A stretch of 64,000 nucleotides of DNA from a virus. The stretch lies in the UHGV virus genome UHGV-1353844. One strand, 5' to 3'. Below, in pieces: positions 1 through 64,000 of this stretch. A model generated the notes under the pieces. It did not search any database. It was not told where the DNA came from and worked only from the letters and a program-made list of their open reading frames with translations. Within the stretch, counting starts at the first letter, position 1. Each line of letters opens with the position of its first letter. Made by a program: the position numbers and the translations under genes.

Positions 1-64
1 ACTTCACATCTCTTCCCCTGATTCGGTACGTCACCATCTTGCTGATGATGTACGCTTAATTGCC

Positions 65-841
65 ATGATTCCTGGGGAATGGCCGAAAGTGCGTGGTCGT
101 CATATCGCTAATCGTGACAACTTTACGGTTGAGAATACGTTCAAAATTCGTGATATGGTTGGCGAAAGCATCGTTGTCTTTACCGGTGACAACTCACAAC
201 GCGGTAAACTTATCGACGGTAAATATTTCTTTAGCGACGGTGTGTTAAATAATACAGTTGACTTAGAACTTATGTTCACACCGTTTGAAGAACTCGATGC
301 TAAACCAATGGCCCGTCGTTGGTGGAGTCCAGACTACCTGGGTGCGTTCCCTAACTATTACGCGTTGGTTGAAAAAGATACCAAAGAGTATTTTGATACG
401 GAACCGTATATCGATATTGAAGGCTATCAAGAACTCGGAATTACGCATCTGGCCGACTTAATGGCGTACAGCTATAAGTTCGAATGGATTCGTGAACGTT
501 CGGTTTGGAAAGCCATCACTGACGAACACGTGATTACGAAACGCATTCGTAAACCGTGGATGCAGCATATGGTTCAGGTACGTTTTGGTCAGAGCCCAGC
601 TACCGAAGCGGACATTTCCAAACTCGTCAGCTTCTTGCTGTCGAAAGTTAAACTGACTGACGAAGAAGCCGAAGCAGTTAAGCCGATGCTTGACCGTGTT
701 GTGACCTTAGAAGACCTCAAACGGATGAATAGCCGCTACAACGAACTTAACCGTTTACTGGAAGCGTATAATTCGCCACTGATTTTAAAACCCGGTGTTA
801 ACTTCGACGAAGATCCTTTATTCGCCATCGATTATATTTAA
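65..841 (+). CDS. hypothetical protein; frame is open back to base 2, so possibly 5'-truncated by the window edge
   Basis: 258-aa ORF, no in-frame stop upstream of ATG at 65, no clear SD; first gene of plus-strand island. Confidence 0.6.
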   Translation: MIPGEWPKVRGRHIANRDNFTVENTFKIRDMVGESIVVFTGDNSQRGKLIDGKYFFSDGVLNNTVDLELMFTPFEELDAKPMARRWWSPDYLGAFPNYYALVEKDTKEYFDTEPYIDIEGYQELGITHLADLMAYSYKFEWIRERSVWKAITDEHVITKRIRKPWMQHMVQVRFGQSPATEADISKLVSFLLSKVKLTDEEAEAVKPMLDRVVTLEDLKRMNSRYNELNRLLEAYNSPLILKPGVNFDEDPLFAIDYI

Positions 842-861
842 AAATACTGGAGCAACCTGCA

Positions 862-1779
862 ATGATAGACAATGTGGAATCCAGGATCTCGACGAAGTTG
901 TACGATAAACCCACTATATTGTCCGTAGTTACGACGTCTAAGTGTAACCTAGACTGTAGTTTCTGCGGTGGAGCCTACTACATGAATCGTGAAGATTCGT
1001 CTCGTGCTTTTCAACGCGAACGTATCCTGGAATTACTACAAGAGAATCCAGCTATTAAGGAAATACATTGGACGGGTGGTGAACCGCTACTCGTCCAACG
1101 TAAGATTGAGGATTTCGTTAACGAACTGAAAGTGTCTCATCCGCACCTTGAGCATCACTTGTATACCAACGGCTTAAAACTGCGTAAATCGCATCTTACG
1201 CTGCTAAAAGACTTTGAGCATGTGTTTGTATCAATTGATGGCTACAAACGTTCTGAGCGCCCTTTTATGCGCTTTATTGAAGAGGATAGCCACGAAGCAC
1301 TGGAAGCGTTATACGAACTCGATAACTTCCAAACCTGGGCTGTGATTACGCGTGACCAGTTAGCCGATAAGCGCTGGTATGAAGATATTGTGGATTTACA
1401 TCGTGCGATGTACCACTATCGTCCCCGTGCGTTTTCTCTGATGTTTGATGCCCAAATGCCAAAACCGTTGTCTCCCGATCACATCATGAACTTCGTTTAT
1501 GGTTATTTAAAGATTCAGGAGAATATGGAACGGCTGAACGTCCAAACCGGAGAATCGTGCGGCGTGTCTGTCAGCAAGATTTTCGAAAACGAGTGTAATG
1601 TCTGTAGCGAAGAGTTGTATTTGAACGCAGATGGAACAGAACATCAGCTTCAGAATGCACCGGCTATCTTAAACGGTGGGTGCAATCAGCTTGCTTGCTC
1701 TATCGGGGTAGGTGCTTACGAGTACATTAAACGCGTGATTTATGCAGAGCGTAAAAGGATAAGCAAAGATGAGCAATAA
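862..1779 (+). CDS. radical SAM enzyme with C-terminal auxiliary Cys cluster
   Basis: CNLDCSFC (CX3CX2C) near N-terminus, GGEPLL SAM-binding motif, C-terminal Cys-rich region; SD tggag upstream. Confidence 0.75.
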   Translation: MIDNVESRISTKLYDKPTILSVVTTSKCNLDCSFCGGAYYMNREDSSRAFQRERILELLQENPAIKEIHWTGGEPLLVQRKIEDFVNELKVSHPHLEHHLYTNGLKLRKSHLTLLKDFEHVFVSIDGYKRSERPFMRFIEEDSHEALEALYELDNFQTWAVITRDQLADKRWYEDIVDLHRAMYHYRPRAFSLMFDAQMPKPLSPDHIMNFVYGYLKIQENMERLNVQTGESCGVSVSKIFENECNVCSEELYLNADGTEHQLQNAPAILNGGCNQLACSIGVGAYEYIKRVIYAERKRISKDEQ

Positions 1780-3103
1780 TGAAGCACCACGTTCACAACG
1801 TACTTACCAGGTGGTAACGAACCTGTCTTGTAACTTAGACTGTGAGTATTGTTACGAACGTAAGTATCCGCGTAATAACAAAGCGGCGGATATCGTGGAT
1901 TTCTTACACGCCTGTTTTGAGCGTGATAAAGATATTCCGAACATCGACGTCATTATTGATATCATCGGCGGCGAACCTTTTATGCAACCGAAACTGCTGT
2001 TAGCGGCGTTTGAAACCGCAGAACAGTTGTGTAAGGAGCATAATCGACCGTATATGTTCAGTATCTCCACGAACGGGACGTTGTTAGACCGTCCGTTAAA
2101 CCGTGAGATCGTCGAGCGTTGGAAAGACAAACTCTCCATCGGTGTGTCTATCGACGGGCTGCCAGAAGTCCATGACCGTTATCGTATCTTTACCACGACG
2201 CGTCAGGGTTCTTACGAAGCCGCTGTTCGTGGCTATAACTACTTAAAAGAAGTGGGTATTGCTGAACTGGGTATCAAGGCAACCTTTACAACCGAAACCC
2301 TCCCGCATTACGCGGCGAGTATGAAGTCGTTAATCGATATTGCGGGTGGTGGTACGATTTCGGGTAACGTGACGTACGAAGATATCCTTCCACGGAGCAT
2401 GGCAACGGATATTGCGTTGCAGATGATCGAGGTGATGGATTATTGGATTGAGAAAGGGCTGCACACCAATCCACGTAACGTGTTGTCCCACATCATTCCT
2501 GAAGGTCTGGATTTCCGTCAGATTTGGGACCCAGATTGGCGTGATAAACTGCTGTACGACGACACGCACCGTTATAACCCTGAACGTTTACGTCCGTTCT
2601 GTGGGACGTTGACGTTTATGACTTGTTTAGGTTTTGACCGTAAGGTGTATGGTTGTAACCGATTCATGTCAACGGTAACGTCACGCTCTGCGGTGTTTGA
2701 GTTAGTCGGTCGTGAGTTTGTTAGCTTAGACGGCGGGAAACTGCTGGAAGAGATTCAGACGCAATACACCAACTATCCTGAAACGTGCTTAGGTTGTCCG
2801 ATGAAACACGGTTGTGGGAGCTGTGCAGCTGCTTCCTACGAAAACGGTGAAGGGACACTGGAAGACCGTAAGGCGTACCACGCTGAACGACGTCAATGTG
2901 GTTGGACGACCGCAAAACTGATGGCGGCAGAATACTGGCGTCAACGTACAGGCACCGTCCACGCATCGTCACTGCACGATTCGTCTGTTTGTTACTGTCC
3001 GAAATGTACGCGTGAGCGTGAGCAAGCTAAACGTGCGTTAAATGCACAACCTACTGAGGCAAATAATGAAATCAATTCTGATCCACAATTTTACGAAGCG
3101 TAA
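1769..3103 (+). CDS. radical SAM enzyme with SPASM-type C-terminal domain
   Basis: CNLDCEYC motif, GGEPF motif, C-terminal CLGCPMKHGCGSCAAAS cluster; overlaps upstream gene by 11 nt. Confidence 0.75.
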   Translation: MSNNEAPRSQRTYQVVTNLSCNLDCEYCYERKYPRNNKAADIVDFLHACFERDKDIPNIDVIIDIIGGEPFMQPKLLLAAFETAEQLCKEHNRPYMFSISTNGTLLDRPLNREIVERWKDKLSIGVSIDGLPEVHDRYRIFTTTRQGSYEAAVRGYNYLKEVGIAELGIKATFTTETLPHYAASMKSLIDIAGGGTISGNVTYEDILPRSMATDIALQMIEVMDYWIEKGLHTNPRNVLSHIIPEGLDFRQIWDPDWRDKLLYDDTHRYNPERLRPFCGTLTFMTCLGFDRKVYGCNRFMSTVTSRSAVFELVGREFVSLDGGKLLEEIQTQYTNYPETCLGCPMKHGCGSCAAASYENGEGTLEDRKAYHAERRQCGWTTAKLMAAEYWRQRTGTVHASSLHDSSVCYCPKCTREREQAKRALNAQPTEANNEINSDPQFYEA

Positions 3104-3632
3104 ACTCCACCTGGTTGAGCGTTTTCTGCGCAAACACAAACTCTATAACGTTCACGCCATTATCCCTGGTGAAGACTTTACAGATGAGATTAAACCTCTG
3201 TTGATTAAGTACGGGCTAAACGTGATGATTCCCGTTTACTGTACAGAGACAGGCCATGAGTCCGTTGTGGAAATCGAAAAACGTAATCCGGGTTTCGAAC
3301 AACGCGTACTGGATTACCCACGCCACAAGATCGAATTGCTTCGTTATTCTGCGGAGAATCCGAGTAGCGCATCTATTGCTGCATTAGCGGTGTCTTTCCC
3401 GCGTCTGCCAATCCGTTGCTTGCGTTCTACGTCTATCTACGATGCTTATTACGTAGAGCATCAGACGTTCAACGAAAATGTGTTACCACAGTTAACGGAT
3501 GAAGAACGCGACATTGCAAACGTGGTGTGGTCAAACGATCTCTCTGAAACCTTCCAGTTGGTTGATTTTGGCTTGCTGCAAGAATTAGGTATGGTTGGAG
3601 AAGAAGAATGTCTGCTTCTAACAAAAGCTTAA
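3042..3632 (+). CDS. hypothetical protein, radical SAM island partner; likely true start ATG at 3066 with SD gagg
   Basis: ORF with coding codon bias; overlaps neighbours. Confidence 0.6.
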   Translation: MHNLLRQIMKSILIHNFTKRKLHLVERFLRKHKLYNVHAIIPGEDFTDEIKPLLIKYGLNVMIPVYCTETGHESVVEIEKRNPGFEQRVLDYPRHKIELLRYSAENPSSASIAALAVSFPRLPIRCLRSTSIYDAYYVEHQTFNENVLPQLTDEERDIANVVWSNDLSETFQLVDFGLLQELGMVGEEECLLLTKA

Positions 3633-4282
3633 CGAAAGAAGAGATTCGGGCGCGTTATTTCGCGCACGATCTGCCAATTGACCGCCACGGTAACTACATG
3701 GAACGTGTAGGTAACGAAGACCGTGGTCGTACGGGGTTCTGTGCATTACTGCACTATAAGTTGATTGAAGGGATGAGTGATGAAGAAGCTTTAGCTCAGA
3801 TGCAAACTTACGAAATGTCTCCTATTGAGGCGAAGTTTACACTGAACAAAGCAAAAGAATTCATTACTGACGTTCTGGAGATTAACCTGGACGAGATTCG
3901 TTCGAATATGCGCTCGACGTCTCGCTATATCTATTTAGATATCCAGAAAATCATGTTGGAAATTGAACACCGATACGAAGACCAGCGTCACGGTTATATC
4001 GAAGTTGACGGCCATCATTTCCAAGCGGATGAAACCTCTCGTCAGATGCTGGGTCAATATATCCAGTCTGAAACTGCACCGGATTATTGGCTGGACACGT
4101 CGAATACACGTATAGAACCGTTTACGCTGGAGCAATGTAAAGCGTTAATGGCGGCTATTGTGAAACGTGACCAACAGCTACACAACGCGATGTCTGCCCA
4201 GAAAAGTGAAATTCGTCAGTACGCCGAACAGCGTGACTACGACACGATCCGTGCACTTGCGCTGGAAATGGGATTAGAATAA
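3608..4282 (+). CDS. hypothetical protein, radical SAM island partner
   Basis: 224-aa ORF, SD ggag, followed by strong bidirectional terminator. Confidence 0.65.
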   Translation: MSASNKSLTKEEIRARYFAHDLPIDRHGNYMERVGNEDRGRTGFCALLHYKLIEGMSDEEALAQMQTYEMSPIEAKFTLNKAKEFITDVLEINLDEIRSNMRSTSRYIYLDIQKIMLEIEHRYEDQRHGYIEVDGHHFQADETSRQMLGQYIQSETAPDYWLDTSNTRIEPFTLEQCKALMAAIVKRDQQLHNAMSAQKSEIRQYAEQRDYDTIRALALEMGLE

Positions 4283-4332
4283 AAAATACCTACCTCCGTA
4301 AAGGAGGTAGGTAAACTTATTATTTTTTGTTA
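4280..4332. terminator. bidirectional rho-independent terminator between convergent genes
   Basis: hairpin tacctacctcc-gtaa-aggaggtaggta flanked by A-run and T-run. Confidence 0.7.
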
Positions 4333-4350
4333 TAGTAGTTGACTTAGCGG

Positions 4351-4881
4351 TTAAGCAGTAAAACCGTCCAATTCACCGTCGGTGGTGGCCAGGTCAATAC
4401 GATTATCGACTACCTTCGGTGTAATTACGAAAGTTGCCATTACACCCGGTTTATAACGGAGGTTCTGTTCAGTAACGGTGCATGTCACGGTACGCAGAGT
4501 GACGTTTTCATGTTCGTCTTTCTGGTCTTCGGTGCTGTACACAACGTCACCTGGCGCGATAGCGTCGTCAGGTTTTACTTTGTTGATGTATAGCTGTAAC
4601 CAAGCGCGGAGTTCATTTTCTTGAACCCAACGAGACAGATCGTCAGTTAGTTCAATCCGTCCTACAACACCCGGCTCCAGACGATCGTAATGCAGTTCGA
4701 TTTCGCCTTTGAAATTCTCAGAACCCGGTAGTGCGGTCATGGTAACTTTGGTATTCTTACTTTCGCCTTCCAGCGCAGTAGGGAGACCAAAGGACACTTC
4801 TTTATCTGTAATCTGATGCGGTAGCTCAGCGTTAGCAGCATTATAAAGCGCGACCAACATCATCTGGTTAGTAGCGGCCAT
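4351..4881 (-). CDS. paralog-family protein (HY.RL / ELDGFTA motifs), likely abundant virion protein
   Basis: 176-aa ORF with strong optimal codon bias; paralog of 4951-5487. Confidence 0.6.
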   Translation of the reverse strand: MAATNQMMLVALYNAANAELPHQITDKEVSFGLPTALEGESKNTKVTMTALPGSENFKGEIELHYDRLEPGVVGRIELTDDLSRWVQENELRAWLQLYINKVKPDDAIAPGDVVYSTEDQKDEHENVTLRTVTCTVTEQNLRYKPGVMATFVITPKVVDNRIDLATTDGELDGFTA

Positions 4882-4905
4882 TATCTTAGGTCCTTAATAG
4901 AACAA

Positions 4906-4930
4906 GTTAGAGAAATATCGGGGGAGGTCA
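4906..4930 (-). terminator. GC-rich hairpin with C8 homopolymer between paralog genes
   Basis: atcggggg...cccccccgat inverted repeat. Confidence 0.4.
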
Positions 4931-4950
4931 CCCCCCCCGATTTAACTTAC

Positions 4951-5487
4951 TTAGCCACCGACACCCGGTGCAGTGAAGCCATCAAGTTCACCTTCCAGAC
5001 CGCTCAGCGCTACCTTCTCAGGAGCTGGGTTGGAATAAGTGAAGGTGGCAATAGTACCAGCCAGGAATTTAATGTGTGCATCGTTTACTTTGACAGTGTA
5101 AACTTTAGCACCACTATCCCCGTCAGTTTTCTCAATGGTCAGTTCGCTTTCAGCGAAATAGTCATCGACATAACCTTTAGTAACCATTTCTTCGTTCAGT
5201 TTGGTTACAATGGCAGAGTTTTCCAGATCGAGGCTACCGGCTTTTTCGTAAGCTTTGGCACCGATCAGGTCTTGAGAAGCCAGACGAATGTAGTGGAATT
5301 CTTTCTCGCCTTTGAAGTTCTGGCTTTCTGCCTTGGCGGTCAGCGTAATTTTGGTGTTACGACCACCGGTACCGCTGTGCGCTTCGACAGCACCAAAATC
5401 GACATCATCAACCGTCAGATTAGAAGCGGTTCCTGGGTTTTTAGCAATTACAGCTTCGACGAACTGCAGTTTGAAGGTTTTAGCCAT
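4951..5487 (-). CDS. paralog-family protein (HY.RL / ELDGFTAPGVGG C-terminus), likely abundant virion protein
   Basis: 178-aa ORF, strong codon bias, SD gaggt; antisense ORFs 5074-5509 are shadows. Confidence 0.6.
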   Translation of the reverse strand: MAKTFKLQFVEAVIAKNPGTASNLTVDDVDFGAVEAHSGTGGRNTKITLTAKAESQNFKGEKEFHYIRLASQDLIGAKAYEKAGSLDLENSAIVTKLNEEMVTKGYVDDYFAESELTIEKTDGDSGAKVYTVKVNDAHIKFLAGTIATFTYSNPAPEKVALSGLEGELDGFTAPGVGG

Positions 5488-5625
5488 CTTTTTACCTCGT
5501 AAGTGGTAGGGGTGGATTGCATAAGAATGTTATTTTAGACATTTCCTAAAATATAGATATGACGGTTGGCAGTAGGCGCTAACCTGAAAAAATTAATTTT
5601 TCTTAATTTTAATAAGGGTGAGATT

Positions 5626-6105
5626 ATGCTAAAACGCATTCTCGTGGTCGTTGCTTTTGTAATGACATTGGCAAGTTGTGCTATTCAGCCGAACGCAGAA
5701 GGTCAGTTCTCCACCGTACCTGTTGACCAACACGATATGGTCATTTACACCTGTACAGCTGCTTCTCAAGAATTCGACGATTTTAAACCGGTACCGTCTA
5801 GCCTAAAACTGATGCCCCTTTCGGTGTTAGTCATGGATACAGGGGCGAATTGGGTCGCTACATGGGACGAAGGTAAAATTGAATCTCCGCAACTTTATAA
5901 AGACCTGTTAGGCAAGGTGGACGGTAACTTAAACGTTGTTACCGGTGAGCGCTATTACCGTGTAAACGGGTTACTGTCGAAAACCCCAACGTTTGCGTAT
6001 TCTACCGTCAACTACAAAACGGGTGAAGGTAAAGGTGTAACGTTCTTCAGATGTCACGAAGGCAGCATTCCGGATACCGGCACTATGTTGCACCCGGTAG
6101 AATAA
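5626..6105 (+). CDS. lipoprotein (signal peptide plus lipobox LASC); moron-like opposite-strand gene
   Basis: MLKRILVVVAFVMTLASC N-terminus; ATG at 5626 with SD; the ORF-track start at 5566 is a TTG extension. Confidence 0.65.
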   Translation: MLKRILVVVAFVMTLASCAIQPNAEGQFSTVPVDQHDMVIYTCTAASQEFDDFKPVPSSLKLMPLSVLVMDTGANWVATWDEGKIESPQLYKDLLGKVDGNLNVVTGERYYRVNGLLSKTPTFAYSTVNYKTGEGKGVTFFRCHEGSIPDTGTMLHPVE

Positions 6106-6109
6106 TAAA

Positions 6110-6145
6110 TACCCTCCTGCTTAGCAGGAGGGTAGGCTTATTTTG
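6110..6145 (+). terminator. rho-independent terminator of lipoprotein gene
   Basis: ccctcctgc-ttag-caggaggg hairpin followed by ttatttt. Confidence 0.7.
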
Positions 6146-6225
6146 TCCGTAAAACGCTCTAGAATGCGTTCTAAGACAGTTTATACAAAATAATGTACAA
6201 TCACCCTAAGTTAAGGATTATGCGC

Positions 6226-6741
6226 TTAGATTTTAACTAAGGCGCTCCAATCGATAGGGCTTTGTTTCACGACTTTCACAGTACCGCGATTCGGTGACCA
6301 GAACGTGATATTCGGTTGGTTACGAACGTCGATATGTAACCAACTGATGTCGCATTCGATAAAGTGAATGAACGGAAATTCGTCAGGATTAGCGGCGATA
6401 TAGTCGTGGACTTGTTTTACCGTTGAGTCTAACAGTGTTGCGTCAAATGCATTACCGAACTTGTGCTGACTCCCTGAATCAGAGTAGAGTTGTAACGCAC
6501 GTTGTTTATAGTTACCACCCTTAGGCTTTTCTTGGTTGATGAAAAAGTCTAAGGTTCTTAGGCCACGCTGTTGCGCAGCAGACGAGTTAATCACCATTCT
6601 GCCGAAACGGTTACGAATCTGTTGTAGCGAAATCATTAACAACGGGTTCATAAACCGAATTGCAGAATCACCGTATTTGGCGATGTACGATTGTGGTACT
6701 AACTCTTTGAGTTTAAAGTTACTCGGATTTGGATGAAACAT
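6226..6741 (-). CDS. zinc peptidase M15-like (D-Ala-D-Ala carboxypeptidase / L-Ala-D-Glu peptidase fold), cell-wall hydrolase
   Basis: SQHKFGNAFDA (SxHxxGxAxD) and HIDVR motifs. Confidence 0.55.
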   Translation of the reverse strand: MFHPNPSNFKLKELVPQSYIAKYGDSAIRFMNPLLMISLQQIRNRFGRMVINSSAAQQRGLRTLDFFINQEKPKGGNYKQRALQLYSDSGSQHKFGNAFDATLLDSTVKQVHDYIAANPDEFPFIHFIECDISWLHIDVRNQPNITFWSPNRGTVKVVKQSPIDWSALVKI

Positions 6742-7393
6742 CTTCCCTCCCAGACAGAAAAGCCCGTTTGATGTTCAAGTATTTGACATTAACGGGACAA
6801 CCTGTGGTGATATCAACACGTTCGTGGTCAGGAATAGCAGGCTCCTTAAACTCACGAACGAACAAATAGTTTCGATTGTAATCTAACGTACGGTAATCGT
6901 TAGTGGTATAAGACGGCTTCGCGTTAGGGTCTACGTAAGCATCCCAACCGAACCCCGCCACGGCTTTATAAAATGTTTGGCAGATATACGGCGAGATTTC
7001 CAACGACTGCATAATACGCAGGAATGTTAAGTCAGAGAACTCTTTATCGATAATACGCGAAACGTTACCACCCGGTGTCATGGGATAGCTACGCTCCGTG
7101 TTACATTTTTGATAGAGTAAGTCGTGAATGCAGGCCGCAGGTGCCCACGGTCCGTCAGGATGGAAAATTCCCTGTAAGTGTTCAGGAATTGACGCTAAAT
7201 CGGTAACGAACCCTTTCGGAGCGGTTAACCACAGTTGCGTGTCAGGTAATACACCGGTTAAATAAACCGCACGGTCTAAGTGTACGTGGTCGTGATAAAT
7301 CTCACGTAACGTAAACGGATAATGGTAATCCTCCGTTAATACAAACCACTTATTATCTAAACGTTTATATTGAAGCTTTTCCATTACCCACAC
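6719..7393 (-). CDS. DUF1353-like protein
   Basis: TDLASIPE and HDLLY motifs typical of DUF1353. Confidence 0.45.
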   Translation of the reverse strand: MWVMEKLQYKRLDNKWFVLTEDYHYPFTLREIYHDHVHLDRAVYLTGVLPDTQLWLTAPKGFVTDLASIPEHLQGIFHPDGPWAPAACIHDLLYQKCNTERSYPMTPGGNVSRIIDKEFSDLTFLRIMQSLEISPYICQTFYKAVAGFGWDAYVDPNAKPSYTTNDYRTLDYNRNYLFVREFKEPAIPDHERVDITTGCPVNVKYLNIKRAFLSGREDVSSKSE

Positions 7394-7500
7394 CTTTCCT
7401 TACAAAAACCAGAAGAACTCTTGTCCACGTTTTTCGTCTTTACGTTTCCGTCCAGACGTTAACGCTTTCCACAATAACGCTAAGAGTTTAGCAAACCAGT

Positions 7501-8091
7501 TCATTTTACTAACCCCGCTTTTACCGCATAATCTGCCATTTCTCTGAAGACGCGGCCGTACCAACCGTAGGTGTATTTCTCGTTTCTCTTACGTTTTTCG
7601 GAGATTTCCGTGTAGTAAGTTACTTGGTGCGAGATTAACGCAAAGATTAAAATGCTTAGCCCTTCATCTTTACGATATTTCAGGTACGCGTTCAACGCGC
7701 CCAGCGTTTTAGGCCCCATACCGCCGTCGGTATCGATGTCCGCGTAGAGTTTACCTTCGTTGTTCAACACGTTGAGAATACGCTGTAGCGATTTCACGCA
7801 GTTGGCACGACCTGCGTTAATACCAAAATCAAACATCCGGTCCGCGAGTAACGGTGAGATAGCGAAAATCTCATCAAGTTTGAGCTTCTTCCACCAACCG
7901 CGATCGTAGATATCGAATGCTTGTGCACGGGTAAGGTCTTTCATCTTCCCTGTGTAACCGTACTCACGTGCAGTCGTTACCGTGATACCGTGGTTCGTTT
8001 CTGCACCTAAGTCGTCAGGGTCGTTGACGTACCCGCCTTCCAAATCGGTTTTGGATTCAATGATACCTTCTTTAGACCAACGTTCAGCCAT
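7501..8091 (-). CDS. GH108-like lysozyme with C-terminal PG_binding_3-like domain (endolysin candidate)
   Basis: EGGYVNDPDDLGAETNHGIT N-terminal motif; C-terminal peptidoglycan-binding-like region. Confidence 0.55.
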   Translation of the reverse strand: MAERWSKEGIIESKTDLEGGYVNDPDDLGAETNHGITVTTAREYGYTGKMKDLTRAQAFDIYDRGWWKKLKLDEIFAISPLLADRMFDFGINAGRANCVKSLQRILNVLNNEGKLYADIDTDGGMGPKTLGALNAYLKYRKDEGLSILIFALISHQVTYYTEISEKRKRNEKYTYGWYGRVFREMADYAVKAGLVK

Positions 8092-8111
8092 TTTCGTTTA
8101 ACTCCTCTTTT

Positions 8112-8152
8112 ACACAAAAAAGAAAAGAGGGTGGGGATTACCCCCACCCTGT
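8112..8152 (-). terminator. rho-independent terminator
   Basis: agggtgggg-atta-ccccaccct hairpin with A-run on plus strand (T-run on minus). Confidence 0.65.
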
Positions 8153-8154
8153 AA

Positions 8155-8634
8155 TTATTTTTTCTTCTTAGCGCGTGATGGCTTAGCTGGCGGTGTTTCA
8201 ACAGCCGGTTTACGTGCAACACGCACCGTAAAACCGCCGACCCAAGTCAGACACTCAGGACGGAAGAAAATACCGTGTTCGATTGCGCTACCGTCCAACG
8301 GTAACTCACCAACCTGTTCTACCCACACGTCGTCTTCTGTAAGGGTTAGGCTGTACTGCTCGTTAATGACGGGCAGTAAGTCAGCGGTAGTCGTTGCAGA
8401 TTCTACCAACAGTTTCGGTAATACGTTCAGGAAATACAAACCTGCGTCAATGCGGTTATACTGGAACGTTTGTTCGTTAGTGTAACCGAGATTCTTAATT
8501 GACGCAACTGTGATTTCGGTATTGTAAGTACCGGTGGTCACAACCGGATCGCCCAGCGTGACTTTGGTGGTGTCGAACTCAGCGTCCGGGTTAGCCTTTT
8601 TAATAAGGTCGAAGATAGTTTCTTGATTGGTCAT
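8155..8634 (-). CDS. paralog-family protein (YNRID motif), basic C-terminal tail
   Basis: 159-aa ORF; shares Y.R[IL]...DLL..IN..Y.L motif with 8648, 16961, 26897. Confidence 0.6.
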   Translation of the reverse strand: MTNQETIFDLIKKANPDAEFDTTKVTLGDPVVTTGTYNTEITVASIKNLGYTNEQTFQYNRIDAGLYFLNVLPKLLVESATTTADLLPVINEQYSLTLTEDDVWVEQVGELPLDGSAIEHGIFFRPECLTWVGGFTVRVARKPAVETPPAKPSRAKKKK

Positions 8635-8647
8635 TACTGTAATCCTC

Positions 8648-9496
8648 TTAATCTAAGAATCCCGGTAAGACCGGATTAGTCTGTGCTAATTCAATCTTCG
8701 ACTTCGGACGATCGGTACCGTTAAAGTGAATTAACAGGTTACCGGTCAGGTTAGAACACAGCGGGCTGAGCGTTAGCACCAACACACGAGTGAACTTCGT
8801 ATTTGCGCCTTCGTAACCTGCGGTTGGACCATCGTAAATAACTTTAGCACCGTACAGGTTGTTAGCCGCGTTCTTAGGTACACTTACCCATTTCTCATCA
8901 ACGACGCCATCCAGTTTAGAGGCTAACTCTACCAAGTCTACGGTGTCGTTGATAGTAATCGGGTCAAGGTAATCTTTTTCTGCGGTGAAATCAATCGGGT
9001 GTGAATAAACCGCAGCGTTACCTTTCTTAGTGGACGGATACTCTACCAGATTCTCTAATTGAGTAACTGGTAAAAGTTCAGTCAGGTCAATAGGATCATG
9101 CAGCGTAAGCGTTACTACACCGCACCACTCGTAAGATTTCTCGTTAGCGGTAAGCTGATGGGTTTCGCCTTCAACTTTTGCGTCAACGATATCCGAGGGT
9201 AAAATATTTAGGCTGTATTTTGCGTTGATCGCATTAAGCAAATCTGATGCGGTTACCACACTGTCGTTACCGAATACCAACTCACCGGTTAAGTAGTCAG
9301 GTAAATTACGACGGTGGTAAGTCACTGTTAAAGTAGTAGACTCATCGCCTTTGAGTTTAGAGGTCAGAACCACCTGGGTATCAACCCCAGTACCGGTAGG
9401 TTCTCCGATATCAACATCACTGAAAGTCAACGGTGGACTAATATTGTTTTCAGTGTTGATGAGTTTTAGCAGTTTCTGTTTTGACGTAAGAGACAT
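8648..9496 (-). CDS. paralog-family protein (structural candidate)
   Basis: 282-aa ORF; motif similarity to 8155-8634. Confidence 0.6.
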   Translation of the reverse strand: MSLTSKQKLLKLINTENNISPPLTFSDVDIGEPTGTGVDTQVVLTSKLKGDESTTLTVTYHRRNLPDYLTGELVFGNDSVVTASDLLNAINAKYSLNILPSDIVDAKVEGETHQLTANEKSYEWCGVVTLTLHDPIDLTELLPVTQLENLVEYPSTKKGNAAVYSHPIDFTAEKDYLDPITINDTVDLVELASKLDGVVDEKWVSVPKNAANNLYGAKVIYDGPTAGYEGANTKFTRVLVLTLSPLCSNLTGNLLIHFNGTDRPKSKIELAQTNPVLPGFLD

Positions 9497-9599
9497 CGCG
9501 TTAACTCACAGTAAGTAAAAAGGTTTAAGAGGTCGTTTTACATCCCTCAGCCAGCATAGGAATAGTCGGGTAGGGTGTAAGTAAAGTAGCGTCAAAATA

Positions 9600-9656
9600 A
9601 CAAAAAAGAAAAGGGAAAGAAAATTAATTCCGCTATAGACCGAAGCCTATAGCGGA
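9600..9656 (-). terminator. rho-independent terminator
   Basis: ccgctatag-accgaagc-ctatagcgg hairpin preceded by A-rich run on plus strand. Confidence 0.6.
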
Positions 9657-9662
9657 GAGAGG

Positions 9663-10094
9663 TTAGCGAACGTTGTGTGCTAGGTACATCAGGGTCCGGG
9701 TGTCGATATCACGAGAAGTTTGCGACATCTGACTCAGTAGAGTGCTGGCAGTAGGGTCGTTGTAAACACGACTTAACCACTCGTCAACCATTTCTGGTAC
9801 AGTGTCGACTAAAAGCGGATAGTTAAGATTTTCCAGTGTGTATTCAACGAATTCGTGCATCAGATTCTGGTCACGATGCATAGAGTCGCCTAATTCACCT
9901 GCGGGATACTCTTCACGAGGACGTTTACCCCAGCTACAGATGTGCATGTAGTTAGTATTCACAATTTCCTGATATTCTTCTAACTTAACTAAATCGAAAT
10001 CAGTATTTGGACGACAGAAACCTGCTAAAACGCCCAGGGCAATCGGGTTGTTGCGAATGTAGTTACGGATATCATCTTTTAATACGAAAAACAT
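9663..10094 (-). CDS. hypothetical protein, paralog of 11352-11783
   Basis: 143-aa ORF; shared DxRxYIR and YPxGxxG motifs. Confidence 0.6.
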   Translation of the reverse strand: MFFVLKDDIRNYIRNNPIALGVLAGFCRPNTDFDLVKLEEYQEIVNTNYMHICSWGKRPREEYPAGELGDSMHRDQNLMHEFVEYTLENLNYPLLVDTVPEMVDEWLSRVYNDPTASTLLSQMSQTSRDIDTRTLMYLAHNVR

Positions 10095-10114
10095 TTTAAT
10101 GCTCCTTTAGGTAA

Positions 10115-10150
10115 ATACAATAATAGAGGGGTGGTTTACCACCCCTTGGA
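10115..10150 (-). terminator. rho-independent terminator
   Basis: aggggtgg-ttta-ccacccct hairpin. Confidence 0.55.
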
Positions 10151-10163
10151 CGATTTTAGTTAA

Positions 10164-11330
10164 TTAGCGATGCTTCTGACAGTTAGGGCAGTTGCAACCT
10201 ACGCCAGAAGATATTTCTCTAAAGTACGCGTCGAGTAAGTGCTCGTTATTATTAAGAAAACGAACTGACCACAAGTCACGCAGATGAGTTTTTAACTTTC
10301 CAATAATACCGGGTTCATAGTTGAGTAGAATGGTAAGTGTATCGTTTTTGTAAGTCCACTGACGGACTTTCTCAGGAAACCAACGAGTGATATCACGCAT
10401 AAACGTATCGGCATCTTCTTTCCCAATAGTAGTGATTGTTAGAAGACGTAGACGGTTGTCAACAATCTCATTAATGAGACTATGAATTTCTTCTTCAAAA
10501 GCAATGTTCCACCATTTCCATTTAAAGGTGAGTTTTTCGCCCTCGAGTTTGGTCTCTACCTTGGTAGAATAGAATGCTGTCAAAGTGTCATTAATCGCTT
10601 CGGCATCTGGACCAGTGTATGTAAAGGCTTTCAACACATCGGACTCTTCACGCGGTTGCTCCCCTTCTTCGAGTTGGTTAAGAAAAATTTTCTTTGTTAA
10701 CTTACGCATACAGATGTTCAGTTGATTAATAACAACAGGGTCATTATCAACAAGCACAGTTAGAGTATCGCCAGCATAATTAGACTGGCGAATTTTCTCC
10801 TTGTGTTCGTGAACAACTATACGCATGAATTCGTCCGCTTCACCTTTTCCGATACCTTGAAACGAAATAAGTCGAACGGTGTCGTTATCGATCAGCTCAG
10901 CGACAGAACGTACTTCTTCCATGAGGTTACGATCGTCATTCTTCAATCGAACGACGAGTTTGCTGTTATCCCAGTAAATGCCTAAATCATCGGGATAGAA
11001 GGTCTCTAACGCCTCTTTAATATCCTTAATCTTTTCGCCTTCGTACCAGAGGACGTGCGGTTCGTCTTTCTGCTGCTCTTCGACTTTCGGTTGCTCTGTC
11101 TCGGTTGTTTCTACCGGGTTGAGCAACTCACCGATTTCCACCGCGATAGTGTCGCAAAGGTAATCGTTGCTGTGAGTCCAGTAGAACACGATGCTTTCAT
11201 CGTTGACTTGTTCTACACGGAAATGCACACCTTTATCCAGGAATATACGATAAAGTTGATCGAGTAACTGTGCTTCAGGAACCGGACGGATTTCAGTTTT
11301 AACGAGCGGTGTAATCTCAATATTAAACAT
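10164..11330 (-). CDS. hypothetical protein with internal repeated ~60-aa domain and C-terminal CxC..C motif
   Basis: 388-aa ORF; repeats around GKGEADEFMRIVV and GKEDADTFMRDIT; antisense ORFs 10482-11267 are shadows. Confidence 0.65.
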   Translation of the reverse strand: MFNIEITPLVKTEIRPVPEAQLLDQLYRIFLDKGVHFRVEQVNDESIVFYWTHSNDYLCDTIAVEIGELLNPVETTETEQPKVEEQQKDEPHVLWYEGEKIKDIKEALETFYPDDLGIYWDNSKLVVRLKNDDRNLMEEVRSVAELIDNDTVRLISFQGIGKGEADEFMRIVVHEHKEKIRQSNYAGDTLTVLVDNDPVVINQLNICMRKLTKKIFLNQLEEGEQPREESDVLKAFTYTGPDAEAINDTLTAFYSTKVETKLEGEKLTFKWKWWNIAFEEEIHSLINEIVDNRLRLLTITTIGKEDADTFMRDITRWFPEKVRQWTYKNDTLTILLNYEPGIIGKLKTHLRDLWSVRFLNNNEHLLDAYFREISSGVGCNCPNCQKHR

Positions 11331-11351
11331 GGTACTTTTCCTTTTGGTAAA

Positions 11352-11783
11352 TTATTCGTAGTTGTGCTTAAGGAACTCTAAAGCACGTTGGTCATTGGTT
11401 AATGCTACCGCCGACATTTTCTTTAAGGCTTGACGACAGTAAGCGTCACTCACAATACGTTGCTGCCAAGCATTAACAATTTCCGTGACTGTTTCTCCTT
11501 CTACAGCCGTATTGAGTTTATCGATAAAGTGACGTCCCATCAGATACGCAACTGCGTAGTCTGTGAACATCTCTGTACCGAAATCGCCGTCTGGGTAGTC
11601 AGCACGTTTCCGCACTGACATATCGGTAACAATTTGATACGACGACTTCACCACTTCGTGGAATTTTTCTACCGTTAAGGTATTAAGGTCCATACCCGAT
11701 AAAGAGAGTGAAGCCAGTACCGGAATACTGGCTGGGTATTTACGAATGTAATCACGCAAATCAGAATTTAGGGTTTTCATCAA
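11352..11783 (-). CDS. hypothetical protein, paralog of 9663-10094
   Basis: 143-aa ORF. Confidence 0.6.
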   Translation of the reverse strand: MMKTLNSDLRDYIRKYPASIPVLASLSLSGMDLNTLTVEKFHEVVKSSYQIVTDMSVRKRADYPDGDFGTEMFTDYAVAYLMGRHFIDKLNTAVEGETVTEIVNAWQQRIVSDAYCRQALKKMSAVALTNDQRALEFLKHNYE

Positions 11784-12525
11784 TTAATCCTGCCTTTATC
11801 CAATTTAAATAGTTAACACCAACTTTTACCGGAGTAAGTTTGTCGAGTTCCTTTATTAGCAGATCGTAGACGCGACGACCGACGCGGTTGTCACAAGTGA
11901 ACGAAGTTAATCCGTTAGCTCTTACAGTCACGCAAAACATTTCGCGAGTTTGTAAGTAGTCGTCATTGATTTTGTCTACAATTCCTTTGATCTCTTCGTA
12001 ATTGTAATAAGCAATCCGATCTTTGTGTAATAAGAACCATTCCGTAGCCTCGAATCTTCCCGGTACATGCGGAATATAGTCATAACGAATAAGGTTGTTA
12101 GGATGTACTTTTCCGTCGTAAGCGAGGGTGTAAAGATCTACGCAGTATGAAGGGTTGTGTTCAAAAAACTCTCTGAGTTTAGTGAGGTTTTTCTTTGGAG
12201 AATGCTTAAAATAAACAATATAGTTATTGCTATCAACCTCAACGATACCGTATAGTTTCTCAGAAACTGCCATAAATAACTTCTCGGCAGACTTTATGTC
12301 TTCTCCAGGTTTAACAAAGTTCAGAACTAAACAGGTAGCTTCGTCGGCAATAACGTCGGTAATGAATTCGTTTGCCCTATTTAATTCAACTTCATCAAAA
12401 CCGGCAATCTTAAGTTCGTTCCCGTAGAATTGATAAGCTAAATGCGGTGTAGAATTTTTCAGGAAGCTCGTGATAATGTGTCCTTGCTCGCGTACGTTGC
12501 TGTTTTTGAATTCGATAGTTTTCAT
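11761..12525 (-). CDS. hypothetical protein
   Basis: 254-aa ORF. Confidence 0.6.
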   Translation of the reverse strand: MKTIEFKNSNVREQGHIITSFLKNSTPHLAYQFYGNELKIAGFDEVELNRANEFITDVIADEATCLVLNFVKPGEDIKSAEKLFMAVSEKLYGIVEVDSNNYIVYFKHSPKKNLTKLREFFEHNPSYCVDLYTLAYDGKVHPNNLIRYDYIPHVPGRFEATEWFLLHKDRIAYYNYEEIKGIVDKINDDYLQTREMFCVTVRANGLTSFTCDNRVGRRVYDLLIKELDKLTPVKVGVNYLNWIKAGLIDENPKF

Positions 12526-12571
12526 TTTTATTTTTCCTTTTAGATTTACAAGTCGAAGTGTTAATTTAGGT

Positions 12572-13066
12572 TTAGAGATGTTTTCCGATAACTTCCGAAA
12601 CTAATTCGTAAAGGTCATCGTCACTACACACATCCACACTAATTCCGATATCGATACTACGACTACGGAACCCTACTTTGAGCGATTTACCGAATTCGGT
12701 TTGGAGGGCTTTGTAGAGGATGTTCTTATCTTCTTCTGTGAGGTGTGCAGGTAGTCTAACGGTGAACTTGTAATGCTCTTTCGAAACAAGTTCGTTGGAA
12801 TAATTAAGACGATTAGCTCCACGCGTTCCGATAATCTGTGTTACCAGCTTAAACATTTCTTCATCGGTATACGCTGTTGCGCTGTAACCGATATCAATAG
12901 TGTTTCTGCGGAAACCTGCGCAGAACAAAGCACCGAACTGCTCACGGAATTCTTTGTGCAGAACATCTTTTTCTACGTCCAGTAATCCGTAACCCAAGTC
13001 AACGGTGAATTTGTATTTTTCTTTGTCAACTAATTCGTTAGTGTAATCAAGTCTAGTGAAGTTCAT
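12572..13066 (-). CDS. hypothetical protein made of two tandem ~80-aa repeats
   Basis: LDYTNELVDKEKYKFTV... and LNYSNELVSKEHYKFTV... halves. Confidence 0.6.
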   Translation of the reverse strand: MNFTRLDYTNELVDKEKYKFTVDLGYGLLDVEKDVLHKEFREQFGALFCAGFRRNTIDIGYSATAYTDEEMFKLVTQIIGTRGANRLNYSNELVSKEHYKFTVRLPAHLTEEDKNILYKALQTEFGKSLKVGFRSRSIDIGISVDVCSDDDLYELVSEVIGKHL

Positions 13067-13117
13067 GGTATATGCTCCTAAAATGGTTTTAGTTAAGTGA
13101 GAGTAGCTGAACTCTCA

Positions 13118-13137
13118 CCTAGGTAATATATATCTGA
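13118..13137 (-). promoter_or_regulatory. candidate phage promoter motif (minus orientation TCAGATATATATTACCTAGG), followed by hairpin 13097-13118
   Basis: conserved motif shared with 16737, 36985, 58107, 53194, 32332. Confidence 0.45.
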
Positions 13138-13148
13138 AATTATTTTTA

Positions 13149-13430
13149 TTAAAACCCCGCAATAAAGCTACCTAACGAAAGCCGCTGTAGGTATTTTGGC
13201 TTACGTGCCAGGTAACAGTTCTTAGGATTACCTATCGCCATCTGTGCAACCGCACGTTCTAAACGCGGTGCTTCTAAGATAGCACGATAGTTCCCTTCGT
13301 AATGCATTAACCATGCACACTCTTCAACAAAACGTTTTGCTTCTCGGTATTCTAACGTACGAATACGTTTCTTACCACGATACAAAACCACATCACCATT
13401 ACTACGAAATACAACCGTTTCACGCTTCAT
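13149..13430 (-). CDS. hypothetical protein
   Basis: 93-aa ORF. Confidence 0.5.
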   Translation of the reverse strand: MKRETVVFRSNGDVVLYRGKKRIRTLEYREAKRFVEECAWLMHYEGNYRAILEAPRLERAVAQMAIGNPKNCYLARKPKYLQRLSLGSFIAGF

Positions 13431-13773
13431 TAATAACCTCCCAATTCGCTCTTATAACTTCACGTTTATAATCATCAATTTCTTTACGGTAGAACTCTGT
13501 TTTTTCTTTTAATAATTTTAATATCTCTTCTTTAGGTAATTTTCCCTCACAACCCAATTCAGCAATAGCACAAACAAGGATGGTCAGATATTCCACTGAA
13601 CCGGTTTTCGCGCGGTATTCAGAGATAAGTTCTTTTTGCGTTTCAACTGTTTCTTCTAATAACTTGATATATTCTTCGTGCTTTGCACACTCTTTGCATT
13701 TTCCGAAACCTAACAATTTAAAAACCATTGTTACCACCGTTAGCAATCCAGGTTGCAACACGAACGTGTGCAT
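13420..13773 (-). CDS. hypothetical protein (start uncertain; overlaps upstream ORF)
   Basis: 117-aa ORF. Confidence 0.5.
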   Translation of the reverse strand: MHTFVLQPGLLTVVTMVFKLLGFGKCKECAKHEEYIKLLEETVETQKELISEYRAKTGSVEYLTILVCAIAELGCEGKLPKEEILKLLKEKTEFYRKEIDDYKREVIRANWEVINEA

Positions 13774-14026
13774 TGTGAAAGTTAGAGACTAAGAGTATCA
13801 CGCCACCTAACGTACGTGGAACACGTAAGGCTTCGAAACGACGACAGTAAGAACGTACGCAATACTCAGAACCCAAGATAACGACTTCGCAGTATTCTGA
13901 ACGAATCGGCAGTAGTTGAGAAACGAGTTTATCGCACGTTTCTTTATTGTCTTCTAACAATCCGCCACTGAGAATATAGTTGACAATGTTCTCAGGTGCT
14001 GATGTGTTCGTGATTTTACTTTCCAT
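13718..14026 (-). CDS. hypothetical Cys-rich protein
   Basis: 102-aa ORF. Confidence 0.45.
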   Translation of the reverse strand: MESKITNTSAPENIVNYILSGGLLEDNKETCDKLVSQLLPIRSEYCEVVILGSEYCVRSYCRRFEALRVPRTLGGVILLVSNFHNAHVRVATWIANGGNNGF

Positions 14027-14029
14027 CTT

Positions 14030-14404
14030 TTAAATCTCCACCGTAGTTCGTTCAGTTTCTTTAATAAATCTATGGACCGACTCACCTAATTTCTTTACAC
14101 TATTACTAAGTTTAATAAGCGTATCGAAATAGTGTTGCGCTGTTCGACCAAATAACATCGGTCCTGCTTTCAGTTCCAATGCAGAAACCAGATAGAGTTC
14201 GGGAAGAAAAATAGCACCGCCTTTACGACCTATCCTGACGGTGATATTGCGTACCTGAACATTAATTAGTTTACCGTCAGGGAGTACCACAATTTCGGTA
14301 TACCAGTCTGTTGCTTTAACGATCGTTCTGACATTCTCACCACAAGCCCAGGTTTTAAACGAGGTGTCTAGCCAACATCTGAATTTGTATAACAGTAATG
14401 ACAT
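14030..14404 (-). CDS. hypothetical protein
   Basis: 124-aa ORF. Confidence 0.5.
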   Translation of the reverse strand: MSLLLYKFRCWLDTSFKTWACGENVRTIVKATDWYTEIVVLPDGKLINVQVRNITVRIGRKGGAIFLPELYLVSALELKAGPMLFGRTAQHYFDTLIKLSNSVKKLGESVHRFIKETERTTVEI

Positions 14405-14446
14405 ATTGTTACTCCACCCTCTCAGGAATTCCTGAGAGGGGTTATA

Positions 14447-14728
14447 TCACAGCTTCTCTTCTATTGTGTCGATTCGAACTAACGCGTCGTGACTGACTTT
14501 CCGTGCGTGTCCAATCGTACTGCCTAAAGCTTTTGTTGTTGGGTCTAAGGTATTCAGACGGTGATACTGATAATCGATATCGCGTATACAGCGCGCCTGT
14601 TGTTTTACCATCCGAATTAACTGTCGTTTGGTTTGACGATTGTTACTAAGCTGCTGCCGTAACCGCGTGTTTTCTTTATAAAGCTCCTGTTGACGTGAGT
14701 TAATTAAACCCAACAACCAATCTAACAT
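14447..14728 (-). CDS. hypothetical coiled-coil protein
   Basis: 93-aa ORF. Confidence 0.5.
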   Translation of the reverse strand: MLDWLLGLINSRQQELYKENTRLRQQLSNNRQTKRQLIRMVKQQARCIRDIDYQYHRLNTLDPTTKALGSTIGHARKVSHDALVRIDTIEEKL

Positions 14729-14730
14729 TT

Positions 14731-15246
14731 TTACCCCCGGTGCAAGAAAATACGGTTAGTGTTTTCGAATTTCGGTTCTGTCCACTCTAGTTCCCAGTAA
14801 GCCTGGTTAATATCGCGAGACGTAAGTTTCAGATTCGAAACATTGGGGATATCGCACATTTGAAGTAAACGGATAATCGTCACCAGCTCTTTACGAGGTC
14901 GGTCCCAGATAACCTCCAGATATTCTTTTAAACGTTCTGGATAAGCGACAGGACGAATATAGACCATACCCGACGGATACTCAATCGCTGAAGGTGTTTT
15001 AGGGACTAACCAAACCCAGTCTTTTAATACTGGGCCAGGATGATAATTCGAGAGCTGGGTAAGTGCGTTGGCGACAGAACGGCAACGGAAATACATGATG
15101 TCCCAGTCTTTCTCGAAACAGTTGTGTGCGACAACGACTTTTAATGGGTCGATAGGTTTACCGTCAATCGTAGTAACACCTGGCTGATTAGCCAAGATTT
15201 GACGTTCACGTTTGGTATAAAGATTCATGTTGATTGTTACAGACAT
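14731..15246 (-). CDS. hypothetical protein
   Basis: 171-aa ORF. Confidence 0.6.
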   Translation of the reverse strand: MSVTINMNLYTKRERQILANQPGVTTIDGKPIDPLKVVVAHNCFEKDWDIMYFRCRSVANALTQLSNYHPGPVLKDWVWLVPKTPSAIEYPSGMVYIRPVAYPERLKEYLEVIWDRPRKELVTIIRLLQMCDIPNVSNLKLTSRDINQAYWELEWTEPKFENTNRIFLHRG

Positions 15247-15288
15247 TTAATGCTCCTTTAGGTAAATAGTGGGGTAATTAAGCCTTCG

Positions 15289-16131
15289 TTATTTAAGATT
15301 CCGAACTTCTCTCATCTCGTTACAAAATCTATCAAACAGCTGGGCGTATTCGCCAACGTGAGCTTCTAGCTGTCCAAAAAAGTGGCGTGAAAGTCGTTCG
15401 CTGATTTCTTTTTCGTATTTCTTGAGAACGTGTTTAAAATATTCACCATCTCTCTTAATTTTCTGCGCAAGGGGTTCCAGAACTTTAAGAACCCATGGTT
15501 TGTTTGGGATCAAGAGATTCAGGTTACCTTCAAGATATTTGCTTTGATAAATTATAAATAGATGGTGTTCGTGTTCATCTTTCACTGCGCGAATAAACTC
15601 GGCAGCATCGGCCTCGCTAATATCCTCAACTGTAAATAGCAGAATATTTTCTTTCTCTATGTCATTCAATAGGTTATTTAAAAAAGCGCGATAAGTAGCA
15701 CCTTCATAGTTCACTTTAAGCACGTTGTTTTCAACCAGATAAGTGAATTTGTCGTTGTAAAAAAGGTATAATATCGAACCGATTTTACCTGCCTGTTTGG
15801 GGGTAAGTGGAATCTCGTCTGTGAAGTAAGCGACGTCTTTCGCAGTTGGCTTGTCTTTTAGCCTACAAGTCATTTGATCCGGAATTTCTGGATCTTTAGG
15901 CGTCTCAACAGCCCGTACTAAAATATCCATAACCGCACTAATGAGCTTGTTAGGGAAATCGACCTCGCCTTCTACCCAGAAAATGTTAAACGCTTCTGAT
16001 TTAACTTTATAGTAAAACGTGTACGTGTTTTGTAGCTCAGTGATTTCTTTAATTTGATCCTCAGTAGGGATAGGGGAAATTTTAAACTTGTTGATAACCT
16101 TTTCTTCTTCGGTGAGTTCGAACTGAAACAT
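15289..16131 (-). CDS. hypothetical protein with ADxFxRxV-type domain related to 10164-11330
   Basis: 280-aa ORF; EADAAEFIRAVKDEHEHH segment. Confidence 0.6.
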   Translation of the reverse strand: MFQFELTEEEKVINKFKISPIPTEDQIKEITELQNTYTFYYKVKSEAFNIFWVEGEVDFPNKLISAVMDILVRAVETPKDPEIPDQMTCRLKDKPTAKDVAYFTDEIPLTPKQAGKIGSILYLFYNDKFTYLVENNVLKVNYEGATYRAFLNNLLNDIEKENILLFTVEDISEADAAEFIRAVKDEHEHHLFIIYQSKYLEGNLNLLIPNKPWVLKVLEPLAQKIKRDGEYFKHVLKKYEKEISERLSRHFFGQLEAHVGEYAQLFDRFCNEMREVRNLK

Positions 16132-16142
16132 GCTACTCCTCC

Positions 16143-16586
16143 TTAAATCATTGCTGGGAATTCGAAATCAATCTTATTTACGATCCCGTAATCTTCTTTT
16201 AGTTGAATGTTTAATGTTCCCTGAAATAACTCAAGAGAACCGATGAAGAACGCTGTGTAACAGTTTCCACGAACAGAAAAGGCAAGATCCAATCCCCTTA
16301 AACAGCGTTTTAAGGTATCGTGTTCTTCTTTACTACCGAACAACTGGAAATTGATAACGGTAATCCGTTTGTTAATGATTGCCATTAACCAATCTTTAAT
16401 TCTTCTCGTGGTTATACTCTCTTTAAAATCGTTAGCTTCTGGTAGCCAGGTAACGTGAACAAACGGTGCAGCATAGTCCACGCAAACCTTTTGCTGCCAA
16501 CGTACTTGCATCAAACCACGAATACGATTTGCTAACGTTTCAGAATCACAAAGTAACATAATGCCGTTAGTAGTATTTGGTTTCAT
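16143..16586 (-). CDS. hypothetical protein
   Basis: 147-aa ORF. Confidence 0.6.
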   Translation of the reverse strand: MKPNTTNGIMLLCDSETLANRIRGLMQVRWQQKVCVDYAAPFVHVTWLPEANDFKESITTRRIKDWLMAIINKRITVINFQLFGSKEEHDTLKRCLRGLDLAFSVRGNCYTAFFIGSLELFQGTLNIQLKEDYGIVNKIDFEFPAMI

Positions 16587-16736
16587 AATTGTCCCTCTTT
16601 CTTAACGTAGTCTTCAACTAATTTATCAAACACGATTTTTTATCTTCACCCAATTCACCAGAACAGATAATACGGGTGATAGAACTAATCCTCCTTTCGG
16701 CTATAACTAATAGAGCGAATGTAAATTTCGCTCTCC

Positions 16737-16756
16737 CCTAGGTAATATATATCTGA
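16737..16756 (-). promoter_or_regulatory. candidate phage promoter motif (TCAGATATATATTACCTAGG) downstream of terminator, upstream of hairpin 16712-16734
   Basis: conserved motif. Confidence 0.45.
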
Positions 16757-16802
16757 GAAAAAATAAAAAAGAAAGGTAGTAGGGGCTTAGCCCCTACTAC
16801 CT
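16757..16802 (-). terminator. rho-independent terminator
   Basis: ggtagtagggg-ctta-gcccctactacc hairpin preceded by A-run on plus strand. Confidence 0.65.
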
Positions 16803-16960
16803 AATATTTATTTCATTCCGTTCTGAGAAAGCGTTGTCCCTGTAAGATGCGTAATAACGATCTTAACAGGCAATAGACGCTAACACCACCACACCAGTGA
16901 TGTCTTCTGAAAGTGTCGGTAGCTCGCGAATGCGTACCTTTCCTACCAGTTCAGCCACTA

Positions 16961-17473
16961 TTAACCACCAAAGGTTAAGACGCGATTATCTGCGGTAACG
17001 ATTAAATCGTTGTCTTTTACTACAGCGGCTTCTTCGTCGTTACCGAAAACCAGAACGGAGAATTGGCCTTTATAACCTAACGAGTTGGGTGAAACCTGTA
17101 ACGTTACAGCGTCTTTCCCTACGGTAAATGATTCGTCGGTAAGATCGTCGGGTTGTAAATTACAACCGCAAGCCGCGTTAATTCCGTCGATTAGATCGTG
17201 TGCGGTAAAACCATTACCGGAAACCTTTACCAGAATAGGTTGCTGGTTTAACCACCGCTCTGCGGTTAAACGGTTGTAATAGATTTGTAACGTTCTGTTA
17301 CCAGGACGTTTTATCTTTACAACAGCAGTGGTGTCACGATCCATTTCGTTACTGGTCTTTACGTCGCTGACTTCAACCTCGTTCTCTTGCAGGTCGAGCT
17401 GGAGGTCATGGTTAACCAGTGAAATAACCATGTTAAGTGAAGTTAACGACAAATCAGGCGTGAATTGTTCCAC
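16961..17473 (-). CDS. paralog-family protein (PDLSLTS N-terminus, YYNRL motif); GTG start
   Basis: 170-aa ORF, SD AGGAGG 8 nt upstream of GTG; paralog of 26897-27460. Confidence 0.6.
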   Translation of the reverse strand: MEQFTPDLSLTSLNMVISLVNHDLQLDLQENEVEVSDVKTSNEMDRDTTAVVKIKRPGNRTLQIYYNRLTAERWLNQQPILVKVSGNGFTAHDLIDGINAACGCNLQPDDLTDESFTVGKDAVTLQVSPNSLGYKGQFSVLVFGNDEEAAVVKDNDLIVTADNRVLTFGG

Positions 17474-17572
17474 GTATGGTTACCTCCTATGATTGGGGAG
17501 ACATAAAATGTTGGCTAAAAACATTTCACCCCCCCCCCGATTACGTTTTCAAGCACATTCGCTTGAAAATTA

Positions 17573-18076
17573 TTAACTAATCTTCAAATCTCTTAATGTG
17601 CCGGTTGATTTCATCACGTTTTGGAAAGCAGTGCTAATGTTAGAGGTCCAGTAATAATGTTGACCATTAATAACCTGCTGATAGGCTACCGTACAAGTGT
17701 TGCCGCCTAGATTTACGGTGATGTTAGAAGCTCTCCCACCTTGTAAATAGACCGCTAAACTTGGTTTTGCATCAGCAGCCAATGTGATCAATAGTAGTTG
17801 GATACCAATAAGTGTGCCTACGCCGCAGCTACCAGGATTCTGAATAGTCCCTTTATTTTTCTGCGCTAACGGCCAGTTTGGTCCCACCGCACCCCAAAAT
17901 TTAGCCATTGAATCGCTATATGCAGCAGTTGCGATTTTACAGCCAAGAGATCGGCCCACCATTTGACTCATCATAAAAGGTCTACCCAATCCTAATTTAC
18001 TACCAGCAGCACTCATCCATTGTTCGCCCGTTTCGTTCTTGGCCGAAGAACCGACCCATCCAGATGCTACCCCCAT
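17573..18076 (-). CDS. fibre-associated protein sharing N-terminal ~45 aa with the Gly-rich protein (possible tip adhesin variant)
   Basis: GWVGSSAKNETGEQWMS N-terminus paralogous to 18137-18919. Confidence 0.55.
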   Translation of the reverse strand: MGVASGWVGSSAKNETGEQWMSAAGSKLGLGRPFMMSQMVGRSLGCKIATAAYSDSMAKFWGAVGPNWPLAQKNKGTIQNPGSCGVGTLIGIQLLLITLAADAKPSLAVYLQGGRASNITVNLGGNTCTVAYQQVINGQHYYWTSNISTAFQNVMKSTGTLRDLKIS

Positions 18077-18136
18077 TATACCCTATCCTTTTGAAAGGTG
18101 TGAGGAGGGGAGTGAGTATCCCCATACTTTTTCAAA

Positions 18137-18919
18137 TTAAACACGTGAACCATATATTGCACCTACTGCGTCCCATCTTGGCGCATTACCTCTAACGGCT
18201 GCACCAGCGGCTCCGCCGTTATATTCTGTACCGTTACCATGAGTATTACATCTTCCTCCAGCAGCACCGACATTACCACCCGAACCGCCTGTATATGCAC
18301 TAAGAGACCCCTCACCAACAGATCCTCTACCAGGAGCGGAAATAGTACCAGCAGCTGCACCGGAACTCATATGTGAGGAAGACCCACCAGCACCGAATGG
18401 GCGACCACCGCCACCACCAAATATTAGTCTACCCCTGTTACCGCCGCCACCGCCGCCACCGCCTCCGGCAATAGCGCCACGGTTGGTTATACGCAGTCTG
18501 TTTCCTATTCCGTTCTGTATTGCGGTTCCACCTGCACCGCCTGGTGAGTTAGAACCGCCGTTGCCTCCTCTGCCGTATACTGTAACCCCAGGATTGATGA
18601 TGAGTGTAATATACGAATTTGGAAGATTGCTAGGGAATTCTAAACAAGGAACCCCGCTACTATAAGACACTAAATCCCCTGTAATGGTCACAACGACAGC
18701 ATTAGAGCCTATAGAACGTAAATAGTTAATAAGCGTATCTTTATTGTAATTGTGATTAGCCCCGATCGAATACTGAACCTCTTTTGATTTTCCCGCCAAT
18801 TGCGACATCCAGCCTGGAACCGGCACACCAAGTGTGCGCATCGCGCCAGACATCCAATCGTTACCAGTTTCAGCTTTTGCTGAAGAACCAATCCAACCAC
18901 CTACGCCGACAACTGCCAT
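18137..18919 (-). CDS. glycine-rich protein immediately downstream of tail fibre (possible adhesin or tip protein)
   Basis: poly-Gly tracts (GGGGGGGGGN, GGGGRPFGAGG); start overlaps fibre stop (TAATG). Confidence 0.6.
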   Translation of the reverse strand: MAVVGVGGWIGSSAKAETGNDWMSGAMRTLGVPVPGWMSQLAGKSKEVQYSIGANHNYNKDTLINYLRSIGSNAVVVTITGDLVSYSSGVPCLEFPSNLPNSYITLIINPGVTVYGRGGNGGSNSPGGAGGTAIQNGIGNRLRITNRGAIAGGGGGGGGGNRGRLIFGGGGGRPFGAGGSSSHMSSGAAAGTISAPGRGSVGEGSLSAYTGGSGGNVGAAGGRCNTHGNGTEYNGGAAGAAVRGNAPRWDAVGAIYGSRV

Positions 18920-21900
18920 TAGGATCTTCCTTTAATTTCGTTAACCTCTTGACGCAACGCTTTCATACCCTCTACTAACAGCGCAATAACGCCATTGTAG
19001 TTTAGACGTAAACGTTTTTCGCCTGAAATGGCATCATCATCCTCAGACACAAGTTCAGGTAACGCTTCTAATGCGTCTTGAGCAATTAGACCTACCGAAG
19101 TGTTCCAACCGTCGTCTGGATGTTGAACCTCGTACAGATAGCCGGTAAGCGCTTCTAACCGATCCAAAGCCTTATCCAGCTTCACCAGATTACGTTTGTT
19201 GCGACGGTCAGAACGAATCTGTACGTCGTTAAACGAACCGTTACCGTTGCTAGAAATGTTATGACCAAAGGTTACTTGACCGTTAGAGTTATTAAAATAC
19301 AACGGACGTAGTCCGTTCCAGGAACCCGTTGCGGCTTGTCCGGAGTCGGTTACTAAGAAATAGGTATTGGCACCATCATTACGTAAAATGAAACCGCAGC
19401 TACCGTAAGCGATTCGGAAATCAGCATACTTCGTAACCAGTTTACCGTTAACCGTTAAATCGCCAGTGACAGTACCGCCGCTGTTCTTCAAAAACAGCGC
19501 ATCAATCCAGCCTGCAAATCCTGACTTATTGATGTATAAATTTCCATCATTTGCCAGAATGCCGCCACCCGGCGTCTTGAGAGGCTGACTCACATTTTGC
19601 AGCGTCAGCACACCATTCAATTGACCGCCAGATAATGGCAACGCCCCAACATCCGCAGCAGTTGGCTTGTTTTTCGTATTGTAAGCGCGACGCCAACCTG
19701 GTGAGTAAGCATCACCGTTATTTACGTAGATAAACTCCGCATTAGTGAGTGCGCCGCCGACGCTCGTCGTTGTGGGGGTCGTTATACGGATCGTGTAGTT
19801 GTTTGCGCTGTTACTAATCACTTCTATAACAGCCCCAGCTAACGGAATAACACCACAACCCGTCTCGCTGTTCGGTATGGACGCACTAGCAGCATAAGCC
19901 CATGCACAGCGAGCAACCCATGATTTTGTGGTAAACGCGCCGTTATTTTGCAATAACGTCACTAGCTGTGCTGTAGTTATTGCGCCGCCGTCTTTACCAG
20001 TCTCCAACCAACCAGTGGGCGAAGCCGGACAACCTATATCGGCAGGCCCTAACGATATATTTCTAGTACCGTCAAATGCGATACCGTTAATGGTACGCGC
20101 TGTCTGCAACTTTGTTGCCGTGGCTGCGTTTCCGGTAGTCGACTGATTACCCGTCTGGTTTACACCGGGCAGACTAATGTCTTGCGAACCGTCAAAGTTA
20201 ACACCGCCGATCTTACGTGCTGTTTGTAACTTAGTAGCGGTCGCTGCATTACCTGTCGTATTCTGGTTGCCTTGCTGGTTAACCCCCGGTAAATTGATAT
20301 CCCCAGTACCGTCAAAGGTAACGCCGCCGATTCTGCGAGCGGTTTTCAGTTTCGTCGCGGTAGCGGCATTGCCAGTAGTATCCTGATTACCGGTGGTATT
20401 TACACCAGGAATACTGTCACGGGCAGTATAAACTTGTGCCCAATCTGACCACGGCGCATCAGCCGTATCGCGTCGACTACGAATATAAACGGGTGCGTGT
20501 GCACCACTCGTGCCCGACCAACCAATTAACAACTCACCTTCGCCTAGCGCATTAGCACCACCTAAGTGCAGCAAGTTACCATAGGCGGTTGGATAACCGT
20601 TATTGTAAACTTCGTACATCTGGATACCAGGTGTACCCTTGTTCGACCCGGTCAGAGCGGTAACCCGTCCACGACCTACCAAGGTGTTGATATTGATGTC
20701 TCCAGAGCCATCGAATTTCACACCGTTAATATTTCTGGCGGTTTGAAGTTTAGTGGCTGTCGCGGCGTTACCTGTGGTGTTTTGATTACCTTGTTGGTTA
20801 ACACCTGGGAGGTTAACGTCGCCGCTGCCGTCGAAAGCGACCCCGCCAATTCTACGCGCAGTCTGGAGCTTAGTGGCGGTTGAAGCATTGCCGGTTAACT
20901 CACCTGCTAACCCTTTTGCAAAGGTCTGTTTCTCTGCCCAAGTGTGGGCTGCGTTCAACACAGGCATCTGTCGTGGCGTAATCGTACGGCTACCCTTCTC
21001 GCCAGCGATACGTACTGCAAAGAAGCGATAGTTAGCAGTAGACACTGTACCGCGCCAGACCAACATACTCCGACCAGTACCGGTGTCCTCTGACGCCCCT
21101 ACGAGAATACTGACCAAGTTACCGTCAATAACACCCCAATCCATTCCCGCAGGAATGTTTTTCATGGTATTCAACGGTGTACTTATCATCTGGCCAGGAA
21201 CGAAATCGAAGGTTTGCCAGTCTAACGGATCGACCTTGGCAGCAACCCCACCGATCCCTAAAGCCAACGGGAGTGAATAGGATGTGAAAATCTCTCGCCA
21301 TTCGCTCCAGGCGTTTCCTGTACGAATTCGTTGGAACTTGCGACCTTTCGTAGTTGCGCCTGTACCGTATGTGGTATAATTTTGTTCAACGCCTGAACCG
21401 TCTAAGCGTAAGGTAACTTCGCAAACACCTAACAAGGTTGCGCCAGCAGAGTCTGTTAACGGACCGTCAGTAGCCTCACCGGTAACACTAAAACGACCAG
21501 GTTTAGTTAAGTCATTAAAGCTACCCTTATAGTAGGCACCGTCTACCTGATACCCAACTTGAATCCAATCTTCCCACTGTGGATTAGACGCATCCCAAGT
21601 CGCAGTCAACCCACGGACATACATCGTACCACGACGAGTGGTGTAACGTTGCATACGTCCGTAGAGACCACCTTCCATTACTTCTAATACACCTTGAGCA
21701 TTACCACCTTCTTCGGGATAATGACGATCGAACGTCGCAAGAGAAGAACTGGAGTTACGCCACTGACCCATGTGTTCAACACCACCTAAAGTGTTAAGGT
21801 CAATAGTGGTGGAGAGCGGACGGTTCGCGGTAGTTGTCATTCTCCAGGGCGACCAAGGGCCGTTAGTACCGTTCCAGGTTCCTGTTAAACGACGAGTATA

Positions 21901-23385
21901 GACGTTACCGTTACGTATGGTAAAACGTTGGCTTCCGCTGTAGTTACCTGCTTTGAATACCTCTAAGTAACCAACTGCATCGTCTTCCGGGAAGTTCTTT
22001 GCAATTGTTGCATTCGTAGACGTGGCTTTAGACCAGACACCCATAAACGCTTCGACTGGGCCGAAGGTGTTGATATCCGCATCTACTGCCATTTCCCCAT
22101 TAAACTTCAAATACGTCTCTGCTGACAACCCGATGTTCTTCGCGAAGGTGACTTTATCTGGAATATCGGCACCGTTAGAACTGCGTTGCATAGCACCCGC
22201 AGCTTTATCAACAGTGGTTTTCAAACCCAGGAAGTTAATGATATCTGCCGTCGACCCTTTCGCTAACAAATCACGCGCAGTCGAGGTGAAATCCGCTAAC
22301 CCTACCTGATTACTACCGGTAAAGTAAGGGAGTTTGTTTGCAGCGGTGGTGACTGCGGCAATCGCTGTCAGTAACGGACTTAACGGCTGTTTACCCGCGA
22401 GTTGGTTCGTCATCGTTGTCGCAAAGTTAGGATCGTTTCCTAACGCAGCTGCAATTTCTGATAACGTATCTAACGTCTCGGGTGAAGAGTCCACTAATTC
22501 AGCAATCGCTTGCCGTACCCATGCGGTCGTTGAGACGCTCGTGTCGTTAGAATCCGAAGCAGGTGTTGGTGCTTTTACCACACCGGTAAAAGTTGGGTTG
22601 TGACGGTTTGCTTTTAACTGCAAATCTTCATTTAACTGCTTAACCGTTGACGGCGTAGCCGCTTCAGTAACAGAGTCACTGCTTAAGGTATTATTAAGTC
22701 TAACGATACCTTTACTGGTCGTTGTTGCATCAACGTTACCTTTTGCAGCGATTTCTTCTGCACGCTTAGCCGCTGCCTCAGAACGCGTTGCCGCATTCTC
22801 TGCGGTTTCTTTGTCTGTGGTAACTTGCGTTGCTGTAGCTTCTACAGCGGCTTTTGACGACTCTACCGACGCGACAGCTTCGTTAACTGCCGTAAGCGAC
22901 TGTTCGACTTGACCGGCTTGTGTGGCAACAGTTTCTGCTTTCTTCGTAACGGTAGTCACCGCTTGTGTGACGTTGGCCTCGCTTGCCGCTACCGCTTGCG
23001 CTTTCTCATTAACGGACACAACCTGGGTATCTACCGCCGTTTTCGCGGCTAACACTTCAGTGTGTTTTGTACCGACTTCAGTTGCTTTTTCGGTTACAGT
23101 TTGCGCTTGTTGAGCAACTGTAGCCGCAACGGTGTCAGTTTGTTGTTTTGCTGTTTCTGCTAAATTCTTTGCTTGTGTAGCCTGAGTTGCAGCTTCTTGT
23201 GATTGTGTTGCTGCTGTTTGTGCATCAGACACCGCATTACGTACGGTGTCAATATCTGCAACGATCTCACGGACAGGTAACTTATAATCTTTCTCATCCT
23301 TGGAAAAAAGTAAAACACCTTCACCTATATCCCCGGTGTATGGACGTAAATCGTGTAAACGAATTTTCTTTACCGCTTTAGCCAT
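18919..23385 (-). CDS. long tail fibre protein with N-terminal anchor, A/T/Q-rich coiled coil, five NTTGNAATATKLQTAR repeats and C-terminal intramolecular chaperone (S74-type autoproteolytic) domain
   Basis: 1488-aa ORF; C-terminal SDRRNKRNLVKLDKALDRLEALTGYLYE segment; repeat motif typical of phage fibre repeats. Confidence 0.85.
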   Translation of the reverse strand: MAKAVKKIRLHDLRPYTGDIGEGVLLFSKDEKDYKLPVREIVADIDTVRNAVSDAQTAATQSQEAATQATQAKNLAETAKQQTDTVAATVAQQAQTVTEKATEVGTKHTEVLAAKTAVDTQVVSVNEKAQAVAASEANVTQAVTTVTKKAETVATQAGQVEQSLTAVNEAVASVESSKAAVEATATQVTTDKETAENAATRSEAAAKRAEEIAAKGNVDATTTSKGIVRLNNTLSSDSVTEAATPSTVKQLNEDLQLKANRHNPTFTGVVKAPTPASDSNDTSVSTTAWVRQAIAELVDSSPETLDTLSEIAAALGNDPNFATTMTNQLAGKQPLSPLLTAIAAVTTAANKLPYFTGSNQVGLADFTSTARDLLAKGSTADIINFLGLKTTVDKAAGAMQRSSNGADIPDKVTFAKNIGLSAETYLKFNGEMAVDADINTFGPVEAFMGVWSKATSTNATIAKNFPEDDAVGYLEVFKAGNYSGSQRFTIRNGNVYTRRLTGTWNGTNGPWSPWRMTTTANRPLSTTIDLNTLGGVEHMGQWRNSSSSLATFDRHYPEEGGNAQGVLEVMEGGLYGRMQRYTTRRGTMYVRGLTATWDASNPQWEDWIQVGYQVDGAYYKGSFNDLTKPGRFSVTGEATDGPLTDSAGATLLGVCEVTLRLDGSGVEQNYTTYGTGATTKGRKFQRIRTGNAWSEWREIFTSYSLPLALGIGGVAAKVDPLDWQTFDFVPGQMISTPLNTMKNIPAGMDWGVIDGNLVSILVGASEDTGTGRSMLVWRGTVSTANYRFFAVRIAGEKGSRTITPRQMPVLNAAHTWAEKQTFAKGLAGELTGNASTATKLQTARRIGGVAFDGSGDVNLPGVNQQGNQNTTGNAATATKLQTARNINGVKFDGSGDININTLVGRGRVTALTGSNKGTPGIQMYEVYNNGYPTAYGNLLHLGGANALGEGELLIGWSGTSGAHAPVYIRSRRDTADAPWSDWAQVYTARDSIPGVNTTGNQDTTGNAATATKLKTARRIGGVTFDGTGDINLPGVNQQGNQNTTGNAATATKLQTARKIGGVNFDGSQDISLPGVNQTGNQSTTGNAATATKLQTARTINGIAFDGTRNISLGPADIGCPASPTGWLETGKDGGAITTAQLVTLLQNNGAFTTKSWVARCAWAYAASASIPNSETGCGVIPLAGAVIEVISNSANNYTIRITTPTTTSVGGALTNAEFIYVNNGDAYSPGWRRAYNTKNKPTAADVGALPLSGGQLNGVLTLQNVSQPLKTPGGGILANDGNLYINKSGFAGWIDALFLKNSGGTVTGDLTVNGKLVTKYADFRIAYGSCGFILRNDGANTYFLVTDSGQAATGSWNGLRPLYFNNSNGQVTFGHNISSNGNGSFNDVQIRSDRRNKRNLVKLDKALDRLEALTGYLYEVQHPDDGWNTSVGLIAQDALEALPELVSEDDDAISGEKRLRLNYNGVIALLVEGMKALRQEVNEIKGRS
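20040..20420 (-). repeat. imperfect ~120-bp tandem DNA repeats inside fibre gene encoding the GNAATATKL repeats
   Basis: three successive units ending ccgtcaaa(g)ttaacaccgccgat / ccgtcaaaggtaacgccgccgat. Confidence 0.6.
20693..20895 (-). repeat. second block of the same fibre repeat
   Basis: units gccatcgaatttcacaccgttaat / gccgtcgaaagcgaccccgccaat. Confidence 0.55.
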
Positions 23386-23419
23386 GATATTTAATTCTCT
23401 ATCGGGAGCTAAAAGATCT

Positions 23420-23453
23420 GGGGGAGGTAAAGCACCTCCCCCAACATTTTTAT
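23420..23453 (-). other. GC-rich hairpin between enzyme gene and fibre gene (attenuator or terminator)
   Basis: gggggaggt-aaagc-acctccccc. Confidence 0.4.
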
Positions 23454-23463
23454 AAGCGGGTTA

Positions 23464-26400
23464 TTATTGCTCCGGTTTTAATGGAACATCTTCTATCGTT
23501 AACGTAACGTCTAAGACCGCTTGACTGTGGTCAGTAATCGCTAAGTCACGATAAATATTAGCGTTGGGTCCGTAGGTTTTATAAGTAACGTAGAGACCTA
23601 ACGCACGTAGCACTTCTCCAGTGTAGAACCCATAAGCCATTCCGTTATCAGAAGACTCTCGAGCGGCTGGAGACCACGCTCCATTAATCGGCTTATTCGG
23701 AATTGAGGTAATCGTAAACCCTTCACCTAACTCCTTAATTGCCGCATTAACCACTTTTTCGTAGTTCGGATTCGTTGCACCGGCGAGTAATGCCCAGCAA
23801 CACCCTGCTAACCACAACCCACACATATGTGCGGTGAAGTCGTTTTCCACCCAAACAGCTTTATCCGGTGCTGTAGGGAACTCGTTAGGAGTGTGGCCGT
23901 TAAACCGATCCACAAACCCACCTAGCCAATTCACCCAGTTGTCAATATAGGTTGTTAACGCCTCGGGAACGTCTTTACCTCGCAGTTTCAGTTCGTACCA
24001 ACACCGACACGCAGCATGAAACGCGCGAGGCTGATACCCTGCCCAAGGATGGTCATCACCCCAATGGAACGTCGTCCAGGTATCCGCTTCTCCGTAGCTG
24101 TAGTTGTCCCAACGGTTCCAGATATAAGCTGCGCAACCAGGTCCTAATTCCCCAATTTGCTGTTGGTAAGCCAACTGCGAATCGTGCAGGAATTGAATCT
24201 GGTTATCTAACCACAACTTATACCGGTCGTCTTTGTGGATACTGTACATAAACGGATACTGATAACCTGGATAAGGCATCCCGTGCCAAGCACCTAACTG
24301 TTCTGAACCTTCTAAGTAGCTGTTCGTGAACGGTATCGTACCCGGACAGTACGCTAACGAATCCAATCGGTAATCTACAATCGTACAATCACCCACCTTT
24401 GCATCAAACTCTGCACCACCGCGTAAGGCAATACGGAAGGTTAAAATATAACCATCGTCTTTATTAAAGACCGGTGGGACATCGTTAACACAATAGTAAG
24501 CAAAGTGTGCATGGTCAACTGTGGAGTCAGGAAGAATCGTGACCTGATCCACCTTATCGAAATTCGGTGCTGAAGGTTTAGGGTCAGCGTCTGTGTGGTC
24601 TGGCTGATAACCGGAAAGTGTGGCTTCATCCGGATTCAACGTTACCTGACGCCATTCGTTGTTTGTGTTGGGTAACATCCACCACCAAAGCCAGTTATCA
24701 CTGTCGACTAAACGCAAGTTAAAATCTGCGTCTGCACGGTAAACAATAGAAACGGGTTTTACCTTCTCTTCAGCGGTTAACCAAAACCCGATAATAAACC
24801 CGGCACTGTCATCAGGAAATTCCGCTTCTACCACGGTACCCGCGCGACCATCGTAAATGCTATCCTCAAAACGTTCTTCCCACGTACAACCACCGTAGTC
24901 CGAACACGCACGGGCTTCAGCTATCAGGTAGTCTCCCCCTTCTGGGGTGGTAATACGGGAAAGTTGGCCTAAGTCAACATCGTACTGTTTAACGGTATTT
25001 ACCGTAGACCGAGGTAAGGTTAAACCGTACCAGTTTACCTCCTCGGTATCAGCTTTCGCAGGGTTAATGTTCACCATCACTTTACAGTAGACAGGATCGC
25101 CATTCTTACAAACTCCACCGTACGTGACACGTAGTTTAGAGTCTTTGTTAATCCTGAACCTAACCGCTTTTTGCTCCATAAAGTGCTGCGCCGCTTCAGG
25201 CACGTGGATGGTAATGTCTCCATTCTCATCACGGCCGTAGGTGGCACTTACGGTATCTGGGTAATCGAAATCGTACGAAATACCGTCAGTAAACGGTGTA
25301 TCCGCAGCGGTAGAACGACGGAAGAATTTATCTGTCGCATCAATATACGTGTACTCATGTGCGGTGTAGAAAGCACAGTCTAATGCTTGTTTGTATTTCT
25401 CTTCACCTGTGATTCGCCACAGCAAATAACAGGCGTCGATAAACCACAGTTCAGCATCAGCGGCGTTACCGTATTGGTTTTTCGACCCTAAGAACGGTGT
25501 GTGGACCGGACGGTTGTGCCACGGCTCATTACGTTTAAATTCGTAACCGCCGTGTTCGACAGGAAGTTTTACCGCGTAGTTAATTAAATAGACACCGTTT
25601 AACTGTGTGTCTTTTAACTGTACGGTACCTTTATCAGCGTCTGCTAATCCCGTCTCAATAATTTCACCATCCTGGATTTTGTTACCCGTCCAGGCAATTA
25701 TCCAGTCAACGTCGTGTTTAGGAGCTTTTGTTGCAGAGCCGCCCCAAAGCGGGGTGTAACCTGTAGTATTATTTAGCAGTGTTGGCCAATCGACCCAAGC
25801 TGTGCTTTCGTAAGGCTTATCAGGATTAGTAATAACGTGAGTTAAAACGTCTTCCCAATTAATCGACCCTTCTTTGTCTTCCTTGATAATCTGTACATCT
25901 GCGTTAATCGCGGCCCAGGCAGGGTGGCCACGATATGCAAACGTACAGATATCCAAATACTCTCCCCAGAAAGGTGCACCGTGCGGTATCTTACATTGGC
26001 CATTTGTAAACCTTACAGGAACACATTTATACCCGCCGTTGGTAGGTTCCGTAGGGTGAATAGGATAGTGTGCTAATACCGGTTCTTTCCCGTTTACTAA
26101 CCAGTTACAAATCCGACGCTGGGGTGTTGTCGGAATAGGCTGTCCGGCGTAGAAGTACGTGTTGTACGCATCCCAGGCGTGTTTCGCAGCATCTAACCAT
26201 CTTTCGTCTTTTGTTGCGATATACATGTGGCAATAACCGATAATGTGTAACGACTGACCCTCGGTCGTTGCGTCACCGTTCGGTTGGTATTCCGCCATGG
26301 TATCAGCGATGAAATGACGGTTATTCGACAGAACACCTTCTTCGTTTTGAATGTAATGATCGATATGTGCGTCGTTAGTCGTTCCCGTATTCCGGGTAAC

Positions 26401-26469
26401 GAAGGATTGGTGACCGTAAGCTAACGATAACGCGTAGCTAATCGCGTGACGCTGAAAATGTTTTCTCAT
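23464..26469 (-). CDS. large W/Y-rich enzyme-like tail protein (candidate polysaccharide-degrading depolymerase)
   Basis: 1001-aa ORF rich in Trp/Tyr/Asp; lies in-frame directly after anchor ORF, separated only by TAA. Confidence 0.65.
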   Translation of the reverse strand: MRKHFQRHAISYALSLAYGHQSFVTRNTGTTNDAHIDHYIQNEEGVLSNNRHFIADTMAEYQPNGDATTEGQSLHIIGYCHMYIATKDERWLDAAKHAWDAYNTYFYAGQPIPTTPQRRICNWLVNGKEPVLAHYPIHPTEPTNGGYKCVPVRFTNGQCKIPHGAPFWGEYLDICTFAYRGHPAWAAINADVQIIKEDKEGSINWEDVLTHVITNPDKPYESTAWVDWPTLLNNTTGYTPLWGGSATKAPKHDVDWIIAWTGNKIQDGEIIETGLADADKGTVQLKDTQLNGVYLINYAVKLPVEHGGYEFKRNEPWHNRPVHTPFLGSKNQYGNAADAELWFIDACYLLWRITGEEKYKQALDCAFYTAHEYTYIDATDKFFRRSTAADTPFTDGISYDFDYPDTVSATYGRDENGDITIHVPEAAQHFMEQKAVRFRINKDSKLRVTYGGVCKNGDPVYCKVMVNINPAKADTEEVNWYGLTLPRSTVNTVKQYDVDLGQLSRITTPEGGDYLIAEARACSDYGGCTWEERFEDSIYDGRAGTVVEAEFPDDSAGFIIGFWLTAEEKVKPVSIVYRADADFNLRLVDSDNWLWWWMLPNTNNEWRQVTLNPDEATLSGYQPDHTDADPKPSAPNFDKVDQVTILPDSTVDHAHFAYYCVNDVPPVFNKDDGYILTFRIALRGGAEFDAKVGDCTIVDYRLDSLAYCPGTIPFTNSYLEGSEQLGAWHGMPYPGYQYPFMYSIHKDDRYKLWLDNQIQFLHDSQLAYQQQIGELGPGCAAYIWNRWDNYSYGEADTWTTFHWGDDHPWAGYQPRAFHAACRCWYELKLRGKDVPEALTTYIDNWVNWLGGFVDRFNGHTPNEFPTAPDKAVWVENDFTAHMCGLWLAGCCWALLAGATNPNYEKVVNAAIKELGEGFTITSIPNKPINGAWSPAARESSDNGMAYGFYTGEVLRALGLYVTYKTYGPNANIYRDLAITDHSQAVLDVTLTIEDVPLKPEQ

Positions 26470-26931
26470 TTAGTAACCCGCTGCAAGAAGAGAACCTTTC
26501 CAAGTGGCACCCCCGTCAAGGGTATAAAGCGACAGAGTGTCTTCCGCATTTGCCGTGTAGGATAAAACCGGTTTTGCACCGTGAGGCCACTTAACGTTTT
26601 CAGGCCAGGTTACTTTATTCGCCCCTGTTCCCTGCTTAAACGTTAGCATTACTTCGAAACGGGTATTTTCCGCAACGTTAGTAAGGGCTGCGAACGTCAC
26701 CGTAGTAGTGGGATCGTTTAACACCAGAATAATGTCAGTGCTGGTATTGAAATCCAACGTGGCGGCATTATTCGAACCGTTAACCGTGGTGACTGTCGCA
26801 ACCGGGGCTAACTTATCAACATCAATTTTATATTCTTTATTGTCTTTGCTATACAGCAGTACCCCGCCCTGCGGTGTGCCTGCGTAGCTTTCGAGCTCAT
26901 GGAGTCTCGTCTTCTTCAGTGCTGTCGCCAT
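26470..26931 (-). CDS. tail-fibre N-terminal anchor-domain protein
   Basis: MATALKKTRLHELESYAGTPQGGVLLYSKDNKEYK aligns with fibre N-terminus MAKAVKKIRLHDLRPYTGDIGEGVLLFSKDEKDYK; ATG at 26931 with SD GAGG. Confidence 0.6.
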   Translation of the reverse strand: MATALKKTRLHELESYAGTPQGGVLLYSKDNKEYKIDVDKLAPVATVTTVNGSNNAATLDFNTSTDIILVLNDPTTTVTFAALTNVAENTRFEVMLTFKQGTGANKVTWPENVKWPHGAKPVLSYTANAEDTLSLYTLDGGATWKGSLLAAGY

Positions 26932-27460
26932 CTGTAACCTCGAATGTAAGAACGGCATTGTCACCAATACAGAAGATTGCATCTTCTTCGTTTGCTAATG
27001 CCCGTTCGGTTGTATCAAACAACGTCACCATAAACGCGTTCATCCACGCAGGAGAATCGTCGGCAACGTTAACGGAAATGGGATCGTTACCTAAAGTGAT
27101 ATCTGAAGCACGTAAATCCTCGGGTTGTAAGTTCGTTCCGCAGAATTCATTTACAACACTAAGAATGTCACGAACGTTGTCTTCAGTACCGTCTAACGAA
27201 ATCAGAATGGGTTCATACGTTAATACTTCATCTGCGTCGAGTCTGTCGTAATAAACCACAACAGACGCACCATCTGGTTTTCTGATTTTACTGATTTCGG
27301 TAATGGTGTTACGACGCGAAGTTGTTGGAGATGAGTTTGTTACGGTCCCGCTAATACGTATTTCGTTTAGCGTAAGCTGTAACCCATTATCGTGATTGAT
27401 TAAAGCGACCACTAGCTCTGCTGAGGTCAGACTCAAATCAGGTACGTATGGTGTGGCCAC
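26897..27460 (-). CDS. paralog-family protein (PDLSLTS, VYYDRL); GTG start
   Basis: 187-aa ORF; paralog of 16961-17473. Confidence 0.6.
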   Translation of the reverse strand: MATPYVPDLSLTSAELVVALINHDNGLQLTLNEIRISGTVTNSSPTTSRRNTITEISKIRKPDGASVVVYYDRLDADEVLTYEPILISLDGTEDNVRDILSVVNEFCGTNLQPEDLRASDITLGNDPISVNVADDSPAWMNAFMVTLFDTTERALANEEDAIFCIGDNAVLTFEVTDGDSTEEDETP

Positions 27461-27473
27461 TTAACCCTCCGAG

Positions 27474-27521
27474 ATCAAAAAAAAATAAAACACCTACCGC
27501 CCATAGAATCGGGCGGTAGGA
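27474..27521 (-). terminator. rho-independent terminator
   Basis: cctaccgccc-atagaatc-gggcggtagg hairpin preceded by A9 run on plus strand. Confidence 0.7.
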
Positions 27522-27586
27522 GACTATTCTGTAGTTAAAAATCAAGAATGATTAGTGATTTTTCCGGAAGATTTCGATAGAATTTT

Positions 27587-27961
27587 TTATTCGGTTAATT
27601 CTCCACACAACACAACGTCGATACCAAACATCATTCCCACTTCTTGAAGTTTGTTCGCCAGTAAGTGTCGATGACAAAACTTACCTGCGGGACAATAACA
27701 CATCAAAACCAAGTCATCGTGTCTGAGTAACGACACTAAAACTTCGGCATCAGTATCTAACAGTCGTTCGAGTTTGTACAAATACTTTATCGTGTACTCA
27801 CGTTCAGCGGCAGCGTCCTTGACAGAAGATTTATACGCCATTAGGAAATCCCAGTCGGGGGCGAGTTCCTTTCGACCTGACTTCACGGTGATATCCACCG
27901 CGTGAAATCCTTTCTGCTTAGCTAACCGCCACTTAGCGAGTTGTAGCGTCCAGATACGCAT
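27587..27961 (-). CDS. small conserved protein with CYC...C.HR motif (DUF488-like, tentative)
   Basis: LVLMCYCPAGKFCHRHLLA segment. Confidence 0.35.
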   Translation of the reverse strand: MRIWTLQLAKWRLAKQKGFHAVDITVKSGRKELAPDWDFLMAYKSSVKDAAAEREYTIKYLYKLERLLDTDAEVLVSLLRHDDLVLMCYCPAGKFCHRHLLANKLQEVGMMFGIDVVLCGELTE

Positions 27962-28158
27962 TAGGAGCGAGTCTGCGATTCAGCCATCAACGCACAACTT
28001 TTTACAGCTTGTGCATGAAGCTCTGTACCCGGTGTATAATCCTTTATACAGTCCTGGTACAATTCACGTTTCGTTTCTAAAGTACGGCTATCTAACTCAG
28101 CACTTGCGAGTGCCCCTGCAATAACGATAAAAACTAGAATCGGCAACCAAATTTTCAT
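27961..28158 (-). CDS. small secreted protein with two Cys
   Basis: signal peptide MKIWLPILVFIVIAGALASA; weak paralogy to 28155-28367. Confidence 0.45.
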   Translation of the reverse strand: MKIWLPILVFIVIAGALASAELDSRTLETKRELYQDCIKDYTPGTELHAQAVKSCALMAESQTRS

Positions 28159-28367
28159 TTCCCTCCTCCCATTCGATTAGCGTATTCCGTACACGCCATT
28201 ACTAATTCAGCGTAGCGTGGATTATCTACAGTAGTGCCTGACATACATTCACGATAAAGGGAGTCTCTACGTGATTCGTCAGACGTCTTAACGTAGAACA
28301 TCAACATCGCTACAATCAACGCAGTTGAAACGATTGCTGAAATGATATATCCGTCATTTATTTTCAT
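28155..28367 (-). CDS. small single-pass membrane protein with two Cys
   Basis: TM segment IISAIVSTALIVAMLMFYV. Confidence 0.45.
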   Translation of the reverse strand: MKINDGYIISAIVSTALIVAMLMFYVKTSDESRRDSLYRECMSGTTVDNPRYAELVMACTEYANRMGGGK

Positions 28368-28884
28368 CTATAAAACACCAAGGTTCCGGATAAAAGTCTG
28401 TAAGTAAATCAACGTAAAAACTACGTAAATTTGTTAGCCTTATAACACACCCTAACAAATCCTGATCAGTGCGATGATAAATCACCACAGAAGTTTCTGA
28501 TAATCGTTTAACATGTATAAACCCATCATCTTTTATTCTGCGATACAGCATCTTAAAATCGATTTCACCTACCGTATCAGGTTCACCTACGACGGAAAAC
28601 CGAATATGTGGCCGTTCGCTACCTTGGGTTGATAAAAATTCCTCTGTCGTCATTGCATAAACCTGCCCTAAAAAGGATAGGTGTGGAATTACTTCTTTAC
28701 GCAACTCGCTGCTCGAAATCTTAGCAAAAACCTGACGTTCCGTTAAGCGCATTAATCCACCTAATCTCTTCAAGTCTTTGTTATATCTCAAAAAAAGAGC
28801 CACTTTCTCGTCATGCGTAATAGGCGGCCATTCGACCGCCTTTGCACGACATTGCTTAAACCAACCCACAAGTCGTGCTATCAC
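28354..28884 (-). CDS. hypothetical protein
   Basis: 176-aa ORF. Confidence 0.55.
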   Translation of the reverse strand: MIARLVGWFKQCRAKAVEWPPITHDEKVALFLRYNKDLKRLGGLMRLTERQVFAKISSSELRKEVIPHLSFLGQVYAMTTEEFLSTQGSERPHIRFSVVGEPDTVGEIDFKMLYRRIKDDGFIHVKRLSETSVVIYHRTDQDLLGCVIRLTNLRSFYVDLLTDFYPEPWCFIDENK

Positions 28885-28886
28885 GT

Positions 28887-29579
28887 TTAGTAATCCTCAA
28901 TCTGGTTTACTACACTTTGAATACGTGTTGCGACTTCATTAGTGTCCAGGTCAGTTTCGTCTACTTTATCCACGAGTTTCTGTACTTTACGTACATGTGG
29001 CTCGGTGATATCAAAACGACCACGGTCGGCTAACAGCAACGTTACCATATCCTTACGCGAAACCATCAGTTCCTCTTCAGGTAAGTGTAAGGATTTGTCT
29101 AATAGTCCAGAATGCATGAAGTTTTCCAGTAAGCGTTCTTCTCCCTGGTCGAAATCATAGCGTTCATTAGGCGCAGCAACGAAAGCATAGCCGAAGTAGT
29201 TTTCTTCTGTCTCACGTAGCGACTTGATGATTTTGTCGCCGTGCTGACAGAAGTCACTTAACGTGTAGTCGTCAAGCGTGGCCACGACGGTTTCTGCTTG
29301 TACACCATTATCTGTTTCGTACAGATGCGCAACCCAGAGTTTCCAGTTACGTGGTTCGTCAAACAAACCACCGATTAACATATCAGTCGCTGCCATGCGC
29401 ATACGCGGTGACGTTGTGAACTGGAAACCACGACCTGCGTACGGACCAATAGGACGAATAGAGCTACCGACGAAAGTAATACGGTTTAGCGCATTTTCAG
29501 CAATGGTGTGCGCAGTACGGTTAGCAGCCGCTTTCGGGTTATACTTTTTGTTACGAGGTTTCTTTTGTTTGGTAGCCAT
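28887..29579 (-). CDS. hypothetical protein with basic N-terminus
   Basis: 230-aa ORF. Confidence 0.6.
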   Translation of the reverse strand: MATKQKKPRNKKYNPKAAANRTAHTIAENALNRITFVGSSIRPIGPYAGRGFQFTTSPRMRMAATDMLIGGLFDEPRNWKLWVAHLYETDNGVQAETVVATLDDYTLSDFCQHGDKIIKSLRETEENYFGYAFVAAPNERYDFDQGEERLLENFMHSGLLDKSLHLPEEELMVSRKDMVTLLLADRGRFDITEPHVRKVQKLVDKVDETDLDTNEVATRIQSVVNQIEDY

Positions 29580-30061
29580 TATTTATTCTCAACTAATACT
29601 GTGTGAAATGCTTTGTAAAGAGCTTGACGTGCTTCAATTAATACAGGCCGATTAATCAAGCACATGTATCCGATTTTCCAAGACCAGTAAGACGTGTCAT
29701 CGGTATTTAATCCATAGTCAGGTTCAAGATATACCAAATCCGTGTATGCGTCTGGTATATAAAGACGACACAAACTAAGATTCCAGAAATTCGGTAAATC
29801 TGATTTTGCAAGTTCGGTCATAACCTGCATTGGAATCTGACTTCCAATAGCGTCTGTTGCAAAAACGATATGCAGATTTCCAGGTGACTTAGAATACATA
29901 CCGTGACCTTCACAGCTCCACATTGTCGCCAGGTGCGGATGGTCGTTGATTAGTTTACAGGTATCACGAACACCTTTCTCAATGTAACCGTTTTTGATTG
30001 CAGACTGAGCACGTTCTTTAAACGACGCCAGTCTTTCTGCGCCAACAGAAAATTGAATCAT
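29579..30061 (-). CDS. hypothetical protein
   Basis: 160-aa ORF. Confidence 0.6.
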   Translation of the reverse strand: MIQFSVGAERLASFKERAQSAIKNGYIEKGVRDTCKLINDHPHLATMWSCEGHGMYSKSPGNLHIVFATDAIGSQIPMQVMTELAKSDLPNFWNLSLCRLYIPDAYTDLVYLEPDYGLNTDDTSYWSWKIGYMCLINRPVLIEARQALYKAFHTVLVENK

Positions 30062-30564
30062 GACGGACTCTTCCCTAAAATTATCTCACGCATTTCCAGG
30101 TAGGTGTCAAACGGCACCACGGTGTCTTTATAACGCAACGTTACGTAGGTTACGAAGTGTTGCGGTGCCAGGAAAGCACGTTTTGGCGACCCGTCGTGGT
30201 TGTAATACTGTTTCGGACGATAATTGTTGAAAATATCTTCCCGTGGGAACAGCGATTTCTGAATAACCACTTCCCAACGATGTGGTGTTTCCAAAAGCGC
30301 AATACGACCCAGTATGTCATCTACCCAACGTTCCTTGTTTTCAGTTAATACGAAACTGATGTGGTGATGTTGAACTTCTGCTAATGCAATTTCGGGTTCT
30401 TTATCCAGTTTCAGCAATACCGCAAACAGAGGACGGTAATCGGAATCGTACAAGTCACGGAAAGTGGTTTTCTCACGCTGTTTAAACAACTCAACAATTT
30501 CTTTAGATTCGAAGCAATTCATTTTGAAATCCCCAATTCGTAAGTAACTAAATCGAACAAACAC
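30058..30564 (-). CDS. hypothetical protein
   Basis: 168-aa ORF. Confidence 0.55.
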   Translation of the reverse strand: MFVRFSYLRIGDFKMNCFESKEIVELFKQREKTTFRDLYDSDYRPLFAVLLKLDKEPEIALAEVQHHHISFVLTENKERWVDDILGRIALLETPHRWEVVIQKSLFPREDIFNNYRPKQYYNHDGSPKRAFLAPQHFVTYVTLRYKDTVVPFDTYLEMREIILGKSPS

Positions 30565-30914
30565 ATTTCCAGCATTGCCTGATACAAGGTGTGTTCTCCA
30601 TTACCTACAAAACCGTTGGTCAACATTTTATACGTATCTTTCCCAAACATCGTCATGGTGTCAATAGGACGTTTTTCGATAATACGTAGTAGCGAAATTT
30701 CCATTACAATCCAATAAGCAGGTTCAACCCTAATTCTAAATAACGGATCAATTTTACTTATTGTTTTATCCCAAATCCTAAACCAACGAACCCATTCTGT
30801 GCTATTCTGGGGTATACGCAATCTAAGACGCGTATACGGTGAGTTGTTATATTGGTCAATAAATGTCTCAATGACATCAGCTTTTCTTGACATTATACCT
30901 AATATTGCGGTCAT
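30519..30914 (-). CDS. hypothetical protein
   Basis: 131-aa ORF. Confidence 0.5.
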   Translation of the reverse strand: MTAILGIMSRKADVIETFIDQYNNSPYTRLRLRIPQNSTEWVRWFRIWDKTISKIDPLFRIRVEPAYWIVMEISLLRIIEKRPIDTMTMFGKDTYKMLTNGFVGNGEHTLYQAMLEMCLFDLVTYELGISK

Positions 30915-30960
30915 CTCTATATTCTCCTAATCATTAAAATAGCCGCAGTTGTAAAAAAGA

Positions 30961-31482
30961 CTACGGGTTAAAAGGTAGCGGCTTGCAATCCCGCTTTTTC
31001 AACTCTTCTACTAACTCAGGTAATGTACACCAACGTTTAAATTTGTTGTTGGCTTTAAAGTGGCCGAGAATCTCCTCTACGCGTTCAATAGACCACTTCC
31101 CTTTACCCACGTTATCCAAATCTTTACGTACCGAGAGCGTCTCAATGGTAAACGCTAACTCTGAACTATCCGAGTGGTCGTACAACAATCTTACTGGTGT
31201 AGATTGGTGTAGCGTAACACGCCACCCTGACTCTTTAGCCCAGTAGACGTCTTTAATTCGACCACTGACGTCAATTACGGAACTGATATAAGTCCAGTCA
31301 TCTTCCAGTTTATTCTCTTCAGCAGTTAATGCTTCTTCTAATCGTAAAGAGTTAGGAGTCGGAATCCACCAACCGTATTTACTGTAATAGTCGTCTACTA
31401 CAGTAATACCTTCGTAATACAGATATTGTGTTTTTGTATTAACGAAAATTTCATCGCCAATTAAGACAGCGTTTATCTTCAT
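30961..31482 (-). CDS. hypothetical protein
   Basis: 173-aa ORF. Confidence 0.6.
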   Translation of the reverse strand: MKINAVLIGDEIFVNTKTQYLYYEGITVVDDYYSKYGWWIPTPNSLRLEEALTAEENKLEDDWTYISSVIDVSGRIKDVYWAKESGWRVTLHQSTPVRLLYDHSDSSELAFTIETLSVRKDLDNVGKGKWSIERVEEILGHFKANNKFKRWCTLPELVEELKKRDCKPLPFNP

Positions 31483-31967
31483 CGTAAGTGCTTCCTGTAA
31501 AATAAGTCGTACGTTTGTGATGAAGCTGTATCAATCGAACCTACTAAGGGAATGATATTCTTTTCGGTTATACCTGTTGCCCATGCTGCTCGAGCAAAAC
31601 CTTGACCCGAACCCGTTGCCCAAACCGTGTTTTTATTCAGTACACGAGATTCAAATTTACCCTCTAGCAGCCCGAGCCAGTGTGTTTCCTTAGCTGTAAA
31701 AATGATAACCTGATCGAAAAGTTGTTCTTTTTCGATAAGATCTTTAAATATCTCTTCAACCTTAGTTCGCTTTTCTTCGATCAAATATTTTTCTGCTCCG
31801 GACATTATCGTCGTTTTCCAGAGATCCGAGTCCAATACACGTTCCCCAGTGTAAACAACGAATTTGTTTTTGTATTTGTGTAATTTAGGAAGCTCTTTAA
31901 CTGTGCCGCCGTAATCAACCAACCGATCAGCTAAAATGTAATCCTTTGTTACTAATACCGTTGTCAT
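31479..31967 (-). CDS. HslV-like proteasome-type threonine peptidase (tentative); start ATG at 31967 giving Met-Thr-Thr N-terminus
   Basis: MTTVLVTKD N-terminus, ATGSGQGFARAAW resembles the HslV GSGG.YA.AAA motif; SD GAGGTG. Confidence 0.45.
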   Translation of the reverse strand: MTTVLVTKDYILADRLVDYGGTVKELPKLHKYKNKFVVYTGERVLDSDLWKTTIMSGAEKYLIEEKRTKVEEIFKDLIEKEQLFDQVIIFTAKETHWLGLLEGKFESRVLNKNTVWATGSGQGFARAAWATGITEKNIIPLVGSIDTASSQTYDLFYRKHLR

Positions 31968-31980
31968 CACACACCTCGAA

Positions 31981-32020
31981 GAAAAATAAAAGTACCCTCT
32001 CTCCATTAGGAGAGAGGGGC
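31981..32020 (-). terminator. rho-independent terminator
   Basis: ccctctctcc-atta-ggagagaggg hairpin, A-run before on plus strand. Confidence 0.65.
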
Positions 32021-32025
32021 ACTGC

Positions 32026-32295
32026 TTAAATCTTACGACTGCTACCGTAGCAGCCACGACCGGCTGTCGTTTTCGCAGCACTGACAGGTGCTAACGCAGC
32101 CATCGTACCATCGGCCTTAACAATGTGTAAGTTACCTGCGCGAACCAGACCTTTAAAGGTAATCTTCACACCCTTGCGTAAACTCTTCACTTCATACCCG
32201 TCGAGTTTGAGTGTTTTAACTTTTTCAGGTTTACCTTCTTCGTAATAGGAAAGAACATTACCCGCACGTTTCTCAACAATGTAAATCTTAGCCAT
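32026..32295 (-). CDS. small Lys-rich protein
   Basis: 89-aa ORF with own promoter-like motif upstream. Confidence 0.5.
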   Translation of the reverse strand: MAKIYIVEKRAGNVLSYYEEGKPEKVKTLKLDGYEVKSLRKGVKITFKGLVRAGNLHIVKADGTMAALAPVSAAKTTAGRGCYGSSRKI

Positions 32296-32331
32296 TTTAG
32301 ATTACTCCATTTAGTTAAGTGAGAATTCTCA

Positions 32332-32353
32332 CATAGATGAAATATATCTTAAA
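32332..32353 (-). promoter_or_regulatory. variant promoter-like motif (AGATATATTTCATC) with hairpin 32319-32332
   Basis: architecture motif-hairpin-ttaactaaa-SD-ATG shared with site 13118. Confidence 0.35.
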
Positions 32354-32396
32354 TTTTTTAGACCATTAACAACACAATGCTGAAGTTATATCGAAA

Positions 32397-32729
32397 TTAG
32401 TGTGGTTCTGGTTCGACATAAATTTCCCCAAACACGTATGCGGTTCCGGCTTCATTCGTCGGTTTAGCAACACACCACATCCATTCTTTGGTTTCAGGTT
32501 TTTGCCAGGACAACAAAAGAACACCGTCACAAATTTCAGAGGTATCCACTTCTGGATGATACAACATAAATTCGTTGTCGTTGCCATCCATTACAACAAA
32601 CTGCCCTTCTTCGATTCTTTCGAATTTCGCGACGCCTACCGCGATCGGTGCGTCATCAACAGTAAACGACACGTCACGTTTTGGCAAATCACGGTGAATA
32701 GCACTTAACCACATCAGATTGTTCCTCAA
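32397..32729 (-). CDS. hypothetical protein
   Basis: 110-aa ORF; alternative overlapping ORFs in other frames are weaker. Confidence 0.5.
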   Translation of the reverse strand: MRNNLMWLSAIHRDLPKRDVSFTVDDAPIAVGVAKFERIEEGQFVVMDGNDNEFMLYHPEVDTSEICDGVLLLSWQKPETKEWMWCVAKPTNEAGTAYVFGEIYVEPEPH

Positions 32730-32767
32730 TTAATTTTGTTTACTTGTGCATAACTACGGCTATACGC

Positions 32768-32808
32768 GTAAAATAAATACACCCTCTCTCCAAACGGAGA
32801 GAGGGGCA
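32768..32808 (-). terminator. rho-independent terminator, stem nearly identical to 31981-32020
   Basis: ccctctctcc-aaac-ggagagaggg. Confidence 0.65.
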
Positions 32809-32810
32809 GC

Positions 32811-33317
32811 TTACAGCAGATTCTCTTCGCGATCATCTACCAAGATAGACGTAATGACATAACGCGCTAAGCGACTACGCGCTTCTTCAGTTTCTTCGTC
32901 GGACGGTAATGGCTCACCTGCTGGCGCACACAACGTCAGTCCTGATTCACGAAGCTGTTCCGTGTACTCTTCTACGGCAGTTTCAAACGTACCACGAATA
33001 CCTGCGACAGTGTCCATAATCTCATCAGTTGGGATGATGGATTCTTTCAACACAGCATGGGCATCAGTAGGTTCGACGGAGTCTAAGTTCAGTTCGACCA
33101 GCAACGCTTTCTTCGCCAGACAGTCAGTGATAAAACACGACAGAGCTTTTTCAAACTCATCTAAACTGAATTCGGTGTCGTCAGAGGCACCGGTGATGAG
33201 CTGACCGTAACGGTTAAACAGCTCTTTACAACGTGTTTCATAATCAGCATCGATATCACGAACACCGAGGTCGAAATCGTGTTGTTCGAGCTGATTAAAA
33301 TCCAGAGTCTCACTCAT
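32811..33317 (-). CDS. highly acidic protein (candidate DNA mimic, speculative)
   Basis: 168-aa ORF with very high Asp/Glu content. Confidence 0.6.
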   Translation of the reverse strand: MSETLDFNQLEQHDFDLGVRDIDADYETRCKELFNRYGQLITGASDDTEFSLDEFEKALSCFITDCLAKKALLVELNLDSVEPTDAHAVLKESIIPTDEIMDTVAGIRGTFETAVEEYTEQLRESGLTLCAPAGEPLPSDEETEEARSRLARYVITSILVDDREENLL

Positions 33318-33356
33318 TATTAAAGTCTCCAGTTAAGAGGTCATATTACCTGCTGA

Positions 33357-33584
33357 CTAGAGGGCCAGCGTTAACCCCGTGTGGGTTTGTACTGAACCAA
33401 CACCGTCACGCGCTTTCGCTTTTGCGATAAGTTTGTCAATCACACGTTGGTGACTGCGCGTAATAACTTTACCCGGATAACCGATAATGAGCGCATTTTC
33501 GCTGTTGATTACCGCCGAGAATTCGTTATCACCTGCGACGTAAACAATCTGTTTGTTTTTGGTTACAATACGTTTGATTTCCAT
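33357..33584 (-). CDS. hypothetical small protein
   Basis: 75-aa ORF. Confidence 0.45.
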   Translation of the reverse strand: MEIKRIVTKNKQIVYVAGDNEFSAVINSENALIIGYPGKVITRSHQRVIDKLIAKAKARDGVGSVQTHTGLTLAL

Positions 33585-33593
33585 TCATCATCC

Positions 33594-34367
33594 TTAAAAG
33601 ATAAAGTGGCCGGTTAATGGTTCTACCTCAACTCCACCCATAGACGGTGGGGCTGTGTATGGAAACGTGAGGCGAACAGTTGCGCCTTTCAGATAAGCAA
33701 TACGGAAATACGTGGTTAGCAGTGCGTTTCCGTAAGTACAGTCGTTATAGAAAAAACCTTCGGTGGCAAACGTCTTTTCATTGATTTTCGAATAGACTAA
33801 GATACCTTCAACCTTACCGTCTTTACGACAACACAGCCCTTCTGCCGCACCTACGGCTAACAACCCTAAACAGTGCGTGTCGAGGCTGACATTAACAACC
33901 TTAGGAATCGTAAACGTCTCTTCTAACGTTAGGGATTCAACGTCGACCACGTCAGGTAAGTCAGTACGTACTTCTGGCTTCTCAGTAATCGTAAGGTCAT
34001 AATCGATAGACGTTGGTTGCATACCCAAAAACGTCATTAACTGATCACGACGTTTTAGGTCATTAGCAGGGTAGGTAACGTCAAACATCTTCACGTTTAA
34101 CAGACGTTTGAGTTGGGCGAAGTTGATGTTCTTCTTCGCAAACACAACGATTGCGGACATATAGAAAATCTTACCGTCTGCACGCCCTGAAAAGATGCCC
34201 TGTAATTGGTTAGTATTCGAAAGGATGATAAAGGTAGGGTCTTCAGATTCCCGAATGATTTCCTTTTCCATTAACCCTTTGCGTACACGGGTTAACGAAA
34301 CCATTTTACCTTCTACACCAATCGCTAAATGGTCATTACGATAATCGTGGATATCCACTATACGCAT
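33594..34367 (-). CDS. hypothetical protein translationally coupled to dam
   Basis: 257-aa ORF; start overlaps dam stop by 1 nt. Confidence 0.6.
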   Translation of the reverse strand: MRIVDIHDYRNDHLAIGVEGKMVSLTRVRKGLMEKEIIRESEDPTFIILSNTNQLQGIFSGRADGKIFYMSAIVVFAKKNINFAQLKRLLNVKMFDVTYPANDLKRRDQLMTFLGMQPTSIDYDLTITEKPEVRTDLPDVVDVESLTLEETFTIPKVVNVSLDTHCLGLLAVGAAEGLCCRKDGKVEGILVYSKINEKTFATEGFFYNDCTYGNALLTTYFRIAYLKGATVRLTFPYTAPPSMGGVEVEPLTGHFIF

Positions 34368-35182
34368 TAGAGCACTCCTAACAATTCCGTTACCGTTTTA
34401 CGAGCAGCACCTGACGCACCCATGTATCGCCCTACTTCTACAGAACGCCATTCGAACCCGTAATAAATCTCACGCGTTAGTAACGTATCTGCATTGGACA
34501 ACACAACGCTATTCCCCTTCTCAACCTGCTTAAACAGCGCTCTGGCGAGTTCTCGATGGTCAGCCTGGGAAAACTCCTTCCGATGGTATTGGGCGTGTTT
34601 AGCGGTCTCTGAGAGCGGTATATAAGGTGGGTCTGCGTAAATCACGCTGTCTTCCGGTGTACGCTCTAAAACTGTTCGGAAATCTTCACAAACAATTTCT
34701 AAGTATTCCGGTTCTTGACAACGTTTAGCCCAACCACGAATCTCTTCTAACGGGTAATACACACCGTTAGGATAGCGACCAAACGGAACGTTAAAACCAC
34801 CGCTGCCGTTGTAACGACACATCCCGTTAAAACCGTGACGCATTAAATACAGAAACATTGCAGCACGGTCTAACGGAGCCATATCCGTTTCGCGATTAAA
34901 CAGTTCTCGTCTCTCCATATACTTAATACAATCGTTACCGTCTTCGAATAGCGGTTTCGACTTTAAGATAAGTTCTTCAGGTTGGTCTTTCGCCACGTTC
35001 AGCAACTGAATTAAGTCAGGGTTAGAGTCAGCAAGAATGTAACGTTTATAACGTGTGTTCAAAAACACCGACCCTGCACCAACAAACGGTTCAACGAATG
35101 TTGTACGTTCAGGTAAGACTTGTAATAAGGTGTCGATAATCCGCGATTTGCCACCCATCCACTTTATAATTGGTTTATGCAT
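34367..35182 (-). CDS. dam: DNA adenine methyltransferase (Dam, GATC N6-A)
   Basis: near full-length similarity to E. coli Dam: KWMGGKSR, VEPFVGAGSVFLN, FLYLMRHGFNGMCRYN, DPPY motif. Confidence 0.9.
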   Translation of the reverse strand: MHKPIIKWMGGKSRIIDTLLQVLPERTTFVEPFVGAGSVFLNTRYKRYILADSNPDLIQLLNVAKDQPEELILKSKPLFEDGNDCIKYMERRELFNRETDMAPLDRAAMFLYLMRHGFNGMCRYNGSGGFNVPFGRYPNGVYYPLEEIRGWAKRCQEPEYLEIVCEDFRTVLERTPEDSVIYADPPYIPLSETAKHAQYHRKEFSQADHRELARALFKQVEKGNSVVLSNADTLLTREIYYGFEWRSVEVGRYMGASGAARKTVTELLGVL

Positions 35183-36161
35183 TAATTCCGCCTTGTAACG
35201 ATGACATTTCGTCGCCTAACACTAACTCGACGCGGTTTTTCCGACGCTCCCAACTGACGACATCGTCGTCGCGCACTAAAACAAATTCGTACTCGTAGGG
35301 ACGGAATTTAAACAAATCTACAGCCAGGTGTCTAAATGCTGGGTTGTTATTGTAACACCCTATTTCTAATGGTGCTGCTGTTGTCGATGCAATCTGTAAA
35401 GCACGGTACAACAACGCACGCCCAATCCCACGGCCCCGGTGTGATTCACTTACCGCAATGGCTTTTAGTTCGCACTCGCTAAGATTGCGTGATTTAACTT
35501 GCACCACACCCACAATGTCGTTACCGTCCATCCAAACGTAAGTGTAGTGATTGACGTGACGCACTAACTCCACCAGCGTTTCAACTTGCGGCATTATTTG
35601 TCGAGAACGCGTCACAGGGTCAGCATTGATGTTTTCAACAACGCTAGTGCCAAACAACGTCATGAGCTGTTCACGTTGTGCTCTGGTTAAGTCTTTATAG
35701 AAGTCGCCGGAGACGTTCTTCACGTTCGTCGGTAAAGTGACATCCAGTAGCTTACGCGTACCTAAACGATATGCTGTGTGGGTATGTCTAAACCCTAAAT
35801 CGTTAAGCTCAGCAATTTCTTCCACACCTCTGGCAATTCGGTTAAGGTACGTAAACCCAGTATAGTCAAGTACCAATAGAAGGCTCAGTTTGTTCAAACA
35901 CCCAGGTACAATTTCATGCATATACAAGCAGTGTAACGTTGGGTCACCGTAAATGTGTTTTGTGATGATAAACCCTTGGATTGTTTTTCCTTTTTGTAAA
36001 GAGAACGTATTCAGCTCAGTATTGCACAGTGCTTCACGAATCGCCGCACCGTTAGGCCCCGTTAAACATGCCTGAAGCTGAGGATTGCGAATATCTCTAC
36101 GGGTTAAGCGTCCTACGGTTAAATCAGAAGAGGTTCTTTCTATCGTTTTACGATATACCAT
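35175..36161 (-). CDS. protein with C-terminal GNAT acetyltransferase domain
   Basis: HRGRGIGRALLYRALQ acetyl-CoA binding motif. Confidence 0.6.
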   Translation of the reverse strand: MVYRKTIERTSSDLTVGRLTRRDIRNPQLQACLTGPNGAAIREALCNTELNTFSLQKGKTIQGFIITKHIYGDPTLHCLYMHEIVPGCLNKLSLLLVLDYTGFTYLNRIARGVEEIAELNDLGFRHTHTAYRLGTRKLLDVTLPTNVKNVSGDFYKDLTRAQREQLMTLFGTSVVENINADPVTRSRQIMPQVETLVELVRHVNHYTYVWMDGNDIVGVVQVKSRNLSECELKAIAVSESHRGRGIGRALLYRALQIASTTAAPLEIGCYNNNPAFRHLAVDLFKFRPYEYEFVLVRDDDVVSWERRKNRVELVLGDEMSSLQGGINA

Positions 36162-36204
36162 TTTAATACTCCTTATCGGCTTTCCTCACAACAAAAGAAA
36201 AAGT

Positions 36205-36236
36205 TGTAAAAAGAAAAAGGGAGCCGAAGCTCCCTG
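36205..36236 (-). terminator. rho-independent terminator
   Basis: gggagc-cgaa-gctccc hairpin, A-run before on plus strand. Confidence 0.6.
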
Positions 36237-36247
36237 TTTGTTACAAA

Positions 36248-36931
36248 CTACCAAAGCTTAGAACTAGTGAATGCTGCACTAGAATCTGGAACTTTGCCTC
36301 TTAATTTATCACGCAGAAGTTCAAAGAACATGCGATGATAAGCGTAATATTTTTCCAACCGATTGTATTCAATCAGGTTTTCTAACGCCGGATGAAAGCG
36401 AAGATGTTTGTTAGGACTGGTAAGGGAAAACGGAACGACTTCTTCATTAAGCAAGATAGGATACTTAACACTATCGCCCATTTCAGCATACAACATTTTG
36501 GTGTCGAAAACGAAATAAGCCGTTGGGTGAAAGCCTAACCACGTTGAAGCCTCAACAAAGAAGTCAGTCAATTTACTAGCAATCTGGCTGATCATCTTAT
36601 CGTCTGATTTAAACATCAGGCGCAGGAAAATCTCGCTAATGACTGAACCCGTAAGCAGTTTTTCTTTGTGGATACCTGGCACGACTGCCAGTACCTCATC
36701 GTCGAGTCGACAGACAAGCGTGTACAGGTCGAATACCGGGTAATGGTAAATATCGATCGTTAAACTCGCACGCGGAGTGTAACTTAAGATTTTATCCCCG
36801 TGTATTTCTGTGGCGGGCGGCATAAGCGCAAGCTTCTTGCTAGGCCCACCCTGTTTAACTTCTGCTTCCTTAGTATCAATCGGTTTTTCTACAGTTTCTT
36901 TAACTTCAGTTTTCTTAGTTCTCGGTGCCAT
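36248..36931 (-). CDS. hypothetical protein
   Basis: 227-aa ORF. Confidence 0.6.
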   Translation of the reverse strand: MAPRTKKTEVKETVEKPIDTKEAEVKQGGPSKKLALMPPATEIHGDKILSYTPRASLTIDIYHYPVFDLYTLVCRLDDEVLAVVPGIHKEKLLTGSVISEIFLRLMFKSDDKMISQIASKLTDFFVEASTWLGFHPTAYFVFDTKMLYAEMGDSVKYPILLNEEVVPFSLTSPNKHLRFHPALENLIEYNRLEKYYAYHRMFFELLRDKLRGKVPDSSAAFTSSKLW

Positions 36932-36984
36932 GATATTTAATCCTCATCTGTAGAACAAGTCGTAAAGAGATTACGATGTAATCT

Positions 36985-37006
36985 CACTAAGGTAATATCT
37001 ATCTGA
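36985..37006 (-). promoter_or_regulatory. candidate phage promoter motif (TCAGATAGATATTACCTTAG) with hairpin 36966-36984
   Basis: conserved motif. Confidence 0.45.
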
Positions 37007-37042
37007 GAAAAAATTAAATAACCCCCTACCCGAAGGTAGGGG
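37005..37042 (-). terminator. rho-independent terminator
   Basis: cccctacc-cgaa-ggtagggg. Confidence 0.65.
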
Positions 37043-37049
37043 TATGTGA

Positions 37050-37694
37050 TTAATTCTCTAAAATACAAGCAACGATTTCAGCCGCTTTTAACCGGTAATC
37101 GTCGTCTTGCTTCACGGGTAATAAATGGTGCAGACAACCACCTTCAGTGAGGATGTGGTGGGCAAAGCGGTAGTGGTCACGTAACGCTTCCCAGCTTTGG
37201 TTATCTTTTAAATACTTAACGGTAAGGACTTCATCGTCCCAATTCTTACCTTGTTCTTCTACCCGTTTCTTAAAGCGTGCTACTGCGCCGTCGTAATCCA
37301 CATCTGTCCAAACGTACAAATCTGGTGCGTGGAAATGACGCGTTAGCTTACGTCGGAAAACTTCGTCTTTACCGTCGACGCCCTGGTAAACGACTGTAGA
37401 GGGACAGAACCTGTCGAAAATAACAACATCGTAATCGTCAACAACATGGTCTAACGTGTGAAGGAAATCGTCGCACATCGCTTCGGCAATTTTTGCTTTT
37501 GCTGCGGACTGAATGACTAAACTGCGTGCACGGATACCCGCCTCGGTCTCCGTCGTAGGGTGATTACGGATGCAGACCTTTAACCCCGCAGATTCCAGCA
37601 TACCTTTTACTATTTTGCACAACGTCGATTTCCCAGAAAAGTCAGGGCCATCAATAGACACTGTCTTAAGCATTATCGTTTTACCTTTACGCAC
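37050..37694 (-). CDS. tmk: thymidylate (dNMP) kinase; likely start at ATG 37673
   Basis: P-loop GPDFSGKST and DRF...VYQG (DRY/AYQ-like) motifs. Confidence 0.6.
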   Translation of the reverse strand: MRKGKTIMLKTVSIDGPDFSGKSTLCKIVKGMLESAGLKVCIRNHPTTETEAGIRARSLVIQSAAKAKIAEAMCDDFLHTLDHVVDDYDVVIFDRFCPSTVVYQGVDGKDEVFRRKLTRHFHAPDLYVWTDVDYDGAVARFKKRVEEQGKNWDDEVLTVKYLKDNQSWEALRDHYRFAHHILTEGGCLHHLLPVKQDDDYRLKAAEIVACILEN

Positions 37695-37769
37695 AAAAAT
37701 TTAAACCGATACTTCTTTATTCCATACCGGCGTTCACATAATAGCTATTGGTTGTAATAAATTTTAGGA

Positions 37770-37806
37770 TAAAAAAGAAACCCGCCCCTACCGATTGGTA
37801 GGGGTA
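37770..37806 (-). terminator. rho-independent terminator
   Basis: cccctacc-gatt-ggtagggg. Confidence 0.6.
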
Positions 37807-37811
37807 AGGTT

Positions 37812-38420
37812 TTATTGATGGTCAACAATCGGACCACTCCACACTTCTGACGTTTCCGGTGCGGTAAGATTAGCCGCCTGTGCTGACGGTACACACAGTA
37901 AAACTAACCCTTGCTTAGCAAGATAGTGCTGCATTCTTGCGGCCTGTACTGCGGTGTCCACAATAACGAGCTCAGCGCCACGTAGAAGCGCTAAAGCCGC
38001 TTGGCCTTCTTGCGGTGTGGTAAACGCGTCTGAGTCGTCCAGAATGCGTTTGAGGCGGTTATACGCAAGTCCTGTAACGTTACAGTGTTCGGTACGTAAA
38101 TCAACAACCATTTCGTTATAGACCCCCACAACCTGTTGCGTAGAGTTTGGATAAAAGCGAAACGAGGCACGACGACGCGCACGACGGACTTCAGAAATCG
38201 CACGTTGGAGTACCACTAATACGTACTTCGGTGCTGCGTCTGACGTCGGTCTACGCATCTTCGCTAACCGCGCTGCCAAATCGAGAACTTTCGTTAACGG
38301 GTAGCGGTGCTTAAACCCCTCCCGTTCAATCGTCACCCCACGCTTTGGTAGCTTACCGGTTTTGTTGATATACGCCACCGTAATCAGCAGTAATGAGTCG
38401 AGAATCATCTCTGACATCAC
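37812..38420 (-). CDS. hypothetical protein
   Basis: 202-aa ORF. Confidence 0.55.
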   Translation of the reverse strand: MMSEMILDSLLLITVAYINKTGKLPKRGVTIEREGFKHRYPLTKVLDLAARLAKMRRPTSDAAPKYVLVVLQRAISEVRRARRRASFRFYPNSTQQVVGVYNEMVVDLRTEHCNVTGLAYNRLKRILDDSDAFTTPQEGQAALALLRGAELVIVDTAVQAARMQHYLAKQGLVLLCVPSAQAANLTAPETSEVWSGPIVDHQ

Positions 38421-38430
38421 AATACCCTCT

Positions 38431-38802
38431 TTAGAACCCCTCGAGAACAGCTTTCACAAATTCATAAACCGTGCGTCGGTGTTCTTCAAGTGGATAAACA
38501 AACTTAGAATAATCGTTGTTCCAGACAACCGGATAGAGGTCACCGTCACAACTTAAATAGCTCTTACGAACCATGTAATAATCTAAACCTACACGGAAGT
38601 TTAACGACAAACTGCCGTGTTTACTACAAACGTGTAGCTGGAGCGATTTCACACCGTCACGGGTTGGCGTTTCAATCGTTTCCGCATACAATACATCCGA
38701 ACACTGTTCTATAACGCTAACGACATCTCTGAGGTTGTTGTGAGCATCAATGGTCGCTTTTCGGAGAGCGTCGGTGTATTGCTGAAGTTCTCGATAGAAC
38801 AT
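38431..38802 (-). CDS. hypothetical protein; overlaps upstream gene by 94 nt but has strong SD AGGAG
   Basis: 123-aa ORF. Confidence 0.5.
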   Translation of the reverse strand: MFYRELQQYTDALRKATIDAHNNLRDVVSVIEQCSDVLYAETIETPTRDGVKSLQLHVCSKHGSLSLNFRVGLDYYMVRKSYLSCDGDLYPVVWNNDYSKFVYPLEEHRRTVYEFVKAVLEGF

Positions 38803-39341
38803 CCTGCTAATCTCCTGTCTCTACCATAAGGCAGAGGAAATGCTTTGTGTTCGTATTCTGCAACGACGTAGGCAGGATAGAACAAAAGGTATTTATAGAA
38901 CGTGGCTAATGTAACGTCTTTCGGGGTAGCCAGAAAGTAATTAAGGTCAGGGTTATCTGGGAATGCAAAATGTATTCCGGTATACACCTGACCGTGATAT
39001 TCACCGTTAAAGGGCGTGACGGCACAACGGGGATGTGTTGGCTCAACGTGTAACCAACGACTCCCTACGTGATAAACACCACGTACCGTCGCGTTTCGTG
39101 TTTTACCCAAATAACGGCAACGAATATTCTTTTCCCACGCAGCACGTTGCGTGGGAGAACCCAGAGAAACAAACCGCGTTAAAGCTTCAGGTGTAAAGTA
39201 ATCAAAAATGCCGGTCGGTAAACACCAACACGCTTTATCGATTCGCACCACTCTCCAACCAGGACGAAAACCCACAGCGTAACGCTCTACACCAAAAGTA
39301 TATCTAGACCCGTCGTGAAACGGTACGAATCTTGCAGCCAT
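38709..39341 (-). CDS. hypothetical protein
   Basis: 210-aa ORF. Confidence 0.55.
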   Translation of the reverse strand: MAARFVPFHDGSRYTFGVERYAVGFRPGWRVVRIDKACWCLPTGIFDYFTPEALTRFVSLGSPTQRAAWEKNIRCRYLGKTRNATVRGVYHVGSRWLHVEPTHPRCAVTPFNGEYHGQVYTGIHFAFPDNPDLNYFLATPKDVTLATFYKYLLFYPAYVVAEYEHKAFPLPYGRDRRLAGCSIENFSNTPTLSEKRPLMLTTTSEMSLAL

Positions 39342-39342
39342 T

Positions 39343-39810
39343 TTAGATTTCCTTTATCATTTCCCTGCATTCGGTACGGAATCCCATTTTCTCATACAAG
39401 GAGATAGCTTTAACGTTGTTGTCTAACACATCCAGACTCATCCAACCACAACCTTTGGACTTTCCGTATTCACGGACTTTGTCCATAAGCGCACGCCCTA
39501 CCCCTTGAGAACGTGCTTCAGGAACCACATAGTAATTCCCGATGTAAACGAACGTGTCTTTTGAGCAAGAACCCAATGAGAACGTCATAAAGCCCAGAAG
39601 CTGTTCGTTATCATCCACCGCACACGCACAGAGATAATCTTGAGGCCAAATCTCTTCTAAACGTTCGATGGGGTTGAACGTGTCACGTCCAGTTAACTGA
39701 CTAATACGCACTTTCTCTTCTGCGAACAACATGTTGTGCAGTTTGAGTACCTGGTCGCCGTATAACTTTCCGTATTTACTGTCGGGTTTGAGAATAATAG
39801 TAATACGCAT
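39343..39810 (-). CDS. GNAT family N-acetyltransferase
   Basis: QGVGRALMDKVREYGKSKGC motif. Confidence 0.65.
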   Translation of the reverse strand: MRITIILKPDSKYGKLYGDQVLKLHNMLFAEEKVRISQLTGRDTFNPIERLEEIWPQDYLCACAVDDNEQLLGFMTFSLGSCSKDTFVYIGNYYVVPEARSQGVGRALMDKVREYGKSKGCGWMSLDVLDNNVKAISLYEKMGFRTECREMIKEI

Positions 39811-40943
39811 TATTTAACCTCAATCAGCGACAACCTGCACCATTCCAGTAAGCCTTCCGCAACACGCACTAACGAGGTAGTAAACGCATCTTCTAAACGC
39901 AGTGCGTTCTTATACCGAACGGTAGCATCGCGTAACTCACGACCGTCTAACGACTTCAGCTCTTTTTTCATTCGCTGAACTTCATCGTAAATACCGGTAT
40001 AACCAACGCTACGTCGCTTCGTACCACGCTGACGTAAAGCTCGGATAATTTTTTCAACGGCTTCGAGAGCTGAACCGATTTCGTGTAAGTTCAGAGATTT
40101 GATTGTGTGGCCAAAATCACCATCACGGGCAATCGCCCACTCAATCTTACCGTTGTCGTGTTCAACGACCACCACGTTACCTGGCCACGGATACGCTTTC
40201 ACCGTTTTAAACGGATCGATAATACCGAACAACCCTGCACTACGTTTAATCGCCCAGTTCGTTGAGCGGCCTACTTTCTCCAAGCCACTCTCAGTAACTT
40301 TCTTGCTCTTACCGATAATGGTGCGCGTTTTAACGGTATACTCGTTGACCATCGCATCCATTGCGTTCAGGTTCTTACTGAACTCAATACACGCTTTTAC
40401 GTTAGGTTTGTCTTCTAAACAAACTTTGGTCGTCCAGCTTCCCGTGTCGCAGTCAACCGGTTTTAAGGTGTCTTTGTCACCGATTAAACTTAGACGAGCA
40501 TTTAACTTTTGCAGTTTGCGCTCTAAGGTCGTTGCTTTAGACGTCGCTTCTTTTAATTCCTTAATGACTTCTTTACCCGCAACTTCGGCAAAATCCACAA
40601 AACGTAAAGCAAGTTGTTTGGAATGTTTACCTGCGAAATTCGCTGATGCTTTTGCACCTGCACTGGCAGCACGCCCTGCTACCCGACTTACGCCACGAAC
40701 CGCACGTCCGGTGAGTCGTGCAGCCGCTTTGCCTATCCCTTTATCAGGTTCCGTGTCTGACAAAAACTGCGCACGGTGCATCATGGCCGCAGACTCTGAC
40801 GCAACAACCACATCATCCAAAAGCCAACGTTTACGGATAGCAACGATAGCCGGATAATTGTCTTTTACTCCAATGGATTCTAACGCTACGAGTCGGTCGT
40901 AATCGTCACAAAGCACTTCTAAGTCGCTATCTAACGTTGACAT
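39810..40943 (-). CDS. hypothetical protein, tandem paralog of 40950-41834
   Basis: shared C-terminal block AYPxxGNVxVV...YKNxxxLEDAxTTxLxRVAxGLLxW; antisense ORF 40099-40857 is a shadow. Confidence 0.6.
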   Translation of the reverse strand: MSTLDSDLEVLCDDYDRLVALESIGVKDNYPAIVAIRKRWLLDDVVVASESAAMMHRAQFLSDTEPDKGIGKAAARLTGRAVRGVSRVAGRAASAGAKASANFAGKHSKQLALRFVDFAEVAGKEVIKELKEATSKATTLERKLQKLNARLSLIGDKDTLKPVDCDTGSWTTKVCLEDKPNVKACIEFSKNLNAMDAMVNEYTVKTRTIIGKSKKVTESGLEKVGRSTNWAIKRSAGLFGIIDPFKTVKAYPWPGNVVVVEHDNGKIEWAIARDGDFGHTIKSLNLHEIGSALEAVEKIIRALRQRGTKRRSVGYTGIYDEVQRMKKELKSLDGRELRDATVRYKNALRLEDAFTTSLVRVAEGLLEWCRLSLIEVK

Positions 40944-40949
40944 GATAAT

Positions 40950-41834
40950 TTACTCGTTTGCTTTGATCGTCGCTTTCACCCAGGCTAACAACCCATCCGC
41001 TACTCGGTCGAGTGCAGTGGTCACCGCGTCTTCCAACTTAATAACGTTTTTGTAAGCGCGTTTAACCTCGGAGATTTCATCCCGATCGACTTTGTACATT
41101 TTATCTTTAATCTTTTCAGCTTCTTGGTAAATACCGCTGTAGCCAAAAAGTCCGTTTTTCGCGTTGCGGGATTCCATGATGTCTGCAATCTTACGCACCG
41201 CTTTTAATGCCTGGTGACATTCACGCTCGGTGAGTGCGGCAATAGTGTCTTTATACATCCCGCCGTTACCGATACCGAACGTAGTCTTACTTTTACCCAG
41301 TTCACCCTGCGTAACGACGTAGACGTTTCCTGCTAACGGATACGCAGTAACTTCCGTGCCCATCAAATTAGGGATATACCCCATCGCACGATGAATCGCT
41401 GAACTACTGGAGTAGCTCAATTCTTTTAACATCCCGTCTTCAACTTTACGGTGAACTTCTTTAGGACCGATAGCCATCGGGTTAGTCACAACCAGGAATT
41501 TCTTCGCAGCCGCCTCGAACCCGTTTACGGAATCGACTAACTTAAGACATTCTTTTAAATCAGGGACGTCTTCGTAACACACACGCGCACACCAGGTGCC
41601 CGCAGGAACCACTTTGGCAGAAAACGTTTTGACGTCTTTCAACCGATCTTCTAATCGGTCAGCGTCTTCTTTCATCGTTTTCATTTTGCCGGTGACGACA
41701 CGCTTAGCATCGTGTAATCGGTTGTTCACTAAACCGATAATTTCCAAATAGACCTGGTGGCCATACGAGGCAGAAGAGTCGGTGCGATCGCGAGACTCCT
41801 GTCCCACCTGTTGGCCAATCCAACTACGACGCAT
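40950..41834 (-). CDS. hypothetical protein, tandem paralog of 39810-40943
   Basis: 294-aa ORF. Confidence 0.6.
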   Translation of the reverse strand: MRRSWIGQQVGQESRDRTDSSASYGHQVYLEIIGLVNNRLHDAKRVVTGKMKTMKEDADRLEDRLKDVKTFSAKVVPAGTWCARVCYEDVPDLKECLKLVDSVNGFEAAAKKFLVVTNPMAIGPKEVHRKVEDGMLKELSYSSSSAIHRAMGYIPNLMGTEVTAYPLAGNVYVVTQGELGKSKTTFGIGNGGMYKDTIAALTERECHQALKAVRKIADIMESRNAKNGLFGYSGIYQEAEKIKDKMYKVDRDEISEVKRAYKNVIKLEDAVTTALDRVADGLLAWVKATIKANE

Positions 41835-41870
41835 ATCAAGATTTCCTTTGTAAAACGGTTAAAGTCAAGT

Positions 41871-42437
41871 TCATAATAAACGAAGACTTTCCAACCACTT
41901 ATCCCGATCGGCGGTATGATAATAACAAGGAACATCGATTGACTTCGCGTATTTTACACCCATTGCGGTGCCACCTTTTGCGTTCCCGTGTTTGTCGTGG
42001 TCGCTAAAGTAATATACTGCGTCTACCGGTTCGTCTAAGCGGTCACCTGCGATGATGTTCAGATTACGACCGTGTAACGCCCAGGCAATCGGTGAGAGAT
42101 TATCTGGGTTTGGGTGGAGTGAAGCAACAACTGCTCGGTACTGCACGTCTTGTGGGATATAACGAAACTCTACCTTAGGGTGTATTTTCCCTAACCACAT
42201 TTTCTTTTCATCCGGCAGGTAACAAACGCTCTTAACGTCCTCGGTGCGTGCTAACATGAACTGAAGTTGGTCTGGGCCTTTATAACACCCTCCAGAACGG
42301 GTGGTAATCGTGTAGCCTTTCTTTCGTAAGATTCGAAACCCTTCCCGTAACGTGTCTAACATTTCCTGCATAACGTCTTCCGGTGTTTCTCGAGACCCGA
42401 TGATCGCGATTTTGTATTCTTTCATGGTCACCTCCAT
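41871..42437 (-). CDS. SLOG/DprA-like Rossmann-fold protein (tentative)
   Basis: KIAIIGSRE N-terminal motif and GTAMGVKYAKSIDVP. Confidence 0.4.
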   Translation of the reverse strand: MEVTMKEYKIAIIGSRETPEDVMQEMLDTLREGFRILRKKGYTITTRSGGCYKGPDQLQFMLARTEDVKSVCYLPDEKKMWLGKIHPKVEFRYIPQDVQYRAVVASLHPNPDNLSPIAWALHGRNLNIIAGDRLDEPVDAVYYFSDHDKHGNAKGGTAMGVKYAKSIDVPCYYHTADRDKWLESLRLL

Positions 42438-42452
42438 AAAGACCGTCGATAA

Positions 42453-42496
42453 TGAAAAAAAAGAAAAGTAGAGAGAGCCCGAAAGCTCTCTCTACC
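42453..42496 (-). terminator. rho-independent terminator
   Basis: gtagagagagc-ccgaaa-gctctctctac. Confidence 0.65.
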
Positions 42497-42507
42497 CACC
42501 GTTACTA

Positions 42508-43170
42508 TTACATCTCCAGGCCGCTTAAGACGACTGTCTCAACCAACGCCTGGCCCATCCACACTTCTAACTCACCGTCCAAATCCGCCAATGGTTTCTT
42601 GTTCAGTTCGTTATTGTAATTAAGACCGTCTAATGTCGTGTCGTTAATCACCTGCCCTAAGTGTAGAGGTAAGATGAATCGGTTTCTCGCACTATAAATA
42701 AAAGAGTCGCACTCGTAAACAACCACATAGCGTTCGATAGACTCGTCAAACTCAACGTGACACTGTGAACCGGTGTCCCAAGCGCGCGACAACACCATAC
42801 CTCGGTCTTGGCACATTTTCTCTACGGCGACTTTAGCGGAAGCTGCCCACGTATCGTAGTTCTTAGGTTGACCGTTTTCGAAATCAAACCAATCCAGATA
42901 CTTGGCAGGAATCTCAAGGAAGTCGTTCAGTTGAAGCTTTGTGTAGGTAATCAGTACCGCATCGTTTATGTCGTTACGGTTCGTTAACTTTACCTTATAG
43001 CGCCCTTCAGGTGTTGGGGCACCGACAAGCGTAACGTCTACCTTTTCAGCCGAAAGCTTTTTCCGTACACTGTCGCTGTTACAATAACTAACGAGATTAA
43101 GTAAGTTCTGTCTGTGGCCAACGTCGAAATCAATTACAAAAGACATACGAACTCCGTGGGGGCTAATCAC
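42508..43170 (-). CDS. hypothetical protein
   Basis: 220-aa ORF. Confidence 0.55.
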   Translation of the reverse strand: MISPHGVRMSFVIDFDVGHRQNLLNLVSYCNSDSVRKKLSAEKVDVTLVGAPTPEGRYKVKLTNRNDINDAVLITYTKLQLNDFLEIPAKYLDWFDFENGQPKNYDTWAASAKVAVEKMCQDRGMVLSRAWDTGSQCHVEFDESIERYVVVYECDSFIYSARNRFILPLHLGQVINDTTLDGLNYNNELNKKPLADLDGELEVWMGQALVETVVLSGLEM

Positions 43171-43559
43171 TAATACCCGTATAACGGATAACGTGCTGTG
43201 ATTTCATCACCCGCATAAAAGGTTAAACGTTGTATATTAATGTTTTTATTCGTATAAGGTACGGTTTCTAACGTCACCTTAACCATTGCAGAGCAGCTAC
43301 CCGGATCAACAAACTGATAAGTTCGACGTTTGATGTTCACCAGATAAAATCCACCCGCAGGGCATAAGTCCGTTTTGCCGTAATTCACCACCGCAAACTC
43401 ATCGTTTTGAACCACAGTGACGGGTTGGTCATCTGCTTTAAACACAACCGGTTTATCGCCAGGGACAGCGGGTTCGTAACGACTGATATCGTAAGGTTTA
43501 AAATCCGCTAATACAGAAAACGAAAGTAACATTAGAAATGGGGTAATAAAACGTTTCAT
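43170..43559 (-). CDS. secreted protein with signal peptide
   Basis: MKRFITPFLMLLSFSVLA N-terminus. Confidence 0.55.
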   Translation of the reverse strand: MKRFITPFLMLLSFSVLADFKPYDISRYEPAVPGDKPVVFKADDQPVTVVQNDEFAVVNYGKTDLCPAGGFYLVNIKRRTYQFVDPGSCSAMVKVTLETVPYTNKNINIQRLTFYAGDEITARYPLYGY

Positions 43560-44035
43560 CAGTTTACCTCATCGAGATAAACACGAAGCCAAGGCATTGA
43601 CTCTAAACGTGGCATCATATTCCGTGTGTTCGGAGACCAACGCAATGACTCGTGGTATTTCTTTTTGAAACGTTCCCAGTGATACGAGAACGGTTTGGGT
43701 TGAAAACCACGCTCTTTAAGCACTTCTTCCCAAACCAGGTCTTTAATGAAATCGTCAACTAACATTAACACCAGCACTTTCCATTTACTCCGGCGGTAGT
43801 GTCGTTGAAAACACTTACGGAGTTCTGAAAAGTCTTCTCGTTTACTGGAACGTACTACTGGGACAGCTTTCTCTTTATATTGCGAACAATGGCTGTGTTG
43901 TACGATCTTAACCGGAACGCCCCGAACCTTACCAGCATGAATATCCAGTTCGTGTTCGGGAACGATTTCAACACAACGTAATGCTTTTGCTCGATTGTCT
44001 TCTAAGCACCGCGTCTCATATTCGACACGTATCAT
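43559..44035 (-). CDS. hypothetical protein
   Basis: 158-aa ORF. Confidence 0.55.
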   Translation of the reverse strand: MIRVEYETRCLEDNRAKALRCVEIVPEHELDIHAGKVRGVPVKIVQHSHCSQYKEKAVPVVRSSKREDFSELRKCFQRHYRRSKWKVLVLMLVDDFIKDLVWEEVLKERGFQPKPFSYHWERFKKKYHESLRWSPNTRNMMPRLESMPWLRVYLDEVN

Positions 44036-44051
44036 TTTAGACTCTCAACGG

Positions 44052-44528
44052 TTAATAAATTTTATCCGCAACAGAGAGAAAGATGGGCGTGTTTTCGATA
44101 AAATCCACCAAATATCCTTCTTCCGGCGGGGCGTATGACGAAACAACGTTACCGTTCGTCATACGAAAATACCGACGAGAGTCGCTGGCGATATACCAAC
44201 GGTCAATCTGGTAGCCTTTTTTCGAAAAGAAACACAGGCCGTCAATGTTCGAAGGGTGGACACGACACGTCACCATTTGACGATCGGAATTCAGTTGAAC
44301 GTACTGCAATAAGAACGAACCCACACCGAAACGTCGAGAACCTTCTGCTACCACCAGATAGATAAGATTGCCCGGTTCCCAAATCGCGATACCGTGCGTA
44401 ATGTCGTCTTCTATCGCTAACGTAATACGAACAGGTGTTTCGCGTATCGAGTTTAAGTCCTTGATGTATTCGCGTAATTGTGGAAATTTAGCGGAGATTT
44501 TGTCTTCAGTAATATCTAACTGCTGCAT
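44052..44528 (-). CDS. hypothetical protein
   Basis: 158-aa ORF. Confidence 0.55.
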   Translation of the reverse strand: MQQLDITEDKISAKFPQLREYIKDLNSIRETPVRITLAIEDDITHGIAIWEPGNLIYLVVAEGSRRFGVGSFLLQYVQLNSDRQMVTCRVHPSNIDGLCFFSKKGYQIDRWYIASDSRRYFRMTNGNVVSSYAPPEEGYLVDFIENTPIFLSVADKIY

Positions 44529-45181
44529 TATTGTTCCCCAATTGACATAACGTTATTAACGAATTCAGCCCACGTAGTGTTCTCGCCGGAAGTAAATAAA
44601 CTGCTAAGCGGAACATTTCGGTGTTTTGGAATAACCGCATCGAGTTTATTTACTGGAACTTCGCTCCATAGCGCCCAGCCGTACAACCCCTCCACCGTTT
44701 TTCTCTCACCACGCAATACTGGTACCCACCAAGCAAACTGTACGAATCTTTTACCGCGACAAATTTTGAGGGTGGTGGTAAAACCGTGGTCTAACATCCG
44801 TACGTCATCAAATTTACAGTTAATTGAGAAAAGGCCGTAGCGGGTGAGTAATTTTCTTATCTGAAACGTCAGCTCAATCTGATAACTCTTCAGTTTATCG
44901 ACGTCCACATAAACCCGACCTTTCCCAACCCCGATTCCTTTCTGTTCTAAATACTCTGCGATTAACGCAGACGTACTCCCTTCTACACCAGGGCAATCTA
45001 ATCCGCCAGATAAAGGTACTGCATTATAATAACGATGCAGCGTCTCCTGGAAAGCCGTCAGCACAAATTCCTCGTCTTTAATAAAATCGATGACCTCCCC
45101 ATTAGAGGCGGACAACGGGGCAAGCTTCAATTCCCAGATAGGAATCAGTAGCGTTCTGGTCATTAAACGTAGTGGTTCCAT
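44528..45181 (-). CDS. hypothetical protein
   Basis: 217-aa ORF. Confidence 0.55.
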   Translation of the reverse strand: MEPLRLMTRTLLIPIWELKLAPLSASNGEVIDFIKDEEFVLTAFQETLHRYYNAVPLSGGLDCPGVEGSTSALIAEYLEQKGIGVGKGRVYVDVDKLKSYQIELTFQIRKLLTRYGLFSINCKFDDVRMLDHGFTTTLKICRGKRFVQFAWWVPVLRGERKTVEGLYGWALWSEVPVNKLDAVIPKHRNVPLSSLFTSGENTTWAEFVNNVMSIGEQ

Positions 45182-45224
45182 GATAAGTCTCCATGTTCAA
45201 GTCTCACAGTATGATCAAAAATTG

Positions 45225-45263
45225 TAAAATAAAAAGAAGAAAACCTCTACCCGAAGGTAGAGG
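45225..45263 (-). terminator. rho-independent terminator
   Basis: cctctacc-cgaa-ggtagagg. Confidence 0.65.
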
Positions 45264-45269
45264 TTGGTT

Positions 45270-45848
45270 TTATTTCGTTGTCTTTGTTTCCGTCTTCGCG
45301 ACGACCTGACCTGATTTCTCAAGTTTCTTCTCGACAACTTTGGTAGCAATCTCCAACGACTTGTAAGCCAATGTTTTAATCGGCCACGTTGCGAATACTA
45401 CCAGTCCAAACAGCGGAAGTAAGGATACAAACAACACTTCCATGCTGTCTTTTGGAAAGTTCTGATGCGTGTCGTACGCTAAGAAGCCTGTCACGACCAC
45501 AGTGGCGAGTGCAAGCAGAACAATAATGAACTTCTGTGCACCGGCAAGTTTTGGCCACAGCGTCAACATCGTTTCTTTGCTTACTTCGTCACCTAAACTC
45601 TCTACAGCATTTGTGGCTTGCTGCTGAAAGTTTTCCGCCATCTTTCCAATGTTCTCAAGAAGCGTTGGACGTAGCTCCGACAGAATCTTTGTACCTGACC
45701 GCGTTACGTCTACAGAGACGTCGTCACCGAAGTTGTCTTTGAGAATCTTAGACAGTTCTTCGGACTGCTCTTTACTTAACTTTCTGTTTCCTGCTTGGAT
45801 AAGAATGTCAAGAATTGCGGCTGACACGTCTTGTGTTGGTTGCGACAT
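45270..45848 (-). CDS. membrane protein with two C-terminal TM helices
   Basis: FIIVLLALATVVVTGFLAY and VLFVSLLPLFGLVVFATWPI. Confidence 0.55.
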   Translation of the reverse strand: MSQPTQDVSAAILDILIQAGNRKLSKEQSEELSKILKDNFGDDVSVDVTRSGTKILSELRPTLLENIGKMAENFQQQATNAVESLGDEVSKETMLTLWPKLAGAQKFIIVLLALATVVVTGFLAYDTHQNFPKDSMEVLFVSLLPLFGLVVFATWPIKTLAYKSLEIATKVVEKKLEKSGQVVAKTETKTTK

Positions 45849-45850
45849 CG

Positions 45851-46495
45851 CTATTTCCTCCGACGTCTTCTCCGCCGTTTTGCTGCCTTAGCAGACTTTT
45901 GTTTTGGCGGTAGGAGACTATTCAAGTTTAACAGGTTTACCCTGACAAAGATATTCCCCACCGCCACGGCATCGATACTGTGCTCATCCAACGTTGTAAT
46001 ATCAAACAACGCGTGGTCGCGATACAACTTCGTTACGGCACGAAACATATCTGTTTTGTCCGTTCCTTTCGCTTCCACACCGACGAATGATTTTACAATA
46101 ATCGGATTGAACCCGTGTAAGACTTTCTCTGGAAACACGTCCCATAACGCTCGTCTTAACATCAGCTGTAACTCTACGCCAGACTCATACGCGGAGAGTT
46201 TTGCTCGCCGCATAAACGGCGTTTCTGTTGCAACAAACGTCGGACGCGCAATCCGAAGAAACTCACGGTAGCACGCTTCGAGTTTTACTAAGCGATCGTC
46301 GCGTTTACCGACACACTCTGCAAACGCACTTGGATGTGTTGGGTCTAATACGTGCATGGTATCAGCCCACACCACTTCGGCTTGGTCGCTGCCATATTCC
46401 CAATCCAGCACCGCCATCCCGAGATGGCTCGTACCGGGGTCTATCGCCGCGATCCTGACCATTTTATCGGGAAGTCTCGGCTCAGGAATCAACAT
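45851..46495 (-). CDS. RuvC-like Holliday junction resolvase with poly-Arg C-terminal tail; likely start ATG 46462
   Basis: RIAAIDPGTSHLG, ATETPFM and DEHSIDAVAVG align with RuvC catalytic motifs. Confidence 0.6.
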   Translation of the reverse strand: MLIPEPRLPDKMVRIAAIDPGTSHLGMAVLDWEYGSDQAEVVWADTMHVLDPTHPSAFAECVGKRDDRLVKLEACYREFLRIARPTFVATETPFMRRAKLSAYESGVELQLMLRRALWDVFPEKVLHGFNPIIVKSFVGVEAKGTDKTDMFRAVTKLYRDHALFDITTLDEHSIDAVAVGNIFVRVNLLNLNSLLPPKQKSAKAAKRRRRRRRK

Positions 46496-47382
46496 TAATT
46501 CGCTGTCCCTAAGAAGAACGGTGCAGGTTGACCGATACGGATTGTCAGTGACAGTTTATCGTTCGTCTGCGCCAGGTTAGTAAACATCGAAATGTAATAC
46601 AGGGCTTGTACACCGATAGCTTCAGTGTAGCTGAACTTCGAACCTGTGGCAGAGTCACCAGACGTTACCTGGTCTAAACCGGAGCACAGTGCCAGTTCAG
46701 AGATAATCGAACTACGAGGGCTACCGCGCATAATGCTGGTTACGTTCATGTACTCCTGAACGTCGAAGTCCGTCCACGGGATAACCAGGTCTGCACCTGA
46801 CTCCACATAACGGCCATCAGGGATTGCAACGGTACCGTCATCGTCGTAATCGTAATCCGGCAGCACTTTCGGTACCGGGTTCAGTTCAGTATCCGTATAA
46901 ACAAAGTCTTCTACAGTTTCAACACCGTTCTCACGCTTAATGTCGTAGTCGGTGGTTTTTACTGCACGCATGTCAATGCGTTTTAAGTAGTACGCCCAAT
47001 ACTCACGTTTGTTGATGGTTTCCAGAGTACGGAAAGCGTAGTTCTTACGCTGCTCATCAGACAAATCGTTGTCTTTAGTACGCAGGACAAACGGAACGCG
47101 TGAAAACATCCCGGACGCGATAGGTTCTTTAGCTACAGGAACAACATCAGCAACAACATCTGATGTGTCGACCATGTGGCCACGGTTACCAATCGCCATG
47201 TACTGCAAATGGGGACGTGCTTTACCATCCGGCACTGGGGTTTGCATGAGCTTATAAAACTCATTCAGTGTGGACTTCTGTGGGTATTGCACATCGGCAC
47301 CGGTAATTAATGCGGTAGCCAGACGCATCGCATTAAGTGTTACCGTCGAGAGTTTACCGTCGTAAACTTTGACATTAGACAT
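46495..47382 (-). CDS. hypothetical protein (head/structural block)
   Basis: 295-aa ORF. Confidence 0.6.
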   Translation of the reverse strand: MSNVKVYDGKLSTVTLNAMRLATALITGADVQYPQKSTLNEFYKLMQTPVPDGKARPHLQYMAIGNRGHMVDTSDVVADVVPVAKEPIASGMFSRVPFVLRTKDNDLSDEQRKNYAFRTLETINKREYWAYYLKRIDMRAVKTTDYDIKRENGVETVEDFVYTDTELNPVPKVLPDYDYDDDGTVAIPDGRYVESGADLVIPWTDFDVQEYMNVTSIMRGSPRSSIISELALCSGLDQVTSGDSATGSKFSYTEAIGVQALYYISMFTNLAQTNDKLSLTIRIGQPAPFFLGTAN

Positions 47383-47929
47383 TGATTAATTCTCCAGGGC
47401 GGAACCCGTCCAACGCAAGTTTCGTCACAAGAGACGCCAACGTACGTGGTGTGGGGTCAGTAAATACGACCGGAATCGTTCCTTTAAAAGATAAGTGATT
47501 CGGGACTAAGCGAACATCATAAGAATCGAGTTCCTCACTGATAGGCTCGATCATAATGTCGTCTTGGGTCAAATCAATACCGGTCTGAGCAACGATATAG
47601 TCTGCCAGTTCTTGGCTGCTGGTTACTTCGCCTTTCGGTACTGTAACCGGTTCGTCAGCTAAGAACGTTGCCAGGTCAACACGGGTTAAGATGAATTCCT
47701 GGTTCCCTGTAACACCGTTTTTAAAGTCGGCCGCCACTTTCGATTCCAGTCCGTAACGACGGGCTTCGTCTTTCGTCAGTGGTTGCACACCTTTATCGTT
47801 AAAATCGATGTTGTCAGTGGTATAGGATACCCCGAAAACGTAGTTAATACGATCTACCAGAATTTGTTTCGGAGTTTTCGTTAAGTCGACGCGATATGCC
47901 ATGGTTTTCTCACTTAGGTAGCTGGTCAA
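47375..47929 (-). CDS. hypothetical protein
   Basis: 184-aa ORF. Confidence 0.6.
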   Translation of the reverse strand: MTSYLSEKTMAYRVDLTKTPKQILVDRINYVFGVSYTTDNIDFNDKGVQPLTKDEARRYGLESKVAADFKNGVTGNQEFILTRVDLATFLADEPVTVPKGEVTSSQELADYIVAQTGIDLTQDDIMIEPISEELDSYDVRLVPNHLSFKGTIPVVFTDPTPRTLASLVTKLALDGFRPGELINV

Positions 47930-50105
47930 GCGTGAAGCCGTCCAGATCGTTAATTTTCACCTGTTCGTTTAACGTCCAATCGTCAAGCGAAGATTTCACT
48001 TTAACAACCCCGGTAGTCGGCTCGTTAATATCCACCACAACCTGCTGTGTTACTTTCACTCGGATACCCATGTAAATGTTCATCCTGAGTTTGATGTGCT
48101 GTGGCATCGACAGTTCTTTAATAACAGGCGCTGCCGGTAACACAGTGTCGGTGGACATATACTGGTGACGCGTAACTTGCTGTACGCCTAAGAGGGGTTC
48201 AATAATGGTAATCGACCCCTCCCCACTCATAGGGATATCCCCTAAGATAGGACAGAGCGGGTCCATAACGTCGTAAGAATCTGACCCCATTCGTGCAGCA
48301 AAATGTACGGTGTAGGATGACAACTTCGTCATCAGTCGTACCATTGCACGCTGAATCTCAGACTGTGAAATCGTTGCGCGGGTTTCCAGGTTAGTTGCGG
48401 TGTTAAATGCGTCAATAGCAATGTCTTGCCACGTCTCCGCCGAAACCAACGTATAGTCTAACCCAAACGTTTTAAAGAACTCATCGTAGTTACGATAGTT
48501 CAGTTTTAAATCGCAACGATAATCACGGTAATGGTAGTTAAACAGCATCATACCCGCTGCACGGTCAGGAATCTTCCGACGGTTTTGGCTATAACGCCAA
48601 CGACGTCGTTTCTGGGTAATGATTTCATTAACCGTGTCGTAAAGTTCATCAGCACTAAGAATCGTTCCGACGACTTCTGTGTGCGTATCGGTATAATAGT
48701 TAATCAACGCATCGAAACGGTTTTCCCAGCTCGGGATTAAATGTTGTTCCATTTCATCGAATGAAACCCAGCGTTTGATTAACACCCCGAACACGTTGAA
48801 CACAGGAATCTTTTCTAACGCAACGTCAGAATACCCTTTATACGCCGCGTACAAGAACAGCGCCAATAACTCTTTTGAGCTAAGCTTTAAGGTATCCCCG
48901 TTTGTTGGGTTAAGAATCTCGTGGTAAATGTTGTATTTCCCTTTCGCGACGAGATGTACCCATTCGTTAAAGAGGTTATGCAGATACTCGAAGCGCTCAA
49001 TCGCTTCTGGGTCGACTGCTGTAACTTCAATGAGTTTGGTTTTCAGGTTAGGGTATTGCGTTAAACTTAAACGGGTATCTAAGTCTTCCTGATACTCCGG
49101 TTCGTACGCCGGGTTATTGTACGCTAACGCGACTTCCTTCTGGATGATGTCCGTCGTTGTTACAATGTCAAGGTCTCGACCAGAGTCCTTTTCCGTATAG
49201 TTAAGCGATTGCTGATAACCGATCGGTAACGGCGTTAACGTGGAATCGTCATCATCCTTCGGTTCGTGTATTTGCTGCGCAACATTATACCCAACCGCAG
49301 GCATCCCCCAACCTGTCAGTAGCGCATCAATCTGCCAGTCGAAAATCTCCTCTTTCCCTGAGTTACGTTCCCAGTAACGAATATTCCGATAAAGAATGAA
49401 TTTCTGTTTCTGGGTCAAATACGGCATAAACTCGTGAAGTTCTTGGTGTGATGCTAAGAACTCTGTCACGTAAAACGAATGCGTTTCCGTGGTATGCTGT
49501 AAAGAAGAACGAATATACCCGATGATGCCGGGTAACTGCGGATACAGAATACAGTAGAATGCTAACACGAACGCATCGTTGTGAACTTTCCACCCTTCTG
49601 ACATATAGCGAACGTGAGCTGCCCTTATTCTGTCTTCCAATCTCGACATCAGTGACGTCTCTTGCGACTCCACTAATGAACTGTCGTAATAGAGGATAGA
49701 GCAGTCAGCCACACGGATGGCGTAGTTTATATCCACCGGATTAAACACACCCCGGATATAAATCGCGTAGTCAGGATACGTTCTGATCAGCTCCTCAATG
49801 TACCCGCCGTTCGAACGAAATACGTTTGAGGTCTTTTTATGACGGGACAGGTTGGCTGTCGTTAATTCTATCTGCTCTTGCGTGTCGAGCGACGTTATGT
49901 AAATGGGCTTATCCCATTCGTGACGTTGTCCTGCTAAATGCAGGTAGTATCGCCACGTACTTCGGTTATCGGAAACGAAACCGCCGTTCTCGGTTATTGC
50001 CAGATTCATCTGTTGTGCGATTGATTCTGATTTAATAATCAGTGATTTCGCCAACGCGATGTTCTGTTCACGAAATATGTTAAATCTCTGCATCGGAGAC
50101 CCCAA
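47910..50105 (-). CDS. large hypothetical protein; ORF-track start is TTG, probable ATG start at 50093
   Basis: 731-aa ORF, no Walker A. Confidence 0.65.
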   Translation of the reverse strand: MGSPMQRFNIFREQNIALAKSLIIKSESIAQQMNLAITENGGFVSDNRSTWRYYLHLAGQRHEWDKPIYITSLDTQEQIELTTANLSRHKKTSNVFRSNGGYIEELIRTYPDYAIYIRGVFNPVDINYAIRVADCSILYYDSSLVESQETSLMSRLEDRIRAAHVRYMSEGWKVHNDAFVLAFYCILYPQLPGIIGYIRSSLQHTTETHSFYVTEFLASHQELHEFMPYLTQKQKFILYRNIRYWERNSGKEEIFDWQIDALLTGWGMPAVGYNVAQQIHEPKDDDDSTLTPLPIGYQQSLNYTEKDSGRDLDIVTTTDIIQKEVALAYNNPAYEPEYQEDLDTRLSLTQYPNLKTKLIEVTAVDPEAIERFEYLHNLFNEWVHLVAKGKYNIYHEILNPTNGDTLKLSSKELLALFLYAAYKGYSDVALEKIPVFNVFGVLIKRWVSFDEMEQHLIPSWENRFDALINYYTDTHTEVVGTILSADELYDTVNEIITQKRRRWRYSQNRRKIPDRAAGMMLFNYHYRDYRCDLKLNYRNYDEFFKTFGLDYTLVSAETWQDIAIDAFNTATNLETRATISQSEIQRAMVRLMTKLSSYTVHFAARMGSDSYDVMDPLCPILGDIPMSGEGSITIIEPLLGVQQVTRHQYMSTDTVLPAAPVIKELSMPQHIKLRMNIYMGIRVKVTQQVVVDINEPTTGVVKVKSSLDDWTLNEQVKINDLDGFTLDQLPK

Positions 50106-52822
50106 TGGACGATATTAGTAAATTAACGGGCGACCCCGCCGTAGCTGCAATTCTTCGTAAAACTACGGGCCCAGCACCTCAGCAACAACGCGGTACGCGT
50201 AGCGAGGGTGGTTCTACGCCAACACGTCAAGAACTCACGGCAATTGCGAGTTCACGTATTCGTACTATCAAAAATGCGGAACGTATCTTTGATGCGTTAC
50301 CTGAACTCGAAACAATCGTTACTATTGCAACTTCGAGCCTGCTATCAACAAAAGACTTAATCAACACGACGTTGATTTACGACAACATCGCGGACATCCC
50401 CATTGATCTGCGTAACGCACTACTGACACCGACCCGTGATTATCACGATAACATTCGTCAGCTACCTAAGAAATTATATCAGTGGATTTACGATGCGTTA
50501 AAAACCAAAGGCGCAAGTCCAGTGATGATAATCTCGGATACCGGCTTCGACCAATTATTCGGTCTGAATACAAAGGTCGCTACTGAATCTGTTCGTCGTT
50601 CCCAAACGGCGTTCTTCGAACAACAGCTTGGTATTCTCGGGCCTATTAATGCGCCGAAAGAAGGGCAGCGAGTTGGTGTAGAATCAATTCTCAACCGTTT
50701 ACACGGAGCCGTTACTGGTCCTCAAACGTTGAAAATCGATTTCGGTAAACACGATTCGATGTTCTCGGATAAATTCCAGATGGAAATCACGATTACCGAT
50801 AACCCGCGCATTACCATGCTACCGGATTTGTATCGTCGTATTGCGCATGAGAACGCACGTACGGGATTGTACGGGCAATTAGAGCAAGCCGCATATGAAA
50901 AGCCGTCTACACCAAACGGTGGCAGTCCGTTCGACCCTAACCAATCTTTCGATGACCGTCAGCGTGACGCTGCTGAAAAAGGGTTCATTAACTTGGGTGA
51001 TTTAAACGAGGCGTATAAGTCAACACCGAAAACACAAACGTACGGTGATATTCCTATTATCTCAATGGATGAGAATAACAAAATCGAATACATCGAACGT
51101 TTACTGCCCGCAGAGTCAACGCTGCCACTGGTAATTGGCGATGACGTTCGTAACCCTATCGGTTATCTGACCATCGTAGATGACATGGGTAACTTCATCA
51201 ATGCTCGCTCCTCGCTGTACGGCGATGCGAACTTTATGAACTACCTGAATAACGACGGGATGACGGACAGCATCATTAACCGTTCTAATCTGGGCTTAGG
51301 GAACACTTCTCGTATTACCCCGGAAATCGCCAACCGTTTAAGTGCACGTTGTGGTGAAATCGCTGAAAACGAATTTGCCCGCGCATTAAGTCAGGCACTA
51401 GGTGGCGCAGAAATCAGCATGAATATTACCGAAACTTTCGGTCGTATTCTGTTAGCGCGTCATCTCGCAAAACGTCATACTCAGGTGGTTTACATTCCGG
51501 TTAATAACCTTTGCTATTTTGCAACCGACTTTAACGAAGATGGTATCGGGGTTTCTATTACTGAGCGCTCCTTTATTATCTCTACTGTCAGGATGGCGCT
51601 GCTGTTCGCAACGATGAACTCATCTGTACTGAACTCGGCACGTCACATGCAGTACGACATTGAGCTGTCACCAGATGATGCAAACGGTCAAAAAACCGTT
51701 GACCAAGTTAAATCAGATATCCTTAATTCCTACAATCGACGCCTGCCGATGTGGGGCGATATCAACGACGCCTGGTCAATGGGGGCTAACGCGGGGATTG
51801 CCTTTAACGTAACGGGTAACGATTACTACGCCAGCCACAAAGTGTCTGTGTCTGATACCACGCCGGAGTATAAAGTTCCTGATCAACAAATCGACGAGAA
51901 CCTGTTACGCCGTACATGTCACATCGCGTGTGTTGATCCTGACCTTGTACTTACCCCGGAGAACCTGGAGTTTGCTTCTCAGATTTATTCTAAATCGCTG
52001 TTGGTCACTCAACAGATTGTGAAGAAACAGGAAATCCTCTCAACCCCGCTTACGCGCTACGTTACAAACAGTCTGCAAGCTTCACCGAAACTGCAAGCAG
52101 AACTCATCCGTATTATCGTTGAGTATATCCGTGAGCAGAATCCGGATGTATCTAGCGAAGAGATGACAAAACAAACGTCAGAGTATATGGCGAAGTTTAT
52201 CAACGGTATGAAGGTCACCTTGCCACCGCCTGATACTTCTGCAACAGCATCTCAAGCTGATCTCTTCGATAAACGCTATGAATTTATCGAGAAACTTGCA
52301 GATCTGGTGGTCACGGATGACATTGCTAATATGCTTCAGAACGAAGGTATTGAAATGTCACCTGATGACCTCAAGACGATGGTTAAGACCTTCTACGCGC
52401 GCAACTGGCTACGTAATCAGGGCATCGAAACCGATCTGTTTGATTTGATCTACGATGAAGATAAACGTGGTGAAAACGTCAAGATGATTTCTGATGAGAT
52501 TGCAGCGGCATCGAAGACGCTGATTCAGTTAGCAAAACGTGCGACAGGTAAAGTTCAGACGTTAGCAAAAGCAGCCGATCTGAATCCTGAAGACGCCAAT
52601 AACTTCGGCGGTGGCGGCGACTTCGGTGGCGGCACTGAAGACGATGGTGGCTTAGGAGGCGATGAGGACTTAGGTGGTGACGATCTGGGCGGTGATGAAG
52701 ACTTGGACATGACCGATGATGAAACGACGGAAACCGATACGACGACGGAAGAAGACGTTTCAACTGAAGGCACGGACGAGACGGATACCGGCGCAGATGA
52801 CAACACCGATGAAACTCTCTAA
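50105..52822 (+). CDS. large protein with acidic Gly/Asp/Thr-rich C-terminal tail (portal candidate, speculative)
   Basis: 905-aa ORF, SD ggag; antisense ORFs 52479-52829 are shadows of the acidic repeat region. Confidence 0.7.
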   Translation: MDDISKLTGDPAVAAILRKTTGPAPQQQRGTRSEGGSTPTRQELTAIASSRIRTIKNAERIFDALPELETIVTIATSSLLSTKDLINTTLIYDNIADIPIDLRNALLTPTRDYHDNIRQLPKKLYQWIYDALKTKGASPVMIISDTGFDQLFGLNTKVATESVRRSQTAFFEQQLGILGPINAPKEGQRVGVESILNRLHGAVTGPQTLKIDFGKHDSMFSDKFQMEITITDNPRITMLPDLYRRIAHENARTGLYGQLEQAAYEKPSTPNGGSPFDPNQSFDDRQRDAAEKGFINLGDLNEAYKSTPKTQTYGDIPIISMDENNKIEYIERLLPAESTLPLVIGDDVRNPIGYLTIVDDMGNFINARSSLYGDANFMNYLNNDGMTDSIINRSNLGLGNTSRITPEIANRLSARCGEIAENEFARALSQALGGAEISMNITETFGRILLARHLAKRHTQVVYIPVNNLCYFATDFNEDGIGVSITERSFIISTVRMALLFATMNSSVLNSARHMQYDIELSPDDANGQKTVDQVKSDILNSYNRRLPMWGDINDAWSMGANAGIAFNVTGNDYYASHKVSVSDTTPEYKVPDQQIDENLLRRTCHIACVDPDLVLTPENLEFASQIYSKSLLVTQQIVKKQEILSTPLTRYVTNSLQASPKLQAELIRIIVEYIREQNPDVSSEEMTKQTSEYMAKFINGMKVTLPPPDTSATASQADLFDKRYEFIEKLADLVVTDDIANMLQNEGIEMSPDDLKTMVKTFYARNWLRNQGIETDLFDLIYDEDKRGENVKMISDEIAAASKTLIQLAKRATGKVQTLAKAADLNPEDANNFGGGGDFGGGTEDDGGLGGDEDLGGDDLGGDEDLDMTDDETTETDTTTEEDVSTEGTDETDTGADDNTDETL

Positions 52823-52847
52823 ATAGCAAAAAAAATAATTCGAGCTT

Positions 52848-52888
52848 ACTCCGACCCTTCTGGGGTCGGGGTAGCTTTCTTTTTTCAC
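52848..52888. terminator. bidirectional terminator
   Basis: ccgacccc-ttct-ggggtcgg with A-run before and T-run after. Confidence 0.65.
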
Positions 52889-53184
52889 CATGCTATTTCG
52901 TCTTTATTGATAGCAAGGTCTAACATAATTCCTATTGCTAAAGGATCGTTATCGTACGCCATCAGTTTCGCTAACAGTTCTGGCTGACCTGATTTCTTAA
53001 CGGCTTTCAGTAGTTCGTTACGGGCATTATAGTAGATAAGCCAGTATCTACCGTGATTGACTTTGGTGTTTGAGTGTTCTAATAAATAGCGATTAAACTC
53101 CATGGTTGCTTCGGTTTCAGGTAATTCGAAGCGAAAACGTGGACTACGTTCGTAGTTTACATTAATAACAACATATTTAATCAT
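52885..53184 (-). CDS. hypothetical protein
   Basis: 99-aa ORF. Confidence 0.55.
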   Translation of the reverse strand: MIKYVVINVNYERSPRFRFELPETEATMEFNRYLLEHSNTKVNHGRYWLIYYNARNELLKAVKKSGQPELLAKLMAYDNDPLAIGIMLDLAINKDEIAW

Positions 53185-53193
53185 TTCCTCATT

Positions 53194-53221
53194 CCCTCAC
53201 TATAGTGGGCGGCTATAATAA
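53194..53221 (-). promoter_or_regulatory. promoter-like motif variant (ACTATAGTGAGGG in minus orientation)
   Basis: matches the TAG-GxGAG end of the other sites. Confidence 0.3.
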
Positions 53222-53227
53222 ATTGGG

Positions 53228-53262
53228 GAATAAAAAAGAAGGAGGAGAGCCGAAGCTCTCCT
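53228..53262 (-). terminator. rho-independent terminator
   Basis: ggagagc-cgaa-gctctcc. Confidence 0.6.
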
Positions 53263-53272
53263 TGTGTGGTGA

Positions 53273-53527
53273 TTAACCAATAGCAGCGATACGTTCTTCG
53301 AGTAACAGTTTCTCTGCGGTCATAACTTCTAACTCCGCAGTGATAAGTTTTACCTGCTTCTCGTCGATAAATAATGGACGTTTCTCAATAAGTTGTTCAC
53401 GCTCGTGAATACGGACGCGAAGTTGATATAACTCCAAAGAAAGTTGTTGCTTTAAACGCTCCACGGTATCAATTACGTTTAGCTCTATCTTGGCTTTACT
53501 GTAATCAACATAAGCGGCCATACGCAC
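53273..53527 (-). CDS. small coiled-coil protein
   Basis: 84-aa ORF. Confidence 0.5.
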   Translation of the reverse strand: MRMAAYVDYSKAKIELNVIDTVERLKQQLSLELYQLRVRIHEREQLIEKRPLFIDEKQVKLITAELEVMTAEKLLLEERIAAIG

Positions 53528-53565
53528 TCCTTAAAAATGGGGATGTTTCCACCCCCAATCCAAAC

Positions 53566-55176
53566 TTAATAACGAACTGGTGCAGTCACGTCACCTGTGC
53601 TCAGCAGCGAATAAACATGAGACGGGGTCTTAAGTTTAATGAACGCTTCTGGTGCTTTCTGGTTAATGACTTCGTAGATTGAAACAATCGGTTCGAAGCT
53701 GTTACCAAACGATGAGATTTCCACGATATGGCGATCGTTAGCGGATTGATAATCTGCTTGCAGAGAAATCGTGTACGTTACCTGAGACAGTTCAATAGCT
53801 TTATTATCGCAGGTCAGACGAATGTGCAGCTTACGCAGAGAACGCGCGATCAGCAGGAACATTTCACGAAAATAATCCGCAGACTTGCTCACACCATTTT
53901 CACCGATGGTACGACCATACACTGTCTCTTTAAAGTAGGTCATGTCATCCAGGCAGCATTCCAACTGTACGAATTTCGTACCCGGAACGTCTTTACCGTA
54001 AGCAGATGCCACGGAGATGGCGTTGTGAACCAGCACGGTTAATGTTGCAATGAAACGACGAGTAAACGCTGAACATTCGCTACGATACGTTTCATTCTCA
54101 TCAGATTTGGTGAGGAAGTACATTAACAAACGTTGTGCAAGGTCACGCAGTCTGAAGACGTCATTAGAAACACGCTCCATCAGCTTTTCAATATCGTCAA
54201 TATCACGTACGGTATCGAGATCGTCGATAATCTGGCGAACCGAACTATAAAACTCCTGGAGATACACCGCAGAAGTTTCAGTCTGTGCCATCGGATACAG
54301 ACGGTATTCGCTTTCGACTTTCACCATGATACCCGCATCGTCATACGAGCAATATTGTTTGTCGTTATCTTCAACCAGTTCACTAACCTTATCACCCCAG
54401 TCACGATGTTCTGCATACACAGAATTCTTGACGCGTGTGTTAGCTTCTTTCGGCGAAACAACGTTTTGCTGAATCTTTTCTTTCAGCTCGTGATCTAAAT
54501 AGTCTTCCACAATTTCTACCCGCAAAATGTCATGGTGAGGACGGTTAGCACGTTGAATGATATCATCCATCGTTTCCTTATTCATATCCACAGGCTTGCT
54601 TTTGTTCATCACTTCCTGCGGAACAGTCGGCTGAATAATAGCAGGCTGTGTTTGCGTTTGCGGTTGAGTTTGCGGAGTACCACCGAATACCGGAGCGGAT
54701 TGTACAGGTTGCACTGTTACACCGGCCGGAGTATAGCTGGCCATCGGTACAGAAGAACCCTGAATCGGTGCAGTTGGTTGCGCATTCTGCGAATTCTGAA
54801 TACCGAAGTTAACCGGTTCAGTACGCACACCGAATCCACCCTGCCCAGCACGACGTGCTTCTTCTGCAAGCTGATTCGCCAGCACAAACGCTTTCTCTAA
54901 CGCGCTATGAATGTCCGGCTGCAACGGAGTCAGACCTAAACCTAACAGACGGCTATAGAGCGTTGCCTTAAAGGTTTCGATAACCGCAACGTTAGTTTGG
55001 TCACTAGGGCGACGGTTTTGCAGATACCAGTTACCCACAATACACGCTGCATTAACAAACGGATCTTCTTTTATCCCCTTCGCGTTCATCGCGTCGACGA
55101 GATAGTTCAAAAGCTGATCCTGTTTAGCCATAAAAACTTTCAAGATAAATTCACGAGTTTCGCTGTAGCTTGCCAT
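53566..55176 (-). CDS. hypothetical protein with Q/P/T-rich linker (structural candidate)
   Basis: 536-aa ORF; antisense ORFs 53728-55182 are shadows. Confidence 0.65.
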   Translation of the reverse strand: MASYSETREFILKVFMAKQDQLLNYLVDAMNAKGIKEDPFVNAACIVGNWYLQNRRPSDQTNVAVIETFKATLYSRLLGLGLTPLQPDIHSALEKAFVLANQLAEEARRAGQGGFGVRTEPVNFGIQNSQNAQPTAPIQGSSVPMASYTPAGVTVQPVQSAPVFGGTPQTQPQTQTQPAIIQPTVPQEVMNKSKPVDMNKETMDDIIQRANRPHHDILRVEIVEDYLDHELKEKIQQNVVSPKEANTRVKNSVYAEHRDWGDKVSELVEDNDKQYCSYDDAGIMVKVESEYRLYPMAQTETSAVYLQEFYSSVRQIIDDLDTVRDIDDIEKLMERVSNDVFRLRDLAQRLLMYFLTKSDENETYRSECSAFTRRFIATLTVLVHNAISVASAYGKDVPGTKFVQLECCLDDMTYFKETVYGRTIGENGVSKSADYFREMFLLIARSLRKLHIRLTCDNKAIELSQVTYTISLQADYQSANDRHIVEISSFGNSFEPIVSIYEVINQKAPEAFIKLKTPSHVYSLLSTGDVTAPVRY

Positions 55177-55215
55177 TCTTAATTCTCCTAATAGGTCTTA
55201 ATACGTCTTTCGTGG

Positions 55216-56991
55216 TTAACGGCCAATCTTCGCAATATCTTCTTCGGTTGCTTGGATTAACTCGTCAAGTTTTGGATTACGAACCATCACTAACTGACGG
55301 CTAGTTTTCATGTACGGGTTAAGGATACCCCATTTGAACGGGGACGATTTCGGAATGTAATAAACGTTACCGCACTCCAGATGCGATGCAGAAGCGTGTT
55401 TCGTACGGTCATTAAGGTTAACCGTTTTACCGCCTTTGCTGTTACGTTTAGATTCCGTTTCAGTTTGACTAATCGCGTGTGTGGATACTCCTAGTACCAT
55501 GGACTCTGTTGATGCGTTGAAATAACTTACACCGCCGTTACCAGTGATATTACGCAACACCAGACTCGTGACAATTTCTTTATTGAGTGCGCTACGAATC
55601 ATATTCGCGCAGGATTCTGGCGAACGATTCTCCGTTTGTCCCAGATGGAAACGAATAGCCGCTACCGTTGGTGTAAACCCACGGTCACCTAACAGTAAGT
55701 AGTCAGTTACGGTTAAACGTTTTCCGTACATCGACGGAATGTCACCCTGTTTAGTCAAACGGGTACGTACCATCAGTTTCGTTGCATACCAGAAGAAATC
55801 AAACATATCCATGTCGTCTGGAATGTCAGGATCGGTCATCTTCAGTTCTGCACGGAACGTTGAGTTAACGTAGCGATCGCATTCAGTATAGTGTTTCGCC
55901 ATACTGTGCGCTAACTCAATATCGGAAGGTTTCAGTCCTACGATACTTCTTCCCAGAATCTCACGCCAAATCGGAGCAGAGTTCAGGTTAGCAATATCGT
56001 CTTCCATCGCTAACTCGTTAATTGCGGTAAACAGCGGCGGGAGCGGCGTGACGTTACCGTTCTTAATGGATTGTTTACTGCAATAGTAGTGAGCGGCTTT
56101 GAAGAACGCAGCAATTGCGGCCAGCAACAAATGCTCGTTTTGATCCCAACCAACTTTATCCACGTTCGGCAATGCTTCTGCGGGTACGACAACCGCGTAC
56201 ATTATCGAACGGTTATATTTCGATTCACCGGAACTGATTACAACTTTCTCGTTGAGATCGAGTTCTGGGATCTTAAACGATGGATAAATTTCTACGTCAA
56301 CACCAGTATAGCGTTTAATCGCTTCTTTAAATCCGTAACGTCCGAACAACCAATACATTAACGGTTTCTCGTCAGTATCAGGATGTGTTGCGTTCTTCGC
56401 TTTGAACAGGTTTTTGGTTCCTGGTAAGAATAGCTCCTCTTTTTTACCGTTGACTAACACACGGACAGGTTGCTTACAGAATTTCAACGAGGCTTTACGT
56501 TTAAAGTCAAAGTTAACAAATACCCCACCGTGTTCGCGACAGATACCTGGCTGGTGAATAACCGGTGCAACGTGATACGTCGTACCGTAATAGTTCATTA
56601 AACCACCACGACGGATAAAGGGTAAGTTAATCGGTCTTGAGATCGGTCGAGAATCTCCTGGAATACGGAATGTTGACATGACCATATACGCATCAGTATT
56701 CGCAATGGACATCACACCACGACGTCTATCCATTCTGCTGCTCTCAGAACGAGACAGCTTATAGATGAACGTTTCAAACGGTGACATTAACCGTACACCT
56801 AATACAGCCAGCCCTTCAGGAACACGCGGATTATCAACAGGATGATAATCCAGCTCACGTTTCAAGATAATCTGAACACGCTCGTGTATACCGTCTTTGG
56901 CCTGTGTATAACCGACACCTTCCGCAATCGCTCGGTTAAAGGGTACTATTTTGCCATCCTCTTTAAGCTTTCTGATTGCATCTTTAAACAC
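55216..56991 (-). CDS. hypothetical protein (structural/morphogenesis candidate)
   Basis: 591-aa ORF. Confidence 0.65.
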   Translation of the reverse strand: MFKDAIRKLKEDGKIVPFNRAIAEGVGYTQAKDGIHERVQIILKRELDYHPVDNPRVPEGLAVLGVRLMSPFETFIYKLSRSESSRMDRRRGVMSIANTDAYMVMSTFRIPGDSRPISRPINLPFIRRGGLMNYYGTTYHVAPVIHQPGICREHGGVFVNFDFKRKASLKFCKQPVRVLVNGKKEELFLPGTKNLFKAKNATHPDTDEKPLMYWLFGRYGFKEAIKRYTGVDVEIYPSFKIPELDLNEKVVISSGESKYNRSIMYAVVVPAEALPNVDKVGWDQNEHLLLAAIAAFFKAAHYYCSKQSIKNGNVTPLPPLFTAINELAMEDDIANLNSAPIWREILGRSIVGLKPSDIELAHSMAKHYTECDRYVNSTFRAELKMTDPDIPDDMDMFDFFWYATKLMVRTRLTKQGDIPSMYGKRLTVTDYLLLGDRGFTPTVAAIRFHLGQTENRSPESCANMIRSALNKEIVTSLVLRNITGNGGVSYFNASTESMVLGVSTHAISQTETESKRNSKGGKTVNLNDRTKHASASHLECGNVYYIPKSSPFKWGILNPYMKTSRQLVMVRNPKLDELIQATEEDIAKIGR

Positions 56992-57001
56992 GCCACGCTC
57001 C

Positions 57002-58012
57002 TTATTTTAGCATCCCTATAAATGCGACACCCGCCGCCAGATACGCAGGGACTGATTTAAATAGGTCTGACCCATCTTTACGAATGTAAGAACGAGTCTC
57101 GTAGAATTCTTTTCGTGCCTCTGCCCGAGACTTTGCTTCTAGTTCTTGTTGTTTATACGCTAGAGTCAAACGCTCCTTTTCCAAAGCCAAATTCTGTAGT
57201 TGTTTTTTGTGTTCTAATTCCAGTTTGTCTTTTGCCGAATCCAAACTTTCTAATTTTTCTCTGTATTGACTTTCCAGCTTTTCCTTTATCTCGTGAATAT
57301 CCGGTAACGTTTCTTGCCATCGAAACGCGGTGGCTGTTTCTTTATCTTTAAAAACACGGAACGGTGACAATAAGTCATCGAACTCGAAGTGAATCATCCT
57401 GCTCCCTTCTACTTTGTCTCCACCTCCGATTACCATATACACACCCGGTTCGTAATACCGTGATAGTATCGGTTGTACTTCCATGCGCGTTCCGTAGAAT
57501 CTAATCCAACGATATAGTTCGGGATCGTCGTAACGCTGCACAACAATAACACCTAATGTAAATTCAGTTCTCTCACCTCCTGGTCTTACGCTCGGTGGCG
57601 TACTTTCTAATCGAACTGGTGTAATTGAAAAAGCGAATCCTAGCTGCTTCAATACAACCAAGTCCCCACGTAATAAAGCACCGATATCGTCAACCACGTA
57701 TCGGAGTGTGACCTCTCCTTTCTCCTTTAAATCTGCACAAAATTTAGTGAATTGTTTTTCTGGTAAGACTTCTGCAAAGCCGTTCAGGTTAGCCAGATTT
57801 CCGAACGATTGATACGTTACATAAACAACAACCCCATGCTCATCAGCCGGGCTTTTGGACGGAGTTAAAATAAAGCTACCGCCACTGGTTTCAGTGACGT
57901 AAATTGGCACACCAGTATTATTCTCAAAAGTGATGAGTTTTTGTAGTCCTGACCTTTGATACAACGAACGGTCAGTAATACTGGGTACCACATCAATATC
58001 AAGACGGTTCAT
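57002..58012 (-). CDS. hypothetical protein with C-terminal coiled coil and hydrophobic anchor
   Basis: 336-aa ORF. Confidence 0.6.
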   Translation of the reverse strand: MNRLDIDVVPSITDRSLYQRSGLQKLITFENNTGVPIYVTETSGGSFILTPSKSPADEHGVVVYVTYQSFGNLANLNGFAEVLPEKQFTKFCADLKEKGEVTLRYVVDDIGALLRGDLVVLKQLGFAFSITPVRLESTPPSVRPGGERTEFTLGVIVVQRYDDPELYRWIRFYGTRMEVQPILSRYYEPGVYMVIGGGDKVEGSRMIHFEFDDLLSPFRVFKDKETATAFRWQETLPDIHEIKEKLESQYREKLESLDSAKDKLELEHKKQLQNLALEKERLTLAYKQQELEAKSRAEARKEFYETRSYIRKDGSDLFKSVPAYLAAGVAFIGMLK

Positions 58013-58106
58013 GTAAGGGCCAGATTAAGTTTTAATAATGGTACATATCTTTAGTCTTAAATGTATTTTTTCCATAAAGTCTCCTTTAAACCAACTGACA
58101 GTCTCC

Positions 58107-58124
58107 CATTGATAATATCTATCC
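58107..58124 (-). promoter_or_regulatory. promoter-like motif variant (GGATAGATATTATCAATGG)
   Basis: downstream of terminator 58138-58180. Confidence 0.35.
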
Positions 58125-58137
58125 AAAAAATAATAGA

Positions 58138-58180
58138 AAGAAAAAAAAATAAAAGGTCTAAGCCCCGAAGGGCTTAGACA
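58138..58180 (-). terminator. terminator of capsid-like gene (bidirectional)
   Basis: gtctaagcccc-gaag-gggcttagac with A-run and T-run. Confidence 0.7.
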
Positions 58181-58194
58181 CTTTTTATTCGGTA

Positions 58195-60480
58195 TTATTT
58201 ACCAGCTTTGTCTTTACCGTCGCCAGCAACATTACCTGCTACACCACCTTCGGTTTGTTTCTGACCGTTCTGTTCTACAGAAACGTTGTAAGCCAGTTTT
58301 TCTTCAACCAGTTTGGTGATGCCTTTAACCCAAATCAGACCAGTGATCGGGCAGTGGCAGATATGCGCGTTACGCGGCTGTACAGCCAGTTCTTTAGAAG
58401 TAGAACCGTTACGCTGGATGTTGATGTTGGTAACCATGATCGGAGACCAGAAGTGGTTACCCCAGTTCAGTACGCAGTAGGAACCATCGTCCGCAGTCGG
58501 AACTTTCAGGAACCATTGCAGACGACGAGTCCAGGAATCGTCAGCTGCGTTGTAGATACGCCAGCGGTCATCGTTGGTGGTAACGACTTCGTATTCATAA
58601 CGGTCGCCCAGCAGACGTTGGTCGCCCTGAACCAGCAGCAGCATAGATGCAGTCGGTTCGTCAGTTGCGATAATAACTTTCGGCAGAATGTCCGGATCAG
58701 CGGTCAGCAGGCGCAGTGCAGGAATGAAACGAGAATCCTGGATAGCCTGAGTTACCTGGCTACCGATACGCTGCAACAGACCCTGACGAGCGTTGATCAG
58801 CGCTTCTTTGGTATCCAGAGACTGAACAACTTCATCGACTTTGTAGTCAGACTCTTTGAACCACGGAGCAACCCAGTGACGGCCCAGACCACGGATGGCC
58901 GGTTTGTCCCACGGAGTGATCATCGCAGCGGCTGCGTTACGTACTGCTTCGGTGTAAGACAGCGTCTGAGTAATCGCCAGCTGTTCGTTACGGATGTTCA
59001 CCGCAGAGATCAGGTCGTCCAGACGTTCAGTGTCGTCGTATTCAACACCAACTGGAGACTTGGTCAGAATCGGAGAACCGTATTGCAGTTTGTAGTTTTC
59101 CTGTTCCCAAATTGGGTCAAGCAGCAGACCCTGGGTACGACGGTTTTCGTTGGTACGAGTACCATCGAAGCGCCAGCCCATCAGTTCGAGCTTCAGGCCG
59201 TCCAGGATAACTTTACCGGTGCCAGACTTGGTATCAACTTTGTTACCAGTTGCATCGTACAGACCTTCGATTTCCAGTTTGTGGCCGGAAATGTCTACTT
59301 TACCACCGAACTGGCCGCTGGTGAACAGGGACATGGTGATGGTGATAACGTAGCGCAGGGTGTAGGAGTTCTGACCCAGTGCTTGCAGAGCCGGAATAGC
59401 TGCACCAGTCCAGTCGGTGGTTTTCGCATTCAGAGAGAACGCGGTACGACGGAATTGCAGAACCAGTTCACGGCCGTCACCTTCAGCAGGACGCTGGAAG
59501 GTTGCGAACTGCATGTCACGAACGTGCAGTTTGATGAATTTACCCGCTCTCGCTTCTTCGGTCGGTTTACGTACAGAAATCAGCAGGCTGCCCAGAGCAC
59601 AACCCGGTGCGATTTCATCAGTTTCATCGTAACCTTCCTGAACGATACCCGGATGCGCAGACAGCTGGAACAGGTTCAGCGTGTCGTTTGCAAAGCTCAG
59701 GTAGTTAGTCGGATACGGAGGTACACGACCCAGGCGAACGGTTTCGTTCGGAACCAGTTCTTCGCTTACGAAGTATTCCTGGTTTTCACCGGTTTCCATT
59801 ACGTAAGGAACGATGTTGATCGCTTCGTCCTGGAGAACGGTGTGGTCAGTCAGTGCGTTGTGCAGCGGACGACGATGGTCTTCAACCACGTCTTTGCTCA
59901 GCAGCGCGTTCATGATACCGCGAGAAACGGTAGTCACTTTAGTACGTACGGTAATACCAACATCGTTGGTGTCAACGGTAATGGTCGGGAACAGTGTTTC
60001 AGCAAACTTGGACTGAGTTTCCAGAGCACGTACGTTCAGGGTCCAGGTCAGGCCCAGGTTTTTGTCGTAGTCTTTGTTGCTATAGTATTCCTGAGCAACA
60101 ACCATGCGCTCACGACCCCAGTCACCACCTTGCGCACCAGGGATACCAATATCCAGGTTATACTTGCTGTGGAATTCCGGCTTAGCGTATTCCTGGGCAA
60201 CACGTTCTTGCAGGTCTTTACCGTGGTTAGCTGCGCCCAGAATCATTGCGGAGGCGACAGTCGCAGCATGAGACATTTTCTTGCCGCCAAAAGCGTTGGC
60301 ATAGTGCTGTGATGCTTCGTCACGCAGAGCGCCAAATACTTTTGCGTTGCTACGTACGGACTCGCCTGCAACAATCGTATTCCACATTTCGCTGGCGGTG
60401 TTGTTGCCGATGACGTTTTGGGCCAGACTAGTACCGGCTTCTACGAGTTTCTCTAAATTAGAGATTCGGGTATCTTTCAT
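58195..60480 (-). CDS. major capsid protein candidate (jumbo-phage-sized) or other very abundant virion protein
   Basis: 761-aa ORF with extreme optimal codon bias (CTG, CGT, GGT, AAC) that generates a 685-aa antisense shadow ORF. Confidence 0.75.
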   Translation of the reverse strand: MKDTRISNLEKLVEAGTSLAQNVIGNNTASEMWNTIVAGESVRSNAKVFGALRDEASQHYANAFGGKKMSHAATVASAMILGAANHGKDLQERVAQEYAKPEFHSKYNLDIGIPGAQGGDWGRERMVVAQEYYSNKDYDKNLGLTWTLNVRALETQSKFAETLFPTITVDTNDVGITVRTKVTTVSRGIMNALLSKDVVEDHRRPLHNALTDHTVLQDEAINIVPYVMETGENQEYFVSEELVPNETVRLGRVPPYPTNYLSFANDTLNLFQLSAHPGIVQEGYDETDEIAPGCALGSLLISVRKPTEEARAGKFIKLHVRDMQFATFQRPAEGDGRELVLQFRRTAFSLNAKTTDWTGAAIPALQALGQNSYTLRYVITITMSLFTSGQFGGKVDISGHKLEIEGLYDATGNKVDTKSGTGKVILDGLKLELMGWRFDGTRTNENRRTQGLLLDPIWEQENYKLQYGSPILTKSPVGVEYDDTERLDDLISAVNIRNEQLAITQTLSYTEAVRNAAAAMITPWDKPAIRGLGRHWVAPWFKESDYKVDEVVQSLDTKEALINARQGLLQRIGSQVTQAIQDSRFIPALRLLTADPDILPKVIIATDEPTASMLLLVQGDQRLLGDRYEYEVVTTNDDRWRIYNAADDSWTRRLQWFLKVPTADDGSYCVLNWGNHFWSPIMVTNINIQRNGSTSKELAVQPRNAHICHCPITGLIWVKGITKLVEEKLAYNVSVEQNGQKQTEGGVAGNVAGDGKDKAGK

Positions 60481-60492
60481 TTGTTTAATACC

Positions 60493-61017
60493 TTAATGAG
60501 ATAAATGACATGCGTATAATTGCGTCAGCACTTCGTTAGCGGCAAACTGCGTTGAGGTACTGAAGCAGTCATCCACGACGCGAGTCTTGGTACGCATATA
60601 TTTAAAAAGTTCTGCGCAGAACATCTTTTTCGCAGCGTGGTCTTCACCCGAAGAAAAACCCGAACCGGACTTCGCTTCTGCAAATGACGCCACAATCGTA
60701 TCACCACGTTGGGTAAAGACCCAGCGTAAGCGACAAGGAATTGTTTCCCCATATAAATCGTCAAGGGAAACCTTTTCGCCTGATTCGACCAGACGTAACA
60801 CCTGATCATAATATTTACCTGGAAGTACAGGCGGAGCCATTAACGCTTTATAAATAGCAGAACGACTTACTTCAGGTATAATGATAGAACTGAAACCATT
60901 CGGACAGTCATATAACCAGTTAAAGAACCCTGCCTGGAGCAATTCTACACTTTTAACGGCAGCGCCTTTATCTATGTTAGGCTGAACTTCCCACGGTGGA
61001 CTAAAACGAATTTGCAT
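60493..61017 (-). CDS. hypothetical protein upstream of capsid-like gene
   Basis: 174-aa ORF, ATG start with SD GGAG. Confidence 0.6.
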   Translation of the reverse strand: MQIRFSPPWEVQPNIDKGAAVKSVELLQAGFFNWLYDCPNGFSSIIIPEVSRSAIYKALMAPPVLPGKYYDQVLRLVESGEKVSLDDLYGETIPCRLRWVFTQRGDTIVASFAEAKSGSGFSSGEDHAAKKMFCAELFKYMRTKTRVVDDCFSTSTQFAANEVLTQLYACHLSH

Positions 61018-61030
61018 TTAAGGATGCTCC

Positions 61031-62593
61031 ATGAATAACAAAATGATGTTGATAACCGCATTAGCCACACTATACACTGAAAGTCTGCTGACCGACCCTG
61101 AGAAGGATCACGAGGTCATAAGAAAAGTGCTGTTAGAGGCTAAGCTTCCTGATTACGTAGAGGAAGGTGACGAACGTGCCGCCCTCGTCGAAATCAAGGA
61201 TATCATCACATCCATCATAGACGGCGGTATGCCTTACGACCACACAAACGTCATGAAACGTTTGAAGTTGGCCACTACGCAAATACGTCCTCTATACGAT
61301 ACGATTACCAAATTCCTGGAAGATGATATTCCAGAAGAACCAGAAGCACGCATCGAGCATCTTAACCGTCAAGTAGCACAATACTACTTCCAATTACGTC
61401 AAGCTATTCAAGGCGTACAACTGAAACAAAAATTAGGTCGTACGTTAGGCGCACTGAACGGAACAGAAACGCGCGTTGATTTACAAACGGCGCTCAACGA
61501 CCTCAGAGATAGTCTCTCTACGTTCAGTGAACGCTCTCATAATAAGATTCCCTCACTAGTTGGTGAGCTTATTACGGATAACCGTGCACCGTTCGTACAT
61601 GTGTTCGACTCAATCAGTAAGAAAGCAGCGGGTAACGGTTTACGTACCGGATGGAAAGCCATTAACCAGATGCTGGGTTGTAACAAAGGGATTACCGAAG
61701 AACTTTGGCTGATGCCTGCACTGCCTTTTAACTGTAAATCACTTTTTAGTCTGTTGTTGTCTATCAGTATTCCGGTATTCAATACACCTGAAAAAGTAAT
61801 GGAAAACGTTAAAGGGGATTTGCAGCCGGTTATTCTCGATTTAAGTTTAGAGAACGAACTGGACGTTAACTTGGCGTATGCGTACCAAGCGCTCTACGGT
61901 CATTTTGAAGGTGAAGCGCCGGTTATGGTTGCTTCTGAAAACGCTACCGACGAAGAGAAAGCTTTGCACAACACAAAAATGTCGGACTACCTCTGTAGTA
62001 AAATGCGGGCTAACGGTTGGGAGTACATCTTTCAGAAACACACAAACTCAGATTTTAAAATACACTACTTAAACGACTTAATACTGGACTTAAAGCGTCG
62101 AGGTTATCATGTAGCTGGGATTCGCGGAGACTATTTCGGGACTATCAGTAAAGCAGGTCACGGTAACGGGATTGCCGGTAGCGACATTAAAGAAATTTAT
62201 CGTATCGCTCGAAACATCCAGGTAGTACGTAACCGTGGTTTCTTGTTAGCACCACACCAAATCTCACCAGAAGGCAAAAAATTAAAAGCGTTAGACCCAG
62301 CAAGTTTCTGTAAGAACTTGCCAGGTCGCGGTCTTTACGATAACTGCTCCAGCTTGGATAACGAAGCTGACGGTGAGATGTATTTTAACAAACGTGTTGT
62401 CAATGGGCATAGTTACTTAGAAGTACAACGTGGTAAACACCGTACAATTATCGATACTAAAGAAGCTTACCATTATACAGTAATACCTTTCCGTGAAGTT
62501 GGCATTCTGCCATGGGATTGCGATAAAGAAGAAACAGTAACTGCATCGTCGATAAACGTCTTTACAGGCGGTATGGGTGACGAACTCTTTTGA
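61031..62593 (+). CDS. hypothetical protein (divergent from 60493-61017)
   Basis: 520-aa ORF, SD aagga. Confidence 0.65.
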   Translation: MNNKMMLITALATLYTESLLTDPEKDHEVIRKVLLEAKLPDYVEEGDERAALVEIKDIITSIIDGGMPYDHTNVMKRLKLATTQIRPLYDTITKFLEDDIPEEPEARIEHLNRQVAQYYFQLRQAIQGVQLKQKLGRTLGALNGTETRVDLQTALNDLRDSLSTFSERSHNKIPSLVGELITDNRAPFVHVFDSISKKAAGNGLRTGWKAINQMLGCNKGITEELWLMPALPFNCKSLFSLLLSISIPVFNTPEKVMENVKGDLQPVILDLSLENELDVNLAYAYQALYGHFEGEAPVMVASENATDEEKALHNTKMSDYLCSKMRANGWEYIFQKHTNSDFKIHYLNDLILDLKRRGYHVAGIRGDYFGTISKAGHGNGIAGSDIKEIYRIARNIQVVRNRGFLLAPHQISPEGKKLKALDPASFCKNLPGRGLYDNCSSLDNEADGEMYFNKRVVNGHSYLEVQRGKHRTIIDTKEAYHYTVIPFREVGILPWDCDKEETVTASSINVFTGGMGDELF

Positions 62594-62697
62594 GTCTGGG
62601 GAGCTTCGGCTCCCCCTACGACCCCTTATGCGTCCCGAAAAGCAAAAAAAAACAAGACATCTAATATTTATGAACGAAAGTCAACTACTGAACTAAG

Positions 62698-62726
62698 TAG
62701 GGGGTGGTAGCACACCCCCTTTTATT
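62698..62726 (+). terminator. rho-independent terminator
   Basis: gggggtg-gtagca-caccccc followed by ttttatt. Confidence 0.6.
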
Positions 62727-62728
62727 AG

Positions 62729-62941
62729 TTAGTAGCGTTCACTCCTTTTTTCAGTGATTATCTGTGTGAAACGGTTGGTTGATGGTTTTAATCGTTTATT
62801 CGCACCGAGTTGACTATACTCGTAGATACGTTGCTGTAAATTGGTTTTTGCTGCATATTGTTCTGCAAGCATTTTGTCAGTAAAGTAGTAACCATTGTTC
62901 ATGGTATAAGCCCTCTTTGTAGGGTGATTAAAGAAATCCAT
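62729..62941 (-). CDS. small hypothetical protein
   Basis: 70-aa ORF. Confidence 0.4.
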   Translation of the reverse strand: MDFFNHPTKRAYTMNNGYYFTDKMLAEQYAAKTNLQQRIYEYSQLGANKRLKPSTNRFTQIITEKRSERY

Positions 62942-63023
62942 TACGTTTCCGTAATGGTGCTGTAAAAGGTACGCTGCACCAACAGCGTACCTTGCTTTAA
63001 CTTCTCTTTGGAAAAGTTAAAGC

Positions 63024-63056
63024 GTAAAAAGGGGTGTGACAGCACCCCTTTTTATT
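63024..63056. terminator. bidirectional terminator
   Basis: aaaaaggggtg-tgacag-cacccctttttat. Confidence 0.65.
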
Positions 63057-63060
63057 ACAC

Positions 63061-63246
63061 CTACGACCACCAACTCGGCAGGTTACTGTACGAAGCTTTA
63101 CGCTTCACAGTCCCACAGCTGGGCTGTGGTCCAGGGGCAGTAATCAGACCACGCATGGCGTAGTCGTTCATGTGTGCCTTGAACCTACTTTCCCTAAACT
63201 GTGTTAATTTCGTTTGTTTTAAAACTTCCTTACGTAAATCAGGCAT
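63061..63246 (-). CDS. small hypothetical protein
   Basis: 61-aa ORF with SD gaggt. Confidence 0.4.
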   Translation of the reverse strand: MPDLRKEVLKQTKLTQFRESRFKAHMNDYAMRGLITAPGPQPSCGTVKRKASYSNLPSWWS

Positions 63247-63362
63247 TTTGATACCTCACTTAGTGTCTTAATGTTAGGCTAACAGTTCGTTAGCCGCCTA
63301 AGTAGGGACTGCCTATACAGTCCCTACTGCTTTATCTTCTCTTTCGAAAAGATAAAGCTATG

Positions 63363-63396
63363 ATAAGGGGTGTGTCACCACCCCTTGTTTTTTTAT
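63363..63396. terminator. terminator-like hairpin
   Basis: aaggggtg-tgtcac-caccccttg followed by T7 run. Confidence 0.5.
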
Positions 63397-63554
63397 CAGT
63401 TACTTCTCCTTTCAACTATCAACTGGGTGTTTCTTGGATAAGCAACTTTGGGCTGAGTTAACGTTGGTTGCGCTATTTCACTAACCCTACGTTGAAATTC
63501 GAGCTGTTTTACGGACAACTCGTTTAACCTTTGAAACAACTGTTCATGTTTCAT
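63396..63554 (-). CDS. small ORF of 52 aa not in the ORF track (MKHEQLFQRLNELSVKQLEFQRRVSEIAQPTLTQPKVAYPRNTQLIVERRSN)
   Basis: ATG at 63554 preceded by SD AGGAG; stop abuts terminator hairpin. Confidence 0.3.
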   Translation of the reverse strand: MKHEQLFQRLNELSVKQLEFQRRVSEIAQPTLTQPKVAYPRNTQLIVERRSN

Positions 63555-63581
63555 GAACTTTTCTCCTATGTTGAAGTTGCG

Positions 63582-63636
63582 AAAATAAATAAAGTGTACC
63601 CCTAATCCCGAAAAGGATTAGGGGTTGCTTTTATTT
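63582..63636. terminator. bidirectional terminator
   Basis: cccctaatcc-cgaaaa-ggattagggg with flanking A and T runs. Confidence 0.65.
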
Positions 63637-63969
63637 AATCGCTACGTATTGAACATGACCACATTCCTTACATTGCACGTTGGCTTGCGGGAATGTTAGG
63701 CCGGTTAAAGGAACACGGATTCGATACTGTGCACCACATTCTTCACAAACAAAATCGTGTTCTGGATAAACACGACCTTTCAATTTCTCATCCTTCCTTA
63801 ACGTTTCAGCCAGGAAATGCATGGCTCCTAACGCTTCATTAATCTGCTGTTCCCATTCACCGTCTAACGGATATGCGAACGCTCGAATCAACGTTTCCAC
63901 CATCTCCGGTTTATTGCTCACGTAGACGTGTTTCAATTCAAACTCTACGCGTTGTAGACCGAACAGCAC
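63631..63969 (-). CDS. protein with C-terminal zinc-ribbon (CxxC...CxxC); reading frame stays open to window end so likely 5'-truncated here
   Basis: CEECGAQY...CKECGHVQY; listed start is GTG and no stop upstream to 64000. Confidence 0.5.
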   Translation of the reverse strand: MLFGLQRVEFELKHVYVSNKPEMVETLIRAFAYPLDGEWEQQINEALGAMHFLAETLRKDEKLKGRVYPEHDFVCEECGAQYRIRVPLTGLTFPQANVQCKECGHVQYVAIK

Positions 63970-64000
63970 ACGTGCAGTTACCGTTACATTATCTAACGTT

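Follow-up and report, generated by a model that had tools for sequence, protein, structure and literature searches.

A Dam methyltransferase module with uncharacterised partner genes in a Chimalliviridae jumbo phage

We describe a locus of a Chimalliviridae jumbo phage, probably a member of the proposed 'Bapsvirus', that is a real, ordinary Dam module with uncharacterised partners. In our best explanation, to which we assign a probability of about one half when it is taken as a whole, the five genes of this locus constitute one terminator-bounded transcription unit of a nucleus-forming phage. The unit would have a non-early promoter of its own, with the non-virion RNA polymerase as the probable transcribing enzyme, and the strongly acidic protein encoded at its end would most likely act as an electrostatic decoy, that is, a folded polyanion which binds a nucleic-acid-binding protein. 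The original prediction for this locus had described the gene positions, overlaps, motifs and acidity, and every one of these sequence observations holds up. The anti-restriction reading that it attached to the locus is possible but unsupported.

Gene arrangement, boundaries and transcription

All five open reading frames lie on the minus strand at the positions listed in Table 1. The stop of the GNAT-328 gene and the start of the Dam gene overlap in ATGCATAA (8 nt), and the stop of the Dam gene and the start of the gene for the 257-aa protein overlap in TAATG (1 nt). Both overlaps were read from the sequence and bear out the proposal that the Dam gene is translationally coupled on both sides. 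The original prediction had overlooked the 75-aa basic gene that sits between the 257-aa and acidic genes, the terminators at both ends of the five-gene unit and the synteny of the whole block with SPN3US gp104-gp109.

Table 1. Features of the Dam locus in the window, meaning the whole 64,000-nucleotide stretch of viral DNA that was analysed
Feature	Coordinates	Strand	Basis or remark
Terminator of upstream 227-aa gene	36218..36235	-	Intrinsic; upstream boundary of the unit
Candidate promoter element TTTTTAC-N13-15-T(G/A)TG	36187..36212	-	Upstream-region alignment
GNAT-328, two-domain GNAT protein, 328 aa	35175..36161	-	PF00583; SPN3US gp104 homologue
Dam-271, predicted orphan GATC-type N6-adenine DNA methyltransferase, 271 aa	34367..35182	-	SPN3US gp105 homologue
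257-aa protein, putative diverged GNAT-family paralogue	33594..34367	-	SPN3US gp106 family
75-aa basic protein	33357..33584	-	SPN3US gp108 family; phrog_7896
168-aa acidic orphan protein, predicted five helices	32811..33317	-	SPN3US gp109 family
Closing intrinsic terminator	32782..32805	-	5 nt past the stop codon of the acidic gene

Hairpin-plus-T-run terminators flank the unit at 36235-36218 and 32805-32782, and none lies inside it. The upstream terminator consists of an AGGGAGC-TTCG-GCTCCCT stem followed by TTTTTCTTTTT, and its hairpin is kept in 11 aligned relatives with compensatory changes in the stem. The closing terminator forms a ten-pair stem (CCCTCTCTCC-GTTT-GGAGAGAGGG) that is followed by a T-rich tail.

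Alignment of the upstream regions of the window and 10 relatives revealed an invariant TTTTTAC and a nearly invariant T.TG, and TTTTTAC was found 5' of the unit in 14 of 14 loci. The promoter of the phiKZ non-virion RNA polymerase (nvRNAP) has been described as TATG, with the G as the start site (PMC5312081), and from the resemblance to this motif we infer that TTTTTAC-N13-15-T(G/A)TG is a candidate non-early promoter of the unit, used by the non-virion RNA polymerase. Across the whole window, the bipartite motif occurs 8 times compared to 4.2 +/- 2.1, which is not a significant enrichment. A scan for sigma-70 promoters (6 sites, 10.5 expected) was uninformative; these phages use their own polymerases. 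No motif of the type used by the early virion RNA polymerase was detected upstream of or within the unit, either in the window or in 14 relatives, whereas the flanking genes have one. An early promoter lies at 37003-36992, beyond the upstream terminator, and read-through from this promoter past the terminator into the unit may occur.

The block is syntenic with the annotated genes gp104-gp109 of Salmonella phage SPN3US. Megablast of the locus against INPHARED returned no match, and its relatives were reached at the protein level only. The block is also present in Asesino, and experiments have demonstrated that both SPN3US and Asesino, which are cultivable, form a nucleus (PMC13282480, PMC11724907). 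TMK and UvsX of Asesino have been localised as GFP fusions (PMC11724907), and knock-down by antisense oligomers or Cas13a is established for chimalliviruses (PMC12571901). The main text of the SPN3US proteomics papers does not mention gp104-gp110, and our literature search found no experiment or published dataset on any gene of the unit.

The methyltransferase and GATC depletion

The second gene of the unit was predicted to encode a clear Dam with DPPY and FxGxG motifs, and profile scores and full-length alignment agree with this assignment. Dam-271 matches PF02086 with 195.9 bits (cutoff 22, E 1.3e-57) and TIGR00571 with 254.7 bits (cutoff 114.85), its alignment with E. coli Dam (2G1P, E 1e-63) spans the full length and keeps FVGAGS, NGMCRYN, PFGRY and DPPY, and it is 67-73% identical to the Dam proteins of SPN3US and phiEaH2. 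In its translation, aligned to 2G1P, the SAM-binding FxGxG reads FVGAGS and the catalytic DPPY is part of ADPPYIP. The score against the E. coli equivalog NF008152 (255.6 bits) is under the cutoff of 441, and Dam-271 is therefore a member of the Dam subfamily and not the host orthologue. The GATC-contacting residues of E. coli Dam, which we take to be K9, the L122/R124/N126 loop and P134/R137/Y138, lie in elements (KWMGGK, NGMCRYN with L122 replaced by M, and PFGRY) that match 2G1P column for column.

Among the neighbouring genes, Pfam, PADLOC and NCBIfam identified no nuclease, restriction-modification or defence-type gene, and the best PADLOC model for Dam-271 is 'orphan MTase' (E 9e-87), in line with its earlier description as an orphan methylase. 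At the level of sequence, we show that Dam-271 bears all the hallmarks of a GATC N6-adenine methyltransferase and is an orphan Dam. Like the orphan Dam enzymes of T2, T4 and P1 (D12 class, GATC), it stands as an orphan in a lytic phage whose enterobacterial hosts are Dam-positive, and it shares with these and with E. coli Dam the FxGxG, DPPY, NG.CRYN and PFGRY elements. [quoted passage not shown]

Despite the presence of Dam, the observed/expected ratio of GATC in the window is 0.45. GATC is depleted in the window and in every relative, while TCGA and GTAC are near 1, and CTGCAG (the PstI site) is also depleted. We propose that Dam would methylate the few GATC sites that remain on replicating phage DNA, and that packaged genomes would thereby bear the same mark as a Dam-positive enterobacterial host, a view which assumes that host Dam is excluded from the phage nucleus. 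Phage RisingSun encodes a solitary Dam together with none of the partners found here, and Dam therefore does not need them.

The GNAT-family proteins flanking Dam

GNAT-328 carries the GNAT domain that had been predicted for it, with a PF00583 match of 46.4 bits (cutoff 20.7) that is confined to residues 198-279, and the protein also matches phrog_8663 (E 5e-45). It was detected in 12 of the 14 relatives. Searches of the PDB with the family profile returned generic GNATs, namely small-molecule and N-terminal acetyltransferases, at E about 1e-6, and the match to RimI is sub-threshold (NCBIfam, 26.8 versus 86.4 bits). GNAT-328 resembles RimI-like and generic GNATs in its C-terminal domain and in an RxxGxG acetyl-CoA loop, which reads RGRGIG in the window and RKRGIG in SPN3US and is partly degenerate in the Erwinia relatives. 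In contrast to these enzymes, GNAT-328 carries an additional domain of some 180 aa at its N-terminus and has a local paralogue, the 257-aa protein, that is devoid of the loop.

The gene for the 257-aa protein directly follows Dam in 14 of 14 loci. Comparison of its family with the GNAT-328 family by hhalign gave a probability of 83.5% (E 8e-6) over 201 columns, with a score of 47.1 as opposed to at most 25.8 among 120 shuffles. The 257-aa protein has no sequence match in Pfam or the PDB, and its AF2 model, built from a shallow alignment, is unusable (pLDDT 35); the relation to the GNAT proteins is therefore one of remote homology only. Invariance in the family is limited to columns M1, G20, L90, L167, A171, G173, K227 and H254, and a conserved acetyl-CoA loop is absent, with TYGNAL, EYAQEF or DFGREF in the aligned region. 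These comparisons indicate that the 257-aa protein is a remote, diverged paralogue of GNAT-328. For the counter-defence role that had been suggested for both proteins, we find no direct support, one of the two being a diverged GNAT paralogue that lacks the conserved loop.

A GNAT-superfamily protein that is genetically tied to Dam in an enterobacterial phage recalls Mom of phage Mu, a Dam-regulated, GNAT-fold adenine N6 acyltransferase. We rejected a Mom-type DNA acyltransferase because the hhalign probability against Mu Mom is 0.3% for the GNAT-328 family and 0.1% for the 257-aa family, and because Iyer et al. report the Mom family from jumbo phages of group 2 alone (PMC7824862).

The acidic protein and the anti-restriction question

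The 168-aa protein has the very high Asp/Glu content that first drew attention to it. With 40 D+E and 14 K+R (net charge -26, pI 4.10, 23.8% D+E), it is the most acidic product among the 69 window ORFs of at least 120 aa, and its charge per residue is -0.155 compared to -0.074 for the next-ranked ORF. It matches phrog_8221 (E 1e-56), and AF2 predicts a protein of five helices (pLDDT 83, pTM 0.62) that is folded and not disordered, disorder having been considered at the outset as evidence against a DNA mimic. The family comprises only 17 clusters in 1.84 billion representatives, and its members keep a net charge of -18 to -26 even where identity falls to about 27%. The family alignment has 19 columns that are at least 80% acidic, five invariant basic and several invariant polar residues, and two conserved motifs, QHDFDL near the N-terminus and LVDDREE near the C-terminus. 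In the most divergent member (E about 1e-4) the net charge is only -3, and neither Dam nor the basic partner is found within 8 kb. One sequence (P0063) seemed to repeat the N-terminal motif eight times, but it proved to be block-scrambled and not a real repeat protein. Fold searches with the acidic protein matched no solved structure or structural neighbour.

Directly 5' of the acidic gene always lies the gene for the 75-aa basic protein (pI 9.9, net charge only about +4 or +5), also in two distant metagenomic lineages, L020, in which the two genes overlap by 4 nt, and L026. The basic protein has an invariant KAK.RDG motif in the family alignment and gave no match in Pfam and PDB profile searches. 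Based only on charge, foldedness and conservation, we consider it most likely that the acidic protein is the electrostatic decoy of our best explanation. Its specificity would come from the two terminal motifs, possibly together with the basic partner, and its target could be a host defence protein or a phage protein.

The core order of Dam, a variable gene, the small basic gene and the acidic gene is found in 14 of 14 relatives and in both distant lineages, in which the GNAT-328 and 257-aa families were not detected. The gene order from TMK to a 110-aa gene is also conserved across all relatives, which appear collinear over the compared stretches (roughly 14 kb), and adjacency is therefore weak evidence of shared function. 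This weakens the 'classic anti-restriction pairing' of Dam and acidic protein that had been proposed, and the two genes may be linked because their order was inherited and not because they share a function. It is conceivable, if unlikely, that the unit merely holds unrelated non-structural genes in a frozen order and that the acidic protein does not mimic nucleic acid at all but, for instance, chaperones or escorts basic phage proteins or acts in association with the nucleus. Such an arrangement would fit the fixed order around the unit, the constant position of the basic gene in front of the acidic one, the orphan fold of the acidic protein and the RisingSun Dam, which, judging from gene content, would work alone. 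However, the trio of Dam, basic gene and acidic gene has remained linked in both distant lineages despite replacement of the intervening and surrounding genes, and the charge of the basic partner is too small to neutralise the -20 to -26 of the acidic protein.

Ocr is the first gene expressed by T7, and both ArdA and Ocr are similar to the acidic protein in size and charge. Like Ocr (gp0.3) and ArdA, the acidic protein is a small, folded and very acidic phage protein whose charge is conserved across homologues, and it has been likened to such mimics. If it were one, it would block type I restriction or BREX-type enzymes and form a two-pronged module with Dam, to which the GNAT proteins would add further counter-defence. 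Besides the net charge of a confidently folded protein, the conserved linkage of the acidic gene with Dam points in this direction, as do the depletion of GATC and CTGCAG, which shows restriction-type selection on the phage DNA, and the much faster evolution of the accessory genes (25-48% identity, as opposed to 67-73% for Dam). Comparison with known mimics including Ocr, ArdA and Arn, however, gave neither sequence nor fold similarity; the ArdA Pfam domain and the three-domain ArdA fold were not found, PADLOC has no match for the acidic protein, and the protein is outside the Ocr and ArdA families. A further difference from Ocr is that the acidic gene has no early promoter motif in front of it, whereas genes adjacent to the unit do have such a motif. 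The conserved residues of the acidic protein, which include basic and polar positions as well as the two terminal linear motifs, further set it apart from Ocr and ArdA. Its invariant basic and polar residues resemble an interface for a specific protein more than a surface shaped like DNA. Moreover, the EPI vesicle and the nucleus reportedly make Chimalliviridae resistant to DNA-targeting CRISPR and to restriction of types I and II, and the DNA of this family is reported to be shielded from restriction enzymes (PMC13282480, PMC12908238). We regard an Ocr/ArdA-like mimic as distinctly unlikely.

Phage T4 both modifies its own DNA and counters modification-dependent nucleases with Arn and IPI*. 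By analogy, the target of the acidic protein could be a defence that depends on methylation, for example a nuclease of type IV or of the DpnI-like kind, or a PUA-Cal-HAD-like sensor of m6-dAMP, and its inhibition would offset the liability of the phage's own methylation. As in T4, a modification enzyme and a candidate acidic inhibitor would occur in one phage, here in one transcription unit, and such a function would explain the co-transcription of the acidic gene with Dam. Confident family members occur only next to a Dam, the homologue that has no Dam nearby is not acidic, and GATC is depleted although the sites would be methylated, which fits methylated GATC as a liability. In addition, Dam-derived m6-dAMP triggers a defence system that is blocked by several DNA mimics (PMC12871103). 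All of this is purely circumstantial, however, and the single contrasting lineage is the most divergent member of the family. The collinearity of the compared stretches again tells against it, selection against unmethylated sites would explain the GATC depletion equally well, and the acidic protein has neither homology nor fold similarity to Arn, nor the fold of another mimic. The analogy is conceptual only, and we consider an inhibitor of this kind very improbable.

Also quite improbable, in our estimate, is the broader proposal that Dam, the basic protein and the acidic protein form a previously unrecognised module of nucleus-forming phages, in which the phage methylates its own GATC sites and the acidic orphan-fold protein, alone or aided by the basic one, disables a host factor able to sense or cut DNA that is m6A-marked or contains GATC. 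If this were true, the acidic protein would represent a new structural class of nucleic-acid mimic that is tied to the phage's own modification enzyme, and chimalliviruses would need DNA-level counter-defence despite their nucleus.

Finally, phages that form a nucleus are generally regarded as largely safe from DNA-targeting immunity and as having few DNA-modification genes, yet the enterobacterial subgroup of Erskinevirus, Seoulvirus and the proposed Bapsvirus keeps a highly conserved Dam and shows strong depletion of GATC and PstI sites. This subgroup also keeps the fast-evolving partner genes, including the one for the extremely acidic orphan protein. Phages of the subgroup turn up often in bacterial assemblies and are under consideration for therapy against Salmonella (PMC12768965), and there is therefore practical value in knowing their methylation state. 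If the partners are not involved in counter-defence, the locus is a well-annotated orphan Dam with hypothetical neighbours; if they are, the nucleus would be insufficient as protection for these phages, and a new mimic fold would join those already known.

Anatomy and lineage of the Dam unit

We found that the five genes are genuinely organized as one conserved transcription unit, in which Dam is an orphan methylase. The original prediction had described its genes correctly, with reading frames, overlaps and a clear Dam orthologue as we see them; absent from it were the 75-aa gene and the terminators. ATGCATAA is common to the 328-aa stop and the 271-aa start, TAATG is common to the 271-aa stop and the 257-aa start, and gaps of 9 and 39 nt separate the last two gene pairs (257/75-aa and 75/168-aa), with a Shine-Dalgarno-like sequence at both. 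Since terminators lie at both ends and our coding-strand scan found none between them, the five genes constitute one terminator-bounded unit. This operon anatomy is a new point; homologues of the genes are already annotated in SPN3US-like phages, and our literature search found no paper addressing them.

Features of the Dam unit and promoter-like motifs in the window
Feature	Coordinates	Strand	Basis or remark
328-aa protein (GNAT)	36161-35175	minus	ORF
271-aa protein (Dam)	35182-34367	minus	ORF
257-aa protein	34367-33594	minus	ORF
75-aa protein (basic)	33584-33357	minus	ORF
168-aa protein (acidic)	33317-32811	minus	ORF
Terminator, strong hairpin and T-run	36235-36218	minus (coding strand)	terminator scan; just 5' of first gene
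Terminator, strong hairpin and T-run	32805-32782	minus (coding strand)	terminator scan; 5 nt past last stop codon
GATA[TG]ATATTAC-(about 6N)-G motif	13134-13123, 16753-16742, 32348-32337, 37003-36992, 58123-58112	minus	window scan
Promoter-like T[TA]TTAC-N12-16-T[AG]TG	37759-37735, 36211-36187, 32773-32749, 45229-45205	minus	sequence pattern

The downstream terminator shares its 10-bp stem (CCCTCTCTCC/GGAGAGAGGG) with another minus-strand terminator at 32018-31995. The latter falls within a mechanically called 200-aa GTG ORF (31479-32081; weak HslV-like peptidase match, phrog_1040), so the true start of that gene is probably further downstream, near 31967.

The Dam protein passed the Pfam PF02086 model (E 1.3e-57), scored 254.7 bits against the NCBIfam Dam subfamily model (cutoff 114.85), had 'orphan MTase' as its top PADLOC model and aligned with E. 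coli Dam 2G1P along its entire length (E 1e-63). In this alignment it retains the FVGAGS, DPPY, NG.CRYN and PFGRY segments, the last two of which we take to be the GATC contacts of E. coli Dam. Together with the finding that no neighboring gene resembles a nuclease, these matches make the predicted GATC specificity and orphan status well supported. The jumbo phage RisingSun carries a solitary Dam (36% identical) on the strand opposite to all its neighbors, so Dam does not need the partner genes of this unit.

A megablast search against GenBank phages gave no match. By tblastn, Dam shares 67-73% identity with the Dam annotated in Salmonella phage SPN3US and in Erwinia phages phiEaH2, Stratton and Asesino, jumbo phages of ~240 kb each, and further window genes are phiKZ-like in type, among them those for the major head protein, virion proteins, a polymerase and a helicase. 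The gene order matches that of SPN3US from gp100 (TMK) through gp104 (GNAT), gp105 (Dam), gp106, gp108 and gp109 to gp110, with no counterpart of gp107 in the window. The nearest relatives, 88-99% identical, are ~220-226 kb contigs, some of them metagenomic and others from assemblies of Salmonella and Shigella, which fits 'Bapsvirus', a genus lately proposed within Chimalliviridae (PMC12768965). Both SPN3US and Asesino have been shown to form a nucleus (PMC13282480; PMC11724907). Elsewhere, a 444-aa radical SAM domain protein (1769-3103, plus strand; phrog_1802, E 8e-114) lies near the window start, and separate stretches of a 1488-aa tail-fiber protein (18919-23385, minus strand) match 56 different PHROG tail-fiber families, which suggests a mosaic receptor-binding protein.

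Conserved linkage and GNAT-derived neighbors

The order [GNAT]-Dam-gp106 family-(0 to 2 extra genes)-small basic-acidic-110 aa recurs in 14 of 14 IMG/VR loci, with GNAT undetectable in two (the phiEaH2 and Asesino types). As these loci are collinear across the ~14 kb compared, their linkage alone is weak evidence, and two distant metagenomic lineages, L020 and L026, are more telling. Identity to the window's proteins there is 27-30% for the acidic protein and 37-42% for Dam, and the genes run in the order D12 methylase, one unrelated small gene, the 75-aa basic homologue (34% identity, HMM E ~1e-27) and the acidic protein, with the GNAT-328 and 257-aa families not detected. This points to Dam, the small basic and the acidic genes as the conserved core, a new point. 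The basic gene always lies right next to the acidic one, overlapping it by 4 nt in L020. The most marginal acidic-family member (P0070, E ~1e-4) has a net charge of only -3, and within 8 kb of it there is no Dam and no basic partner, a contrast that, as a single case, is suggestive.

In L022 (8778-15509) and L023, 223-kb contigs of a distant jumbo-phage lineage, a marginal non-acidic homologue is followed by seven tandem DUF7941 paralogues of 265-513 aa. The database entry P0063 (158 aa) is an SPN3US-type acidic protein cut into ~20-aa blocks and rejoined in reverse order; we rejected it as a natural repeat protein, and it resembles an artefact or a decoy. The next gene downstream of the unit (110 aa, 32397-32729, minus strand; SPN3US gp110 family, phrog_9789), present in 14 of 14 relatives and with its own promoter-like element, also encodes an acidic protein (net ~-11 to -14 in 105-111 aa) and probably starts at ATG 32714 (MWLSAIH...) and not at TTG 32729.

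GNAT models match only residues ~190-280 of the 328-aa protein. In PDB the profile of its family matches generic acetyltransferases, both small-molecule and N-terminal (E ~1e-6), and its top NCBIfam match is RimI, below threshold. This agrees with the RimI-like GNATs described in the phiKZ group (Iyer et al., PMC7824862). The 257-aa protein had no Pfam, PADLOC, NCBIfam or PDB sequence match, and its AF2 model, built on a shallow alignment, reached no more than pLDDT 35. When its 12-member family alignment was compared with that of GNAT-328, hhalign gave a probability of 83.5% (E 8e-6, 201 columns) and a score of 47.1, far above the ≤25.8 (probability ≤4%) of 120 column- or block-shuffled GNAT-328 versions, and unrelated alignments gave ≤0.3%. 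This argues for a remote paralogy between the 257-aa protein and the GNAT protein encoded upstream of it, a new point; the acetyl-CoA loop is not conserved in its family, so it may be catalytically inactive.

Relatives carry one or two further ~250-275-aa genes after the 257-aa homologue, and across loci L008-L017 the ~245-276-aa genes between Dam and the small basic gene number one in the window's clade, two in SPN3US and phiEaH2 and three in the ChrisDB and Caitlin types. One extra family scored 35.6 against the 257-aa family, above the null, and the other was marginal; one ~245-276-aa family that beats the shuffle null is itself acidic (net -10 to -17). Dam therefore lies amid a GNAT-derived family that has expanded locally and diverges fast. 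We also tested, and rejected, a relationship with Mom of phage Mu, an adenine acyltransferase with a GNAT fold. In L026, three successive small GNAT genes (734-2285; 146-172 aa) lie upstream of TMK beside a phiKZ inner-body-protein homologue, and this part of the genome seems to have undergone GNAT expansion repeatedly.

Probable promoters and timing

The motif GATA[TG]AT[AT]T[TC][AC][TC], followed by G ~6 nt later, occurs five times in the window (0.5 expected under uniform placement), always intergenic and on the coding strand. It closely resembles the AR9 virion-RNAP early promoter, AAATATATATTAT-(6N)-G, which all phiKZ-related phages are said to have in common (PMC5312081), so the five copies are probably early promoters. 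Those at 37003-36992 and 32348-32337 precede the 227-aa gene just 5' of the unit and the downstream 89-aa gene; neither the unit nor the sequence immediately preceding it has a copy, and this holds for all 14 relatives as well as for the window. The stretch running from the upstream terminator to the start of GNAT has instead an invariant TTTTTAC followed 13-15 nt on by T(G/A)TG, conserved in 11 aligned phages with otherwise diverged flanks. Given that the phiKZ non-virion polymerase recognizes TATG, with G as start site (PMC5312081), we infer a probable non-early promoter for the unit, a new point. The bipartite pattern is not statistically enriched window-wide (8 matches against 4.2 ± 2.1), so cross-phage conservation carries this argument; read-through from the upstream early promoter is possible. 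Sites of the related T[TA]TTAC class, likewise not enriched window-wide, sit 20-41 nt 5' of the start codons of TMK, the GNAT unit, the 110-aa gene and the gene at 44528-45181, and the one before the GNAT unit is kept in 10 relatives.

Proposed anti-restriction role and GATC avoidance

The original prediction read Dam and the acidic, DNA-mimic-like protein as an anti-restriction pairing. The charge and foldedness of this protein agree with that reading, but it fell outside the known mimics in every test of sequence or fold membership. Its predicted orphan helical fold, combined with a conserved extreme charge, is a new point. An inhibitor acting as a first line in the manner of Ocr should be transcribed very early, and the probable non-early timing therefore counts modestly against the proposed model. 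We treat the anti-restriction interpretation as a hypothesis, one that fits poorly with both this timing and a nucleus-forming lifestyle.

GATC occurs 120 times in the window against ~265 expected (observed/expected 0.45), a depletion, itself a new point, second among palindromic tetramers only to CTAG (0.35); CTGCAG, the PstI site, is present a single time where ~19 copies are expected. In every related locus (L001-L026) GATC lies at 0.20-0.52, with TCGA and GTAC near 1. The depletion fits a danger posed by unmethylated GATC, with Dam as a self-mark in Dam-positive hosts, and equally, on the data at hand, a danger posed by methylated GATC through m6A-dependent nucleases or m6-dAMP sensing (PMC12871103); it does not separate the two. 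The phage lineage thus shuns GATC and at the same time carries the gene for its predicted methylase, a pattern which shows that the phage DNA is under sequence-specific selection despite the nucleus.

Follow-up and report, generated by a model that had tools for sequence, protein, structure and literature searches.

The window, a 64,000-nt stretch of the virus genome UHGV-1353844, carries two adjacent genes on its minus strand, A (377 aa) and B (294 aa), with the coordinates and lengths reported in the initial annotation. The two genes are separated by 6 nt. An in-frame stop codon lies eight codons upstream of the B ATG, so B has no longer reading frame. The features of the locus are as follows.

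39343..39810, minus strand: GNAT acetyltransferase gene, neighbor of A (an identical gene of related contigs matches PF00583)
39810..40943, minus strand: gene A (ORF A), encoding a 377-aa putative internal head protein of the PF12699 family, gp94 subfamily
39825..40544, minus strand: shared helix-rich core of A, residues 134-373 (BLASTP alignment)
39840..40196, minus strand: C-terminal block of the initial annotation, A250-368, inside the A core
40563..40577, minus strand: speculative third protease site of A, A-G-K-E126↓V
40629..40760, minus strand: basic Ala/Gly/Lys/Arg-rich segment of A, ~residues 62-105 (a gap in B-type proteins in the alignment)
40791..40805, minus strand: candidate protease site 2 of A, V47-A48-S49-E50↓S51
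40794..40943, minus strand: leader of A, residues 1-50, a presumed propeptide or capsid-targeting-like segment, family-wide in the alignment
40875..40889, minus strand: candidate protease site 1 of A, V19-A20-L21-E22↓S23
40950..41834, minus strand: gene B (ORF B), encoding a 294-aa paralog of A without most of the leader and without the basic segment
40965..41693, minus strand: shared helix-rich core of B, residues 48-290 (BLASTP alignment)
41793..41807, minus strand: the only retained candidate protease site of B, V10-G11-Q12-E13↓S14, aligning with site 2 of A
41843..41848, minus strand: AAGGAA ribosome-binding site of B, 8 nt upstream of its ATG (read from the sequence)
41871..42437, minus strand: DprA-like gene directly upstream of B (58% identity to SPN3US_0092, E = 2e-79)

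The pair belongs to an enterobacterial jumbo phage of the SPN3US type, uncultured and ~225 kb in genome size. A megablast search with the locus gave no match in 50,697 phage records, where its relatives are found at the protein level only; the phage is not among the sequenced isolates. The GNAT ATG and the A stop codon overlap by 1 nt (TAATG), and the position of the GNAT gene is syntenic, being occupied by SPN3US gp95, phiEaH2 gp020, and Machina gp107; on the other side of the pair, the SPN3US_0092 counterpart of the DprA-like gene is labeled in RefSeq as a DprA-like DNA recombination-mediator protein.

A and B share 34% identity over 248 aligned positions (BLASTP, E = 1e-37), and each, as a phmmer query against all 257 ORFs of the window, has the other as its sole match (E ~3e-36). 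These alignments identify the two as tandem paralogs that evidently arose by duplication, as first proposed. The C-terminal motifs quoted in support of that proposal are all found in both proteins: AYPWPGNVVVV of A has the counterpart AYPLAGNVYVV in B, GYTGIYDE in A corresponds to GYSGIYQE in B, and YKN..LEDA.TT.L.RVA.GLL.W is present in both. The shared C-terminal region of ~110 aa described in the initial annotation is real (42% identity over the A250-368 block) but is only part of the homology; identity continues upstream of the block at 31.5%, reaching about A134/B48, so that the entire ~245-aa core is homologous and the shared length is more than twice that originally given. Searches of the window with phmmer and with the canonical PF12699 profile detected no A/B paralog beyond these two and no gp53/54-type major internal protein.

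Structure prediction agrees with paralogy, as AF2 models of A and B (pTM 0.70 and 0.75) have an identical order of elements; the core of A is predicted to consist of a long helix, a 4-strand beta-meander, and three C-terminal helices. A Foldseek search of the predicted structures in BFVD with the B model returned 61 matches at E <= 1e-3, and among the matches listed all named ones are from phiKZ-like jumbo phages and are labeled virion or internal head protein. The models thus suggest a helix-rich fold common to A, B, and other jumbo-phage internal head proteins. Against the PDB, the A sequence found no chain below E = 0.37 and the A model found none below E = 1 (Foldseek).

PHROG 2497 (internal head protein) matches A over residues 1-373 (5e-74) and B over residues 8-294 (1.6e-48). 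The PF12699 score of A (32.6 bits) is above the Pfam gathering cut-off of 27 bits and that of B (24.5 bits) is just below it; among orthologs, the scores are 27.6 for Machina gp106, 20.5 for SPN3US gp94, and 19.9 for phiEaH2 gp018. T4 internal proteins do not occur among the Pfam or PHROG results for A and B. Connection to the canonical PF12699 proteins rests on profile-profile comparison and bridging sequences: the A/B-family profile aligns by hhalign with a set comprising phiKZ gp92-96/162/163 and SPN3US gp53/54 (probability 90.8%, E = 1.2e-6) over 228 columns that include the invariant PGN motif, and it reaches canonical PF12699 proteins, which score 137-190 bits on Pfam, at whole-library E-values of 1e-10 to 1e-4. 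Direct HMM searches of the phiKZ and SPN3US paralogs with the A/B profile stayed at noise (<10 bits), so the link is a remote one. Profile evidence places A and B in the described family of phiKZ-like internal head proteins, apparently as a divergent, SPN3US gp94-type subfamily (PHROG 2497) of PF12699; since that family is already described, the pair is an ordinary addition to a known kind. Orthologs are present in 62 phage records, and the gp94-type branch is small, with ~18 clusters at 50% identity among 1.84 billion proteins. It is a third, very divergent PF12699 branch in SPN3US-like phages, uncounted in the SPN3US literature, which leaves gp94 out of the PF12699 "paralog family A."

The closest characterized relative is SPN3US gp94 (SPN3US_0094, YP_009153388, "internal head protein"), an ortholog of A with 59% identity over the full 377 aa, an A-like leader with VALE and VARE motifs, and the same locus order (DprA-like gene, internal protein gene, GNAT gene, and, further on, thymidylate kinase). 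Mass spectrometry of virions and heads gave gp94 peptide coverage that lies C-terminal to the gp245-motif residues, a hint of processing by gp245 (PMC10052503); gp94 does not appear in an excerpt of the published table of confirmed protease substrates, and one supplementary file of the same paper makes no mention of its copy number. For comparison, SPN3US gp53 and gp54 are estimated at >600 copies per virion. The pair itself recurs in a related phage: Erwinia phage phiEaH2 has an equivalent tandem B-then-A pair, gp018/gp019, at the equivalent locus and followed by a GNAT gene, with gp018 the ortholog of B (53% identity) and gp019 sharing 47% identity with A. Both are annotated "internal head protein" in RefSeq. 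Stratton and Wellington are further cultured phages that have both genes. Given the PF12699 and PHROG 2497 matches, the gp94 virion peptides (PMC10052503), and the annotated phiEaH2 pair, calling A and B proteins of unknown function makes them seem more novel than they are.

The canonical paralogs compared (phiKZ gp92-97, gp162, and gp163; SPN3US gp53 and gp54; Goslar gp53-58) resemble A and B in their remote but significant homology, helix-rich predicted fold, and tandem arrangement, and phiKZ gp162/gp163 are likewise a pair apart from the main inner-body operon. Canonical proteins carry an (S/A)-x-E protease motif in the first ~20 residues, and a comparable motif is found in the A and B N-termini. 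The differences are that A and B are shorter, very divergent in direct HMM comparison, and encoded at a different locus. Canonical PF12699 proteins are virion-internal, proteolysed, and often injected, a behavior that A and B may share.

A begins with a leader of ~50 aa that is common to the family and contains two V-A-x-E↓S motifs; its first 22 residues have a net charge of -6. Site 1 is conserved as [VLC]ALE[SGA] in 13 of 13 aligned leader-bearing sequences and resembles phiKZ gp93 SLE-13↓S; at site 2, E50 is kept in at least 90% of sequences, and the V-[AG]-x-E-S pattern is family-wide. In SPN3US the motif of the gp245 protease is AXE, P4 being V and P1' being S (PMC10052503), and the family motifs VALE↓S and V[AG]xE↓S both fit it. 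Most A-types have A-K-E at the third site; outside the B clade, eight of the nine long-form proteins keep [AG]KE there. B-types lack this site, and in A it lies within a predicted helix (AF2). Cleavage there is speculative; it would leave a 126-aa propeptide, comparable to those of SPN3US gp53 (125 aa) and gp54 (124/137 aa). Between the leader and the core, A has the basic segment (pI 12.0 and 43% Ala+Gly for residues 66-112), and residues 44-61 and 63-104 are predicted to be disordered (pLDDT <50).

B-type proteins lack a ~45-aa portion corresponding to this basic segment. In addition, window B lacks the first ~40 leader residues, site 1 among them, whereas phiEaH2 gp018 (329 aa) retains the full leader and both cleavage motifs. 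The N-termini had been called divergent, a term that does not fit, as an A-like leader is kept in the 329-332-aa B-type orthologs of Erwinia phages and the difference comes down to the truncation of B plus the basic segment. On the alignments, truncation of the 5' end of B is particular to this lineage and absence of the basic segment is common to all B-types. The phiKZ protease motif, attributed to Thomas et al. in 2012, is reportedly S/A/G-x-E. Gly at P3 of the B site would fit that motif and is so far not observed for SPN3US gp245. Since its one candidate site has Gly in place of Ala at P3 and most of its leader is gone, window B is not readily accounted for by the packaging scheme considered below.

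In a phylogenetic tree, the B clade (100% bootstrap) is separate from the A clade (99%), which includes SPN3US gp94, and B is on a long branch; the topology points to an old duplication within the SPN3US/Erwinia jumbo-phage group, since which A and B have come to differ in architecture. B is accessory, in that its presence or absence varies among near-identical phages: L032 and L034 are without B, though their A protein is ~90% identical to window A. The L032 junction, aligned for a B deletion, has no recombination signature, and the spacer there is unrelated and includes a GC-rich hairpin. SPN3US is also without B and has an unrelated 90-aa ORF, gp93, in that slot; gp93 was considered as a remnant of B and rejected for lack of similarity (E = 41). 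Both A and B are under purifying selection (dN/dS 0.03-0.10). The B protein is 100% conserved across contigs that differ synonymously (dN = 0, dS 0.005-0.08), and its dN/dS is ~0.04 relative to ~88%-identical relatives. Specialization after duplication, as suggested in the initial annotation, is plausible, both genes being under purifying selection; B is absent from close relatives.

Virions contain PF12699 proteins in abundance, and these proteins undergo proteolysis and for the most part are injected (bioRxiv 2024.03.24.586471; bioRxiv 2026.04.21.720040), ejection having been shown for several phiKZ and Goslar members. The favored reading, with a probability of roughly 70%, is that A and B are gp94-type PF12699 internal head proteins that enter the prohead, undergo proteolytic trimming, are held inside the capsid, and are then ejected or bound to its inner surface. 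Both proteins would be built into the prohead, with the acidic N-terminal leader of A acting as a propeptide or capsid-targeting-like segment. A gp245-type prohead protease would trim A at the V-A-x-E↓S motifs (E22, E50, and perhaps E126), and the basic, helix-rich mature domain (pI ~9.5-9.8) would be kept with the DNA in the capsid, either within the internal mass that is ejected with the genome or attached to the inner capsid surface. The pair derives from an old tandem duplication, after which B shed the basic disordered segment, as seen in all B-types, and in this lineage also the initial ~40 residues of the leader, with site 1 among them. Virion location is assigned here by analogy to the ortholog SPN3US gp94, and cleavage and ejection of A and B are likewise presumptive; the SPN3US papers note that some giant-phage head proteins escape processing. 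A prohead protease gene is absent within the window, and a gp245 ortholog (81% identity) is encoded on the near-identical relative IMGVR_UViG_3300045988_078609 (224,831 bp), which also carries a pair identical to A and B.

The scheme resembles that of T4 IPI, IPII, and IPIII, which are small, basic proteins with a short, conserved N-terminal sequence that takes them into the prohead and is cut off after a Glu by the prohead protease, and which are then stored with the DNA and ejected (PMC5694885). The resemblance to A and B is one of analogy alone, as sequence and fold appear unrelated, and the leader of A (~50 aa, possibly 126 aa), whose targeting role is putative, is longer than the capsid targeting sequence of T4.

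An alternative is that A and B are minor capsid proteins that are not ejected but stay bound to the inner face of the shell, either close to the vertex-binding complex or in a cementing role, and stabilize the large capsid. There is precedent in phiKZ, in which the PF12699 protein gp162 remains in the head and is not injected (bioRxiv 2024.03.24.586471) and the N-terminal parts of gp93 and gp162 line the capsid, and a cryo-EM study of Goslar describes unassigned density beside the gp86 homolog as "reminiscent of the PF12699 fold" (bioRxiv 2026.04.21.720040). This alternative is nevertheless unlikely, as most characterized PF12699 proteins are injected and gp86 itself, a vertex-binding-complex protein of phiKZ (PDB 8y6v chain G), is of a separate Pfam family, PF25617, whose profile matches gp86 at 516 bits and has no match in A or B; hhalign of gp86 with the A/B profile gives a probability of 0.1%.

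That B is a redundant duplicate in the process of being lost, leaderless, no longer packaged, and contributing little, would account for its absence from SPN3US, L032, and L034, the missing ~40 leader residues and site 1, and the long branch, and phiKZ withstands transposon insertions in several of its PF12699 paralogs (bioRxiv 2025.11.23.690004). Decay is quite improbable, however, given the intact frame and good ribosome-binding site of B and its dN of 0 and dN/dS of ~0.04, a pattern unlike that of a decaying gene. The suggestion that the A/B similarity is due to chance or low complexity, or that the ORFs are not genuine genes, can be practically dismissed in view of the BLASTP E-value of 1e-37, the 62 phage records that contain orthologs, the purifying selection acting on A and B alike, and the confident, matching predicted folds (pTM 0.70 and 0.75).

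As gp94-type internal head proteins, A and B amount to routine annotation, the family having been known since the phiKZ proteome studies, with tandem paralogy as its recognized hallmark. What they add is comparative: a divergent gp94 branch, a presence/absence polymorphism of B, and a naturally leaderless variant. The Goslar preprint calls the biological role of PF12699 proteins a "key unsolved mystery" (bioRxiv 2026.04.21.720040), and this question of their role in nucleus-forming jumbo phages is not one that the A/B finding itself opens; since the pair is small, dispensable, and naturally variable, it could be a convenient genetic handle on that role.

Leaderless B may further be regarded, with slim odds, as a natural experiment in PF12699 capsid entry, in which B rides on A or is re-purposed outside the virion. 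B may be encapsidated by pairing with full-length A in a piggy-back heterodimer, or its function may lie elsewhere than in the virion, for instance in partnering A during assembly, in regulating A, or in concert with the GNAT acetyltransferase, which is translationally coupled; each reading, if true, would point to a propeptide-independent function of the helix-rich core. At the position of VGQES in window B, close relatives (P0007) have the canonical VAHES.

The two adjacent ORFs reported in the initial annotation, A and B, are both present on the minus strand at the same coordinates, 6 nt apart; the features of the locus in the window are:

39343..39810, minus strand: GNAT acetyltransferase gene, whose start shares one base with the A stop codon (TAATG)
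39810..40943, minus strand: gene A, 377-aa ORF
40950..41834, minus strand: gene B, 294-aa ORF
44052..44528, minus strand: 158-aa ORF, a putative acetyltransferase by its position, which matches that of the second annotated acetyltransferase of SPN3US and Machina

The ATG of B is preceded at 8 nt by an AAGGAA ribosome-binding site, and an in-frame stop 8 codons 5' of the ATG precludes a longer B. A and B align by BLASTP over 248 positions with 34% identity (E = 1e-37), which bears out their description as paralogs arising by duplication, and, of the window's 257 ORFs that are 60 aa or longer, each matches only the other. Every C-terminal motif quoted for the pair occurs in both proteins. The shared C-terminal block of ~110 aa is indeed the most conserved stretch (A250-368, 42% identity), but homology extends upstream to about A134/B48 at 31.5% identity, which brings the shared region to ~245 aa. 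A 252-aa ORF with a TTG start lies antisense and wholly inside gene A (40099..40857, plus strand); most probably this is a shadow ORF, because homology and the signature of purifying selection are confined to the frame of A.

The pair had been described as of unknown function, but it falls in a known internal head protein family, and the same B-then-A pair in phiEaH2 (gp018 and gp019) already carries the RefSeq annotation "internal head protein". Both proteins match PHROG 2497, internal head protein (A, 5e-74; B, 1.6e-48); against PF12699, the Pfam family of phiKZ-like internal head proteins, the scores are 32.6 bits for A, above the curated cut-off of 27 bits, and 24.5 bits for B, below it. 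SPN3US gp94, the A-type protein of that phage, reaches 20.5 bits, compared with 254 for gp53 and 195 for gp54; this low score is probably why gp94 was left out of PF12699 "paralog family A", which comprises gp53 and gp54 only in the SPN3US papers (PMC5694885). Against the canonical phiKZ and SPN3US paralogs, a plain HMM of 15 A- and B-type sequences scored at noise level. Three independent tests nonetheless establish the link: profile-profile comparison, exhaustive profile search and predicted structures. Profile-profile comparison with the canonical paralogs aligned 228 columns (E = 1.2e-6, probability 90.8%), spanning the protease-site region and an invariant Pro/Ala-Gly-Asn motif. When 1.84 billion representatives were searched exhaustively with the A/B profile, 41 proteins reached E <= 1e-3 and 18 of these E <= 1e-30, which marks the subfamily as a small one; among ten weaker matches scanned, five were canonical PF12699 proteins (137-190 bits). 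AlphaFold2 models of A (pLDDT 71, pTM 0.70) and B (pLDDT 74, pTM 0.75) share one layout, in which a long helix is followed by a small beta element, then a four-strand beta-meander and three C-terminal helices. A fold search with the B model gave 61 matches at E <= 1e-3 among predicted structures of viral proteins; the named matches among those listed all come from phiKZ-like jumbo phages, several being labelled virion or internal head proteins. The gp94-type proteins thus form a divergent branch within PF12699, a placement that is new.

Tandem paralogy is a recognised hallmark of PF12699 proteins, as in phiKZ gp92-97 and gp162/163, SPN3US gp53/54 and Goslar gp53-58. The phiKZ gp162/gp163 pair (522 and 395 aa; 15067..17832 of phiKZ locus L016) lies outside the main inner-body operon and resembles A/B in layout; the likeness is one of analogy, orthology not being demonstrable by HMM comparison.

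The N-termini, previously called divergent, are not simply so. A leader of ~50 aa is conserved in the family alignment (LD.D.E.L.DDYDRLVALE/S ... IRKRW ... VA.E/S, a slash marking the putative cut) and is kept in all A-types and in the Erwinia-phage B-type orthologs of 329-332 aa. The difference arises because all B-types lack a basic Ala/Gly/Lys/Arg-rich segment (about A62-105; pI 12, predicted disordered), and because B of the window has also lost the first ~40 leader residues. This truncation, likewise new, is confined to the ~225-kb enterobacterial lineage that comprises the window and its relatives from Salmonella/Shigella; the B start aligns with A residue 36, and the invariant Trp and second motif are retained. 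The leader contains these candidate prohead-protease sites:

V19-A-L-E22/S: candidate site 1 of A, a leader motif in the family alignment
V47-A-S-E50/S: candidate site 2 of A, a leader motif in the family alignment
V10-G-Q-E13/S: candidate site of B, aligned with site 2 of A

These motifs agree with the site at which gp245, the SPN3US prohead protease, has been shown by experiment to cut, A-x-E with Val favoured at P4 and Ser favoured at P1' (PMC10052503), and are comparable to the phiKZ gp93 site, cut at SLE-13/S. SPN3US gp94 may itself be a gp245 substrate, because its peptide coverage lies C-terminal to the motif-matching residues (PMC10052503). A third candidate site, [AG]-K-E126, is found only in long-form proteins and within a predicted helix; speculatively, cleavage there would release a ~126-aa propeptide, as in SPN3US gp53 and gp54. 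The 224,831-bp contig that carries an identical A/B pair also has a gene for a gp245 ortholog (81% identity), which lies outside the window.

The best-supported reading of these sequence comparisons is that A is a virion-internal head protein, as B probably is. A, and probably B, would be taken into the prohead, trimmed by the prohead protease and, as basic helix-rich proteins (pI about 9.5-9.8 for mature A, about 8.8 for B), would stay with the packaged DNA; they might then either be ejected or remain bound to the shell. Most PF12699 proteins studied are injected, phiKZ gp162 being an exception (bioRxiv 2024.03.24.586471). In the cryo-EM structure of the phiKZ capsid, the inner shell is lined by N-terminal parts of gp93 and gp162, and cleavage frees the helix-rich domains (PMC11297242). 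That A and B are capsid-lining proteins that are not ejected is the less likely reading; it is supported by an unassigned PF12699-like density that adjoins the gp86 homolog in Goslar (bioRxiv 2026.04.21.720040), but gp86 itself is of another sequence family, PF25617, and shows no similarity to A/B at profile level. Decay of B as a spare duplicate is very improbable, as it conflicts with the strong purifying selection on both genes (dN/dS 0.03-0.10, dS being saturated for more distant pairs); B has zero amino-acid changes among contigs with dS up to 0.08. For an internal head protein B without its full leader, packaging by pairing with A is one possibility, hypothetical at present.

In a neighbour-joining tree of a 264-column core, window B groups with other B-types (100% bootstrap) and window A with SPN3US gp94 and pEa_SNUABM_29 gp59 (99%), so the duplication is older than the divergence of these phage genera. 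Machina-type phages have one 388-aa gene in the B clade (96%) that nevertheless keeps the leader and basic segment, which suggests a long-form ancestor. A is closest to SPN3US and pEa_SNUABM_29 (57-60% identity, versus 47% to the phiEaH2 type), whereas for B the nearest is the phiEaH2 type (55%, versus 45% to pEa_SNUABM_29); the A and B trees thus disagree, perhaps through unequal rates or because jumbo phages have exchanged genes. Presence of B is polymorphic, which is also new: SPN3US has A only, with an unrelated 90-aa ORF in the slot of B, and the pair occurs in 5 of 15 IMG/VR loci, the other 10 having a single gene. Two ~221-225-kb contigs (L032 and L034) encode an A protein ~90% identical to that of the window and a nearly identical GNAT, yet lack B entirely, the DprA-like gene and A being 50 nt apart; B is therefore accessory even in close relatives. 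The spacer (3076..3125 in L032) is unrelated sequence that includes a terminator-like element, a GC-rich hairpin with T's after it (GGGCGGG-CTTCT-CCCCGC-TTT).

No near-identical DNA was found in 50,697 phage records, but protein-level comparison clearly places the phage among SPN3US-like jumbo phages. SPN3US gp94 (SPN3US_0094) is 59% identical to A across its full length, within the same gene order (DprA-like gene, internal head protein gene, GNAT acetyltransferase, and thymidylate kinase farther along), and phiEaH2 gp018 is 53% identical to B. The B-then-A pair recurs, as the initial annotation proposed checking, in phiEaH2 and in 222-227-kb metagenomic contigs bearing identical copies of B, always with A and the GNAT gene next. 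A GNAT gene also follows the internal head protein gene in SPN3US (gp95), phiEaH2 (gp020) and Machina (gp107), a conserved and apparently translationally coupled pairing; in SPN3US and Machina the second annotated acetyltransferase lies a few genes upstream.

Relatives with ~88% amino-acid identity at A/B occur on 100-226-kb contigs of Salmonella and Shigella isolate assemblies (GCA_007525025.1, GCA_042601545.1 and GCA_014613015.1), in which the proteins carry the label Salmonella enterica or Shigella flexneri. Such contigs suggest that these phages persist in a carrier state or as pseudolysogens, or else are contaminants; they also indicate that the host is enterobacterial. In Salmonella phages SPFM5, 7, 9, 12, 15 and 20, the deposited gp94 homologs (P0027-P0031) are block-scrambled, with segments of the normal protein, ~20 aa each, in reversed order before a common 'HIATTTIL' tail, which looks like an annotation or deposition artefact.

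Follow-up and report, generated by a model that had tools for sequence, protein, structure and literature searches.

The gene analyzed in our study lies on the minus strand at 41871..42437 of the window, by which we mean the whole stretch of 64,000 nt of viral DNA. It almost certainly encodes a stand-alone minimal SLOG domain of the DprA clade, which belongs to PHROG 768 and is the ortholog of gp92 of Salmonella phage SPN3US. A preliminary description, which stated no strand, had read the product as a SLOG/DprA-like protein. This reading is borne out by the match to PHROG 768, by the match of a profile of 107 relatives to DprA and by the presence of both DprA motifs. The two strings named at that time, KIAIIGSRE and GTAMGVKYAKSIDVP, are found at residues 9-17 and 156-170 of an uninterrupted ORF of 188 aa. 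This length results from an upstream ATG at 42437, which overlaps a GGAGGT Shine-Dalgarno sequence located 5 nt before a second ATG (M5, position 42425). Orthologs start with MK.YKIA, and two public contigs carry a 97%-identical gene that was called with a length of 184 aa. Therefore, the true start is probably M5 and the probable coding sequence of this minimal DprA-like SLOG protein spans 41871..42425 on the minus strand, with a product of 184 aa.

As judged by profile comparison, the similarity of the protein to its family is far beyond chance. PHROG 768, whose public annotation is 'DprA-like DNA recombination-mediator protein', was matched with E=2.4e-42 (residues 5-179 to profile positions 1-173 of 191). 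A word-indexed search returned 41 close homologs, nearly all of them from SPN3US-like phages or unannotated contigs. When clusters at 50% identity from metagenomes were searched exhaustively with a profile, 4,750 cluster representatives matched at E<=1e-3, of which 3,416 also passed E<=1e-10. Moreover, among 50,697 phage records, 443 were matched by tblastn with one query. At the protein level the top public matches (97% and 74%) both stem from unannotated metagenome contigs, and the closest named relative is the protein of Erwinia phage Asesino. The window protein shares family and invariant motifs with the PHROG 768 proteins SPN3US gp92, the Asesino protein and Phi92 gp047. Since this family has already been annotated in public genomes and discussed in two comparative-genomic papers, the gene adds a member to a known family, as an ordinary ortholog of a jumbo-phage gene that already bears an annotation.

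Structure prediction, which had been suggested as a check, resulted in a three-layer alpha/beta Rossmannoid with a parallel sheet that matches SLOG members structurally. The AlphaFold2 model, built with 24 homologs, has a single domain with a pLDDT of 94.4 and a pTM of 0.90. The viral models closest to it are variously labelled members of this phage family, and YspA/DUF2493 proteins form a distant second tier. The Gly-rich loops of the SLOG superfamily, i.e. G14 and S48-G49...G54-x-D56, as well as the GG(S/T) cap at G155-G156-T157 are invariant or nearly so. DprA cannot be told apart from other SLOG families by structure alone, but by sequence it can. A PDB sequence search with the single protein or with a profile of close homologs returned noise only. 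In contrast, the profile of 107 diverse relatives, with pairwise identities of no more than 50%, matched chains of DprA structures with E values from 1e-5 to 4e-4. PF02481 was matched by 56 of these 107 relatives, all below threshold (listed scores of 15.8-24 bits versus a cutoff of 29.6). Alignment of the family to E. coli Smf by hhalign extended over 147 columns at E=6e-4 and paired family positions 21-180 with Smf residues 106-252. All motifs were in register, namely IIGSRE with VVGSRA, RSGGCYKGPD with TSGLARGID, SLHP with SEFP and GGT with SGS; ALHGRNLNIIAG of the family aligns to NFPRRN-RIISG of Smf.

Hence the DprA profile comparison that had been proposed was positive for the broad profile, whereas the LOG and YpsA comparisons proposed alongside it gave no Pfam match at the thresholds used. 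A sequence-profile match to the YpsA (DUF1273) clade was absent as well. YAcAr (PF10686) was matched weakly over 31 residues only (15.3 bits versus 28.2, E=0.017), and NCBIfam and PADLOC returned nothing for the window protein. YspA/YAcAr (PF10686, DUF2493) and YpsA are members of the same superfamily and are found together with the family in giant polyvalent proteins, but their motif set differs and the YAcAr match stays below threshold. Iyer et al. placed most viral SLOGs in a YpsA-like clade (PMC9503650), while the sequence signal of the phage family described here points to DprA.

The evidence for a DprA-type pocket lies in two short motifs. Wang et al. defined the signatures of ssDNA-binding DprA as "G-S/T/A-R" and "F/L/Y-x-x-R-N/D", which in HpDprA correspond to G50-R52 and F140-N144 (PMC3950713). 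A crystal structure and mutagenesis revealed that R52, F140, R143 and N144 of HpDprA, together with Y108 and G164, form a pocket that receives a thymine (PMC3950713). In the window protein the first signature is G14-S15-R16 (42390..42398, minus strand), the phosphate/ssDNA loop after strand 1, which aligns to the GSR of E. coli Smf and to the GTR or GSR of solved DprAs. Among the 107 relatives G14 is invariant, Ser or Ala is found at position 15 in 104 and R16 is kept in 106. The second signature, the base-pocket motif L121-H122-G123-R124-N125 (42063..42077, minus strand), aligns to FPRRN of Smf and places H122 at the Pro of DprA. Here R124 is present in 107/107 relatives, N125 in 105/107, Leu, Phe or Met at position 121 in 103/107 and H122 in 101/107. 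The pocket aromatic of DprA (SEF/Y-P) is matched by H108-P109 (42111..42116, minus strand), conserved in 105/107 and 99/107, respectively, with H108 aligned to the Phe of SEFP in Smf. Thus, where bacterial DprA has its pocket aromatic and, in FPRRN, a Pro, the family has His, and in the alignment H108 and H122 are family-specific. The helix-cap motif G155-G156-T157 (41967..41975, minus strand), which is the counterpart of SG(S/T) of DprA and of the GGxGT part of LOG, is conserved at each residue in 107/107. Besides, a basic residue is found at position 119 in 74/107 relatives and adjoins the position of K137 in HpDprA, part of the phosphate clamp of DprA; in the SPN3US-like clade this position is Trp and not Lys or Arg. 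The pI of the family is mildly basic with a median of 8.4.

Despite this pocket, the protein as predicted is not a canonical DprA. PF02481 was not matched even at E<=10, and the score for TIGR00732 was at most 21 bits versus a threshold of 191. Compared to the bacterial DprA/Smf domain (PF02481; 3MAJ, 4LJK/4LJR, 3UQZ), the coverage is limited to the core, i.e. Pfam model positions ~44-200 and residues 106-252 of the 374 of Smf. The N-terminal part of the DprA domain, which in full comprises ~205 residues, is missing, and the protein stops ~30 residues past the GGT helix. Estimated from residue offsets, P183, L196 and F205 of the HpDprA dimer interface would fall at or beyond its C-terminus, and the region of DprA for dimerisation and RecA contact therefore seems to be missing. 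SAM-like and winged-helix domains are absent from the window protein and from all 28 multidomain relatives scanned. Since the dimerising and RecA-loading parts of DprA are missing, a classical role in transformation or recombination is unlikely, and the protein probably does not act as such a mediator.

Nevertheless, a genuine recombination mediator would load UvsX or host RecA on ssDNA in the course of recombination-dependent replication and thereby replace UvsY, which is missing from these jumbo phages. Such a function has been proposed for jumbo phages, and Iyer et al. described the jumbo-phage copy in 2021 as DprA/Smf and a possible extra ssDNA-binding protein (PMC7824862). It would agree with the DprA-clade fold and motifs, with the public annotation of PHROG 768 and with the nucleus-localised UvsX that is encoded by Asesino (PMC11724907). 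We consider this function unlikely given the truncated alignment, the position of the dimer residues and the missing domains described above. Moreover, the gene occurs in T4-like phages too, and T4-like phages typically encode UvsY. Neither fusion nor clustering with recombination genes was seen in the samples examined: a DprA accessory or recombination domain was found in 0/28 multidomain relatives and a recombination module around the stand-alone copy in 0/8 phages. A further argument comes from the EVADES study, in which the putatively related phage protein ORF83 lacks the dimer and RecA residues of DprA and has a low AF3 score for interaction with RecA (10.1101/2025.06.06.658234). ShosA, a DprA-like antitoxin, does work via ssDNA and RecA, but ShosA/PsyrA (ShosTA/PsyrTA; PDB 8ZVA) differs from the window protein in being ~300 aa long, dimeric, RecA-binding and paired with a PRTase toxin (PMC12961424). 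The window protein had no PADLOC match, and no PRTase-like match was found among the flanking ORFs scanned.

At the nucleotide level, megablast found no match to the region among the 50,697 deposited phages, and the window therefore represents a new phage lineage. In its proteins and in the order of its genes it resembles two nucleus-forming jumbo phages, Salmonella phage SPN3US and Erwinia phage Asesino. The stretch 38709-45848 corresponds collinearly to SPN3US gp96 to gp86, with 57-60% identity and conserved gene order. RefSeq tags were converted to the original SPN3US gp numbers through exact molecular masses (gp83, 20.0 kDa; gp84, 32.9 kDa; gp91, 23.6 kDa; gp94, 41.6 kDa; gp95, 17.6 kDa; gp98, 22.4 kDa). 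By this mapping the ortholog of the DprA-like gene is gp92 (YP_009153386, 22.8 kDa) and its phiKZ_IP-like neighbour is gp94. An assignment to gp51/gp52 beside gp53/gp54 had also been considered and was ruled out by the mass matching.

The DprA-like gene is located between the orthologs of the head gene gp91 and of gp94/gp95. In SPN3US, gp91, the phiKZ_IP-like gp94 and the GNAT protein gp95 are virion proteins, of which gp91 and gp94 were assigned to the head, while gp92 is missing from the virion proteome determined by mass spectrometry (PMC5694885 Supplementary Table 1). Just upstream of the DprA-like gene, between it and the gp91 ortholog, we identified an intrinsic-terminator-like hairpin on the gene's own (minus) strand (42466..42497) with a 14-bp stem and a TTCTTTTTTT tail. 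It leaves only ~28 nt for any promoter of the DprA-like gene. SPN3US carries a hairpin at the same position with another stem sequence (L001, 5917-5943), and a near-identical contig, L010, has a hairpin identical to that of the window (5928-5959). The conserved position with differing stems suggests selection for a transcript boundary or an RNA structure before the gene. The gene thus stands among head genes, is separated in transcription from the one upstream of it and encodes a product that is not packaged.

These data bear on a role as head or ejection protein that would be delivered with the DNA. Apart from the position between head-gene orthologs, such a role could draw on the observation of Iyer et al. 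that ADPr-processing genes are often found among morphogenesis genes (PMC9503650). It is nonetheless very improbable since gp92 was not detected in virions in which its neighbours were detected, the conserved terminator splits the gene from the upstream head gene, and the gene occupies early or accessory regions in other phages. We rejected the reading as a virion protein on the basis of the SPN3US proteomics.

Several other features of this cluster were observed. Directly downstream of the DprA-like gene, the window has an additional phiKZ_IP paralog compared to the SPN3US relatives, a 294-aa internal-head-protein paralog of PHROG 2497 (40950-41834, minus strand). It is missing from the 97%-identical contigs L010 and L011, which have a 150-nt gap there, and its slot is taken by the 90-aa gp93 in SPN3US. 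The slot downstream of the DprA-like gene is variable. Genes for GNAT acetyltransferases are found on both flanks of the cluster (39343-39810 and 44052-44528, both minus strand). Since gp95 (17.6 kDa), the SPN3US ortholog of the GNAT encoded at 39343-39810, was detected in virions by mass spectrometry, an acetyltransferase appears to be packaged. The ortholog of gp90, a 129-aa protein of PHROG 5248 (43170-43559, minus strand), starts with MKRFITPFLMLLSFSVLADF; this N-terminus looks like a signal peptide, which would be odd within a cluster of head proteins. A perfect hairpin with a 10-bp stem (45242-45265), located between the genes for proteins of 192 aa and 217 aa, scores as a terminator on both strands.

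The domains fused to the family point in a direction other than that of bacterial DprA, as the fusion partners of the phage family are ADP-ribose-processing domains. We examined the best 150 of the ~4,750 representatives, of which 29 were longer than 255 aa and 28 were scanned. NADAR was found in 9 of these 28 multidomain relatives, DUF4326 in 10, Macro in 3 and extra YAcAr SLOG domains in 6; 16 of the 28 carried at least one of NADAR, DUF4326 and Macro. Six giant relatives of 1,000-1,600 aa (P0048, P0051, P0070, P0074, P0120 and P0130) combine several kinds of SLOG (DprA-like, YAcAr, LDcluster4), and NADAR is present in P0048, P0051 and P0130 as well. In eight other phages, stand-alone copies occupy gene arrays of early or accessory type. 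The copy of the N4-like phage Piffle lies inside the first 2 kb and thus in the early region, that of Kassivere is found close to Nampt and PRPP synthetase, and that of a Phapecoctavirus has a Sir2 gene at a distance of ~5 kb. The copies of T4-like phages stand beside head genes, and one of them adjoins an RNA ligase. The possibility that the T4-like homolog is AdfA/gp61.2 (anti-DarT) was dropped, as the copies adjoin head genes or RNA ligase and are unmentioned in the AdfA papers. A Macro-like gene was found less than 7 kb away in 3/8 phages with a home-made HMM built from two sequences, and this linkage is weak evidence for function. With home-made HMMs no NADAR or Macro gene was found in the 64-kb window.

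A 124-aa ORF at 27587-27961 (minus strand) matched Pfam DUF488-N3a, the 'active DUF488-N3 subclade', with E=3e-11 and 44 bits versus a cutoff of 27. A home-made HMM of DUF4326 also matches this ORF weakly, and the DUF488-N3a and DUF4326 folds have a Cys/His motif in common when the sequences are read by eye. Since DUF4326 is the commonest fusion partner, the phage may carry a partnership of the DprA-like protein with a DUF488/DUF4326-like protein, encoded by two genes at a distance of 14 kb. An ORF of 1001 aa (23464-26469, minus strand), rich in Trp, Tyr and Asp, was noted upstream of the DUF488 gene.

In view of these findings we tentatively favor an accessory, non-packaged factor that, rather than loading RecA, would bind phage ssDNA attacked by the host and protect or mark it. 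The G14-S15-R16 loop would contact the phosphate, H108 would stand in for the stacking aromatic of DprA, L121, R124 and N125 on the following helix would hold the inserted base, and G155-G156-T157 would cap the pocket. Such a DprA-type pocket is expected to bind nucleic acid in single-stranded form or, failing that, a nucleotide moiety. As the ssDNA contacts of DprA are kept, a basic residue occurs at position 119 in 74 of the 107 relatives and the fused enzymes act on ssDNA, the base of a single-stranded nucleic acid is most likely the ligand. The protein would be made in the infected cell and kept out of the virion. In the cell it would bind intermediates of phage ssDNA and protect or mark them against, for example, ADP-ribosylation of the DarT type or defence nucleases. 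It would work beside separate ADP-ribose-removing enzymes, which elsewhere in mobile elements are fused to the same domain. NADAR and DarG-type macrodomains have been described to take ADP-ribose off ssDNA bases, and Asesino encodes AdfM, a nucleus-localised macrodomain of the DarG type (PMC13309987). Also in favor of this function are the action of ShosA via ssDNA and RecA (PMC12961424) and the EVADES study, which lists the phage proteins ORF83, annotated as DprA/Smf, and ORF55, a DNA ligase, as inhibitors of the nuclease-bearing Avs3 of Salmonella (10.1101/2025.06.06.658234). Counting against protection of ssDNA, a free nucleotide could occupy this pocket as well, as indicated by ThsA, LOG and the docking of AMP in ORF83, and the SLOG arrays of several giant relatives fit a panel of small-molecule processors better. 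The Trp at position 119 in the SPN3US-like clade, the view of Iyer et al. from 2022 on soluble ADPr and the negative search of the window for NADAR and Macro genes count against it as well.

The main rival is therefore a protein that cleaves or sponges a soluble nucleotide, such as AMP, ADP-ribose or a signal of the cyclic ADPR type, and thereby blunts NAD/ADPr-based immunity (Thoeris-like or NADase). The SLOG of ThsA binds cADPR, and LOG binds AMP. Iyer et al. explicitly predicted that viral SLOGs process or sense soluble ADP-ribose derivatives, arguing from fusions to Macro and NADAR, and noted that viral SLOG domains are experimentally uncharacterised (PMC9503650). This rival would also account for the NADAR, Macro, DUF4326 and additional SLOG domains that we found fused to the family as well as for the neighbourhoods with Nampt/PRPP synthetase and Sir2, and H108 and H122 could be catalytic residues or phosphate ligands. 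For ORF83 an AMP site comprising R89/N90/T112/D114 was proposed with AMP docked, homologs fused to DUF4326 were reported, and the top PDB match was LOG and not DprA (10.1101/2025.06.06.658234). Likened by these described features alone, ORF83 fits the phage DprA-like family: it is small, has R89-N90 and has DUF4326-fused homologs. The family relative P0039 has R89/N90, and a CWT-x-D motif of the family, located ~20 residues past RN, matches T112-x-D114 of ORF83. The source of ORF83 was not found in the accessory-gene papers of Silas et al.

In spite of these points we regard the cleavage or sponging of a soluble nucleotide as possible but less likely. The LOG signature PGGxGTxxE is incomplete in the family and reads K-G-G-T-A-M-G, with Ala, Gly or Ser at the position of the Glu in 107/107 relatives. 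Compared to LOG/PpnN-type phosphoribohydrolases and TT1465/TM1055 (PF03641), the window protein thus has neither the catalytic Glu nor a Pfam match, and Pfam LOG or YpsA was not matched at any threshold used. Moreover, the best-scoring neighbours in sequence and structure are the non-enzymatic DprA and ShosA, and the conserved residues are exactly the ssDNA contacts of DprA.

An extension of the preferred ssDNA-binding function takes the two histidines into account. With H108 and H122 the repurposed pocket might conceivably serve as a reader or eraser of a modified, e.g. ADP-ribosylated, base on phage ssDNA, which we consider quite unlikely. Such a reader or eraser would work with NADAR, Macro and DUF4326, which are fused to the domain elsewhere and separate in this phage clade, as in the case of AdfM. 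If true, it would also explain how a DprA-like protein is able to counter defences directed at DNA, such as Avs3.

The family is widespread and is passed on in databases as "DNA recombination-mediator". This label is probably too specific. It rests on a real DprA-type pocket, but everything that DprA uses for RecA loading appears to be missing from the protein, and domain architectures indicate that evolution has repeatedly fused the domain to ADP-ribose-removing enzymes. If the family acts in DNA-protecting or ADP-ribose-linked counter-defence, it would be a widespread player in phage anti-immunity, and a systematic annotation error would be corrected.
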